NCBI RefSeq assembly: GCF_035084215.1
Contig: NC_090345.1
Location: 25,048,001-25,112,000 of the forward strand
DNA from: Heptranchias perlo
Taxonomy: Eukaryota
Length of the DNA: 64,000 bases
Direction of reading: 5' to 3'
Part shown: one piece after another, positions 1-64,000 of the stretch
Layout of the letters: each line of letters opens with the position of its first letter
Position numbering within the stretch: position 1 is the first letter of the stretch
Program-made: the position numbers and the translations under genes
The notes under the pieces: model-generated
Databases searched by the model: none
What the model was told of the DNA's origin: nothing
What the model saw: the letters and a program-made list of their open reading frames with translations, nothing else

Positions 1-1379
1 ACTACACTTTTGATCTACAATGAGTGGACAGATGCATGGTTATCTGGCACTGAGCTCTACAGATCAGGAGGATCCAAAGTTTAAATCCCTGGCACTTGAA
101 GTGGCTTGTTGCAATTATGTCTCCATAAATAAACTGGATCACTGACTTAATATAGAAAGACATTAACAAGATTTGGCAGCATCTTCCTCATTCTTTGAAT
201 GTTAACCTTTGCATACCACAATGTCCATTTAGTCAACTAACATTTTAAATTTGATGGTTTTAAAACCCAGCTAAGTCACAATCTCCATGCAGTCAATTCA
301 CTTTTCTAAACCCAATAGACTAAGCTTATTTGCCAACTTCCTGGAGACCAAGTTAGTTATAAAGTGTCTTTGAACAGAAGTAGTTGTAGGAGGAAGGCCT
401 TACTATAATTTACCATTTGTTGATTCCACAGAAAATCAATTTAAATCTACCCCTTGATCTGAATTGCCACAATGAACGGGTAGAAGCAATCAATGCCTAT
501 GCTGTACACTCCTTTTGCGACAAGTAACCTCATTGGTCAGGGTTACTCCCTTACCAGAAGTAATATCTGCTTGCAACATTGACCAACTCACTGACGTGGA
601 AGTAAAAGCATTAATTGACACATCTGACCAATATCCTAAAGGACTCCAAGTGTCATGCAACCAAAAAGACAAGGAGCCACAAAACCCAATTTGTCAAAAT
701 TCTATGATGAGCTTGAGTAGATCAATTCTGATTTGAACACTTCTCAGCCACACTTCAAGAACTCATGGAAAGCAGTCAAAACTGTTTCTAACCAGTTATA
801 TCTTTCTCCCTCCAGAAGGAAGAATTCACAACCATACCCCTATTATCAGAAGTTCTTGACCACTGTATTTGTTGTAGTCATCTGCAACAAAGTATATGTA
901 TGACAAAAGGTTTGACAGGCTAATTGACTGCATGAAGGAGGTCAGGAGCAACGTAGAGGACCAAAAGTCCAACCATAGGGTAATAATTGAAGCAGCAAGA
1001 GTTGCAGCAGCAAGTTCATAACAAATAACAGGAGCACACTTCTGTCTGTAAAACCCCAAGAATGTAATTGCCTGGAACTCAGTCTCTTGTACTTAGAAGT
1101 GCAAAAACACTTACAGCTGCAGAATGCATTAAGCTATGAGAAAGTTTGTCTTCCTTGTGGTATTCCAGTCTAGCTCTACAGTTATTTTGCACTCAGTCAC
1201 TGAGATGAAATGAACATTTGTTCTAGCCCCAGTTACCTCTAGCTGTATGGTCATGCCACCAATAAAACTTATTTATTTAAATTGTCTCTAGTGATCCCCT
1301 GTGCTGTATGACTGGAATTTTTAATATATGGAGTGTAACAGAGCAAGGAGTTTGAAAAATTGCGAGACTTTTTTTGTAC

Positions 1380-1524
1380 CTTTTGTTTCTCTAATAACAA
1401 TGGCATTCAATAATCCTTTTCCTCTTACAGCAGTCACTATATCTGAAGGCAGTTTCATCAGCTCACTTCGGAGGAGCATTCCCATTTCCTCCGCATTTTC
1501 TGCCAAGTTTTCTTCTTCAAGTAC
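1380..1524 (-). CDS. OAT: Ornithine aminotransferase, exon 9 (145 bp); final exon 10 lies outside the window
   Basis: Translates [48 protein letters not shown]; AG/GT boundaries; phase consistent with exon 8. Confidence 0.97.
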
Positions 1525-2269
1525 CTGTATATTTCAGTTAAACGGATATTGCAAAAAAATCAAAAGTTTAGCCCAGTCATTCTTTACATATTTTTTAATC
1601 CCACTAAATTTAACATTAAAATGTTTAGGAACAGGAAACGCCCACGAGGCTTAAACAAACATTTCCCTTTTCACAGGTACCACCTACCTGCCCACCTCAC
1701 TACATCCCTCATATTTTTCTCTTGAAACCATTTATATAATCCATTTCAGAGGCCTTTCCTGATGACTTAGTCAACAACTCCATCATCCTTTGAGTGAAAA
1801 GGTTCCACCAGATATGCCTACTTACTTCAAACATCCTCATTTTTAAACTGTGTACCTGAAACCTTCAAAGTGAACAATTTTCCTTAATATTAAATTTTCT
1901 TCACAATCTTGAAAACTTCAGCTTGAAGTCTCTTGTCCAAAGAAAACTGTCCTTAACCTTCCCACACAATTTAAATCTCTAGAATTTATCAAACTACTGC
2001 CTTATCTCCAACCTGCCTGTTCTCACCAAGGGCCCTGAACATGCTGCCATCCAACTTTGCAGCATGGCCCCTAGCATTACCTGAACACCCTCCAAATTTC
2101 TGATCTGCTCACAATACCTGGGACATGAAAGTCGTGAACATTCTATGTGCCTGCAACTATGAGCTCATTGTTCAGCAACCACTCCATTCGCCAATATCTT
2201 GTGCATGGCCACCTTCAGTGTGTTCCATTTCTACATGTTGTAATATAGCCACCTTCTCCTACAATGCAG

Positions 2270-3200
2270 AGTGACATCTGCAACATGCCCCAGGTTCTAT
2301 CCTTAGTCCTCTTATCACTTACATGCTATCCCTCTAGATATTATTTGAAAGCATGGGATAAGCTTTTGTGTGTGTCAATGACACCCAATTCTACCTTTCT
2401 GCCATGGCTACCCCAAGGATGTGGCTACACTTTCAGATTGTCTGTCCAACCTCCAAGTCATTGTTGAGTTGAAATTTTCTTCAATTGACATTGGCAAAAT
2501 CAAAGTCATTGTTTTCAGTTCCTATTAGCATCTATGTAGATCTAACTGCAGCTCCACCAACCTCTCAGCTCAGGCTGAACCAGAGAGTGTGCACAACCCC
2601 AGCTCAACCCTGAGCTGAGATTCTTAAGCTACACATCTGGTCAGCTGTCATACTTCATTTTTCCACCTCCAGAACATTGCCCAACCGTTGTTCCCTGCTG
2701 AAAAACCCTAATACATGCCTTCATCACCCCAAGGATCAATTTCTCAAATGATTTCACCAATTTCCCTTCCTTCAGCCTTCACAAGTTTTGGTTAATCCAA
2801 AACTATTTCATGTTCTCTCACAGACAGTTCTACATGCCAAACACTTCTTTTCTTACCAAGTTCCACAAGCTACCTTTCACTCAGCTTATCAACCACAAGG
2901 CTCTTGTCCTAATTTTCAAATTCCTCCCGTCTCTCACCACCTTATCTGAGAAGTCTACTTCAGCCACATGCCCACCCACATCCTAGGTTCCTCCAGTTCT
3001 AGATTACTGTTCACCCCTTGCTCCACCCTCAGAGACCAATCTTTGGCACCACTGTCTTGCTCTTTGGAACTTTGCCCAAAAATAACTTTGCCTTGCTAGC
3101 CCATTCCTTCCTTCTAAAGCTTATAGGCCCATCTCTTTAGTCATAATATAATTCTCCCCCCTCTTAATTTCTCATCTGTTACCTGGTCAGTATCCTCCTC
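2270..3200 (+). mobile_element. Old L2-clade LINE 3' fragment
   Basis: Decayed PQGSxL / DDTQ-like RT segment, similar to 22282-23365. Confidence 0.6.
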
Positions 3201-3983
3201 TCCCACTTGCTAGGAACAGATGATCTAACTGATGTACAGTGTTATTTTTACCCACATTCACTTGAGCATTTGTGGTTCAGGTATTTGCTCATTATTACTA
3301 GACTGCAATGAACTAATGTAGTTTCTACCAATCAATTTCAAGTAATTTATTGCAACAATGGATTAATTTGCATTTGTACGACCCACATCCATCACCCTGG
3401 GATATAGTAACAAGGCTGACACTACCAAACTGCATTTAATTCAACCGCATTCAAGTGGATGATACATGTCACAATTCAGTTAAATATGATTTACTGAAAA
3501 AAAATGCCTGGTTCACAGATTTAGTACCAGCACAAATGAGTTTAAAGCTACGGCACAAAAAACCTGCAGCATTATAAAACAAGCATTAATGTACAGGCTG
3601 CAGGTTATGCACACCAGTGTTATGATACAAATTTAGTACCTCTGTGGGGTTGTTAGTAATCAGTTCGTCCACTATCTCAATTTTTATTAAAACAAATTAA
3701 AGCCAGGGAGACCTACTTAACTTTGGTTTGCTCACAGCACAAAATCCATGTTTGTATTTTGATAGTGATGCATTGCTTTTTGCTACTGGGAAATAGCAGC
3801 CAAATTTGGTAAAAATCTAAAGTTATTGAAGTTACTAAAATAAGCCAATTCTGCTACAGTGAAGGAAATTGAAATTAAAAGTAAAATTATGAATCAGCTT
3901 AAAGATTCAAATAGAGAGACAAGTTCACCCAATACTATAAGTATACTATCCTATAAAGTAATCTTTGCCAAAAAGAAAAAAAA

Positions 3984-4395
3984 AACTTTCATTTAGATAG
4001 TGCCTTATCACATTCTCCTCCTTAGAAGCGTTTTACAACCATGAATTGCTTTTGAAGTGCACAATTACATTGGCAAACATGGCGCCAATTTACACTCAGC
4101 AAGGCCCCATTAACAGCAAATGAATGAATGACCAGATAATCGGTTTGTGGTCTTGGTTGAGGGAGGAATATTGGCCCAGGCACCAGGGAAACGCCTTGCT
4201 CTTTGAATAGTGCCATGGAATCTTGTCAACCTGAGCAGACAGACGAGGCCTTATCCGAAAGACAGCGCCTCTAACAATACAGTGCTCACTCAGTACTGCA
4301 CTGATGTCAGCCTAGGTTATGGTCAAATCTGAGGTGAGGTTTGAGCCCACAATATTTTGACTTAGGAGAGCGTGTTACCAATTGAACTAAACTGA
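3984..4395 (-). mobile_element. tRNA-derived Deu-domain SINE (SacSINE1/AmnSINE1-like)
   Basis: Homologous to 50939-51392 in reverse (CACTCAGTACTGCACTG, GTCAGCCTAG, B-box-like head). Confidence 0.7.
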
Positions 4396-4806
4396 ATATT
4401 TTTGTGATTGCTAACATTACAGTAAACAACATTATACAGTGGAGTTTTTAAACCCCCTAGAGATAATAAGCCTTTTTCATTGAAAGAAAATGGCCACCAC
4501 AAGAGCCCCAGCTAACAGGCTAAAGGCACAATTACTGTAATCATTCCACAACAATCTAGAATATACTTTCATATGTAATGGCAACAAAACACCTCACTGA
4601 GAACTGATTGCCACAGTCAAGAAAAAGGAAAGGAAAACTAAAAAAAATTAAGTACCACCATGACCTATTTTGGTAGCCAATAATGAATAGAGTACTCCCA
4701 CTAAGAAGGTGGAATTTATTTCAAGTGAAAAATCATTAATTGGACAAAGGTTTTTAAAACTCACTCATGTAACCAACTTCCCCCACTCTGCATCCCTTAG
4801 ACATAC

Positions 4807-4920
4807 CTCAAGGGCAGCCATAGCAACACGGCATGCTAATGGATTGCCACCATATGTGGACCCATGCTGACCAGGTTTAATGGTCAACATAATTTCATCA
4901 TTGCACAACACTGCTGAAAC
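4807..4920 (-). CDS. OAT: OAT exon 8 (114 bp)
   Basis: [38 protein letters not shown]; ttgcag| ... |gtatgt. Confidence 0.97.
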
Positions 4921-5872
4921 CTGCAAAGGGAGAAAAATTGTCAACTCAATTCATTAAGAATAAGATACAATTATTAGCTACATTTTCTTTTGAACAAAAT
5001 ACTGTTATAACGGAGACCAAAATCAATGCACACTATTAGCCGTCTGCCCTTGAAAATCATGATGGTCACAGGCACAAGTTGTTCTGAAGAAGTAAAGAAC
5101 TTGGAAAAGCAGCATAATTTACCATATAACTAAGATTACAATTCCTGTCTCATCATGAAAGAAAATAAAAGCAGGGAATGCATAGTCCTTTTGATACTTG
5201 GGTGTGTTCAGTCTTGCATATACAGGAATGCATAACAGTTTTCTAGCAGAAACTCTGCTTAGGATGTAGATGAAAACTTGTGGAATATACCATAACATAA
5301 CACCAAATGATGAGGTGGGGTTCATTTAAGTCTAATTATATACATTTTCTAGGTTACAAAAATTACCTGCCTGGTGCTGGTCAATTAATTCCTGAAGGAG
5401 CACATTATGCTTGGTAGCTTAGTAGAGAAGGTGATAGTGATGCATCTATACAATCGATTTGGTTTCTTAAAAAAAATAGCATACCAAATTCTCACTGCTG
5501 AATAGAATGCTGAAAGCCCTCCTTCACATATATTGTGGGCAAAGTGAGTAATGAATGTTTAGAAAATTTAACAAACTTCCCTAGGATACCATGGAACTGA
5601 AGCCCAACGATATCGAGACCTTGTAAAATCGGGCTTCAATTTTTGAAACAATTACTGCTCTCCACTAGGTTCAGCAAAAAGGCTCCAAAAGCCTATTTCT
5701 ATTATGGCATCCAGCAAATTAACATAAATTACCATATTTCTTGAATTCAATTTTACAATTTGTCTTGGTGGGATTTGAACTCAATCTGCAGATCCCTAGT
5801 CCAGTACCATACCCTTTGCTATGTTGGATACACTTCAGATTACATCTGAAAATCATGTATAGCATTACTCAC

Positions 5873-6001
5873 GGGATACACGCCTCCAGAGAGGGCTTTT
5901 CCTAGCACAACAATATCTGGTCTGACATCTTCATGATCACATGCCAATCGCCGTCCAGTCCTAGCCAACCCAGTCTGCACTTCATCTGCGATGAACAGGA
6001 C
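5873..6001 (-). CDS. OAT: OAT exon 7 (129 bp), contains the PLP-binding lysine
   Basis: [43 protein letters not shown]; class-III aminotransferase signature; canonical splice sites. Confidence 0.98.
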
Positions 6002-6102
6002 CTATTCAATCATACAGAATCATAACTAAAGATTCTTCCTGTTTAAATTCAGTAAACTAAAGTATTATTAAGCTTTGTTACAACTACATTTCTACAACTC
6101 AC

Positions 6103-6225
6103 ATCATATTTTGTGCACAATTCTCTCACTCCTTGAAGGTAGCCATCATCAGGAATAATTACACCAGCTTCTCCCTGGATTGGTTCTACCATAAATGCTG
6201 CCATATTAGGATCCTGGAATGCACG
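6103..6225 (-). CDS. OAT: OAT exon 6 (123 bp)
   Basis: [41 protein letters not shown]; tttag| ... |gtgagt. Confidence 0.97.
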
Positions 6226-6326
6226 CTAAAAAGAGAGCTGCAATTATCTAGTCGTAATATTTACATAAAACTAAATCAAAATTTCAACTATAACAAAACG
6301 TTAAATCTAATTATAATTTTCATTAC

Positions 6327-6454
6327 CTCTATTGCTGGCAGATCATTGTAAGGAATAATTTCAAACCCAGGCATAAATGGCCCAAATCCTTCATAACTAC
6401 TAGAGTCTGTTGAACTGGAAATGGCAGACATCGTTCTACCCCAAAAATTACCAG
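6327..6454 (-). CDS. OAT: OAT exon 5 (128 bp)
   Basis: [42 protein letters not shown]; canonical splice sites. Confidence 0.97.
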
Positions 6455-7019
6455 CTGAAGAAAAGGGGAAATAAAGTATTAAAAGATAATGTGAATACTG
6501 CTTGAACCTTCAGACATTTCAAATTTTCTAGCTCTTAAAATATTTATGGACGGAGGATACTGCAAACCCATTTATTAAAAAGTATTTTATCCATGAGTTC
6601 AAGATGTATTTCACAAGTATGACAAAGCATTTTTCATAGAAAAAAACCCTTTGACTACCCTAAGTTTATATTTTTAAACCAGGATTTTACCAGAATTCAT
6701 ACAATTTAAATAACCAAATGAGAAAATACGAACTTTTGCACCATTATACATTACCAATTAAAATGATCATTTATTTTTCAGTCCTAGAGTATTCTAAATG
6801 GACAGTCTGTTGAATTCTGTCAAAGAACTGAGCAAAATATTAAATTTACAAAGCCCTATATAGTTTTTAAAAAATCATTATGGCATCAGATATTTTTGAA
6901 TGCTGTAAATACTGAGGACTTCAATTCACAGCGACAGGATTATTTAATGCAAATTACAACTGTAATGATTAAATACTACATGAAACTGATGTCCCACTCA
7001 GTTATTTTTAAAATCTTAC

Positions 7020-7115
7020 CTGCAAAAAGGATTTTTGCCTTATATTTAGGAATTCCCTTTACTGAATATGCCCATTTGCGAGCCAACTTGCAAGCAGATT
7101 CTCCGCCTTCCACAC
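7020..7115 (-). CDS. OAT: OAT exon 4 (96 bp)
   Basis: [31 protein letters not shown]; tttag| ... |gtaag. Confidence 0.97.
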
Positions 7116-7717
7116 CTAAAGCAAAATTTTAAGTTTAAGATTCCTAAAGCAAATAAAATTTAAAAAACAATTACCAGAAGCGGAACAGAATTCCGTTCGC
7201 ATGCAAGGTAAATGGTTCAGAGCACAAATTATTACATTCTTAAAGGGTAAACAGAAGGAACATTAGAAATTTCAGAATTATTTGAACTAGTTGGAACAGA
7301 ACAACAAGTCTGTATTGCCAAATTTCAAGTCACGTTCTACCCGCCTTTCAATCTGACTACATGACAGTGGGTAGTTCATAATCCCCATTCCCATTCTGCT
7401 GGATACTATTTTCCTCAGAAAATGTGAGCTTAGGACTCTGAAATCATGAATACAAAAATCACATGGCCAAGATTTGCAGCTGAAGTCCATCCAACACTGC
7501 TAATTGAGCCCGAAGTCATATGGTTGCTTAACTGACAGTAAAATACATCTGAAAAAGCTTTTAGGTGCCAATATTTTAATTTTTACTCAAAAAGAGCAAA
7601 CAACCATTATAGATTGCATAGTAAACAATAGGCACTTACCACTTACACTTGTTCATCAGGATGGAATATTGGGCAAGGGAACAAGATGTCATAATAGGCT
7701 AGAATGCAATTGCTTTA

Positions 7718-8520
7718 ATTTCATAGTGTCTACAGCACAGAAACAGATCATTCGGCCCAACTGAGCTCCACACGAGCCTCCTCTCACCCCTATTCATCTA
7801 ACCCTACCAGCATATCCTTCTATTCCTTTCTCCTACATATGCTTATCTAGCTTCCCCTTAAATGCATCTATGCTATCTGCCTCAACTACTCCTTGTGGTA
7901 GTGAGTTCCACATGGGTAAAGAGGTTTCTCCTGAATTCCCTATTGGATTTATTGGCGACTATCTTATATTTATGGCCCCTAGTTTTGGTCTCCACCATAA
8001 GTGGAAACAACTTCTCTACATCTACCCTATCAAAATTTTTAAAGACCTCTATCTGGTCACCCTTCAGTCTTCTCTTTTCTAAAGAAAAAAGCCCCAGCCT
8101 GTTCAATCTTTCCTGATAGGATGATACCAGAACTGAGGATATCCTCATGAATCTTTTTGCACCTTCTCCAGTGCTTCTATATCCTTTTTATAATATGGAG
8201 ACCAGAACAGTGCTCAATAGTCCAAATTTAACATAATTTCTCTGCTTTTCGATTCCATCCCTCAAAAAATTAACCCCGGTGCTTGATATGCTTTTTTTTT
8301 TTTAAGGGCCTTATTAATCTGTGTCGCTACTTCTAGCGATTTGTGTATCTGTACCCCAAGATACCTTTGTTCCTCTTCCTCATTTAAGACTATTATCCAA
8401 GCAGTATGTGGCCTCCTATTCTTCCTACTAAAATGTAACACCTCACACTTGTCTGTATTGAAATTTGTTTTCCAATTACACAGCCATTCCACAAGTTTAT
8501 TAATGTCTTCTTGTATTTTG
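7718..8520 (-). mobile_element. CR1 LINE 3' fragment
   Basis: RLNRLGLFSLEKRRLKGDQIEVFK, FNTDKCEVLHF; CR1-type 3' UTR. Confidence 0.9.
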
Positions 8521-9479
8521 ATAAGTACTTCAATTCATTGGATATGACTGATCAAAACAGTAGAAATAACAAAAGAAAAACAGAAGCAACATGGGTTAAA
8601 ATTAGCAATCAAGACAATAACGGTCATCCACTACCTCAAGGTGAACAAGTAGAGTGTTGTTTAACCAACAGCCTACAACAAACAAGAAATCACACTGTGT
8701 TAATCAACAGTTTCAGAGGTAAAGCAGCTAAAGTAGGGTCAATCAGAAGGGAAAGAAACAAGTAATTTTGCAGAGAAAAATCAGTAACTTCTTAATCTGC
8801 CATATGAAACCCTATATTTGGGGCAGGTGCTTTCACATTTATTATTTAGCATCCCATCAGGACTATCAGTAACTTGGTTATAGGTGAACACTTGCGTTCT
8901 GGTGACCCCTGTAGAGTAAAATAACCCTGACAGCATGAGTTTACTCACTCACTCAGGTGTCACATTGCTCTGGGGGTGAAAGGATTTATTAATCAGCAGA
9001 ACCTTTTCTGTTGAAATGTTTTACATGCAAATATAAATTACCCAATCGATACAGAATCACATAAATCTGAATATTCTGGGCTTCTGATTGGCTTCAAGAC
9101 TGTTCCCAAACAATGAAAATGCATGTCTTTTTAAAAAATATTGCTTCTCTCTGAAATGAATGGCAAGAGCCAAGAGGAAGTTACTTGAAAGTTAGAAAGT
9201 CAGGTTAACAGAAAAAGTAAAATTAAACAAAAAGACAAGTGAGAAAGAATTGAGAGAAATGGAGTCAAAAAAGAAACACTGTAGATAACAGTGAAAGGCA
9301 AAGTATGCCCCAATGGTTAAAAGGGCATGTGGCAGAACAAAACTTTTATTAACTAGGAATGTGCACAGACAAATTAGCTTGAAGCAGAAAGCATTTTACA
9401 AACTTTAGGAAATTAACTCACAGCAGAACAGGGGCAAATATAACAAGCAATTGAGGGAGACAATAGCAGCCATTAGAGA

Positions 9480-11350
9480 GAGGCTAAGAGATCTCTGGAA
9501 AAGGTGGTGCACAATTGTTGTAGTAATAGCAAAAGTTACTTCAGCTAGATCAGGAATCAGAAGACCATTAAAGATCGTATAGGGCTACTAAAAGGTTTAG
9601 GACAGATTCTCAAGTTATAGCAGAGCTGTTAAATGACTATTTCACATCAATCTATATTCCTATGGATGGTGCTCATGTTCCAGTTGTGGGATGTCCTATA
9701 TTATAAATATTAAAATAGAAAGATGTCATCTTGAATAGAATAGTAAATCTCAAAATAGATAGGGCCCAGGTCCAGATGACATACACCCATGAATGATTAG
9801 AGATGGGACAGGTGCTCTCTGAGCCACTTGCCTGTATCTTCAATAGAGTCAGGATAGTTCCCTTAGATTGGAAGATAGTTCATGTAGTTCCGATTTTCAA
9901 AAAAAGGGGACAAATCAAATCCAGCAAACTACAGGCCCATCAGCCATCATGGGGAAAATGCTTGGAGATCAGATCCTAAGGGATGCTCTTTATAATCACT
10001 GCTAAAGAGAGGCCATTAGAATTACTCAACACGGCTTCTGGAAAAGAAGGTGTCTTACCAACTTGATTGAGTTGTTTTTGAAAAAGTAACTAGGTTAAGT
10101 TTATGAGGGTAATCCAGTTGACATCGTCTACCTGGATTTTCAGAAAGCCTTCGATAAATTACTTTACAAGACAGAATTTTGCGGTATCAGTGGGAATTTG
10201 ATACACTGGATTAGGAGTTGACTCCAATCCCACAGGCAAAAGGTTATAGATCAACCTGGAGGCAGGTTACTAGTGGTGACCCCCAGGGATCGCTGGTAGG
10301 TCCACTACTGTTCATTGTTTTTATTAACCCGACCTAGGCAATGGTGATGGAGGTATGGTTTGCAAATTTGCTGAGGATACTAAAATTTGTGCAAGGGTTG
10401 AGACTGTAGAGGAGTATAATCTTCTGCAAATAGATTTAGATGTGCTAGGGGAACTGGCCAAACAATGGCAAATGACAGAATATACTTACCCATTTACAGG
10501 GAACGATATTGAAAGCAGTTGAGAGAGAAAAGGATTTAGGTGTTATTGTGCAGAATGCTCAAAGTTCACGACCAATGCAGAGAAGCTGTAGTCAAAGCAC
10601 ACAATGTATTGGGTTGTATTAATAGAACCAGTCAGTAACAAATCAAAGGACACCACTCTGTCAGCATACAGGTCGTTGGTTAGACCACGTCTGGAGTACT
10701 GTGCCCAGTTTTGATCCCCTCATAGTGGGTGATTGAAACCTTTCCAAGCCAACTCTAAGGAGAGCTGCAAGAATGATTCATAGCTTAAAGAACATTACTC
10801 AGATAGACTTAAACAGCTGGGTCTATTTACTTTAAAGCAGCGTAGACCATTGTAAAATAATGAGCTGGAGTGTGTGCCTATTGATTTCAGATTGGGAAGG
10901 ACCAGGGACATCCATATAAACTACACAGAAGGAGGAATAGGTTAGATGCTAGGTGGGTTCTTCTTTTCCTAGAGACTAGTGAGACTCTGGAACGCATTGC
11001 CCACTTGTGCAATATGTGCAGACTCTCTGCAAGCTTCAAGAGGTAGCTGGACCGGATCTTGGCCAAGGCAGAGATCACATCATATCAAAAAGTAAGTGGA
11101 TTTACAGTTAACGTACACATGGTCAGTGTGACCTAGGCTGGTTTTGATCGCCTGAGGGGGTTGGAGAAGAATTTTCCAGATTTTATTTCCCTTATTGACC
11201 CTGGGTTTTTTTGGCTCTCCCAGAAGATCACTTCTATGGGGTTCGGGGGTGGGGGGGGGGCTAAGAAAGGGTCTAGTTATGATGCTCCAGGCAACATGGG
11301 TATAGGGCAGGCTTGATGGACCAGCTGGTCTTTCCCTGTCCATCATTTAT
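9480..11350 (+). mobile_element. CR1 LINE fragment (RT to 3' UTR), frameshifted
   Basis: FKKGDKSNPANYRPIS, IVYLDFQKAFD, KFAEDTK, RPRLEYCAQF read from the DNA. Confidence 0.9.
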
Positions 11351-12702
11351 GTGCATACATCAGGCATCACTAATGAAGACGGGACAAAATTCTAGATATC
11401 TTGGTTTAGGGATCTATAACATTAATAGAGTTCAGTAAAATATAAAAAACACAAATGAAGTGTACACAAGGAACTTAGACCAGATGGGATGAAAGGCTCC
11501 ATAAACACAAACCCTGTACCTGAATACTGGAGGGTAGTGACCATAGAATCAGTGATAATTAAAAAAAGGAGAAACCCATTAATTATAGACCAGCTAGCCC
11601 AACATTGTTGATGATCAATATCAAAAATATTTTATAAGATGTTATTTTATTCACCTGAAGGAGAGGACCTAAGCAGTAGTCAACATGGATTTAGAAGCAA
11701 TAGGCCATACCTCAAATCCACTGCTATTCTTTGAGGTGGTAACTGAATTAGTGGACAAAGGTGACCAGCGGGCATGATTCACTTACATTTTAAAAAGATT
11801 CCGAACCCATGTCTTAATTTTCTGATTTTATTTTAAACTATGTTCCAGTTTAAAAACTGCATATTTGAACAATATTCTCCAAATTCCCCACCTTACAATA
11901 AAGGAAAATTGATGCAAGTTAGTTAAATGTCAGACTGGTTGGAACAGCAACAAGGCACAGGTTTGAATCAAAGGTTCTCTACAGAATGCCCTGACTTGCC
12001 AGCCAAGTTAGACAGCTGACTAGATTCATGGCATCACCCAGATCAAAAACTGATGGCAAGTGAATCTGGGATGGTCTTGGGTACTTAACCACTTACACTG
12101 GCAGAGGCAGAGTATTTTGATTGGTTAATAGTTTAAATGAAGCAGTCAGGATTTCGTAAGTATGGAGAGGTAGATTTTGATCGGCTGATTTCCAAAAACT
12201 GGTAATATTTTCTTTGGAATATGAATAAGGTAGTCTGCTGCAGAACACCAAGTAATGATACAGAATACCACCGAACTGTGAGCTTCTCATTTAAAAGGTT
12301 TTTAAAACCTTTAATCTGATTTTAAAAAATAACAATCCTCTCTTTGCATCTCCACATTTCGCAGAGCATGAGCGATTAAAATCAAAAAACGTGTGCAGTG
12401 GTGCACAAACAGCTGCTTCATAAATAGTAGAACTCTAGCACATGCTCTTAAATTCTCTACCCAATGAGGTGCTGGTAAGAGGACAAGTGTGTCCTTGCAA
12501 TCATCCATAAGTAGCCCTCTGCACTTTCGTGTGGAACTTTTCATAGCTGTGTTTGCAAAGACCTTGGAGCGTGTGTCCTATAGATACCATACCAGTGAAA
12601 TGGTCCATACCATAAGAAATGAAAAGATTAAAATGAGAAAAATACGCTTTTTTTAAAAAAAGCTGTGAACATTCTATATTAAACAATCTGTTGTATACTA
12701 AC

Positions 12703-12927
12703 CTGTATTCATTGGCAACAACTTCTTGTAGTTGAACAACTTAGCAACATACTCTTCATACTCTCCCAGTACATTATTGTAGAAAGCTCGTGAAGTGAGT
12801 GTCAATTTATCAGCTTGAGATTTAAGTGCTCCAATAATCTTTGGGTGACAATGGCCCTGATTCACAGCACTGTAAGCACTCAGGAAGTCGAAGTACCGCC
12901 TGCCTTCCACATCCCACACATAAACTC
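12703..12927 (-). CDS. OAT: OAT exon 3 (225 bp)
   Basis: [31 protein letters not shown]...KKLLPMNT; ttttcag| ... |gttagt. Confidence 0.98.
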
Positions 12928-13074
12928 CTGAAAAGTTAAGTTGGATCAAAGCTATTATCTTTGTTAAATATTTTATTTTGCTCAAACAATATTTGCAGTC
13001 CTTTACTTTGCTGTCAATAGGAAAATCTAATTCACAAGATCAATCCCTCAACTCTAGTTTCATATCAATGCAAA

Positions 13075-13810
13075 CTTGTTACATTTGCAGATGATACCAA
13101 GCTAGGAGGGGCAGTGGAATTGAAGGAGGGAGCAGAAAAATTACAAGCTGAACAAAATGTGAGAGTGGCCAGAAAATTGGCTCGTGAAATTTCAGGCAGA
13201 TAAGTGTTGCATATAGGAAGGAAAATGGGTGACGTATTCCACAAATGGTGTTAAAATAGCTGGAAATGAAATTGAAAGAGACCTAGAAGTGTTAGTAGAC
13301 TCTATGCCCAACATGCCCAAGCAAAGCTGAGCAGCAAAGCAAAAAAATTGAATACATAGCCAAAACAGTTTGGTACAAGTCAGAGGAAGTCATGATAAAA
13401 CTATAGTGTTCTGGCCAGATGACACTGTATCTATTTCAGACCGATGCACAAGGGAGACAGAAAAACCACGAGGCAGATCTCTAGTTTCAGAGGCCTGCAA
13501 GATGAGGAAAGATTGGAGAAACTTGAGCTTTTCAGCCTCAAAAGAAGAAATCTAATATAATTAACAGTAAGGAAAAGTTAAGTCCAGAAAATTAAATTGT
13601 AAGAGTAAGGCAAGGCGACAAGCTCAAATTAGCAAACAGCAAATTTCAGACTAATATTAGGAAGTTCTTCATGCACAGCGACCAATACATAGAATATATA
13701 GTGAAGGTAAAACCATGAAACAATTTAAGATCTAATTGGATGCTGTAATGCAGGGGGGACTTCAGGTTATTTGTGGATGGATAATGAGCTGAATGGCTTC
13801 TCTCATCCAC
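13075..13810 (+). mobile_element. Old CR1 fragment
   Basis: FADDTKLGG at about 13084, followed by decayed CR1 3' motifs. Confidence 0.75.
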
Positions 13811-14083
13811 AGAGATCTCATGATAAATACACAGACATCCAAACTATGGATGTGCATAGCCACCAAGCTTTGAATCAAAATTGTCTTAGGCAAGCTCAAA
13901 ATAAAATATACAATACTGTACTCTATTTCACCATTTCAACCACTTTGGACAGAACATAGAACAAATAATACCAATTATATTTAGCTCAAAAAGTACAAAC
14001 AATTCTGTAGAGGTATTTGACTTGTGCTTAAATTTAAACCTAGTATTAGCTGATCTTACAATCAAGTATTCAGGAATGCCTAC

Positions 14084-14285
14084 CTTCCCCTCTGGCCAAA
14101 GCTACAGGCAGTGGATCATAATTGTGTGCACCATACTTTTCTTCACGTGCAAAAACCTCTTCTGAAGTGAGTGACTTCTCAGTTTTTAATGATGTTTCTG
14201 TGGAAGCAGAGTAAGCCACTGTCTTGAGACTTCGCTTCAAGACTGAAGCACTGGAATTTAGGTATGGTGACAATCGAGACAGCAT
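14084..14285 (-). CDS. OAT: OAT exon 2 coding part (exon starts at 14309); start codon and mitochondrial presequence
   Basis: ATG at 14285; [22 protein letters not shown] (basic, hydroxylated, no acidic residues) ...[20 protein letters not shown]; acceptor tgcag at 14310, donor gtaggc. Confidence 0.95.
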
Positions 14286-15413
14286 TTTTAAAATATGTTC
14301 CAAGCTTTACTGCACAGATAAAAGGAAGACAGTTAATTATTTGTATATTAAATTGTATGTAATAATGAGTCTTGTCCTCAGCTAATATTCTGTTTCAATG
14401 TTTCAGCTACAGTGCTGAAACAGTCAAATAGTTTTCAACTAACACTGAGGTACATGCAGAGGTACTTTCCATTTGGAAGAAAAAATAACTTCCCAATTCC
14501 CATACAACAGCAATGTTAACATGAGCTAACTTCTGGGCTACATCTGAATACTTATCACTGCTTAAAAAACTGTTGAAATATGGTACAAAACAGAAAATAC
14601 TAGAAACACCCAGCAGTTTGGATAACATCTATGGAGAGACAGACAAGTTAACATTTCAGTAAGGTCCTATCATCAGAACTGAAAGATATTACAGCATTTA
14701 AATGGAAGGAGTAATTTACAGACTCCATCTGCAATTTAGGAGGTACGAGACAGTCTCTCCCTGAATTCCTACACAACCCAGACCAATCCACAAGATTAGA
14801 CTAATTCAACAATCCCTTCCAGAAGTCGCACAAAAAGCAACATCCTGGGCCTCCTCTATGTAGCCGTGATGCAGGATATCAACCACACCTGACGTCAAGG
14901 GACCTTCACCAAATTATATTGCTCCCCAAACACATTTTTCCCAGTATATGCACAACCATACAAACAACTCTATGTACCAGTGTAAGTGGGCTCACAAGTA
15001 TGTATTCTTTTAGGATGATTTCTATTGATTAATATAAAGAGAATTTGAGACAGGAATCAATTGTGAACAAGCGTGAATAAATTATTTTAATTTATAAATT
15101 TTTTATTTGTATATACAGGGTTAATATAGTGATAAAGCTTCGCCTGACTACATTAATGCTTGCTTCAGCATCAGTGAAAGCTTGGTGCTGCCAGTAGTCT
15201 GGAGGTTAAGGAATTGATGGTATTTTTCCATATGATGCAACAGGCAGTAAACATTGCTCTACTTGATAAAGAGGATTACTTTGTAGAGCCAAGTGTGAAT
15301 ACCGTTGACGCAAGCAAAGATGTACAAATATTTACACACTAATCAATTTTGTTGTATTTAATAGAGACAAACTAAACTGCTATAAGGTAATTGACAGGAA
15401 CGCACTGAGGTAT

Positions 15414-16166
15414 TGGGCCAGAAATCACTCCCAAAATAAGAGGAGCTCAACAGCACTCTTGTGTGAATTGAAGGAGCAAGTTCCCGCATTTGCACATGTG
15501 CAGTAAAAGGCAGAAATCATGAACTTGCTCCTGGTGGCTCACCGGCAATATGACAGCTTCGAATTAAAGGGCCATCGGACACTGAAATCAGAGAAATCAT
15601 TGAAAAAGCACAAACTTGCTTATCTGCCCAGCTGGAAAGTAACTAATTACACCACCAAACAGGTACACTTAAAAATACCGAGTTTCAACAGGACGGTTAG
15701 TGTTAATGACTGCCACACAACTAAAAATTAACTTTTAAAAAAATGTGGAGTCTTATATTACTCCTTATTTTAATAGTTTAAGTCATAAAAATGTAAAAAT
15801 TAAAAAATTAAAAAGTTCTACTTTTCCCTACTGTCTCAAATTTAATTAAATTATTTCTTTGGCTTTTATTTAAAAAAATTTACAATGACATACAGAATGC
15901 TAACTTTAAATGAATGAAGTCTGCTTGAGCAATGCAGGCTGAATATGTGGGCGTGACTTCTCTTCCTGTCAGATCTTGTGGGCGTGTCTTCTCACAGGCT
16001 TTTCCAGCCACGCAGAAACTCACATTGCATACAGGCGGGGTTGATAGCGCACATTTTGTTTAAAGTTCAAATTCAAGCAATTTGACACCGCAATAAGCAT
16101 TTTCATTAATCAAATTCACAGGAGCTGTGGTGAGCTGCCTTGCCGCTCCGCGTGATTTCTGGCCCA
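15414..16166. mobile_element. MITE-like non-autonomous DNA transposon
   Basis: Perfect 15-bp TIR TGGGCCAGAAATCAC (15414-15428 / 16152-16166), imperfect subterminal IR, no coding capacity. Confidence 0.75.
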
Positions 16167-16625
16167 CTGTATTTTCTGGTTTATGCTCCCCTCCCTTCAA
16201 TTTCTCTATCCTGTGCAGTCTCCCAGTTTGATGTTTTTGTTTACTCCTGTTGCAAAGTAGACCATTAATGCATTTCTTAAACTACACTCAATCCTAAACT
16301 TTGTACTCTAATTACATTTCAAATGATAATACCTAAAGTGACCTACAAACATTCACCATATTGCAACAAATTGTGGGCTATTAGTTCATCAGAATGTTAA
16401 GCGTTTTCATTGAAACTTGAACACTCCAAGGCCAGATTGAAAGGCAAGTTATAACTACTGTCCTTTTGTAACTCAACCCCCTCAACATAAACTGTAAATT
16501 CTGTACCTCATGTATACAACTGTTGAGACTAAATTAAGCAGCATCCATACTTATGAAACTAGATTACAATCTTAAGCTTTCATTACATCACTTGGGCACA
16601 AGAATTAAAATCACCAGTATCAAAT

Positions 16626-17733
16626 GCGGGGCGGCTCAGCGGAACACGAGGCGCCGGCGGGGCGGCTCAGCGGAACACGAGGCGCCGGCGGGGCGGCTCA
16701 GCGGAACACGAGGCGCCGGCGGGGCGGCTCAGCGGAACACGAGGCGCCGGCGGGGCGGCTCAGCGGAACACGAGGCGCCGGCGGGGCGGCTCAGCGGAAC
16801 ACGAGGCGCCGGCGGGGCGGCTCAGCGGAACACGAGGCGCCGGCGGGGCGGCTCAGCGGAACACGAGGCGCCGGCGGGGCGGCTCAGCGGAACACGAGGC
16901 GCCGGCGGGGCGGCTCAGCGGAACACGAGGCGCCGGCGGGGCGGCTCAGCGGAACACGAGGCGCCGGCGGGGCGGCTCAGCGGAACACGAGGCGCCGGCG
17001 GGGCGGCTCAGCGGAACACGAGGCGCCGGCGGGGCGGCTCAGCGGAACACGAGGCGCCGGCGGGGCGGCTCAGCGGAACACGAGGCGCCGGCGGGGCGGC
17101 TCAGCGGAACACGAGGCGCCGGCGGGGCGGCTCAGCGGAACACGAGGCGCCGGCGGGGCGGCTCAGCGGAACACGAGGCGCCGGCGGGGCGGCTCAGCGG
17201 AACACGAGGCGCCGGCGGGGCGGCTCAGCGGAACACGAGGCGCCGGCGGGGCGGCTCAGCGGAACACGAGGCGCCGGCGGGGCGGCTCAGCGGAACACGA
17301 GGCGCCGGCGGGGCGGCTCAGCGGAACACGAGGCGCCGGCGGGGCGGCTCAGCGGAACACGAGGCGCCGGCGGGGCGGCTCAGCGGAACACGAGGCGCCG
17401 GCGGGGCGGCTCAGCGGAACACGAGGCGCCGGCGGGGCGGCTCAGCGGAACACGAGGCGCCGGCGGGGCGGCTCAGCGGAACACGAGGCGCCGGCGGGGC
17501 GGCTCAGCGGAACACGAGGCGCCGGCGGGGCGGCTCAGCGGAACACGAGGCGCCGGCGGGGCGGCTCAGCGGAACACGAGGCGCCGGCGGGGCGGCTCAG
17601 CGGAACACGAGGCGCCGGCGGGGCGGCTCAGCGGAACACGAGGCGCCGGCGGGGCGGCTCAGCGGAACACGAGGCGCCGGCGGGGCGGCTCAGCGGAACA
17701 CGAGGCGCCGGCGGGGCGGCTCAGCGGAACACG
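16626..17733. repeat. Perfect GC-rich minisatellite, 31-bp unit GCGGGGCGGCTCAGCGGAACACGAGGCGCCG x 35.7
   Basis: 35 full units plus 23 bp; no variant unit seen; 25/31 GC and 6 CpG per unit. Confidence 0.99.
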
Positions 17734-17744
17734 CTTTTGATTAC

Positions 17745-17920
17745 CTTGCTTTATTGGCTGTAATTTCAATGGTGCCATCGAATGATGTTTACTAAGTAAC
17801 TAGGCTTAGGCAGAACCACCCAATACTTCTCAAACATTGATTGGCTTTCTTCACAACTCACTGCAACTGAGAGTTGCTGATTGGTCAGTATGCTCTGACC
17901 CCTTCAACACGCCCACCAAA
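17745..17920 (-). promoter_or_regulatory. Candidate alternative OAT promoter and first exon
   Basis: Minus-strand CCAAT boxes at 17884-17880 and 17844-17840, GC/KLF-like box near 17910, donor AAG|GTAATC at 17745/17744. Confidence 0.4.
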
Positions 17921-19899
17921 AAGGACATTACAAAATTCCTACAGGATGTATGCCAACTTTCAAACAATTTACAAATTGTTCTGCCTGCAATGCCAAGATT
18001 TAGAAATGATCCCTGTTGCCACTGGAAACTTTCCAGGAATGGCCCCAGTTAGTGGGCCACATCAAGTTCCAAATAATTAAAGACATTTAACCCTATGATG
18101 TCATTTTTCTGCTTCAGTACAGGTGTGAGTTCATGCCTAGAAAGCAATTTTCCATTTGTTTAACCTAGGGCAGAAAAGCTTGTAATAGTCAGAGAGCTTC
18201 GTAGTATGATTTAGAATACTATCCTTTCAATTCTGCATTTGGATTTCAATTGATCTCAACTGAGAATGAAACCACCAGTAGCTACAAAGGTCCTAAATGA
18301 ATTGAGTCATGATATTCTGAATTCAATTTATTGTAGGCACAAGTCTGTAGCGTGAAACTATAATTTAGTGCATTAGCAGCCAAAGTTCGCAAGGACAGCT
18401 GGTAGTGTTGCTGGACATGTCTCCAAGGTCAGAGTTAAGGTACATGATAGTAGAGAACTTAATTCACATTTTATCTGTGCTCCACTGGACTGCAGAAGGC
18501 TGTAATGCAGTCATTGATTTTGTAAATAGAAAGAAAAAATCAACCCATGTTAACAACCATTCTAAACAATTTCATGCTATATTACAATATTAAGATCCAT
18601 GAATTTTCATTTCAGTTTAAACCAAGATCCAGACAAAGCGGCAGAAGTGTCATCTTTGAGGTGATTAATCGCTCCAGTGTGACAAAGATGAAATGTACAA
18701 TTGCTTGCACAATAACATGACAATTTTAAAAGGATTTTTGTTTTGTGAGCAAGCAGTGCTTCTGGTGCCCCTTGAGAACATTTGTCCCTCAACGTACACC
18801 ATTCAGCTCATTTACTCTGCATGCAAAACGCCCGTCACGTTTGCCTACATAACTAACTGTATTGCAAAAGTAATTGGATATGAAGCACTTTGAAGTCCTA
18901 AGGACATGGTGAGACACTATATAAATGAAAGTGCTTTCTTTAAGGCTGATACCAATATCATTCAGATACATTCTTTCACTTTTTCAACATAATGCAGTCC
19001 CTTTCAAACACATCATAAAATGACAGATAAATCTGCACAAAAATCATTGCATTCTTGGTAACATACAAAATTGGAAAGGCTGAAGAGTTTTGAAAATACC
19101 AAACCAATTAAAATTATTAGGGAGTCTTTAAGCCTAATACGATTAATTTGAGCTTCATCGTGAAAAAATATCTAACCACAATCTTAAACCTTTTTAGACT
19201 ATATTTTCAAATTATGTTTCTTTAATGAATTTGATCACAGTAAAGAACTTGCATTCAAAATATTCATTAAAAATTTAAATAAGCTGTCACCTTGCTCAAA
19301 ACAAAAAAACATTTATGAAACGATGAACAGCATTTCAATAACTACAGTCAAAATAGCAGCCCATTTTAAAAACGACAAAACTCTCAGACTGCATTAAACT
19401 GTGGGAGATCTTGCAGCCAGGTTTCACTTACACCCGAGCTTTCCCTCAAACAGTACGTGGAGCTCATCCAAGTCTTGCAAGTATGAGTGTGAGCAGCTGG
19501 GGGGTATGTACTGTGTGGACCAATCAACAGATCCTAAAAAGCTTCCTGCAGAGGAACTTGGAAGCCGAAACCTGCATTTCACATGCAGCAACGCTCATCT
19601 GGTTTATATTCCAAAAACGTCATCAATACCAGCTCCCTAGTTACATGGGTTTGCGATCTCGCCTTAACATTTTTCGATGTAGAGAGCTCAAAGAGCTGCA
19701 TGATCTATATCCATCCCAACTTACCTCAAACTAAAACGTCGACATACATCCACACCTCACTACTGAAACCTTACCAGTGTCCATAAACAGATTTAAAATA
19801 AACTGCAAATACTGGAAATCTAAAATAAACTACTGGAAATAGAGGACAAAATCAGTCAGGGTCTGAAAGGAGAGACGAATAGGCGAACGTTTTAGCCCA

Positions 19900-20560
19900 T
19901 ACTGCACCATTCCCCGCACCCTGGCTTTCCCCAGGTGGCAGGCAACACAGAAGGCAGGATCCCGCCGCTCAACTTAACCAGTCTGCGCTCGCTCTCTCTC
20001 CCGATGCTGATGAACCTTATTTTTCTTTCTATACAAATTGACACGTGGACACTCCCAGTGTTCACACTGATATAGGGCGGCGACCACTCGCTGAATAAAC
20101 GGGGAAGTGGCCAGACCAGGAGTGAATAAACCGGTTCCAGCGCTCCTTTTGCCCGGCGGGGGGGGAGGGACGAAAAATACGGTAGCACAGACCCGTCCGC
20201 CTCACAGCTGCCCCTGGCCGGCCAGGATTTCGAGACGAGTTACAATTAACCGGGCCGGAATCGCCCGACTCTAGGTGGAACCCGACCAGAAGCCCGGGTG
20301 TCCGGTCCATGCTGTGCCCTGCTCCGGTCCATGTCTGACTCACCTCCAGCCAATCTTTGCTACTGCGGCTGCTTGCTGCTTCCGATCTCAATTGAGCGAG
20401 ACCGCGCGCGCTCGCAACGACCGTTTAAATAGCCGCGAGAGTCCGCGTGCACGGTCCATGCGACGGCCGCAGCGTCACCGTGCGTGCTGGGTGAGCGCGC
20501 CGCCGGTTGAATTTATGGAGCTGCGTCAGCAACTTGGCTTTTATGCAGCGACAGAGTGAA
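19900..20560 (-). promoter_or_regulatory. OAT: CpG island: OAT main promoter and non-coding exon 1 (about 20400-20344)
   Basis: Dense CpG. On the minus strand: TATTTAAA at 20431-20424, TGACGC CRE half-sites near 20475 and 20525, strong donor GAG|GTGAGT at 20344/20343. Confidence 0.75.
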
Positions 20561-21398
20561 GTGGCGAAGGGGATGATCAAATCTGATGCATTGACTGGCT
20601 TTACATAGACTTGATGAAATGTTAACTCTGTTTCTTTCTCCACAGATGCTGTCTGATTTGCTGAGTATTTCCAGCATTTTCTCTTTTCACAAGCTGTTTT
20701 TTTAAATTTTACAAAGAAACGCAAACGATTTCGGCTATTTTTTTTTCTCTGAAAGGTTGACTTACGTGGCATCTGTCAGGCTAGACTTGTGAACACTTCA
20801 CGTATCAAATACTATTATTTGGATCTGTGGCATAAGATCATGTGGAAAATTCGCTCCCCACCCTTTAAGTAGCGACTGGAGAGTAATTTACAAGGTTGTG
20901 CAAATCTAGGAGCAAAATATTACCGTAGAAATTCGGCCACGTTAACTTCGCTTTGAGTTCTGCTCCAATGTCTGGAGATGCACTTACACTGCAGTTACTG
21001 GTAGCTACAGTTTAGGTCCTAAGCTACAGAAGTGTATTTACATTGCCTGACTGCTACCTGGTAGGAGCGGCCTTCCTTGGGGGAGCTCAGTGCACTTGCT
21101 TGGATACAGGTGCCAGCAGGGATTTCTCCCACAACAATGGAAAACTTAAATGTTTAGAAAGCAGGAAGGAAAATAACCCTGCTCGTTATACAATTAAGTT
21201 GAGGTTAGGTAGGTTTACAACATACCCAAGAGATTCATTAGACCCTTGAGCACTTTGCAAACCAGGTTTAATACTGCACTGGAGTTACATTCTATGTTGT
21301 GTCAAACCAAGATGTGGAGATGCCGGTGATGGACTGGGGTGTACAAATGTAAGGAATCTTACAACACCAGGTTATAGTCCAACAGTTATATTTGAAAA

Positions 21399-21435
21399 TC
21401 ACAAGCTTTCGGAGGCTTTCTCCTTCGTCAGGTGA
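21399..21435 (-). ncRNA. Minimal hammerhead ribozyme motif (opposite arm)
   Basis: Reverse complement of 21513-21549. Confidence 0.78.
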
Positions 21436-21512
21436 GTGTCGAGATTCATTGAAAATGATCGCATATATAGTCATAGAACTTTATGAATCTCGATTTCAAT
21501 GAATCTCGACAC

Positions 21513-21549
21513 TCACCTGACGAAGGAGAAAGCCTCCGAAAGCTTGTGA
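21513..21549 (+). ncRNA. Minimal hammerhead ribozyme motif
   Basis: UCAC-CUGACGA-A-GGAG/AAAGC/CUCC-GAAA-GC-UU-GUGA. Confidence 0.78.
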
Positions 21550-22079
21550 TTTTCAAATAAAACTGTTGGACTATAACCTGGTGTTGTAAGATTCCTTACA
21601 TGTGTCAACCCAAAGCAGTTTGAGACTTACTCCTCTGTGGAGTTTTGCTGTGCTTTGCTATGGCCAGTTCATGTGGTGATTTACACTGGCAGCTTGCAAT
21701 AGCTAAAATCAATTTAAACTGACAGTAAATTTGCAATATAAATGTACCTAAGATTGGACTCTGAAATCAAAGCAAATTGGGAACAAATGTAAGTTGAGCC
21801 TTTTAAGGGCTTCTTAAGCACTAATTAATGTAGCACGTGAATGAAAGAAAGAATATATTCCACTAGCTTATGCTGCAATCACTGATTTACTGTGGCAAGA
21901 AAGTGATCTTAATAACTTTAACTGGCACAGTTCTGCCTGAATCACATGTGCTGCTTCTCCCCACCCTGACTCATGTTTCTCTGCCTATCCACCTTAAGTG
22001 GGTTGTTTTGTAAATGGTGAGTCACTGTGAGGCAGCAAACTCAATACAAATAAAATGATTTACATTTCAATTGTTGCAG

Positions 22080-23975
22080 TAATAGGGTCACTAAGAGATT
22101 AAGGTGGAAAACCTGTAGTGGAGAATGAAGGGAGGGCATAAATGCTAAATATATTTGCTTCAATTTTTATACCGAAGGTAGATATTGGGTTTGTAGAAGG
22201 GACAAAGGTGGGTGTAGAACTCTTATTGGAGGTTGCTATTTGAAGAGAAAAGGATCCAAAGAAGTTACTCAAACTTGAGGTCGTAGCCAGCGAATCACCT
22301 GCAATGACTTCTCTTCCCGTTCCCGCACTGTTACCTTTGGCGTCCCACAAGGATCTATCCTCGGCCTCCTATTTCTTATCTGGATGCTGCCCCTTGGCGA
22401 CATTATCCAAAAACACGACGTCAAATTCCACATGTACACTGACGATACCCAGCTCTAGCTCACGATCACCTCCCTCGACCCCTCCACTGTCTCTCATTTG
22501 TCACATAGCTTGTCTGACATCCAGTACTAGATGAGCAAAAATTTCCTCCAACTAAATATTGGGAAGACCGAAGCTATTGTCTTTGGTTCCCGCCACAAAC
22601 TCCGCTCCCTAGCCACTGACTCCATCCCTCTCCCAGGCTACTTCCTGAGGCTGAACCAGACTGTTCGCAACCTTGGCATCCTATTTGACCCTGAGATGAG
22701 CTTCCGACCACATATCCACTCCATCACCAAGACCGCCTACTTCCACCTCTGTAACATTTCCCGTCTCCGCCCCGCCTCAGCTCATCTGCTGCTGAAACCC
22801 TCATCCATGCCTTTGTTACCTCCAGACTGGACTATTCCAATAGTGTCCCGGCTGGCCTCCCATCTTCCACCCTCCATAAACTTGAGCTCATCCAAAACTC
22901 TGCTGCCCGTATCCTAACTTGCACCAAGTCCCGTTCTCCCATCACCTCTGTGCTCGCCGACCTACATTGGCTCTCGGTCTGGGAACGCTCTGATTTTAAA
23001 ATTCTCATCCTTGTTTTCAAATCTCTCCATGGCCTCCCCCCTTCCTTTCTCTGTAACCTTCTCCAGCCCTACAACTCTCCCAGATCTCTGTGCTCCTCCA
23101 GTTCTTGCCTCTTGCGCATCCCCGATTTTAATCGCTGCACCATTGATGGCCGCGCCTTCAGTTGCCTAGGCCCTAAGCTCTGGAATTCCCTCCCGAAATC
23201 CCTCTGCCTCTCTACCTCTCCTCCTTTAAGATGCTTCTTAAAACTACCTCTTTGACCAAGTGTCCTTATGTGGCTCGGTGTGAAATTTTGTTTCATAACG
23301 CTCTGTGTAGCGCCTTGGGATGTTTTGCTATGTTAAAGGCGTTATATAAATGCAAGTTGTTGTTGTTGAGGTAAACAAATTACAGGATTTTTATCCAAAA
23401 ATTCTGAAGGAAGCTAGGGAAGAAATAGCAGAATATTTAGAATACAGAATAGCTGAAATCTTCTAAAATTTTGTGGAAAGGAAAATTGTGCCAAAGCAAA
23501 TGTTATATTCCTTTTCAAAAAAGACCTGGGAAATCCAGGAAATTATAGACCTGTTAGTCTTACTTAAGTTGTTGGTAAATTACTAGTCTTTAATATAGGA
23601 TGAAATTACTAAGCACTTGGAGGAGCATGAGTTAATCGGAGCCAGTCAGCAACAATTTCTAAAGGTCTTGAAGATTACGAAGGGTTATGATAAGATAAGT
23701 AATAATAGAACGTTTCCACAGATCGGTGAAAAGGTGATGGGAGGACAAAGATTTAAGATAATCACAAAGGATGGTTAGAAAGTGGAATCCTCTGCCACAA
23801 ACGTTTGTTGAAGCAGTCTATAAATTCTTTTAAAAGGTGATTCGATTCTTACTTGAAAAAGAGCGATATTATAGGATATGGAGAATAAGTAGAATTAGAC
23901 TAGATGGCTCGTGGAGAAAAACAGCAGAATGCACTTGATGGGCCAAATGTTTCTGTGCTGTAACATTTAGTGGTT
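22080..23975 (+). mobile_element. Old CR1 fragment interrupted by an L2 insertion
   Basis: CR1-like sequence on both sides of the L2; PGNYRPVSLT at about 23536. Confidence 0.7.
22282..23365 (+). mobile_element. L2-clade LINE, 5'-truncated
   Basis: [40 protein letters not shown]; tail TATATAAATGCAAG(TTG)n; TTGAGGT duplicated at 22275-22281 and 23366-23372. Confidence 0.92.
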
Positions 23976-24629
23976 CTAGAGTAAACAAAATATCAACCTC
24001 TGCATACCCCTGACCTATAATCTGTTTATAATATATGCATTTCTTGTTACAATTAGGAATGTGAAAGATACAAAGATATGTAGTGATAGTTCACAGTGCA
24101 AACTTGGACCTCTCACCCCATCCACCCGTGCCTTATGCTTCTCATTCACAAGTTTCCGATTTTACCTCGTGCAGCATTTGTTCTTTACCAGGAACAACCA
24201 AACCTTTCAGGTGATAAATATTAACTGTATCTTTGTTCCATTCCAGTTATCGTGAGCAGGGACAATTGTAGATGTTATTGCTGTGTTTTCATAAGCACAG
24301 TTCTGTTCCAAGCTTATTTGCAAGCCTCTACTTTTTCAGGAAAATTGGCTGGGAGGTTCTAATTGTGCCCTGTCTATGCATTAAAAGTGGTTATTGGTAG
24401 TAGATGGCAGGAGTGGCAGTAAAAAGTTCACATATGTTGGTTTACAGATTAACGACAATCAGAATGCAGTAACTTACTGGTATCTTCTAATTTGTGACCT
24501 AATAACTAGAAGCACCAACCTGTATATATAAACATTTTGCATCTAGTGCATGTCTGACATCACACTTTAAAGTGTCAAAAGTATAATAAAAAGAAAGAAA
24601 GCCAATCTTTGCCTGCTGACTTTCTGATC

Positions 24630-24770
24630 TTAATAACCTTTAAGATGCTCCTTAAAACCTACCTCTTTGACCAAGCTTTTGGTCACCTGTCCTAATATCT
24701 CCTATCGTGGCTCGGTGTCAAATTTTGTTTGATAATGCTCCTTTGAAGCTCCTTGGGACGTTTTACTATG
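24630..24770 (+). mobile_element. L2 3'-end fragment
   Basis: Closely resembles 23224-23330 (CCTTTAAGATGCT...CTCTTTGACCAAG...TGGCTCGGTGT). Confidence 0.8.
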
Positions 24771-24959
24771 GGTGGGAGGGGAGAAGGAAGGATGGAGGTG
24801 AGAAGAGGGGTGAGCTTTACTTTTTCCCATGTTTTGCGGCTGAGTTTTCATTGCTGTTTTCTGTTATATCACGTTTGTCAATGCTTGGTTTCAGTTGCCA
24901 TTTTGCTCATCCTATGACATGGTTTCTAATTTCTTTTACTGTTTAATGATGAAGAAAAA

Positions 24960-25373
24960 AAGAAAGACTTGCATTTATATAGCGCCTTTCATGACCTCAG
25001 GACATCCCAAAGCACATTACAGCCAATGAAGTACTTTGAAGTGTAGTCACTGTTGTAGGAAACAAGGCAACCAATTTGCACACAGCAAGCTCCCACAAAT
25101 AGCAATGAAATAAATGACCAGATCATCTGGTTTAGGTTTTGGTTGAGGTATAAATGTAGGCCAGGACATTGGGAGAACTCCCCTGCTCTTCTTCGAATAG
25201 TGCTATGGGATCTTTTCCGTCCACCTGAGAGGGCAGATGGGGACTTGGTTTAACGTCTCATCTGAAAGATGGCACCTCCAACAATGCAGCACTCCCTCAG
25301 TACAGCACTTCGGTGTCAGCCTAGATTATGTGCTCATGTCCCTGAAAAGGGGCTTGAATGCACAACTTTCTGA
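24960..25373 (-). mobile_element. Deu-domain SINE with L2-type tail
   Basis: GACTTGCATTTATATAGCGCCTTTCA start; reverse homolog of 50939-51392. Confidence 0.85.
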
Positions 25374-26339
25374 TCATGGATACTCTTCCACTGTTATTTA
25401 GGTAGACCTTTTCTAAAAGAAATTGTTGAGTGGTACCAAATGTGGGTTTCTCTATTCTGGTTTAGGTGGCCTTGCACATAATGTTACAGTAACAGTTCCA
25501 CCTACAGGTACAATACCTTTGGAATGATGCCACCACTCAACATTTTTAATATATAATAGATCATTAGTTGACCATTTTTGCTTCCTTTTTCCTTCTGGGC
25601 ATTTTCATAGGAGATATGTACACCAAAAACTCATCTATGATTAGTATATCATATAGGTATGATAATGCCCTACTGCTGTCCAATCACACCTGGCTTTTAG
25701 CCAGTGCTCCGTTTGGTCTGCTTAGTACTGACTCAAAATGGAGTAGAATTGTGGTTTTTTCACTTTCTCTGAAGTCCTAGTGATGCAGCAGAAATGGTTC
25801 CTAAGCTAAGGTTGTTAGTTCATGGCAATGTTCTCAAAGCAAGCAGAATGTATTTAGTTTTACAATAAATTGTAATTACAATTTTGTGTTGATTTAAAAG
25901 GTTTTCTATTTATTGGCCCAGTATCTGAAGAAATAGAGCAACTGAAGACTATAAATCGCAGCCTCAACCAACATTCCAAGTTGGCCACCTTTGGGAGAGT
26001 TCCACCAGTTCTCAGCCAGGCTAGTTGGATGAATCACTTAATAGCAGCAGAACATTTAGTTTTGGGAGGAAAATCAAAGCCTAAAAATTTGGTCCATCTA
26101 TCAGATCATTATACAATGGCATTTATGTTTACCATGGAGAAGAGCTCAGCCCAGGTTCTCCTGCCTTCCCAGTCAAAGAGAAAAGTGACAGTGGCAAGTG
26201 GGGTGAGAGAAACAATTGGGCATCTAAAGGGAAACACACTATAAAATGCAGAAGATCTGAAAACCTGCCGGCAGTAAGAGGCAATAGATAGTTTTATGAT
26301 TAATCTTGCAAGTCTTAGTCGATAAGTAAACAAACAAAG

Positions 26340-26580
26340 GGAGAGGTTAGATTTTTTTTAAGCAGAGAGTTGTTTGGGCATCGAATGCCCTGCTGGAAAT
26401 CGTGGTAGAACCAGGGTCCATAATAGTTTTAAAAAGGAAATGGATAAGTATTTGAAAAAGAGAAAGTGTACAAGAAAAGAGCAAGGGAATGGGACTAAGA
26501 GATAACTTTTTCAGAGAGCCAGTACAGGTGCAATGGGCTGAATGGCCTACTTCTATGCTGTAAATTCTATGATTCTGTGA
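26340..26580 (+). mobile_element. CR1 3' end
   Basis: ATGGGCTGAATGGCCTACTTCT...TTCTATGATTCTGTGA terminus. Confidence 0.75.
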
Positions 26581-27869
26581 GTTCAGGTAGCTTTTGGAGA
26601 ATAGGGATGAACCCAAGTAAAATATTGACTGCATTTGTAACATTACCTTCACCCACTATCAATAAACTACAGGATCGGTGGTGGTAGCACTGCATGAATA
26701 GGAAGGGCTATTATTCTAGCGATGTACAGATGGTGTATCACACTGACAGGAACATTTTACATGTGAATGGATACCCACATCCTAAGGGAGCAGTTACATA
26801 TCAAGCTTTTCTCTAACGCTTCTTTCTTATGTAAATAGATGACATTGGTTTCAGTAAGCAGAACGTGTCCCTGACCATATCTCTTAGGAACCGAAATCTG
26901 AGTCTTTTACATTGTGCTGTACTTTGTTAGCACAGTCTGGGTCTAACAACTAACCCTCATTATGGTAGATTGCTTACTGAAGTTCAAGTGGGAGGCCATG
27001 CCATGGGCAAAAACTACTGATCATAGCCAAAGAAATAGATAAAATGCTATAATAGCACCAATAATAATTTCTAAGCTTTTATTCTCTCATCCCTGGTAAC
27101 ATTGTAATGAATCTATATTATGCCTTTTCATAGTTACAATATATTTTCTATACTGAGATGCCCAGAACTGCACACAGTTCTCCAACTATAGCATACATTT
27201 CATCGTTGTTCAGGCCTGACACATATTCACTTTCAATCTTCTTTTCCTCAAGTTCTAATCTGTAAGCATCTCCACATTACATAGTTTTAAATGATAAAAT
27301 CCTCCATGCCACTTCTTTCTATATCCTGTTCAACGCATCATTTGTTTGTCCAAGTATAGCCGCACTGATGATCTAGGCAAGGTTAGAGTAACATGTAATT
27401 AAATGGCCTCCAGCTGCATTCCAGCACTTCAATAGTCTTGTTGATAATATTAATTTGTTATGATCAGCAAATAGTTGCTAATCACACGCAAATATATTTC
27501 CTTTTCCCCTTTGTCAATAGACATTTTGTATATTGTGATATCTAAGAACTAACTGCAACAAATTTTCTTTCTCACAGCGTATTTGATACTTTTTATAACT
27601 ATTTCTCAATAAATGACAATGTTAATGAAGCACTTTACTGTAAAAGCAAACACAGAAATAGCAAGCATTAATCACTGACAGGTCCAAGTAACAAGTCTAT
27701 TCTTAAGTCACTTGGCATTAAAACATTGCTATTGATACATATGTTCCTTATTTTTTTTAATTCTGCCGATTCCACCATTTGCCATGTCTCCCAGTCAGTT
27801 GTAGGGTGATTGTTATGAAATGGTCAATATTATAGTCCATTATTACACCATGTACAGTGTGGGAAACAA

Positions 27870-28012
27870 GGTCAAAATCCTGGAACTCCCTTCCTAACAG
27901 CACTGCGGTTCAAGAAGGCGGCTCACCACCACCTTCTAAAGGGGAATTAGGGATGGGCAATAAAAGCCGGCCTCGCCAGCGACGCCCACATCCCATGAAC
28001 GAATAAAAAAAA
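27870..28012 (+). mobile_element. Short LINE/SINE 3' tail with poly(A)
   Basis: TGGAACTCCCTTCC...TTCAAGAAGGCGGCTCACCACCACCTTCT...CCCACATCCCATGAACGAATAAAAAAAA. Confidence 0.7.
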
Positions 28013-31000
28013 TTAAAGAAGGGTCAACAAGAAGCTTTTATTACTATAAACGACTAATAAAACATGTCCCTCATTTTTATTTTCATATTTATTTATATTT
28101 CAGGTTTGTTTATGTACTTTAATCTAGAAACTTTCTAACAGAAAGCATCTGCTATTGCAACGTTAATAGGCTTAAAATAGTTTTGTGTTTAATTATTTTA
28201 TATTTAATAATAATCCAATTAAGGGAAAAAATGTTGCGATAGAAAGATGTTGTATCTCAGGAGATGGCCACTTAATCATTAATCAAAAAGTTATGTGCTG
28301 AAAGCCCAGTCTTATTACCCAAAATCAGTTACTTCAGTAGGATTTTTAAAAAATCAGATCTGAACCAGACTGCTAAATGAATCACATGGAAGTAAGGCAT
28401 TTCATCACTCTGAAACAAAATAATATTATATGGCATGTTCCACCTTGAATTGTGTTTATTTGGAGCGAGACTGATGGTAAAAGCAAAAGGCCAGAGTTTT
28501 GTAAATGGAGAAAAAGGGACATCTGACAATATGTGCTATCCTGCAGTTACTTGCAGCTGACTTGAGTGTTATTTAAAGAGCAATGTACATAACCTCTAAG
28601 CTTTTCAGGGAGATTGGGAGGCCAAATGGTTAAAATAAATAACAAAAACTAGTAGAACATTTTCTTTAATCAAATTGGAGAAGGTGGGAAAGGTAATCCA
28701 TTCTTCTTGTTCTCAATTAAGGATATATTTAGCTTTAACCTAGTTAAAAATAATAAAATTGAAGAGCTGTAACATTAAACAACATTTATTAAATTGTCAT
28801 TAAAGATCCATTTCAGAGCAAAATTCATTTCTTACAATTAACAATTATTTTCTGCTTCAATTCGTTTTTAACCACTTATGTTACAAAACTGCTGCTGTAC
28901 AGTCACTATCATTTACTGATAGTTCTGATATTTGTTCTTCTCATTTGCACACTTGCACCATATGTATAAATATGTATTATATTGTATTATACATTGCTTA
29001 ATATGTTACAGGACCATTTACATCAATTTAAGACAGAAAAACATAAGCATGCAGTCATTTTGGATATCCATTCAATAATAAAACTTGAGGAAGTAAATAA
29101 ACAGTAATAATCAATTGTATTATATTGTACAATTACTGAAATTAAATGATCCACTACAACTGGATGATCTTTTGATATTGTAAGAACTCTTAGGAATTTA
29201 TGTGATTTTGAATAAATACTATTTTCCACGTGTTTCATTCACAGCACTTTGGTGCATTGGGAGCCCTTGTAAATGCTGATTTATTCCCAGGGATCCCCTG
29301 CAAATATTGACACACTCTTATAGACTCCCTTTCCTAACTTCCAAAAGAAATTAAGCAGAGGAAATCAGTGCTATATTAGCAGAAAATGTTTTTATTAGAA
29401 TACAGCAACAGAAGTAATGTGCTAGTATGTCAATAAATCAGAAAAATATAGAAATCTGATGACAAATGGACAAGAATATGTCTGCGGGAACCCCTCATGG
29501 ACCCCACTTTCAAAACCCATGGTGACCAATCCAATTTTGCCCTTAAAATAAATATCACAGTCTATAATAAAAACAATACATAAAATTATCTTACTTTTCC
29601 AGAGAAGTCAGATTTAAAAACCCACGAATCCCAGAGTTCAACAACAGCAGGTTCAGTAGCATTGTTCCTAATTTTAAATAGTCACTTATGTGTATTGTAT
29701 TTCTTCAAATGGCCAAGAAACATTTACTTATACCATTTTATGAAACTTGTCTGCAGTAAACATATTTATTAGTATCAGAAATATTCCCATTATTGATGTT
29801 GATATCATCACAAATATAAACACTAATGAAGACTTTATTATTACTGGAATTTCCCTTTCTTCGGTCTATTTATTTCAAGACTTCTATTGACACAGAGACA
29901 GGCATAATAACTTTTGGGAATACATTAAGCTTTCCAAGAATTTTAGTTACTTGATAAGTGACCTTAGCAGTAATCAGTGTCAATATATTGACTTGCACAT
30001 CTGATGGAAATTGTTCGTCTTCTATATAATTTCTCATCAACAGGATTTTTCTTAAAATTCAATCAATTAGTTTCCCTTTGCAGTCCCTTAGTCTGTTAAT
30101 TATTCCCAGATGAATTGTTTCCTGCAACTAAACTAGAATGAAGAGTTTTAAGGAGATTGATTTAAGAAAGCCACAATCAGCTTGCAGAGAGATGTTATAT
30201 ACTTTGTGATTTGAGACACCAGATCCCATTAGTCCATTAAGTATATTCCTCTGCTTCTTATTTGCTGCATGAAGAAAACTAGTGCTCAGATGATGCCTAT
30301 ACATGATACTAACTTAATTACATTGGAAGCACTAATTAATTCATTATTTTACAAGGGTCCAGAATAAATGGTTTCAACTGTACTGGAGGTTTAACTTCTC
30401 CAATAGTGTCCACACCAGCCTCCTGAGTTCCATCCTGCAAAAGCTAGAACTGATCCAAAACCTCCCCACCTACATCCTCCCCTGCACCAAGTCCCGCTCC
30501 TCTATCATCCTTGCTTGATTCCCCATGAATTCACTATAAAAAGCACATATTTTAGTTACATAGGCATTGATTTTATTGATAGTTTGGAGAGCGCATAAGT
30601 TAGCATCAATGTCAGTTAATCCGATAATTCTTTAAAGTTTACTTCCTGAGGTAACACTCAGGAAGTAAAGGATAAAACTCCTAATTTTTAATTTAAAATT
30701 ATTATCTAGGTTTGTCTTACTTCTATTGTAGATAGTTCTGTAAATTACAAGATTTTTGACTAAGTTTTAATGTTGTAATAGTACTGGCAGATCTCTCGTG
30801 GCATTGCTCATGTGTAATCTTGGGTCCAGAGCACACCTGTAATATTTAACGTGCTTTCATTCTGAACCAGGAAGCACAGAATAGAAGGGACAGGCAAGGA
30901 GTAGATTGCAGAACTATGAAATTAGGACAATAGAAAAGTAGCGTCTTGTTATGGTTTTCCTTCTATGGGAGAAGATTTCTGCTATTCGCTATCTACAGCA

Positions 31001-32261
31001 AAATTATAAACACATGTAGAAAAAACATATTTACAATTTTCACTTTTACAGCATCTTTGATGTGGAAAATGTCCCAAGGTTCAAGAAGAGAAAAGGGAGG
31101 GAATGGATACCAAGCAGCAGTAAGAAAAGGATTAGGGCAGGTGATTGCAAGCATGGTTAAAGAGATAGGTTTTGAAGACGCTTTTGAAGGTGGAAAGAGA
31201 TGTAGCAAGGTGGAGGCAGGACCAAGATGACTGAAGGCCTGGCACCGATGGTGCAGGGAGGGGAATTGCACAACAGACCAGAATCAGAAGAACTGTGTGT
31301 GCAAGCTAAAATATAGAGCTGGAGGAATACCAGAAAGCTCACTCTTATTTTCTTTAAAACATTGATTCAGTGCAGGTATAAACCCAGTTCCGACAACCTC
31401 CATTTTAGTTACGATGCAGTTTCGAAGATCCATGCCTTCCCCAAGCAGGGCCTGTGTTAGTAGGTTAGCTATTGCTTGTTATGAGGCAAAAGACTGCATG
31501 TTATTTACTACTGTTTGATAATGCTGAGGAATTGCAGAATTATGAAAACTTTTACCTGAATCTGATTTCCAATCAGAAGGGTGCATGTTAGCACAATATT
31601 TATCGTTTGTCCAATTAGAAAATCCAATATGTTTTTAAAGCGCCTGATCTTTTTCATGATTGACAGCAGGACTGATCATAAACAGACCATGCTGTGACTT
31701 CTTATTTGCAAGCTATACCTTCCCAGTTTGACCAGAAAAAGCTGCTCAATATAATCTGATGCATTATGGGTGTTGTAATCCACCAGAGTGACTTGCACAG
31801 AGTAACAATGGTGAATTCTGAGAGTTGTAGTCCATAAGAGTGACACACACAAAATGACATTCTTAGAGTTGTAGTCTGCAACCTGGTAGAATCGCTATAT
31901 CAATGGGAAGAGGATGAAACGTACCATAACTCATGTGTTAGGTCCCAGTGAGAAGGCTAGGCCTTTGGAAGAAATCATTGTTGCAAAGATTTCAAAGACA
32001 GAGAAGCCAGCTGTAAGGGTAAGTTTAGTGATTCTGTGGTGAATTATTTAATATTTTATGTATTTATGTATGTATTTAGAAATTGTATTTTAATATTTCC
32101 TCACATTACTGAGAAAGCATGATGTCAGCTAAAAGAATTTTCAAAAAATATTTTGAGTTTTAAACAACGGTGGAAGGTTTCTGCTGTTCCAAGTTCTTTG
32201 ATTTGTTTGGTAGCTCTTTTTTATTTTGCTGTATTCTTATTCTTTATTGGTAGTTTTCCTA

Positions 32262-32545
32262 CCTGTTTGCTCTCAGGTAGACATAGAAGATCCTATGGCA
32301 CTATTCGAGGAAGAGCAGAGAAATTCTCCCAGTGTTCTAGCCACCATTTTTCCTTCAACAAATACCACCAAAAATAGATTAACTGGTCATTTATCTCATT
32401 GCTATATGTATGTGGGACTTTGCTGTGCACAAATTGGCTGCCATGTTTGCCTACAAAACAACAGTGACAACACTTCAAATGTAATTAATTGTTTTGGGAC
32501 ATCCTGGGGATATGAAAGGCTATATAAATGCAACTCTTTCTTTTT
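32262..32545 (+). mobile_element. Deu-domain SINE, 3' half
   Basis: Homologous to 51117-51392. Confidence 0.8.
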
Positions 32546-34912
32546 TCTTTAGTAGCTTTTGAACCTGCTTTCGTACCTGTTCAGTAATATTGAGGCAATC
32601 GGCATTGTTCAATGATTTGTTGCTTTTTAATGAATATGATATTTGATCAAGCAAATGTGATGGACACTTTGCAAGTGTGATATTGTAATATGTATTGGAC
32701 AGTTTTCCCATGCACTACAAATGCATGCTAGATGCAAGATTTTTAAATATATTGGTACTTGAGCTTAGAAAATGACATTCTGCAAAGTTCATTTAGGCAA
32801 AAATAAAATTCCATTTAGGCCAGAAGGGAGTTTATGATGTTACAGTATAAAGTATGGGGTCGATTTAAATGCTGTACAGTGCTTTAATTAGGATAAGTTG
32901 CAAAAAAAGTATTTTAATTTTATACCCATCCAAACTAATTAATGATTATTGTATAATGTATCATGTCAATCCTTTTGCACTGGAAGATATATTTTTAAAG
33001 AAAAGAGTAAACCTTAAAAAAAATGCAGTAAATTGGAGAATTTATGTACTAAGTGGAGGTGCTTGATAGCTGCTGGTGCCATACTATATTGTACAGGTAA
33101 GCCTGACTGAACAATGTACATGTAATAAAGTCATGAGTGGGTTTTGTCTGGTCAGGCCCACAGTATGCCATATTTACCAGGGCGTACACCTTATACAATG
33201 AAAGTTTTGTAAAGTGTCAGTACTTTAATTGTATTTCAACTTTCTTTCACAGTGTACGTACTTTTTGAACCAAATTTTTATTGTAGGTAATCATTTCCAC
33301 TGATGTGAAGATATATCAGATACAATGCTGTGTTGTGGTCCTGTTGCTGTATCATGTTAAGTTTTTGTGATCTTGCAAGTTCTAGTGTTTACATTGTTTT
33401 ATGTGGAAAGTACTCTTCCCAGAAATTTGGATTGCATAAAGGCTGTTTCAGCTTCTCTTCAATTTCTATATTTTAGTAAAGACAGTATTCAGTCCTCAAC
33501 ATTGTTTTGAAATTATGTTTGAAATAGTTTAATTATGCACTTCCACTAGGTTCCTATTAATCTGCCATGGCTTTTAGAATTTATTTTTAAGGATTATTTT
33601 AAGCCAATAAGGATAAAATGGCAGTCAGAAAGTGCCTGTTTTTTCTCAACTTTATTATTGCATATTATTCTTCCATCTGAATAATTTAGAGTAGATGCAC
33701 AAACATGAACTATGTGTATTTGAAAGGTATGTGAAATTAAATACTATGAAACTGAAATTAAATAACATTAAAATCTCACTGTGAAGAATCAAATATTTAA
33801 ACTAATAAATTGAACAATATTGCAAGGTCCATGGCTTGGTATTTTTATAATTATTCCAGACTATCACAGATGTTATCTGCATTGAGGTGTCAGTTTGAAT
33901 AATTGACAAATATTTAACTGAGGTGAAGGATGAATAATCTGTAATTGGAGTTGGCAATGAGAAGCAACAGGGGTTGAAAATATCCCTTTCCCCGCACATT
34001 GAGCCTTATGGTGTACATATTTGTTTACCCGAGTTTCTATAACTCACAAGAATTCTGCAAACCATTTTGCTAATCCCTAGACAAAAATTCCATATTTCTT
34101 TGTTTACTTGTAATGGTGTTCTAAATTCTGTTATTACGTTATGTCCAAGTGTTTTTTTTTATCTGATCACCCATTGACTTGTCTTTCATTTTTGGTCACC
34201 TAAATCTGCGTGTTTGTGGCATTGGGTTCAGAAGACCTCCATACCTGATTAAGCTTAGGAATGTCCACAAATGGTTTCTATATGGCATCAATTCATTTTA
34301 ATTAATCAAAAGCTGCATCAAAATCTATGCATATTATCAGAAGTTATTTCAATCATGGAGGGAAATATCTTAAAGCAAATCTTTAGGAAAACACAATATG
34401 GTAATACTGTAACATCCACCAGGAGAAAAACAAATGTTGTGAAAATAAGTTGCTTCTATCCATGGATTATAAGTAGTGAACATTTAAAAGTTGTAGTAAC
34501 CCATTTTCCTAATCTTTTATTGGCCCAAACTGAAGTCTTTTAAAATTTGAACAAAATGCCCTATTTGACCAGAAAAAGTCAACCCAGTTTATGAAAATTA
34601 TTTATTTTTGTTGCTAAAGTTATTTACCTTTGTTGCAAAAAAAATGTTTTGAGCGTCAAAGCCAGATTCTCTTGAACATGTAGGACCAGTGGTACTTTTG
34701 TGAATTTATTAACCAAAGGTGGGCTCTTGGAAGAAGGAATACTGTGGAATCATTTTAATTAAAATGTATTCCATTGTTGCAGTAAAATCCATATAGCACC
34801 ATGGAATGTTTTCTACAGTGTAACCGTAACACTACATCTCGATGAGTCAGAATAACGTTAGCTACTTCCAGGTAACAGTTTCCTCTCCTGCTTTAATTTT
34901 TTTAAATATACG

Positions 34913-34918
34913 TTTATT
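34913..34918 (-). terminator. Candidate NKX1-2 polyadenylation signal AATAAA
   Basis: Minus-strand AATAAA about 700 bp past the stop codon. Confidence 0.4.
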
Positions 34919-35620
34919 ATCTCCAATAGCACACTCAGTACATGTCTTGGAATGAAAGTTATCCATCCTGCCCGTTTCGATACCCAATTGCTGTCATTTG
35001 CTACCGTGTATGTTCTTTCAGTTTAAAGAGCAGAACAGTCCACCATGGATTCCTGTAGATCTGCTGTTAACACTGGTCCTAAGGGATCAAAATCATTTAA
35101 TATAGATAATAGTAATGTGTCTACAAAGGTAGATTTTAAAGATATTGAGGGACAGAATATCATTACTTCAGTGCCCTTTTTAGCTCTTATGGACATTGGA
35201 CATGAAGGTGTAACTGGACTCTTAGTTTCATAATCTTAGAATCAGAATTTTGGACTCAACAATATTCCATAAGAACCCAAAAGAAGATATGTGTCTTCTG
35301 AATGGGTGTGATCCCGACAGGTTTGTTTGTTCTCCTTTTCAGATAGAGCAGCAGTATTTGTCTAGTAGCTTGTCTGCGACTCTCAGAAGTTGTCCATGTA
35401 AGGCTTTTAACTGGACTGACTGTTGAAGACAGGTTCTGAACTGTAGGCTACTACCGTTAGAGCAACTCTTATGAGTGAAGTGGCTGTGTAAATTATCATT
35501 AAATCGTTAAAAAGAAATGCACAAGATGGTTGTACAAAAATGGCAGCTCAAGGAAAAAGTATGTTGTCAGTATATTCCACATCAGTACTTATTATTTGAA
35601 AGAGACAATTTGTATAGTTT

Positions 35621-36268
<648 letters not shown>

Positions 36269-36664
36269 TCAGCCAGATAAGTTTTGGAATGCATGATGAC
36301 ACTATAATCTTTAACCACCTGTTTCCTCTGCTGCTTTATGGAAATATTCATGCATCCTATCATTATTGTGTTTAAAGCTGAATGTTATCTTAAAATAAGC
36401 CTAATGTACCATAAATCCTATTGTGTTTAAGGCTAGATAATCCTGTTTTTAATTTCAGAAGTTTTTTTTAATACTTCATGTTTTAAAAATCATAAAGGTT
36501 TCAGCCTTGTCAACAATATACATCAATCTTTTCTTTTAATCATAGATCTCTTGACTGCTCCCATATAACACAAGAAAGCTTCACATTGGAGTCTAGTAGA
36601 TTTTGTCACTGGACTAGAGATCAGGCTTCTAAAATGTTCCCACCTCAAACAAGACTGGAGAGTA

Positions 36665-37845
36665 GAATCATAGATTAATAAGAATCATAGAATGATTACA
36701 GCACAGAAGGAGGCCATTCGGCCCATCGAGCCACTAAGAGGAATCCAGTTAGTCCCGTTCCCTTGATCTTTCCCCGTAGCCCTGCAAATTTTTTCCCTTC
36801 AAGTATTTATCCAATTCCTTTTTGAAAGCCATGATTGAATCTGCTTCCACCACCCTTTCAGGCAATGCATTCCAGATCATAACTACTCGCTGTGTAAAAA
36901 AGGTTTCCCTCATGTCATGCTTTGGTTCTTTTGCCAATCACCTCAAATCTGTATCCTCTGGTTCGCGACCCTTCCGCCAATGGGAACAGTTTCTCTTTAT
37001 TTACTTTATCTAAACCCTTCATGATTTTGAACTCTTCTATCAAATCTCCTCTTAACCTTCTCTGCTCTAAGGAGAACCACCACAGCTTCTCCAGTCTATC
37101 CACGTAACTGAAGTCCCTCATCCCTGGAACCATTCAAGTAAATCTTTTCTACACTCTCTCTAAGGCCTTCACATCCTTCCTAAAGTGCGGTGCCCAGAAG
37201 TGGACACAATACTCCAGTTGTGGCCAAACCAGTGTTTTAGAAAGGTTCAACATAACTGCCTTGCTTTTGTACTCTATGCCTCTATTTATAAAGCCCATGA
37301 TCCTGTATGCTTTTCTAACTGCTTTCTCAACCTGTCCTGCCACATTCAAAGATTTGTGCACATATACCCCCAGGTCGCTCTGTTCCTGCACCCCTTTAAA
37401 ATTATACCATTTAGTTTATATTGCCTCTCCTCATTCTTCCTGCTAAAATGTATCACTTCGCACTTCTCTGCATTAAATTTCATCTGCCATGTGTCCGCCC
37501 ATTCTACCAGCCTGTCTATGTCCTCTTGAAGTCTATTACTATCCTCACTGTTTACTACACTTCCAAGTTTTGTGTCATCTGCAAATTTTGAAATTGTGCC
37601 CTGTACACCCAAGTCCAAGTCATTAATATATATCAAAAAAAGCAGTGGTCCTAGAACCGGCCCCTGGGCAACACCACTGTACACCTCCCTCCAGTCCGAA
37701 AAATAAACATTCACCACTACTCTCTGTTTCCCATCACTTAGCCAATTCCGTATCCATGCTGCCACTGCCCCTTTTATTCCATGGGCTGACAAGCCTATTA
37801 TGTGGCACTTTATCAAACGCCTTTTGAAAGTCCATTTACACAGAT
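36665..37845 (-). mobile_element. CR1 LINE 3' fragment, relatively young, in the NKX1-2 intron
   Basis: SGVAQGPVLGPLLFLIYINDL...KFADDTKLG, LEYCVHFWAP, EQRRLRGDLIE. Confidence 0.95.
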
Positions 37846-38083
37846 CAACTCTTTTTTAACAGAGTCGTAGCTGAGTAAAATAGAATCCCATCAAAAATGT
37901 TGTGAAGATTAACTCTACTATAAAGGAACTGGACAAATATCCAATTATGAAAGGGCATGCAGGCTATAGGGATAAGTATAAATATAGATGATCAAACACT
38001 ATACAATGCACAATTGCTCCAGTATTGTTCGAACTGTTATCTGTAGAAAGTAACACAGTTGATTTAATATTAGATTTAGACCT

Positions 38084-38721
38084 GGGGGTAGAAATTGGAC
38101 CTCATTGCTCCCTGAAATTGGCCCTCATTGCAAAGTCCTGCACCCAAACAGTGCCATGGGTATGGGCACCACTGTATTGGCATAGGCGGCTGCCCAGGCG
38201 CTCATGGCACACTCTTGAAACAGGTGTTAGGCCCCATATATATGTAAATGAAGGGCCCAGTGTCTGTTTCAGGACCCTTGCACTAAAATGGTGAGTAACG
38301 AGCAGAGCAGGCTCCGGGTCAACTCTGCTCAAGATTCTTCAGCAATCGCTGTGGCATAGGCAGCGACCGCCACCAAAAAGTAACTTTAAAAAAAAACGTT
38401 CCAGTAGAGCCAGAAGAAGCAGGAGTTCTCCTCCCAGCTCCAAGCACTCCTGAGGACCACTGCTGGCCTTAGATTGGCCCTCCTCCATTGTCCTTCCACT
38501 TCCCTCACAGTACTTACCTGAGGGCCACAGTTGGCGAGGCTGACAGTCTGAAATTAGAATGCTGGCAATGGGAAAGCTGCCTCTGGAGGCGCAACGAGCA
38601 CCGTCAGCTCACTCAAATTATTAAAATGAGGCCCAATTTCGGGTGAGTCTCGGGCCTCCCTGTTGGGGTGCGCGCCTTCGCTTATACACCTGAAAATGTG
38701 GTGTAACCAATTTTTCTCCCC
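38084..38721. mobile_element. MITE-like element in the NKX1-2 intron
   Basis: Imperfect TIR GGGGTAGAAATTGG / CCAATTTTTCTCCCC enclosing a GC-richer interior. Confidence 0.55.
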
Positions 38722-38994
38722 TGGAGCTTTTTCAATTGATTGTTTTGGAAGTCAGAGAGGAATTTTACCAAAGCACAGATTAGTTATGTTGTTTATTCAT
38801 CAGAAATAATTGTATTTTTTATACCACGCAAAAACATATATTTACGTACTCAGGTTGAGGTCTTTTTCAAAATTCTGTATTGTACTGTTATGGATTTTTG
38901 TGGAATGTTTCACAGCAAAATACATCAAGTTACAGTTCACTAACATTCTGTACAGCATTAGATTTTTAGTGTACATTTGGGCAGGATTCGGTTC

Positions 38995-40100
38995 ATGAGA
39001 TAGATATAGATAAAGAAGGCCATTCAGCCTAATTTAGCTCCTCCATCCAGACAGAAAAAAACTGCAGTCTCTCCATCACACCATTTAACTAAGTGATTTC
39101 AGAGTTTTTGCTTCCAGTATCCCACCTAGGAGTCCATTTCATATGTTAATCACTCTCGATATCAGCATTTCACTAATTTGAACCAGAGCCTCCTTGTCCT
39201 TATGTTAAGGTATAATTTGAAGTGGTGTTCAGCATTTCATTTTTCTACACCATTTAATATCTTATATACCTCTGTGAGTTCTGCTTTTAGCTGCTTCCTT
39301 TCAGGGCTGAAAGTTTTTCAGCTTTTCCTATAGTTCAGTCTTCTGATACTAGGGATCAGTCTCGTGGTTCTTTTCTGCATCGCCTGCAGGGCTTGAATAT
39401 CTACATTGTGTCTCTATGACTAGAACTGGACTCAAGGTATGGTCTGACTAGAACATGATACAATTTAACATTGCTTCTTCTGAATGTTCTCTACTGTTTT
39501 GGCTATACAGTTCAGCATTCTATTTGTTGCTCCACAGTTAATGGACATATTAAATGTTGAAGGTACAAAAACCTCTACACCTCTTTCAACTTCAGCCTCA
39601 GCTGTTTCAACATCATTCATCGATTATGTGTGTCACCAGTTTTTTCTGTCACCCATCTTCCTATGTGTAATATTTTACACTTGTCCATATTAAATTTTAT
39701 CTGCCACTCATCCATCCACTTACATATTTGATGTATCTCAAATCATAGGTCCCTGGCTGGCTTTTCAGATATGAACCTCCCTCCCACACCCAGTGTAGTA
39801 CCTCCACCACTCCCCCCCCCCCCCCCCCCCCAAGTTTGGTATCATCTGTGACTATGACCAGTTTGAACTTCTGAATCCAAATTGTTAATTTAAGGTAGAA
39901 ACAGTAAGGATCCCATAACTGACCCCTGAGGTACCGCACTCAACATTTCCCTTACCCCACCATCACTCTCATAGCAAATACTTGCTGCTTCTTACCCTTC
40001 AGCCAATTGCTTACCTATTCTCAAGTTTAACCATAACTTCCTAATGATCTCATGCAGAACTCTGTTAAAGGCTTTTTGGGTGGTTAGTTACACCACATCA
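38995..40100 (-). mobile_element. Old CR1 fragment containing a C20 run
   Basis: VPQGS-like and DDTKLG motifs; CR1 3' UTR. Confidence 0.75.
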
Positions 40101-42941
40101 CAGCAGAGAACTTCAGAAGGAAGAAAGAGAAAATTGTGATGAGAAACAGGGTAGTAGAAGTAGGAATGATGATAGAAATCAGGAGGGACAAGTGAGTGAA
40201 CATGTTTGTGCCAAAGAGAAAGAGAGGAGATACATGACTACCATCCTGGGAGAGCGAAAAAAGTTGATGAGTTATAATAAAGAAGGCATTAGGAAAGACA
40301 AAACAGTGAGATCAAAGCAAACCAAAAAAGACAAAAGGGCAAGAGACACATGAACCTATAAAGTCAAAGTTAGCCAATGATTGTGCTCTGGAGCATTAAT
40401 TACTATAAAGGGGAATGTGTACACAAACATTTCAAGATAATTGCAAGAGTGGTGGCTCAATAGATAAATTATCAAGTATGAACTACTGCTGGAAATTCGA
40501 AATACAGGTGTAATCAAATCTTCTATTCCTTTATCATCTCTCTTACATCAATGTATCTTAATAAAGTTTAGCTCCCTTGCACACAACCCCGACAAGTATG
40601 GTCTATCAATTACTATAATAAATGGCATTTTAAAGCTATTTCACCCAAACTAAACTATTTTTAACGAACAACAAATGAACCTGGTTCTAAATTCATTAAT
40701 CGTTATACACTGTTTACCCTCCTGTAACGCTCAATTTTTATACAGCGGATCAAAAGTATTTTACGGGTTGCTAATGCAGAATCAAACTATCTAGACGACG
40801 CTTGAACTAAATATGTAGTCGCAGAAAAGTACCATATTTTTACACTGTTTTCTATTTTCCCCATTTAATCAAATCACTTACTTCTATTTTCAAGGTACTA
40901 TTTTACTTTCCTTTTCCCTTCTTTTCTGTTTTACTTTATATTTACGAAGATCCCTGTTGGTTGATCTTAAACCAACTATAGTTGTATAAATTCTGAACCT
41001 ATTGATTGTTTTTCCCCATCAGTCCGCTCAACCACTGGTCGCTTAGCCATCTAGGGTATTTTTTTCTCTTCATTACGATCCTAGAAATAGTAGTTACGCC
41101 GGGATCTTGGATCAGTGGAATTTTTGACCCATTTGTACTGATTGTAGTGTAGCATTAGGGATTGTAACCGCAAAACCCTACAAAGCACAGCATGCTACAG
41201 TAAATAAAACGTGAAATCATAGACTGGCTATTTGACATTTCTTGCGTTGAACTCTGTGGCCTCCCTCCTCCCCGCTACGTTCTTCCGTGGTATTTTAAAT
41301 TTGTTATAACAAATTGGTGACGGTATAGATTATGTTTTGGTAACTTGAAAATTACAGGGTCAATTGTAATTGGATCCTTTTCTAAAAAAAAAGTTTAAAA
41401 TCGACCAACGATGGACTGTCCCACTGAAAATTACCCGTAAGTGCTCAGATGTCAGGTAGCATTCGTCTAAAGGTTGCCCAACTTGAACAGGCGTTTTGTG
41501 TGTGAGAAAGAGATGCCAAGTACACCATCATTTCAGAGCAATGGTCAGAAATCGGGTATGTGGCCAGTGCTGTGAAAAATCATGTATTGTGAATTCGGGT
41601 ACTAGAGTGAAAGTGCAGAGCACTACTTGGGCATCATTTTGGAATGAATGTTAGCTCCTCTCCCCCAATGTGCAAAAGTAAGATTTTAATAACGACATCG
41701 TTTATCACACGTTCAGTAATTGCATAGTTTATCATTCGACTTGGGATATTATAATAAATCGTGGGTATATGACTTTTGTTTTGAAAGGAATGTAAGGAGG
41801 ACACAGTCAAATGCACTGATCGCATCCTGTTTGGGACGAAGCTAAGCAATACTTAAAGGCAGATGGAGAGTTATGACAGGATTCACGAAAAAGTGTCCAA
41901 AATCTACACCAGCCACGATGTGCAATTAGAGTTTCAGATTTTAACAGATCGATAATGCCATCTGTTAAAGGTAAGTTTTAATCGAAAAATATTTGGACCT
42001 TCGATCTGCTTCAGACTCGCGTTTTCACGGCTGTACCTGCAAGCTGTTGGAAGGAGATATGCACAAGTCAGTAATAGGATATCGATCATTTGAGCAGCGG
42101 CATCCTCCATGGGACGATTTAAACAATTACCCAGGCTCTCTCCCAGTGCCAATCACACCCAGCAAAGAGCTGTTATTGAACAACTGTAATTGTTTTTCAA
42201 GATATAACAAGTAGTGTATATCATATTTATGATTTCGGTGGATTTCACGATAAGAACATAAGAGGCGAAATATTAAATTAAAATGTACTAAATATGGAAT
42301 GACGTAGAAGTGATCATAGCGAAATTATTTTAAACGAAACAAAATAGTTGTTTCTCATTTTAACATATACTTTCCATAGTAGATGTGGTTATAGACACGT
42401 TTAGGAAGAGCAGATACATTTTGCAAAGACTTAACCGAGTCTCTCCATTACAAAAACGCATATATTGAGCGAAAATTATTTATATGACTCATGCACTAAT
42501 TAATTTTAGTTACTACTCTTGATCGCGCCCTGGAAAGTAAAAAAAAAGCCTGGAGTTATGTAGTACTGTGTCAGTAAACAAATACTTACCTGTACCCATA
42601 AAACTACAACGTTCTTTTGCAACCAAATTCTTGTCAATTTCATAAATTCATAATAACATCTGCCTCTGGGTTGGTTTGGAAGCACGTGGGTTAGGAAGGA
42701 GATGGTCTAGTTGTTCATTTAATAACATTATTTTCGTTGGAAAGTTAGGCTAAAATAATAGCGTAGACTAAAACAAGAACTGTGCACTTTCTTTAAAGAT
42801 TTCAATAAAAAGCCTTTAAGAGGCCCAGCAAAAGGACAATGTAACTTTGGTACAGTTAATACGAAGACCCATTAATGCAATTGGTGTTGTTATTAAAACA
42901 TCGTGACACCGACTAAAGAGCAGACTGTATTATTTACTCAC

Positions 42942-43182
42942 CAGAATCGGTGCCGATTTGGTTGCTGTTCTTTTCAGCACTTAGTTTTACACCTGTCTCC
43001 TTTAAACTCTGTTCTCCACAAGTGAGTACGTGCACATCACTGCTTTCATTTGGCCCATTCTCCTGCAGCTCAAACGGCTGGGGCTTGCCGGTAAATTTTT
43101 GGGGGTCGAGTATATCTATGATGGAGAAGGATATCTTGTGGGTGGGGGCCATCTCTTCCCCACTGTCCGGGCACTCGAACAT
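42942..43182 (-). CDS. NKX1-2: NKX1-2 exon 1 (eh1/TN repressor motif)
   Basis: MFECPDSGEEMAPTHKISFSIIDILDPQKF; donor G|GTGAGT; 241+623 bp = 287 aa plus stop. Confidence 0.93.
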
Positions 43183-46100
43183 CGCCCTCTTCCACTTTTG
43201 ATACTGTCCAGCAGGTTCAGACAAGACAGCGATTTTGTCACAAATTGTGAGGGAATGCACACAAGAATTCACTTTGGAATTAAAATAGATTTTCAAGAGA
43301 ATACCGCTCACTTTGCAATTCACACCTGACACTAAAATTATTAGCTAATACTTTAGGTTTGCAAGCATCAATGAATGATGGATGACTCCGATAGCAGGTG
43401 TGCTCGTCAGATTGCCTTTAAAAAACAAATTGCTGTGTCTCTACATGAAGGTGTAACCTCTGCTCCGGCGCTTGTACTGTGGTACTCCTCTCCTAGTTAG
43501 AAGCTGGTCTGTTGGATATCTGGGTACCGTGACAGAGACTAATAATAACAGCACACGTGGTACAGAGCCCAGCAGCAGATCAGCTATTAACACTACAGAG
43601 GCCTTTGGATATGCATGGACAGGTTCGCCACGTGTGATTACAATAATAGTTTAGCTGAACTTCAAAAGGATTTCTACTGACATCACAATATATAGAAAAC
43701 AAAGGTTTCTTTTGTTTGAGGACACTTAATTTCAGTTAACTGTTGCAGTAAATGAAGAATGTGTTAAACCATTGAACACAAAACACTTCCTACAGCTATA
43801 GTTTTTTTTAATACTGCATAGTCTATCAAAACGTTGTTTGAATGGATATTCAGTATGGAACACTCCTTAACAAGTTACTTTTTCCCCTTTCCAATAGAAT
43901 ATGTAAGATTAAGTAGCATGCATTAAATATTTAATTAGATATTTTAATTATATTTGGCAATTAGTCATTTTTATCTGAAATCTCAATTTTAACTCAAAGG
44001 TAGTGTATGCATATAAATTAATTGGATTAAATTCTTTATTTTTACTATAGTCATGCTGTCAAATATTTCCAAATTTCAGATTCCATTTGATCTTACGCCA
44101 CATACTGTAGAGAAATGCTAATCTCCTGCGACGACAAACGTATTGGCTTTTCTTTCCTTTGTATACAGTTTGTTTTTAGACATCGAACAATAATTTGTGG
44201 AAAGTTAGGCTTTAGATCTGTACCGAACTGAGGAATTTCAGCTGCCAAGTATAGACTTTCCTTAAGGTAAAGTCAGATTATTCACACAATACTTCAACAC
44301 GTTAAAGCTGTAAATGGATGAAAATGAAATAATCGCTCGCCCTGAAACAATACAAATATGAATTTATTTCTGCCACACATCACTTTTGTCCACTGTTTTT
44401 AAAGTTGGCTTCTGGCACAGCCTCAAAAACTATACATCCTTAATTCGGCCCAATAAACCATCGAATGAATGAATAAGTAAGTTTGACCTGAGGAAGTCAT
44501 TTTCAAGATAACCAACAGATATATTTTAATGACGTGTCCCCTAGTTTGCGTTTATTGACCTTTTTTCCCTCCATTGTTATTGAAATGAAGTAGATTTTCT
44601 TTGAAATAACCTGTTGTGGATAGCATTTTAAACGTCGAGTAAAAATGTTCTAAAATCCATTCGATCCAGCCCATCTGGGACTTCTTGCAAATCAGCGGAA
44701 CAATTCATGTTGCACTTTAACCGTCCATCCGGCACTGCAATTATACCCTATTGTCCGCTGTAATTACATGGATCTTTTTAAAAACATTATGTAGATCAAT
44801 TCATTTGCATCAGATAATACCTTTTTAGAGGCGTTTCCAGACGGATGGAAATGCGGAGAGCTGGAGGATATATCACATATCAATGTGATAGCCATCCTGC
44901 ACCCACCTGGCATTGCAAATAAAGCTTAAACACAACCTTACACCCACTTTTGACAAACTTCTCGACACTCATGCTTTCTTTCAATGTAACTATGATTTAT
45001 GCTTTGAAAAGAGTATCGCGAGCTTTCCTTTGGTGATAAATATGCTGCATAAAGCTGAATGTACATAATATATATCGAAACTGACCATATGTAACGTTTA
45101 ATGGTAGCGGTGTTTGGGGCTCCTAGGTCCTTTTTAAATCGTGTAGTTCAGTTTAGGATGAAGAGACGCAGCGACGCTGAATTGTCTACTAACAAATGAT
45201 ACCGAACTGCGGTATCATCATTTATTCCTAGGGCATCACGTCACTTTACCTCAGAGTGATGCAGTAGCAAGGGTCAGATACAAACTTTTTTCAAATTGTA
45301 TTTCTTTCAAGATGTTGATAAAAATAATCTTTTAGATACATTTAAGTACTTTCTCATGATATTTGAATAGGATAAAGGCTGTGGACGCTCTTGCGTGTGA
45401 GTTCCCACTCGCATTCAGTTAGTGCTAATAAATGTCCTGATACGTTTACAAGAGCTGTTATTGGTTTGTTGGTGCTCCGCAGCAACAAGGATTTCCAGTA
45501 CTGTATTTAATAAATTAAACCACGAAACAAACTCATACATCAGGACATGTTCAGGGCATTAAGACAACAATAAAATGTTATTTCATGATAGTTCAATTGC
45601 AAAATGAATTGATTCAAAATCAACGTAGAGGTCAATAATGTTGTGGTCGAAAGATGTTGTTTCAGTCTATATGCTAATGTGACCAGTTTGCTAGGATTCT
45701 CTGCTGCCCACTTATCCGAGAAATGTAATTAACAATAAAAGGCTCTGTTTCCGTTCTTTATCTATTTGTTTCTATCTTGTGCTAAGATGTCCATCGTTTG
45801 GTCATTTAAAGTTGGGTATCCCACTATTATGGACCAGAAGACAATGCACTCATCAAATGTTATAATTGAAAGCCACGTTGTCCATTTTGTTAGTTTTTGT
45901 AGGGATTTTTTCAAGTTTTGAAGTATATATGCACACACTATATGCATATACACACGACCATTCTATTGGCAGCAAATGAATTCACTGTTCTTTAAATGTT
46001 CATGTTCGGCCTAACTTTAACAAGCATTACCCACTTTGGCAAGCTGTCTAAATGGATAATGCGTCTCTGTGAATAAATGACTACATAAAGCGAGGATATT

Positions 46101-47689
46101 TCTTTGTAGTTTCAGTTGCAGCTCCTATTCAGAACTGCAGTTAAGTAATATACTAATTGTTATTCTGTACATTAATCAGAATTCGCTTTTAATGTGGTTG
46201 ACAAATATTGCGACTCTTCTGAACAATTGCAATGGATTCATTGGAGACGATAAACTAAAAATCAATGTTAAGTTGCCTTATCTTGGGGAATGTATGCTTT
46301 CCTTGTCGTTATGATGCTATTATAGTGAGCCCCGCCCAAGATCAACTACAGTAATACCAAATATTTTCTAAAATCATTTCCTTACTACCCCCATTATATT
46401 ATGGATAATGTTGTTTAGTTACTGACCAGATTACTTTTAGTGTGCTGCGATAATGCTACTACAGTCCTCAAATGGTTAATTTTGTTGTGGTGAAATGTCC
46501 TGCCTTTTGGCAGTTTTAAGTGGCTCTGCCAGGGCAAAGGATTAGAATTCAATGTGAGTGCTGTCTTTAAATTGCTTTGACGCCAGGTGGGATTCAGACC
46601 TGACCTGTCCTGATGGCAGCTGATGGCTTGAAACAAGCTAGAATCAATATTCACAGCGGGTGTCCTCTGCTGATAAGACTGTCCAAGACAATGTTCACTA
46701 TCAAAGTAGACAGCTGAGATATTACACTATTAGTGATGTTGTTTTAAATAACTTGTTCAATCTCTTATTCTAGTTAATGAGTTTTACGGTATAGATATTA
46801 ATCTGCAAGGAGAAGATGGAACCATTACAAACAGCAATACGCAAAATACAGTTGGAAATGATGATATTCAGATTTTCAAAGAAATTGTTCAGAAAGAGAG
46901 AAAATACAATGCAGTATTGAGACAGCACAATTAGAATGAGGCATACAGTGATTATTGACCCTTTATTTATTAGCTGTAAAGGGTTGTTTGCTGATTCCGG
47001 ACAAAAATCGTTAGTTACTGTATACAGATAGGTAAGAAACGTTATCTTGCTAATTACCATAAAGGGTGATTAATTGAGCATTCATGGGGAAAATAATTAA
47101 AGTCTGTTCCCTTCTATCTTGACAGGCGTCTTGCGTAATATATAGCTTACCTATTTTCTTTATCATAACATATAGCATATAATTTACATATTTCCTTATC
47201 ATAGTACAAATATAACGCCCTCGCCAATTGCCTCGTGAATTCGTGGTCCTGGTGTTCTGCCTGTTTGCCAAAGGAATATATTAAATAGGTTATATATTGC
47301 ATTGTCGTTTCATTGTTTTAAATGTTATAAACACCAAATATTTGTTATTCGGAGTTTGTTGAAAGTTTAGAAGTATATATGCACATACGATACGATCATT
47401 CTTAAAGCACCTCGTAGCAGCGATGTAACCTCTAAACAGCATTAAATATACATTTCTCTGTTTAACACTGAAACGAAAATATCATCTGTCATAAACTATT
47501 ATGAATTACAATCGGATTAATTTTAATGCGCCAGCAGTATAAATGCTCTACACCTAATTCAGTCTGTGAAATAGTGTACAATACAGCTTTCCTTACTAAA
47601 TTCTGTAATCACACGCAGAAAAAAATTGTGCAATATTATCGCTACTTTTAGCACACATTGCAGATTCCTGTATTATATTACACAGCCCA

Positions 47690-47870
47690 CCGCCATGGAA
47701 CGGTGTGATTGGACACTGAGCACAGTTATGGTTGTGCACCAATTATTGATAGGGGCTTTGGGAGGTAGCGTGAACGCATGGTGCACTGGTATCTGTAGTC
47801 CATTTCTTCTTTACTGGAATAACTAGCAACACTTTACAAACTGCAACTCCCGCAATGCAACGTCTTTCAT
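47690..47870 (+). promoter_or_regulatory. LHPP promoter with ZNF143-type sites and a CCAAT box
   Basis: ACTGCAACTCCCGCAATGC at 47840-47858; reverse ACTACAGATACCAGTGCA near 47782-47799; ATTGG near 47708. Confidence 0.6.
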
Positions 47871-47874
47871 TTCC

Positions 47875-48002
47875 ATGATGGCTGAATGGTGTGAGCCTGC
47901 AGGCAGAGTGAGAGGAGTGCTGTTAGATATTAGCGGGGTTCTGTATGATAGTGGGGAAGGAGGCGGGGTTCCAATCCCCGGCTCCGCCGAAGCGGTGAAA
48001 AG
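47875..48002 (+). CDS. LHPP: Phospholysine phosphohistidine inorganic pyrophosphate phosphatase, exon 1 (start could be 47878); later exons not found in the window
   Basis: MMAEWCEPAGRVRGVLLDISGVLYDSGEGGGVPIPGSAEAVK; HAD motif I variant DISGVL typical of LHPP; donor AG|GTGAGT. Missed by the ORF track. Confidence 0.95.
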
Positions 48003-48959
48003 GTGAGTGTTAAAGCTGCGTTAGAAGTCTGTGTGCTCAGTGGGAGAGAAAAACTCCCCGGCACTGTATGTGACTGATGTTAGGTGACACGGCTTTGGGT
48101 CTTTGTCAGATACGCAATGATCAAACATGAGTCTTGTGAGGATAGTCTATGTACTGCTAACCCTCTTGGGATGGGATGGCAAGCTGTCTCCACCTTTTTA
48201 GTAGTTTATTAGTAAACTACAAGTACTGGATCTGCCAAGTAGTATCTACTATTTCTGGCTGAAACATCCAATGTGTTTTTCTAAGCTCCGCCTTTTGAAA
48301 ACCAATCTGTCTGCTACCTTCCGATTGATTTCTTTAAATATCCCCACACTTAGCAGCTATAGTGGTATTCAGGTGGGAGTGCCTGTGGAAAACCGTCTGA
48401 ATCCAAACTGCAATGATAACATGTTCGTTTCTCATTTAGTACTACAAGCCTCCGCAATTTTGTTGTGGTTGAAATTAATTGAACAATTCCAAAGGTTTAA
48501 AAAAACAAAACTTAAAAAAAAATTGTGTGCTGGTCACATACCAACAAGTCGGCCAAAATTCATTGGGTTACACATTGGGGGATTGAAAGGAAACTCCATA
48601 ATTTCAGAAAATTACTCCATGTGACCTAAACGATAGTAGGCAAGTGGCTTCAGCATTGTAGGTTAGGGAGGGCAAAGTTGGTCAGGAGTCCACATTTACT
48701 TTTAAAGCTTGTGTGAATAAAGACAGAGCTATATGGAATTATTTTTTTAAGGTTTCCACCTCCAAGTTGTAAACTATAAAACTGTTTCTATGAGATTGCC
48801 TGTGAGTATACATTTTTATAGACTGTGTTGCTACACTAGTAGTATTAATTGAAGACAGTGGATGGTTCTCTACATATAAAACCCCTACTGATTAATGTTT
48901 CTACTTAATATCTGCTCATGGGTAGCTTCAAAGCAGCAAATGTTACAGAGGAAACATGC

Positions 48960-49915
48960 AAACATATAAAAGGGTGAGGAAAGGCCATCAGCCCTATTAA
49001 GCCTGCCCCGTCCAATATGGTGCAACTACACACAGCACTGATCCATCCTCTAATCATGTAATTTCTTGGAAGAAGCAAAAAACAAGTGGAAAAAGCCTGT
49101 ACTCAATCCAGGAAACACTCAGAAACTTCTGTCCGATTCCCTAAGGTAAAATGCCAGGAGAGTGTGGTTCCTGTAAATCACAACTAGTAGTAACTTGCTC
49201 TCAATAACCTGAAATGTCTGCTTCATTCATGCTTTGAAAGGACTGCAGCATATCCATACCCACAAAGTATTCAGGTAGTCTATTCCAGAGTGTGACAACT
49301 CTCTGGAAATAAATATTTCCTGACATCTAACTTAAGGCTTTGCCTGCATGTTTTACATGCATGTCCTCTAGTTCTAATATCCTTATCCATCTCAAATAAC
49401 TTATTTGCAACCTGAGTTCAATCTCCATGATTTAAAAAACTTCTAGCATATCATATCTAAGTCTTTTCTCTAAGCTACATAGCCCTAACTCATAGAGGCT
49501 ATTGTTATAAACTAAGAACTCCTGGGTTAGCTGTCATTCTGGTCCCCCTCCTTTGCACCCTCTCAGGAACCTCAATATCCTCGCTATGTGCAAGGGCCAA
49601 AACTGGACACTTTCAAGTGTGAACGTACGGATGCCTTCATATATAGTGTAAGTCTAGTACTCTTTGCTTTATACCTGACAATCCTAGCTGTACAACCTAA
49701 AATCCTATTTTCTTTCCCAATAGCCTCCTCACACAGCTTGTGTAACTTTAGTGAATGACCAATATCAACCCATGTGCTTTTCCATTTGTTGTCCTTGGCG
49801 TGTACCCCAAGCATGATGTAAACATGCCTGGAGTTTCCCAACCTCGAATGATCCAACATCTATCCACACTGAAGGACATCGGCCATACACTGGCTCATTC
49901 CCCAAACTTGTCTAC
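48960..49915 (-). mobile_element. Old CR1 3' fragment in LHPP intron 1
   Basis: NRILGCTAR...LTLY...VRSHL; CR1-type tail. Confidence 0.7.
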
Positions 49916-50007
49916 GTTAAGTGTGGAGCCAAAAAAGCGGTGACAAACACAGTAATTCTTTTTTCTGATGTTTAGAAAATGCTCCAGTACTTTGGTGATC
50001 TTTGTAA

Positions 50008-50396
50008 AGAAAGAAAGACTGAACTTGCATTTATCTAGCGCCTTTCATGACCTCAGGATGTCCTAAAACGCTTCACAGCCAATTAAGTACTTTTTTGCAG
50101 GGAACTCAGTAGCCAATTTGCACACAGCAAGGTCCCATAAACAGCAATGAGCTAATCACCAGATCATCTGCTTTAGTCATGTTGATTGAGGGATAAATAT
50201 TGGCCAGAGAGAGCTCAGCTGATTTCCTAATAGTGTCATGGGATCTTTTATGTCCATCTGAGAGAGCAGACAAGGCCTCGTTTAACCTCCAACAGTGCAG
50301 CACTCCCTCAGTAATGCACTGAAGTGTCAGCCTAGATTAAGTGCTCAAGTCTCTGACTCAGAGGTGAGATTGTGACAACTGAGCCAAGGCTGACAC
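50008..50396 (-). mobile_element. Deu-domain SINE (internally deleted)
   Basis: Reverse homolog of 50939-51392. Confidence 0.85.
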
Positions 50397-50938
50397 CTCT
50401 AAAGTGTTATAAGTGCAGAATTTCAATTGGCTTTATTTTTTCATATTTTATGTTAAGGAGACCACTTTAATGAATTACTGAAATGGAAAGTAATGAGAAA
50501 GGAGCATTTATTTTAAAGAAATGAGAACGGTATCTATGTTTTTAATTAAAAGACATTAATAATGAGCACAAAACTATAATAAATTATACAAGTAGTTTAT
50601 CCAACAATAATAGCACCTGTCAGAAGGGGAAGGATTATTTCCAAAGTTGCTTCAGGATGCAGTAAGAAGCTTAACATACTGTTGGAATGTTCATGTTGAG
50701 CACTGAAACAACTTCTCAGTTCCTGCATATAAATGTCATTAGTTCAGTGTGAGTGGTTTTGAACAATGTTTTGATGTATTTTACCTCTTATATTTATTGA
50801 ACTTCAACTTTAGTTTTTCTATAATGATTGAAGTAACTATTAAGGAAGCTATTATTTAATTAAGAGAGATGGATATTTTATGACTGCATGGCTGACTCTA
50901 CAGAAAATCACTGCACCCACTGCAGTACCTGGCCGGTC

Positions 50939-51392
50939 AGCCATGGCTCGGTTGGTAGCACTCTTGCTAATGAGTCAGAAGGTCATGGGATCAAGTCCTA
51001 CTCCAGAGACTTGAGCACAAAATCTAGGCTGACACTTCAGTGCAGTACCGAGGGAATGCTGCACTGTTGAAAGTGCCATCATTTGGATGAGATGTTAAAT
51101 CGAGGCCCTTTCTGCATTCTCAGGTGGAAGTAAAAGATCCCATGGCACCATTTTGAAGAAGAGCAGTATAGTTTTCACTGATGCCCTGGCCAATATTTAT
51201 CCTTCAACCAAAATCCACTAAAATAGGTTATCTGGTCATTATCACATTGCTGTTTGTAGGATCTTGCTGTGCGCAAATTGGCTGCTTCTTTTCCTACATT
51301 ACAACAGTGACTATGCTTCAAAAAGTACTTAATTGGCTGTAAAGTGCTTTGAGACGTCCTGAGGTTATGAAAGGCGCTATATAAATGTAAGT
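50939..51392 (+). mobile_element. Full-length tRNA-headed Deu-domain SINE with L2-type tail
   Basis: A-box TGGCTCGGTTGG, B-box-like GGATCAAGTCC, central domain, tail GGCGCTATATAAATG shared with L2. Confidence 0.88.
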
Positions 51393-52689
51393 ACATATAT
51401 TAAAACCAAAACATTCACAAAGGAGCACGAAACTGTTCATTTTTCCATAGTTGCAACATTCCAGTACTTTGTATGTTACAGTGGGAGCCTTGAGCTGATT
51501 AAAGGACTAATCACAGCCTTCTGCTTTAATTAGCTCCACTTTCTTTCCCTCCCCTCCCCCCTTCCCCCAACACCGGCACAAACCATATTGGAATTTTCAT
51601 GATAGCCAATACTAATTGAAATGATTTTCATGCAAATTATGGGTATATAGCAGTACAGGGTGTGTTGTTTGTGATCTGCCAGGTTCCTTTTCAGCATGGG
51701 TCATGCGCCACGTGCTGCTGCTTGCTCCCTTGGCCAATTAGCAAATTGGACTGCCCTTTTCTGTAATTAATATTGTACGGTCAAAATTGAAGAAATGTAC
51801 CTTTTACCAATTCATAGAGTATTTAATTAAACTAAACCTTGTGGAGTAATCTTGCTAAATTTTATCTTTGGGGCAGAATTGCTACTGTAATCCTCAAAAG
51901 GTTAATAATCAGTAACGTGAAATTGTTCTGTTAAATTGCCAGAGTTTTAATACTGCTGCAGGATGTAATTTGTGCTTCCTTTTTCCTATTTTAGATTGAT
52001 AAAATATCTTTTTGAGTCTATTGTAGCTTAATTTTTCCAAGCATTGCACTCATTTCTTTCATCCAATTCAATAATAGTTACAACACCAGGATGTGTTTCA
52101 GTTCTATGAATTTTCGTTCTGCAACCAGCAGTGGCCTTTGCACATAAAAATCAATGTATTGAAAATAAGTGTGTAAAATACAGAATAAATTGGGTTCCTG
52201 CCTTATTTGGAAATCCTTTCTGAACTTTCTCATGCATCTTCTTGGCTTTAACTGATTTCAACCTGACTGGATTAAAAGCTGGTCAGAAGTTGTAGACCAC
52301 TTGATGTAGTGAGTAAAATGTTCTGAAAGAACATTGGAAATATAAGGCCAAAACCCAGTTTATCATCTACTAAAGGAAAATCAGCCAGGATTCCTGCATC
52401 TGATCAGTGTCTGGTGGCCTTTTCTGGAACTGCAAAAATGATATGCAAATATTGCAAAAATGTAATGTGATCTGTGGTGGAATAGCTCACTAGCAGACTT
52501 ATCAAGAATAATAGATGGGATGAAATGTTACTTTGAAAAGATACCTCACTAGCAGGAGAGCGGAGGTAAGGAGAACACCATCCTGTTATGAGTCTAAACC
52601 CAGATCACAGATGAAAGTGCATTCTATAAACTACCTGTACAAGAGGCACTTTCAGATTACTGTGATTTGCATACAAATTTAACATAGTC

Positions 52690-54320
52690 AGAGAACCACA
52701 AGGTGCTGGAGGAGGTTGCAGAGGATGGAGTGGTCATGGAGGGGTTTGAGTTGGGGACAGGAATTTTAAATCAAATGTGTTGGGGGATCAGGGAGCCAAT
52801 GCAGGTCAGTGAAGATGGAGGAGATGGAAGCACAGGACTTGGTGTGGTACTGGGCATAGGCAGCTGAATTTTGGATAAATTGGAGTGTATGGTGGGTGGA
52901 AGATGAGAGGGCAGCCAAGGAGCACATTGGAGGAACCAAGTCTGGAGGTGACATAAATGTGACTAAAGGCTTCAGCAGCGGAAGAACTGAGGCAGAGGCA
53001 GGCAATGATACAGAAGTGGAAATAACGGTCTTGGTGATGGATAGGATGTGGTATTTGAAACTCAGCTGTGGGTGGAACAGGATGCCAAAGTTTAGCAAAG
53101 TCTGGTTCAGCCCTACTGAGTGGCAGGGGAGTCGAGTTTATGGTAGGAGCTGTAAACATGGCATCAGTCTTCCCGATTCTGAATTGAGGAAGTATTGATG
53201 CATCCATGACTTGATATTTCATAGGCAGTCTAACAACATGGTCTTGGGGTTGAAGAAGATGGTGAGGGGCAGAGTTGGGTGTTGCAAGTGTACACATGAG
53301 ATCTGACTTCATGCCAGTGTATGGTGTCAGCAAGCAGCAACGTGTAGATGAGGAAGAGGAGGGTGCCTAAGGATAGAACCTTGAAGAACTCTAGAGGTGA
53401 CAGCAGGAAGAAAAGTAATTGCTGGAGATGGGCTGACTGTGTTACCACAGATGAAGTGGAACCAACTAAGGGCAGTTCTACGGAGCTGGTCAATGAAGGA
53501 AAAGCAATGAAAGAGGTTAGAGTGGACCAATACCAAATGCAGTGCAGAAGTCAAGGACATTGACAGATGAAGCACCACAATCACAGTAATAGAGGATGCC
53601 ATTTAGGACTTTGACAAGGGAAGTCTTAGTGCTGCAAGATGGGCAGAAGCTAGACTGAAGGGATTCAAATGGAGTTCTGGGAACTGTGGGAGCAGAGGTA
53701 GGTGACTGACTCATTTGAGGACTTTTTTAGAGAGGAAAGAGATTAGAGGCAGTAGTTGGCAATGATGGATAGGTTGACGGTGGCTTTTTTGAAGGGGGTG
53801 TGATGATACTGGTTTTAAAAGGGCATATGACAGTGCCTGAGCAAATGGAACCATTGATGTCAGCTAGGTGGGAGTCAGTAGGGCTAGTTGAGTCGTCATG
53901 AGAGGGGATCAGTAGAGCAGAAGCTTGGTCTTGGGGAGGAGATAAGTTTGGCAAGGGTGTGGGGGGAAAGACATGGAAGATAAACTGTAGAGTAATGGGG
54001 GATTGGGACTGGAATGGTTAGGAGACTAGGAAAGGTTGGGTTTTGGGAGAAGAAAGGATGGTAACTGCATAGGCAGCTGTGTGGGTGATCGTCAACCCTG
54101 AAGATGAAGACATCTGCGCTCTTTGCACTTACTGTTAGAGGTGAGGATGGGGGGAGAAGAAAGGTTTAAGGAGGCATTGGGTTGTGGAGAAAAGGATCCT
54201 TCCCTCAAGAATGATCTTGGAATAGTAAGAAGTTTTGGCAGCAAAGGGCAAGGGATGGTAGTGCTCAACATAGTAGAGCAGACTCTGGCAGTGAATGACT
54301 AGACAGGTTGTAGAGCGCCA
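52690..54320 (-). mobile_element. Old L2 LINE fragment
   Basis: STKTSLVKVLN, VLQGSIL, LQFIQNSAA, DLHWLP. Confidence 0.85.
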
Positions 54321-54899
54321 TGGATCTCCAGTGCAGTGTAAATAATTTTATTGTCTTTGGGAAATGATGATTTTATAATACCAATGAAAACTGAATTTTC
54401 TGTAACCCAGAACAAAGAAAAAAGAAACCTAAAAGGAATTCAAGTACTATTGTACATGTAGCTGTACTCACTGTATTTATTTGAATATCCAATTATACAG
54501 AAACTTGAGAGTATTGTAGCATTGTGGATATGGAAAGAGTGAAATGATACAGAACTGACCACACAAAGAAAATTTACATGGAAAAATGATCAACGTCTAT
54601 GAGAAGGGAAAAGTTATTTTGAAATTGTTCACATTAACACAACTCAATAACTAAAAGTGCTTTTGTTCTGGACAATATTTCACAACATGGTGCTAAAGTG
54701 ATACAATAATATGTCATTTATCATTATTAGAAAGTAAGCTTCACTCTACTTCTGTGAACACTGGATAACTAAATAGAAATTTAAAATTCAATAGCATTTT
54801 CTTCCAGCTTAATGTTGACAATACTCAAGCCTTCACTTTGGGTGCCTACTAGCACCTCTGGCCTTAGCTGCATCAAGCTCTCTGGCTGCTGCAGCAAGC

Positions 54900-55500
54900 T
54901 GAGGTGGGAGGTGTGGAACCTTAACCTGCTTGAACCCCCAGCTCTGTTTCCTTCTTCTCTTACCCCGAACCCTCATCCACTCCATTAGCTTTTTTCTACC
55001 TCTGCAACATTACGCAGTTCTGCTCCTACTTCTTCTCTTGCCAAAACCCTTGTCCATGGATTCATTGCCTCAAAGTTCAACTTCTAACACTCTCAAAGCT
55101 GGCCTCCCAACCTCCACAAGCTCAACTCATCCAAAATGCTGCAGCAAACATCCTCACACACTCTCAGTACTCCCTTTGCCTTCATCCTTTCCGAGTTCTC
55201 CTCGCTGCAATGAGCTGACTTCAAAATTCTCATTTTCATTTTCAAATCTTGGCATTAGTGATATCCTCCTACATTACATCCCTGTGCACACACCCTCTAC
55301 CATCGGTGGCTACTCATTCAACTGCGACATTCCTGTCCTTTGGAACTCTTTGACCAGTTCCTTAATTCCATAAAACTCTTTTCTTTGACCATGTCTTTAG
55401 TCTTCCATCCTAGCCCTCTCTCTTTTTCCCTTTTTGCTCAGTATTTGCTATTTTGCGCTCCCTAATATAAAGCTGTTTGAGATGTTTTCCTACATCTAGG
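54900..55500 (+). mobile_element. Old L2 3' fragment
   Basis: KLQLIQNAA-like DNA, VLWNSL. Confidence 0.65.
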
Positions 55501-57674
55501 GGGCCCTGTAGAAATATTGTTTGTGTTGTGATTCTACTACTACATAAATACTTAAATTCTTTTTAATGTTACTTCCAAGTTCATCTGAAATGACAGTTAA
55601 CAGAAGAATATTAAGTGGTTGCAATCTCATTGCAGTAAATCTATAGGGAAACAGTATATCCATAGAACTATAGAAGTTTGCAGCAACGAGAGGGCCATTC
55701 AGCCCACAGTGTCTATGCCAGCTTTTTGCTAGAGCAATCCAAAACTAATCCCACTGCCTTGGTTTCTTCCTATAGCCTTGTATCTTGGTCTACATCAAAT
55801 ATTTATCTTATTTTCCAAACAGATGCAATGGTCTCTGCCTCAACCACTCACCATATATAATATAGGCTGTAGTTTAAAATTTATAACTCAAAGTAATTAA
55901 CAACAGTACCACCTTGAGTTTAGCTACCGGAAGCATACATTTTTCATTAACAGCAGGATGCTGCTGTAGTGAATCATTGCTTTGTGGAAGGTGAACTGTC
56001 TGAAATCCCTATTCAGTCATAGCTCTATTTACCAGTATTTTACATTTGTATCCTGATAGCCTACCCATTGAGAGTGATTCCATATGAAAAGCAAAGAAAT
56101 GTTGGAATTTTACAACATCCTGTTGTTGGTTTGGTATAGTGCATCTGTTAGCAGAACTTTAAACAAGGAACATGGGATATTAACAAAAGACCAGCAAGTC
56201 CTATCCACGTGAAGGCAGTATGAGCAGCTGGCCAATATGTGGCCAGACAAAACCCTGTAGAGCCGTAATAGTGCCGAGATCACAGGAAAACCAGCAAGGG
56301 GCTTGTTGGTTACACAAATACACCCATAAAGCAATCTACCACCAGGGAGCCCCACATTTGTTAATTATCTGCCAAGTCTGAAACATTCTTTCTGGTAAGA
56401 AAAGATGAGTGAATCTGCCTTGGCTCTGTTTAACCCAAGCTGACCCCGACCGACAGAACTCAAATCATATTCCACCCCCATATCCAAACCAGAAGTTATA
56501 CTAGGGTAAGCCTGGCATAGGCTGGTTTAGTTGTAATTATTGAGCAATCCGTCACTTCACAACAAATCCGATTTTTGCTTTTGAGGGTGGGAGAAAGAAC
56601 TCAGTTTGGATTGGAATTTTTTACATCCTATTTATAGCGAAACTCACTGACTCATGAAGGCAGGCAGTTCTGCGATATCGGTGTCAAAATCCTAAATGGC
56701 AGCTGTTCTTAGAAGCTTTTTAGGAAGTAAACTATACATCATAAAATATAATCTTAAATGGAAGTCCAGATGGAACAGTATAGTGGAGTTGGGTAGGTTT
56801 GAATCAAATACTGTTTTTGTAGAATTAAAAAGTTGCATGCATATAATAAAAGTAACACACTGCAAAACAAATGCATTTCTTACAGAAAGCCTTGATGTTT
56901 TGATATAGCTGCATATCAGTGATTTAACATGCTCATCCTCCCCCCTATAGTCATATGATTCCAGGAGGCAGTCTCACTCATTCCCCCTCCCCTCCAAGAC
57001 TAATCAATTTAAATTTGAATTTTTTTGCTTATGTTATCTGATTACGACTCTGAAGGTCTTTGAGAATTTTTTTCTACTTTTCACTATTCATTTCTGAGCA
57101 TTGATAATGAGCGTTAGCAGGCTAGTGGAATATGGCAATATCAAAGCTGATCCTGATTCTGTCCTCGCCAGAAGGTGTGTGTGTACATACTTCCAGCGAA
57201 TGTTGTTGGATAGTCTCTCTGTGACTGTGTCTTCTGTATCATTTTCAGCTTGCGGCAAGTAACAGCTGCTAGTGTATAGTTTTGATTTTCATCGTTGTAC
57301 CGCCCATCTTCTGTAATAGTTCTGCAAAGATGTACAAATGTATCCACTTGTTCTTTTCATATCCAGGAGATCTATACTACATGTGGACGGTAGAGTATAA
57401 ACTTGTAACCTTTTTGTATTCTTGGGGTCCATGTGAGATTATATAAACTCCTGTAGTGAGATCCATAACTGCTCTAGATTCTCTTGCAGTTTATCAACCC
57501 CCTCTCCCCCTGCAAATGTAGTACTTCCTCCTAAGTAACAAATTCTGTATCTAAATGCTTTTGTTTTCATCCTTGTGTCATTTTTTTTATGTTCACTTGA
57601 ATCGACTGCCTTATTTTGCCTCCTTTATTTGTATTGTTTTTAACTGAAGAGTTTCCATAACCAAAAAGAAGTGC

Positions 57675-57714
57675 AGACTGCCTTGTGCATAATAGACTGC
57701 CTTGTGCATAATAG
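57675..57714. repeat. 19-bp tandem duplication AGACTGCCTTGTGCATAAT x2
   Basis: Direct reading. Confidence 0.9.
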
Positions 57715-58977
57715 CCACACAACATTGACTATCGCTCAACATAGCCTCCATCAGCAAAAAGTAAATATCAGTCAAATCAATAGCAAGCCCCCTCCCCAAG
57801 TAGAGGTTGAAACAAATTTTATTTATCCAGGACAGGAATTTATTTTAACCATTAAATGCATTATAATTTTTTCACGAAAGCCACAAGTTAATAGCCACTT
57901 TTTGAACACTTTCCATCCCTCCCCCCGAACCCAGTCTCTTTTTATTAGTTGTTGTACTATTTGAATTATATGACCAACTATTCTGGAGACCTAAAAGCTA
58001 TGAAGAAAGTGTACTTCACCATCTGTAACAGTGAGCAGGTGCTCCTCCAAACCTTTGCATTCTTCAGGGTTAATGTTTCTCCCTTGCCAGATGTCTGGTT
58101 ACTAATTATAGGAGGGATAACGTGTACTTGGCAGCGGAAATAATAAATGAGTTTAATGTTTTTGTGGGTGGGATATTCAATTTCACCAAAAATTAAAAGA
58201 TCTAAGCCAAACACTAGCAACCAGTAGCTACCAACTGAGAGCCACAATAGGCAACAGCAAAAGCCTTATTCCGTGGATGGGAAGAATTAACCCTTTGAAG
58301 CCCCCCTTCCCCGTCACAGTGCTTTCATGCACTGTTAGCTACATGCCACGGTTTATGAAAATTTTGCCAATCACCTTAACTCATTTGTTTTTAGATGGTG
58401 CTTCTGTCGGAAATGCCTTTTCTAAATATGACTTTTGATGTATTAGTTCATGTTTATTTAATGGGACAATGGATACAAATTATATTTGTGGTAACTTTCT
58501 TTACCTGGACCTGTTTTCAAGAATAGTTGTGCACTTATGAGCATTTGTTCTGTCTTACACTTTGCATTGCAATTGTAGCCAATGAGTATTGTAAATTGTA
58601 CCTTCTAAATGCTTTGTATACCTAACTGAAAACTATTAATCTGCCTAAAAGAGTTAAACACGTTGAAAACAAATCTAAGAACTAATAATCTGTCAGGAAT
58701 GTACTGGGTAAAGCACGAGCAGAATAAGCCGATAATGTTTTTGGAGTGGAAATATACTATAACCTGTTTTTTCCTTTGGATGGAAAAAGTTTTTTGTACT
58801 AAACCTGTTCATTTAACAAAAGATACACGTGTCTTATTTATGGTACATTATGTCATGGCTCTAAATTTATGCTTTAAACAGTGAAATACAATCCACCTGA
58901 TGTGTAACTGAAACCAGTTCCTAAAATGCCACCTGATTTAAAGCTGGAGAGAATATTGCACTACTACTAGTAGGGAT

Positions 58978-59100
58978 AAGAACATAAGAAATAGGAGCAG
59001 GAGTAGGCCAATCGGCCCCTCGAGCCTGCTCCGCCATTCAATAAGATCATGGCTGATCTGATCCTAACCTCAAATCTAAAGAACACAAGTAGGAGCAGGA
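58978..59100 (-). mobile_element. Very short CR1 3' end with a partial second terminus
   Basis: TAAGAACATAAGAAATAGGAGCAGGAGTAGGCC...; AAGAACA...TAGGAGCAGGA recurs at 59079-59100. Confidence 0.75.
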
Positions 59101-59573
59101 TGCATTACATGTGTTTGTTTTAGAAATGTATAACATTTCTGTATTCATGAGCACCACGGGTAGGAATGAATTGGGTGTTTCTCAAGCGAAATAAACCTAG
59201 AAATGCATTGCTCTTAGAATAGTATTCTGTGTACTCTAAGTCTTTGTATAAGTTGCACTTCAAACATTTTAGATTCTCTAAATATATAAGGGTGTGATTT
59301 AGAGGTTTACTGAAGAGCTAAGCTCAAATAGGGGTATGACTTGTTAGAGTTTTATTTCATTGTAACTTTCATGTGTAATCTTTTATTTTGTTTCCATTTG
59401 TTATTTCATTAAGAAAATTGAACACTTGCTCCTCACTTAATGCTGTAAAGCACTTATATTCTTCTTTCCAAAATGGTTGTAAATTTAGTTCCATATTTGA
59501 ATAATTTGTTGCTTGTCTTGTTTGTGCACTTTTCTTTTTAAGTGAGCAATGCTTTGTGTAGGTTGAGGTTTTG

Positions 59574-60247
59574 GGCCAGGAGTTTCCTCCATATTTGTGT
59601 CCAGATACGCACGTAATCTGGGCGCAAACCAATTACGTGCCTTAAAAGATCGCAGAATTTTGGGCATAAGTGAGTTACGCGCACAACTACAATACGCCCA
59701 AGTCTCCTCGATCATTTAGATCCATCCGTCCAACTCTCCGTCCAAATGAATCTCCATCCATGAAGCTGGCCAGGCCCCCGACTCTCAAATGTGAGAATCC
59801 TCCAATTGCGCTTGTTCAGAGAGTTCGCAGCAGGAACAAAGTCATTTTTCTGGTCTTTTAATTGCAATTTGTGAGCGGTTTAAAAATTTTTTTTATCCTT
59901 ACTGAGACTTGCTCTGTATTTTCTGTTTCAATGTGTTTTTATGGTTATGTATAAGTCACATTAAAAATTGAAAAGTTTCCACGATTGCAGGTTCTTAAAA
60001 ATGCCGTGATGGTTAAATGGGTTGAAATTTTACATTTTAAGACTCAAAGAAGAAATATACTGGTGTGGGTACAATGTTTCCTTGGGGCCCCAGTTGTTTA
60101 CACTGATTTATGCCAGTTTACGCCCATTTTGAGTTTGGGCATATTCTAATAAGATTGGGAGGATACTTGGGAGTTTTTTGACATCGGTGAAATGGGCACA
60201 GCTTCAGGTGCAATTTTGGGTGCAACCTCCGGAGGAAACTCCAGGCC
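59574..60247. mobile_element. MITE-like element, possibly PIF/Harbinger
   Basis: 17-bp TIR GGCC(A/T)GGAGTTTCCTCC with one mismatch; 3-bp TTG duplicated on both sides. Confidence 0.75.
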
Positions 60248-61016
60248 TTGATATTTGGGCTGCAACTCTGTCGTTCTGACTTCCCAGTTGAGTGTATGTG
60301 AAATGCAGCATTTACATCAGTGAGTAATATTTTCTTGTGTGAAAATATCTCGAGCACTCTTATTTTCACAGCTGTGAATATTTAGTAGAAACTGGTTTGG
60401 TCAGAAATAGGAGGACCTATAGTCTGCATAACTTGAAGCCCATTTGTGTTATGAGGTGTGGAGTAGATACATTTGAAATCTGTTCCTTGGGAAGCAATTG
60501 CGGAAGTGTAATTCTCCCACTTTTCACTCATTAAGCATTTCACTCAAACCTGATTTTCAATTGAATATTGATTTCATGAGCGGTTATCAAATCAAATGTC
60601 AGAATCCAGGGTGTTACACTTTGTTCTCTGCATTGGCACAGATCCACCAAAGAACATTTGACTGGGCATGGACCACAGCCTGGTGTGTTTAGGCTTGTAA
60701 GTCAGTTGGAATCGGCTGCACAAATGATTGTGGAACCCAGTTTTCTGCATGAATTATGCCAAGTGAAATTGGATTTAATATGATCTAAACCAGTTTCTAA
60801 ATCACTGTGTTTAGATACTTGCGTTCATAGCTACCGCTTTCATGGATCAAAATTGCACAGTTTGATGTACAATTTCCCAAATTTATTTATTTTTGCTTTA
60901 CAAGGTAAGAGATCTTAGTGCTAAGAAATGATGTGGAGATGCCGGTGATGGACTGGGGTTGACAATTGTAAACTATTTTACAACACCAAGTTATAGTCCA
61001 ACAATTTTATTTTAAA

Positions 61017-61057
61017 ATCCACAAGCTTTCGGAGGCTTCCTCCTTCCTCAGGTGAAT
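61017..61057 (-). ncRNA. Minimal hammerhead ribozyme motif (opposite arm)
   Basis: Reverse complement of 63092-63132. Confidence 0.8.
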
Positions 61058-61317
61058 GTGGAACTGAAACCCTCGAACCTATCGCATTTATAAATCACAG
61101 AACAATGCCTGGTGATTACAGAGAGTCTTTTCAACTGCCCGTTGCCAAGGCAACCAAAGTGTTCAGACAGATAGGTGTTACCTACAGGCCCACCGAATAT
61201 ACAAATGTCCAGAACTAAAAAAACAGATGATGTGGAGATGCCAATTAAAAAAACAGAGCGAGAGAGGTAGAAACATAGAAACATCCGGAAGGAAAAGACA
61301 GCAATTGACCTGTTATA

Positions 61318-62580
61318 TTAAAAACAGATAACATTTGTTCGCTGGTGGGCTAACGTGTAGCGTGACATGAACCCAAGATCCCGGTTGAGGCCGTCCTCAT
61401 GGGTGCGGAACTTGGCTATCAATTTCTGCTCGACCATTTTGCACTGTCGAGTGTCTCGAAGGCCGCCTTGGAGTACGCTTACCCAAAGGTCGGTGGCTGA
61501 ATGTCCTTGACTGCTGAAGTGTTCCCCGATTGGGAGGGAACCCTCCTGTCTGGCGATTGTTGCGCGGTGTCCGTTCATCCGTTGTCGCAGTGTCTGCATG
61601 GTCTCGCCAATGTACCATGCTCTGGGGCATCCTTTCCTGCAACGTATGAGGTAGACAACGTTGGCCGAGTCACAGGAGCATGAACCATGCACCTGGTGGG
61701 TGGTGTCCTCTCGTGTGATGGTGGTATCTGTGTCAATGATCTGGCATGTCTTGCAGAGGTTACTGTGGCAGGGTTGTGTGGTGTCGTGGATGCTGTTCTC
61801 CTGAAAGCTGGGTAATTTGCTGCAAACGATGGTCTGTTTGAGGTTGGGTGGCTGTTTAAAGGCGAGTAGTGGAGGTGTGGGGATGGCCATAGCGAGGTGT
61901 TCGTCGTCATTGATGACATGTTGAAGGCTGCGGAGAACATGGCGTAGTTTCTCCGCTCCGGGGAAGTACTGGACGACGAAGGGTACTCTGTTGGTTGTGT
62001 CCCGTGTTAGTCTTCTGAGGAGGTCTATGCGATTTTTCGCTGTGGCCCGTCGGAACTGTCGATCGATGAGTCGAGCGTCATATCCCGTTCTTACTAGGGC
62101 GTCTTTCAGCGTCTGTAGGTGTCCATCGCGTTCCTCCTCGTCTGAGCAGACCCTGTGTATTCGCAGGGCCTGTCCATAGGGGATAGCCTCTTTGACGTGG
62201 TTAGGGTGGAAGCTGGAAAAGTGGAGCATCGTGAGGTTGTCCGTGGGCTTGCGGTAGAGTGAGGTGCTGAGGTGCCCGTCTTTGATGGAGATTCGTGTGT
62301 CCAAGAAAGAAACTGATTCTGAGGAGTAGTCCATGGTGAGCTTGATGGTGGGATGGAACTTGTTAATGTTATCGTGTAGTCTCTTTAGTGATTCTTCGCC
62401 GTGGGTCCATAGAAAGAAAATGTCGTCGATGTATCTGGTGTATAGCGTTGGTTGGAGGTCCTGTGCAGTGAAGAAGTCCTGCTCGAACTTGTGCATGAAA
62501 ATGTTGGCGTATTGGGGTGCGAATTTGGTCCCCATGGCTGTTCCGTGTGTTTCGGTAAAGAACTGGTTATCGAAGGTGAA
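61318..62580 (-). pseudogene. Penelope-like RT (C-terminal part) plus GIY-YIG endonuclease; frame uninterrupted but 5'-truncated
   Basis: GTAMGTKFAP, RYIDDIF, LYRKPTD, CxxxxCxxC linker, NVVYLIRC...YIGET...RMNGH, GLNRD. Confidence 0.93.
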
Positions 62581-62770
62581 CCAGTTGAACCAGGAACACT
62601 TCTCACCACGATGGACGTCTCGGCACTCTACACCAGTATCCCCCACGATGATGGTATCGCTGCGACAGCATCAATACTCAACACCAACAACAGCCAATCT
62701 CTAGACGCCATCCTACAACTCATCCGCTTCATCCTGGATCACAATGTCTTCACCTTTGATAACCAGTTTC
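62581..62770 (+). pseudogene. Inverted upstream piece of the same RT (motif A)
   Basis: Plus strand reads PVEPGTLLTTMDVSALYTSIPHDDGI...LIRFILDHNVFTFDNQF, the segment that should precede the minus-strand ORF. Confidence 0.9.
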
Positions 62771-63091
62771 TTTCTTGGGTTCATGTCACGCTACACGTTA
62801 CCCCACCAGCGAACAAATGTTATCTGTTTTTAATATAACGGGTCAATTGCTGTCTTTTCCTTCCGGATGTTTCTATGTTTCTACCTCTCTCGCTCTTTTT
62901 TTAATTGGCATCTCCACATCATCTGTTTTTTTAGTTCTGGCCATTTGTATATTCGGTGGGCCTGTAGGTAACGCCTATCTGTCTGAACACTTTGGTTGCC
63001 TTGGCAACGGGCAGTTGAAAAGACTCTCTGTAATCACCAGGCATTGTTCTGTGATTTATAAATGCGATAGGTTCGAGGGTTTCAGTTCCAC

Positions 63092-63132
63092 ATTCACCTG
63101 AGGAAGGAGGAAGCCTCCGAAAGCTTGTGGAT
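63092..63132 (+). ncRNA. Minimal type-I hammerhead ribozyme motif (Penelope pLTR)
   Basis: AUUCAC-CUGAGGA-A-GGAGG/AAG/CCUCC-GAAA-GC-UU-GUGGAU: core boxes, stems I and II, palindromic AAGCUU stem III. Confidence 0.8.
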
Positions 63133-64000
63133 TTTAAAATAAAATTGTTGGACTATAACTTGGTGTTGTAAAATTGTTTACAATTGCTAAGAAATGGAAC
63201 ATTTTACCCATATCTGGCACCTTGTGTGAGGATCAAGTGCTTCCAAGTGAGACGTAGCAGTGAATAGCTTCTTCCAGTCTTCCCCATCCTTGGAAAACCC
63301 CTTGCTGCATCAATATGGCATTTTTTTCCATTTCTGTGGGATTTCTGAGTGAGGTTATCAAATCGGAGATGATTTTGTGCTTTGGGCCCATGCTTGCCAA
63401 GAACTGATTTCACATAAGTCCATCGCAGACGGAGGTGACTTTTCATCCCATCAGTCTGAACTGGATCCATCCAATTCCCTCACCAGATTTTAGATGTGAT
63501 AATTTACCATTAATAAAATTGAGAGCCTCTGGACTTGGCCAGCAGCAGTAAGTAATGACACAATTCTAGTTTGCCACACAAGTTTAAAGGAATTTTATTC
63601 TGAGGTTTATACCAAGTAGTGCTACCTGGTCAAATGTTCCAAATGGAGAACATTTATATTCTTTAGCATCTAGCAAAGCGTGAGCAACTCTTCTGTCTCT
63701 TCCAGTTTGCATCTGAAAATGAATGAATTTGTCCAAACCTCATTCACTGATGTAGATCACTTTCAACACCCACATACCCATGGCATAAAGGGGTCATGGA
63801 ATTTAGATTTACACAAGGTCAGTTGGGATAGTACAGTAATTGTCATAATGCTTACCTGTTCTGGGGCAATAACAAATGCTTTTCATTATTTGCACATGAC
63901 TGAGCGTGGCAGATGCTGACAGCCAGCAGATGTGTAGAATTCTGGGTGATTTGTAAGGAGTTGCACATCTGACGTTCAGTAATTGCATTGTGGGACATCA

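Follow-up and report, generated by a model that had tools for sequence, protein, structure and literature searches.

A near-perfect inverted repeat with a hammerhead motif in each arm lies upstream of the OAT gene in Heptranchias perlo (contig NC_090345.1). The window, i.e. the whole 64-kb stretch of DNA that was analyzed, covers positions 25,048,001 to 25,112,000 of that contig. The locus raises the question of whether such a hairpin is one truncated insertion of a Penelope-like element (PLE) or a member of a non-autonomous family that amplifies as a unit, with ribozymes that act on both strands.

The paired arms (21347–21454 and 21494–21601) are 108 nt each, with a sole mismatch at 21388. 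The 290-base hairpin is predicted to fold at −208 kcal/mol (z −30.8 versus 200 shuffles), and arms like these have a chance expectation of about 1e-53 in 64 kb. The 108-bp arms with one mismatch, 39-nt spacer, tail of about 36 nt and 12/13 target-site duplication (TSD) of the original prediction were all borne out by exact comparison. The spacer (21455–21493) is not a neutral loop: residues 21455–21479 continue the pLTR and include a TATA-like box, and 21480–21493 are filler. The features of the locus, and of a related copy in the window, are as follows.

21298..21310, no strand: left copy of the TSD, identical at 12 of 13 positions to 21601–21613; the family mode is 12 nt.
21311..21346, minus strand: unpaired tail of 36 nt, the putative interval between two priming sites.
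21347..21479, minus strand: arm of the proposed first cDNA, a pLTR or 5' leader with its sense on the minus strand, pairing with the right arm up to 21454.
21397..21437, minus strand: minimal type I hammerhead with 4-bp stems I and II, an extra A after A9 and a palindromic stem III; cleavage is predicted between 21403 and 21402.
21462..21469, minus strand: TATA-like box of the pLTR, a putative promoter with a predicted start at about 21439, directed towards OAT.
21480..21493, plus strand: junction filler of 14 nt, an imperfect direct repeat (family D12) of the 16 nt with which the right arm begins.
21494..21601, plus strand: arm of the proposed second cDNA, an inverted, tail-less pLTR copy with its sense on the plus strand, identical to the long copy L082 at 108 of 108 positions.
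21511..21551, plus strand: the other minimal hammerhead, with cleavage predicted after 21545.
21601..21613, no strand: right copy of the TSD, whose first base is common to the TSD and the arm.
60930..63187, minus strand: insertion of a sister subfamily with the same build, consisting of a tail, an arm of 1.65 kb that retains the 3' half of the RT/EN frame, an inverted segment of 194 nt, a tail-less inverted arm and a 10-nt TSD.

The window copy derives from an EN+ PLE. Its match, the natural long copy L082, carries RT/EN frames and is identical at 166 of 169 positions over 21311–21479 by exact comparison. Identity as a MITE was ruled out, as the hairpin is without terminal inverted repeats (the tail is on one side only) and its sequence is that of a PLE leader. 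The copy at 60930 shares the first 30 nt exactly and diverges past the ribozyme, which supports its assignment to a sister subfamily; it is not, as had been proposed, of autonomous type, since it is truncated (about 1.65–1.8 of 3.08 kb) and internally inverted.

Each arm holds an intact hammerhead core with stems I and II, as had been claimed (21437–21397 on the minus strand and 21511–21551 on the plus strand). Stem II is kept in 41 of 44 distinct intact-core variants from 100 sampled termini, with 4–5 pairs and compensatory changes. Stem III of the window hammerheads consists of a single base pair around a 2-nt palindrome; therefore, neither motif folds fully as a monomer. Since the two motifs are head-to-head on opposite strands, a tandem dimer within one transcript is impossible. 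An Rfam scan of the 64-kb window (E≤1) returned no hammerhead, as expected for so minimal a motif, and gave two weak mir-7973 matches elsewhere. A 71-nt near-perfect hairpin at 50325–50395 has a weak mir-7973 match far under the gathering score.

A transcript through the hairpin in either direction contains the antisense arm first, and forcing stems I and II to form is calculated to cost 67 kcal/mol. For an RNA begun at the retained TATA box, hammerhead folding costs 3 kcal/mol, and stem III still needs a partner. By these folding models, the full hairpin RNA would hold both window hammerheads within its duplex, which would make them passengers. A ribozyme on each strand is a trivial outcome of any inverted copy, and some hairpins of the family end before reaching the ribozyme. 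Additionally, the antisense of the ribozyme 5' edge (21425–21437, plus strand) has, in most subfamilies, the form of a consensus splice donor (CAG/GTGAGT or GTAAAT), and intronic family copies could serve as cryptic splice donors.

The 3.25-Gb genome contains at least 43,266 copies of the family's 29-nt terminus, exact matches only being counted, or one per 75 kb. At 1,136 places the terminus runs on into ATGACTACC, the start of a 902-aa frame. The terminus thus continues directly into the start codon of the ORF, so that the tail forms the last part of the 5' leader. The frame is intact twice in tandem array L127, and the tandem period is 3083 bp (L127/L128). A reverse transcriptase was identified by Pfam (RVT_1, E 3e-10). 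The GIY-YIG endonuclease, which the Pfam scan did not score, was recognized by its YIGE and Cys/His motifs, and relatives carry PF01541. The linker (residues 753–785) contains an extra Cys motif, C-x4-C-x2-C ... C, of the kind that marks Neptune and Nematis in the accessible text of PMC8557442; by this motif before the endonuclease, the protein appears Neptune/Nematis-like. Its nearest named relatives are from sharks first and turtles next.

Insertions of EN+ PLEs are described, in the available portions of PMC8557442, PMC3846280 and PMC8969392, as a pLTR with an adjacent inverted, 5'-truncated copy and a 30–40-bp tail. The source element has a single ORF with RT and C-terminal GIY-YIG, and tandem units that form pLTRs; the family's insertions have a tail of about 36 nt at one end, an inverted 5'-truncated copy and a TSD. 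Several near-identical full-length tandem arrays (L127/L128, L132–L134, L155–L157 and L160–L161), some of them head-to-head, are probably recent source loci.

The insertions were sampled as the first 100 termini on one contig (C1, first 7.1 Mb); the exact 29-mer required for inclusion favors young copies. Removal of 7 internal tandem junctions and 6 local duplicates, second ends or parts of a two-tailed complex left 87 independent insertions, including two that were reclassified as hairpins and two ends that were placed by hand. An inverted arm is present in 60, 15 have a single arm and 12 are of undecided form. The length is 350 bp or less in 43 of the 60 inverted-arm insertions (43/87 overall), and the hammerhead core is reached in both arms of a short insertion in 29/87. 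Short fold-backs are thus the usual product of the family. Genome-wide, at least 11,242 loci carry exact head-to-head ribozyme halves 30–60 nt apart, and the longer ribozyme spacing of the window copy's class is found at 31 loci.

The original prediction had offered two alternatives, an extreme 5' truncation of a PLE with an inverted pLTR and an amplifying retrozyme-like family, whose rod-shaped RNA would cleave in both polarities and be mobilized by the Penelope RT. Many copies with the same junction had been expected of the latter. At up to 2 mismatches, the 28-nt junction of the window copy matches nowhere in the genome but at its own locus; being unique in 3.25 Gb, it indicates no amplification of this copy. 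Among the best 40 of 1,747 candidates from a DNA search were other hairpins of 275–350 bp. Junctions differ in the 18 other hairpins listed, apart from one pair that has its flanks in common and a few joined at a similar microhomology, and the 20 nearest arm relatives retrieved are insertions of other lengths. A sample of 45 short hairpins contained 44 distinct junctions, the shared one sitting on two subfamilies.

Some junctions do recur (308 copies of one and 3 of another), which would suit a retrozyme-like family, as would the two intact cores and the origin of animal retrozymes from pLTRs reported in the accessible part of 10.64898/2026.07.22.740005. The 308-copy junction, however, is both polarity-symmetric and polyphyletic. 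The tailed arm is the longer in 161 copies and the tail-less arm in 147 (binomial p 0.46). Three stem II haplotypes were found in 15 loci of each polarity, at 9:5:1 and 8:6:1 (two of the 30 loci share flanks), and the two arms are concordant in haplotype at 30/30 loci. Both polarities and three haplotypes at one junction indicate repeated formation, since a master hairpin would keep one of each; later inversion between arms could blur polarity, not haplotype. Moreover, the window element has no head-to-tail repeat and one ribozyme per strand, and both ribozymes are predicted to be sequestered in the hairpin RNA. The hairpin also lacks the ORF-start sequence, which, by analogy with the Anolis protein, would be needed in the template (PMC11167929, sections available). 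Mobilization of the hairpin as a retrozyme-like unit is therefore extremely improbable, and the amplifying-family reading is largely refuted for the window copy; the 5' truncation with an inverted pLTR stands.

The way in which the inverted arm arises can be approached from the insertion ends. The TSD is 12 nt in 26/55 insertions (range 10–17), the inverted arm begins 37–40 nt from the terminus in 49/58, and in 58/87 the target end and the ORF start have 2 nt or more in common. The joining of both target ends at fixed RNA sites 36 nt apart fits twin priming. In such a mechanism, the enzyme would make a staggered double-strand cut in the target, and each target 3' end would prime reverse transcription on the element RNA, one at the start codon and the other about 36 nt upstream. 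Both cDNAs would extend towards the RNA 5' end and would be united head to head by host end joining, via microhomology or a short templated filler. Templated fillers are typical of polymerase-theta repair, and we note a resemblance to these in the 14-nt filler of the window copy, which repeats the start of the right arm. At L178, L189, L141 and L046, hairpin arms enclose 40–200 nt of unrelated or flank-derived filler, a capture during end joining. In L080, an older copy of the window's subfamily, two younger mini-insertions with their own TSDs are nested at 247–456 and 658–822 from the terminus. As described in the accessible part of PMC11167929, a PLE protein, predicted to be a dimer, cuts and extends both strands in vitro; it starts at two adjacent internal RNA sites that bound the tail, and ribozyme cleavage is dispensable. 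A literature search that reached few subscription papers turned up nothing published on PLE hairpins in sharks, twin priming by PLEs or start-site run-off.

The inverted arm could also come from a single cDNA that folds back and copies itself, or from self-priming on antisense RNA, either of which would still leave the copy a dead end. Arm pairs are of identical haplotype in 22/35 cases, compared to a mean of 3 under random pairing, suggesting that each pair stems from a single RNA or a single source locus. This concordance, the 30/30 loci above and the microhomology at many junctions are compatible with fold-back, and self-priming on an antisense template is the preference stated in the available text of PMC3846280. 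The arm lengths (n=52) are difficult to reconcile with it: the tailed arm is longer in 14 insertions, the tail-less arm in 21 (by about 2.8 kb in L208), and the two are equal in 17. One cDNA folding back is thus excluded as the maker of the 21. The fixed start at 37–40 with target microhomology and the extension of both strands in vitro (PMC11167929, in part) also count against fold-back. So does L140, in which each arm has a different existing haplotype, the two being distinguished by three linked sites, indicating that two RNAs are sometimes used. Fold-back or self-priming is accordingly judged quite improbable. Arm-to-arm gene conversion was considered as a source of the shared variants; these mostly fit subfamily haplotypes, however, and arms differ at 35/2897 sites. 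Counted against twin priming are the 15/87 insertions without an inverted arm and the 12 of undecided form, as well as recombination between arms, which, by later inverting the spacer, could even out polarity and arm asymmetry. Overall, there is a high probability that the window hairpin is a single truncated Penelope-like insertion, likely twin-primed and likely unable to move again.

Arm ends bear on why most products are so short. Counted from the terminus, 60 of 145 arms end at 123–142 and 31 extend past 300. A pile-up at the ribozyme cut (position 92) was looked for and was not found, with 5/145 arms ending at 85–96. A TATA-like box is present in 29/33 long copies at position 156–168, and the sequence between box and ribozyme varies. 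Arm ends track the position of the box (rho 0.44, n=77), although assigning short arms to subfamilies by near-end sequence is partly circular. The median end is 124 with the box at 156–159 (n=13), and the mode is 138 with the box at 165–168 (10/33). For the subfamily with the box at 167–168, genome-wide counts fall from 4,761 to 2,437 across 138–142, a drop for which sequence variation could partly account, and to 2,059 across 143–147. The pile-up about 30 nt downstream of the box suggests, from sequence, run-off at an mRNA start 29–31 nt past it. Most templates would be mRNAs begun at the pLTR TATA promoter, and both cDNAs would run off after 125–140 nt to leave a 200–280-bp hairpin, longer copies arising only from read-through RNA. 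The arms of the window copy extend to 169 and 144 nt from the terminus, beyond the predicted transcription start, so this copy falls in the rarer class and would itself derive from read-through RNA. A rotifer pLTR with a TATA box and Inr is described in the accessible part of PMC3846280.

Stalling of the RT at the 5' edge of a folded hammerhead, or a splice site, might also end short arms at about 125–140. The ends cluster just beyond helix I, at whose 5' end a D. virilis intron terminates (PMC4209133, text available), and subfamilies with the box at 160–163 are diffuse, with ends spread over 119–160 and a broad TATA-to-end distance. The end of helix I, however, is constant at about 127 across the subfamilies, whereas the peak shifts to 138 when the box is at 167–168, and alignment by eye showed no conserved AG acceptor there. 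Stalling or splicing is thus unlikely as the cause.

The position of the hairpin next to OAT was also considered. The OAT exons are on the minus strand, with Pfam Aminotran_3 in four of five frames tested and ornithine aminotransferase as the best solved match. A CpG island spans about 20000–20750, and the start predicted from sequence at about 20400 places the hairpin about 0.9 kb upstream, as originally proposed. Co-option of the copy to promote or regulate OAT from upstream might be argued from the retained TATA box (21469–21462), which has the same strand as OAT and lies about 1 kb ahead of it, and from the 3 kcal/mol estimate, by which RNA begun at the box would not sequester the ribozyme. 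With one terminus per 75 kb genome-wide, however, closeness to OAT is unremarkable; the copy's 3 differences in 169 from L082 mark it as young, and just 10 nt of native sequence are left upstream of the box. Co-option is very improbable. Contigs (four sets, one sample, small shares) aligned to 20000–21800 only through repeat-derived pieces and showed neither start nor end sites there.

Other features near OAT include a short high-copy repeat at 20615–20690, 0.2–0.3 kb upstream of the predicted OAT start, where contigs continue into a different hammerhead-like core; this suggests that a second pLTR family left a decayed fragment here. A perfect GC-rich tandem array (16626–17733; 31-bp unit, 35.7 copies, 100% identical) is located in what is probably the first OAT intron. 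A homeodomain exon (35621–36268, minus strand, PF00046) is presumably NK1-like, judging from the OAT neighborhood.

The window locus is ordinary, with a known architecture that is not that of a retrozyme; the population matters more than the locus, as it gives a testable mechanism. On a slight preponderance of the evidence, we favor reading the more than 11,000 hairpins as a fossil record of PLE integration, in which a dimeric enzyme would use both ends of a 12-nt stagger, one RNA and sites 36 nt apart, with cap run-off (strong-stop) at about 130 nt. If true, this would explain the inverted pLTR, the tail, the need of tandem arrays for full copies and the thousands of orphan minimal hammerheads, and ribozyme cleavage would have no part in most insertions. 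The family is young and has intact sources, and its clean insertions number in the tens of thousands, so such models can be tested directly against the ends of the arms, their polarity and their haplotype concordance. The near-perfect short palindromes, at least 11,242 in number, might also give rise to dsRNA, small RNAs and cruciform instability, and annotation tools may misname them as MITEs, microRNA hairpins or retrozymes.

In L1 twin priming, reportedly described by Ostertag and Kazazian in 2001, the second target end primes a second cDNA and the joint shows microhomology, both as proposed here. The L1 second primer lands upstream and inverts without duplicating, whereas here the site is fixed and the same sequence is recopied, which yields a palindrome.

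Canonical EN+ PLE insertions, as given in the accessible text of PMC8557442 and PMC3846280, share with this family the tail (36 nt here), the inverted tail-less pLTR, the TSD, the TATA-like box and a tandem GIY-YIG source. They differ in that here the two arms alone remain, minimal hairpins being the commonest product (43/87), with ends tied to the TATA box. Such a predominance is not described in the available sections of these two papers, which state the origin of PLE inverted repeats and tails as open.

PAc/Poseidon of Anolis carolinensis, studied in vitro (PMC11167929, consulted sections), fits the window family in the cutting and extension of both strands, the two starts bounding the tail and the dispensability of cleavage; the steps after priming are left unvalidated there. 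By subtraction from its figures, the PAc start is 85–92 nt downstream of the hammerhead cut, compared to 92 in the window family. The PAc starts are 111–118 nt inside the ORF, in contrast to the start codon here, and the extra Cys motif that precedes the endonuclease in the window family's protein sets it apart from PAc.

Minimal hammerheads of metazoan PLEs (PMC4209133, accessible part) have an extra base between 9 and 10.1, a G10.1–C11.1 pair and a palindromic 15.2–16.2, and need a dimer. The extra base, the pair, the palindrome and the thousands of dispersed copies are common to the window family, but the window hairpin has its two copies on opposite strands, head to head. Animal non-LTR retrozymes (10.64898/2026.07.22.740005) resemble the window hairpin in being pLTR-derived, non-coding and 200–400 bp long with a type I hammerhead. 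They are, however, head-to-tail repeats with at least two same-strand ribozymes (10.64898/2026.07.22.740005, as accessible), whereas the window hairpin is head-to-head, single and unamplified.

Follow-up and report, generated by a model that had tools for sequence, protein, structure and literature searches.

The closest systems described so far, as presented in the accessible parts of the sources cited here, are the Penelope-like elements (PLEs) of metazoans and the ribozymes that they carry. These elements harbour minimal type I hammerheads, with CUGANGA and GAAA boxes and no helix III (PMC4209133; reviewed in PMC6765202), in which an extra base stands between positions 9 and 10.1, G10.1 pairs with C11.1, positions 15.2-16.2 are palindromic and helix II has 7-8 bp; opposite-strand pairs of such motifs are known, and in vitro the monomers were inactive and the dimers weakly active (PMC4209133). 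The inverted-arm layout has likewise been described, in Adineta (PMC3846280) and in PLEs generally (PMC8557442): in Pen2a_Av and Pen2 of Adineta vaga an inverted, 5'-truncated copy stands head-to-head with its partner, a tail of 30-40 nt at one end runs into the ORF start, and the target duplication measures 9-10 bp (PMC3846280; scheme in PMC8557442, fig. 2). How these arms are made has been called still undefined (PMC8557442). The Poseidon element PAc of Anolis carolinensis has a tail bounded by two end positions and a hammerhead in the pLTR, upstream of both; in vitro, both target strands were cut and extended and reverse transcription started at the two sites bounding the tail, and the hammerhead needed the element's protein, no reads in the Anolis RNA ending at the cut site (PMC11167929). 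The Neptune clade, as defined in PMC8557442, has a C-terminal GIY-YIG endonuclease with two cysteines between GIY and YIG, and a CX2-5CxxC finger in the linker between reverse transcriptase (RT) and endonuclease, which is given there as absent from Penelope and Poseidon. Two other kinds of hammerhead carrier have to be considered: the type I motifs inside amniote introns (RECK and others; PMC6155905), and the non-LTR retrozymes, which consist of head-to-tail non-coding repeats with same-sense hammerheads.

Here, we describe a PLE insertion in a window of 64,000 nt from the shark Heptranchias perlo (the window being the whole stretch of DNA that was analysed, to whose first letter all positions refer). 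It is a 5'-truncated element of the Neptune type, a real, well-preserved and ordinary copy, and its palindrome with two hammerheads is the usual insertion footprint of its family. In our view it very probably represents one insertion, whose arms, tail and target duplication likely arose at integration and which sits in intron 1 of LHPP most likely as an inert passenger. In spite of its similarities with the systems above, which extend to the minimal motif and its opposite-strand pairing, the head-to-head truncated copy, the one-sided tail running into the ORF start, the position of the hammerhead in the pLTR and the location of a type I motif inside a vertebrate intron, this copy shows several differences: (i) helix II has 5 bp, against the 7-8 of metazoan PLE hammerheads (PMC4209133). 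(ii) Compared with Pen2a_Av and Pen2, as those are described, the target duplication has 12 bp, a direct upstream pLTR is missing from the 5'-truncated copy, the inverted arm has a gap of 1,180 nt, and the host site is a vertebrate intron. (iii) PAc belongs to another clade, and in it the hammerhead already contains the ORF start, which in the shark element lies about 120 nt after C3. (iv) The amniote intronic hammerheads are described as canonical and conserved across species, whereas the motif found here is minimal and belongs to a repeat present in tens of thousands of copies. (v) Unlike in a retrozyme, the two motifs lie on opposite strands and flank ORF sequence. By title, the main articles of the openly searchable literature yielded nothing on shark Penelope hammerheads, two-template PLE integration or shark inverted-repeat editing; the supplements of PMC4209133 may list shark motifs.

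The insertion and its host gene

The insertion is flanked by a 12-bp direct repeat, TGCTAAGAAATG, at 60919-60930 and 63185-63196 on the plus strand. The last 3 nt of the left copy are common to the end of the tail and the first 2 nt of the right copy to the end of the arm, so that only 60921-60927 belong to the duplication unambiguously; even so, no other duplication length is as common in the family as 12 bp (19 of 42 palindromes), and this length, like the age given below, is an indirect estimate. Inward of the left repeat lies a tail of 32 nt (60931-60962, minus strand) that has no mirror on the right. Aligned to the full-length copy L113, it is element sequence (unit positions 3036-3068), the stretch that separates the short pLTR end from the start codon of the ORF. 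The left arm (60963-61378, minus), which comprises the end of the ORF and the pLTR/3' UTR, and the right arm (62773-63186, plus), which comprises the ORF end and the pLTR and forms the tail-less end, align over 414 paired columns; 5 substitutions and a single gap of 2 nt separate them. A frame without stops extends from 62580 to 61318 on the minus strand, its 420 codons corresponding to residues 483-902 of the 902-aa full-length copy. The sequence-only reading had already described arms of about 415 bp with few mismatches, a 12-bp target duplication, a tail of about 32 nt on one side only and an uninterrupted frame of about 420 codons, and on each of these points our measurements bear it out.

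Mapping the copy onto the 3,071-nt natural unit of L113 reveals an additional piece that was absent from that account. The tail, the left arm and the ORF together correspond to unit positions of about 1447-3068 on the minus strand, and the plus-strand parts to 1278 to about 1470 (at 62580-62768) and then to about 2650-3035 (the right arm). The first of these, an inverted upstream RT piece of 189 nt, overlaps the 5' end of the left arm's copy by ~20 nt. The right arm thus represents a second copy, itself truncated, missing about 1,180 nt of the unit and joined at 62769-62776 (plus) through a TCTT microhomology and a few added bases.

The 420-codon frame retains the second half of the RT (YIDD), a CX4CxxC linker finger at codon 271 and, behind it, a GIY-YIG-type endonuclease with the motif VVYLIRCRKGC...YIG, whose two cysteines stand between GIY and YIG as in Neptune. 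As an intact protein it is ruled out, since it has no start, the N-terminal 482 residues are missing and RT motif A is encoded on the opposite strand. Its RVT_1 match is weak (E 9e-6, below the Pfam cut-off); the 902-aa ORF of L113 gave E 4e-10, over the cut-off, and was one of the full-length frames present in 2 of the 60 fetched 10-kb loci. Pfam made no GIY-YIG call on the window frame or on the 902-aa ORF, and PF01541 is found in many homologues of the protein. The identification as Penelope-like, with RT and GIY-YIG, is upheld. Three features of an endonuclease-bearing (EN+) PLE are found here: RT followed by GIY-YIG in one ORF (the 902-aa ORF of L113 together with the window motif), pLTRs in tandem or inverted, and a tail of 30-40 nt at one end (32-35 nt, at the left end only, with 41 of 42 palindromes alike). 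The CX4CxxC finger falls within the CX2-5CxxC of the Neptune definition and would, by the criteria of PMC8557442, place the element in Neptune or Nematis, apart from Penelope and Poseidon; Nematis also has the finger, and the Neptune label follows from these criteria. The closest named relatives are shark proteins, with identities of 94-97% in H. perlo itself, 80-85% in Scyliorhinus torazame and 79% in Mustelus asterias.

That the insertion lies in LHPP intron 1, as had been proposed, is corroborated by two results: exon 2 matches human LHPP (PDB 2x4d) with E 1.7e-22, against just 3e-6 for HDHD2, and contigs from three of four shark sequencing runs, presumed to be RNA, join position 48002 to exon 2. 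Coding exon 1, from the first ATG to the splice donor, occupies 47875-48002 on the plus strand (TIGR01458 positions 1-52, supported by its translation, the donor site and the contig joins), and with the TIGR01458 profile the plus-strand exons are collinear from 47908 to past the window end. Since the contigs leave the window at 48002 and enter exon 2, the intron runs from 48003 to the window-equivalent position 68231 (20,229 nt in total, of which 48003-64000 lies in the window). In one contig of run X5 (organism B), exon 1 is joined at 48002-48004 to exon 3-like letters, a possible skip of exon 2. A minus-strand exon at 42900-43130 reads MAPTHKISFSIIDILDP... and resembles the start of an NKX1-type homeobox gene. 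Two further copies of the family are found inside LHPP, at window-equivalent 111092-112366 and 117860-117986 (L153 and neighbours), both of them antisense and without an inverted arm.

The insertion had also been called young, which holds only in a relative sense. Change amounts to ~0.6% per arm and ~0.75% in the body, and the arms differ by 1.2%, slightly less than the family median of 1.7% among 25 long-armed copies, 9 of which are less diverged; this need not mean recent. At the rate of 7e-10 per base per generation given for the epaulette shark in PMC10587355, the age comes to 4-9 million generations, surely an overestimate if errors of reverse transcription contribute.

The hammerheads and their abundance in the genome

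Each arm carries the motif CUGAGGA-A-GGAGG(AAG)CCUCC-GAAAGCUU, closed by a 6-bp helix I. The right-arm hammerhead (63092-63132, plus) is sense in LHPP pre-mRNA and has stem I at 63092-63097/63127-63132, C3 at 63098 and U17 at 63126, 3' of which the cut is predicted; its left-arm counterpart (61017-61057, minus, with C3 at 61051) is antisense. With the core present in both arms, a sense hammerhead and its antisense partner are found as the sequence-only reading had announced. All four features of the minimal hammerhead are present: the core boxes, the extra base after A9, the G10.1-C11.1 pair and the palindromic 15.2-16.2. The covariance models of Rfam, which had been proposed as the test of the call, matched no hammerhead family, whether in 6 kb (E up to 5) or in 81 nt (E up to 10), as is expected of a minimal motif without helix III, for which Rfam is the wrong test; one match to Xist_exon4 (E 1.1), outside the element, was a chance match. 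The palindromic AAGCUU that had been read as stem III needs trimming, helix III proper being the 4-nt AGCU, with the outer A and U belonging to the core as A14 and U17. In the minimal motif this helix III would be intermolecular. Work by Lunse et al. on dimer cleavage is cited in the review PMC6765202. The suggestion that the ribozyme needs a same-sense partner agrees with the dimer dependence already published in PMC4209133.

In the alignment of variants the invariance of the core is not independent evidence, the core being fixed by the search pattern. Among the 34 of 82 variants that were seen at least twice, 90.6% of the cells of helices I and II are paired, and 4 of the 11 pairs have changes on both sides. 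The level of pairing was matched by 2 of 500 shuffles and the number of two-sided pairs by 91 of 500, and slid controls gave 27-47%. These alignments of related sequences suggest, with modest support, compensatory change in both helices.

The pattern has 72,911 exact matches genome-wide (36,533 on the forward strand, 36,378 on the reverse; the reversed control gave 0), or about 22 per Mb, compared with about 4,000 in coelacanth and 9,000 in Xenopus as reported in PMC4209133, where the search method differs from ours. Among the first 100 matches listed there are 38 neighbour pairs within 5 kb, 22 of which are divergent (5-6 for each other orientation), and 44 of the 100 belong to divergent pairs; extrapolated from this one contig end, the genome would hold roughly 16,000 such pairs. 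We also sorted 60 loci into 83 insertion clusters, leaving out clusters less than 60 nt from a locus end: 42 are palindromes with both outer ends complete, which is not an unbiased rate, as the loci are the top matches to queries from the window and two locus pairs share flanks. In 41 of these 42, one end is tailed and the other tail-less. A duplication of 10-16 bp flanks 35 of them (exactly 12 bp in 19), whereas draws of mismatched flanks reached a maximum of 8 (814 draws). The window itself contains a second palindrome, of 300 nt (21308-21611), which is ORF-less, belongs to a related subfamily and has two opposed hammerheads and a tail at one side.

Taken by itself, the LHPP locus matters little, and its value is that of one sample from a very large natural record. 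This record, of ~73,000 minimal hammerheads together with clean two-armed insertions numbering in the thousands in a single shark genome, is a resource on the formation of inverted arms; it could also show whether editing of, or selection against, long palindromes in introns takes place in cartilaginous fish.

Probable origin of the palindrome and predicted consequences for the host transcript

Within one insertion, 25 of 55 pairs of arms are identical over 85 nt, with a mean of 1.7 differences; between insertions this holds for 95 of about 2,960, with a mean of 5.8. At each of the six differences between the arms of the window copy, one allele is rare, occurring in 0-2 of 140 other loci. This likeness and these rare alleles indicate that both arms derive from one source variant and later drifted. 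The likely history is a single insertion during which arms, tail and target duplication were all made. By analogy with the Anolis element, as it is described in PMC11167929, the endonuclease would cut both target strands, here about 12 nt apart. Reverse transcription would then be primed from both cut ends, at two sites of the element RNA about 33-35 nt apart, the start codon giving the tailed end and the upstream site the tail-less end, and the two truncated cDNAs would be joined 5' end to 5' end. The about 1,180 nt missing from the right arm may have been lost by a template jump or by later deletion in a 1.6-kb palindrome.

Did one RNA serve as template, or two? Two of the 55 palindromes, at L277:1725-1997 (G000:C1 about 4023020-4023300) and L275:603-1548, have one 12-bp duplication and one tail, and each arm carries a different common hammerhead variant, set apart by three linked changes that fall in helix II and in its loop. 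In L277, each arm has 2-3 differences in 90 nt from other loci and 5 from its partner, and in L275 the signal is limited to the helix II patch. These cases hint at two RNA templates, and gene conversion would fit them as well; a third candidate, L106, was dropped when direct alignment spoke against it. An extension of the scheme, which we regard as unlikely, is a two-RNA particle in which two element RNAs would pair through the palindromic AGCU of the hammerhead, much as retroviral RNAs do at their dimerisation signal, and a dimer of the protein would prime both cut ends simultaneously. If true, it would account for the mirror arms, the one-sided tail and the mixed-variant insertions, and the genome would hold some 16,000 self-silencing hairpins of the type 'antisense first, ribozyme last', a large source of nuclear double-stranded RNA.

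In the minimum-energy structure predicted for the insert as a whole, each of the 41 hammerhead positions is paired to the left, antisense arm. The duplex of the two arms is worth -770 kcal/mol and the hammerhead with its antisense -89.6, compared with -12.0 for the hammerhead alone and -23.1 for the two-copy dimer (the catalytic dimer was scored by hand, and an unconstrained fold of two sense hammerheads gave another dimer). Sequestration of the ribozyme by the long duplex, as the sequence-only reading had it, is therefore a sound prediction from folding. In LHPP pre-mRNA, the antisense arm would emerge first and pair with the sense hammerhead, for which cutting would anyway depend on a same-sense partner or on the protein of the element; a second sense hammerhead was sought in LHPP, with 0 further sense matches in 96 kb. 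By likeness to inverted Alu pairs, it is plausible that the duplex is edited by ADAR before leaving with the spliced intron. Processing by Dicer is less likely, the intron being nuclear and spliced out. The four runs, aligned against the insertion, produced only piles of paralogous copies; most of the unique flanking sequence was left uncovered, and no contig bridged the entire insert. Among these piled copies the frequency of A>G and T>C differences in the largest run, apparently DNA, matched that in the two presumed-RNA runs. An AATAAA lies at 63138-63143 in the right arm, on the LHPP sense strand and 12 nt past the predicted cut site; it may be a cryptic polyadenylation signal and is predicted to lie inside the duplex.

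The further proposal that the duplex protects the host transcript fares worse as a statement of function. Sense hammerheads would, on this reading, harm host pre-mRNAs, and palindromes would persist in introns because the duplex silences them, an explanation to which we give very little credence. It can draw on the strongly favoured sequestration and on the geometry of the insertion, whose 3' ends point outward, so that transcription from either side would run into the antisense arm before the sense one. A preprint (10.64898/2026.07.22.740005) reports a depletion of tandem hammerhead retrozymes in Xenopus introns. The introns that we examined, 896 kb in LHPP and four genes found by collinear PF01094 exons (inner exons being checked only for the C6 gene), held 8 palindromes; 2 sense and 3 antisense hammerheads had no partner there, and a looser pattern added 1 more antisense match, so that 8 of the 10 sense-strand motifs have an antisense partner. 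However, the palindrome is the family's default product and is about equally frequent in the position-ordered and the other samples, and the 2 sense copies without an antisense arm have intact cores, one of them in a gene with 6 sense hammerheads. The inactivity of monomers in vitro, as reported in PMC4209133, and the Anolis RNA, in which according to PMC11167929 no reads ended at the cut site, point the same way. The palindrome is thus likely a harmless by-product and not a safety device, although the unpartnered copies, 2 sense and 3-4 antisense, may with such small numbers remain compatible with mild selection against unprotected sense copies.

That the palindrome was made after or apart from one integration, by two adjacent insertions or by DNA fold-back copying of one arm, is highly improbable: the family does insert into its own copies, forming nested clusters, and one variant in both arms is what DNA copying predicts, but a single direct repeat flanks both outer ends, in 41 of the 42 palindromes these ends coincide with two family-wide positions (about 3035 and 3070), and the right arm contains unit positions 1278-1447, which are missing from the left arm and so were not copied from it. 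Elsewhere in the genome, same-strand hammerheads ~3,080 nt apart occur at L278 (G000:C1:4434900-4442400) and at C1:4461018-4467212, which are full-length head-to-tail tandems and candidate source arrays.
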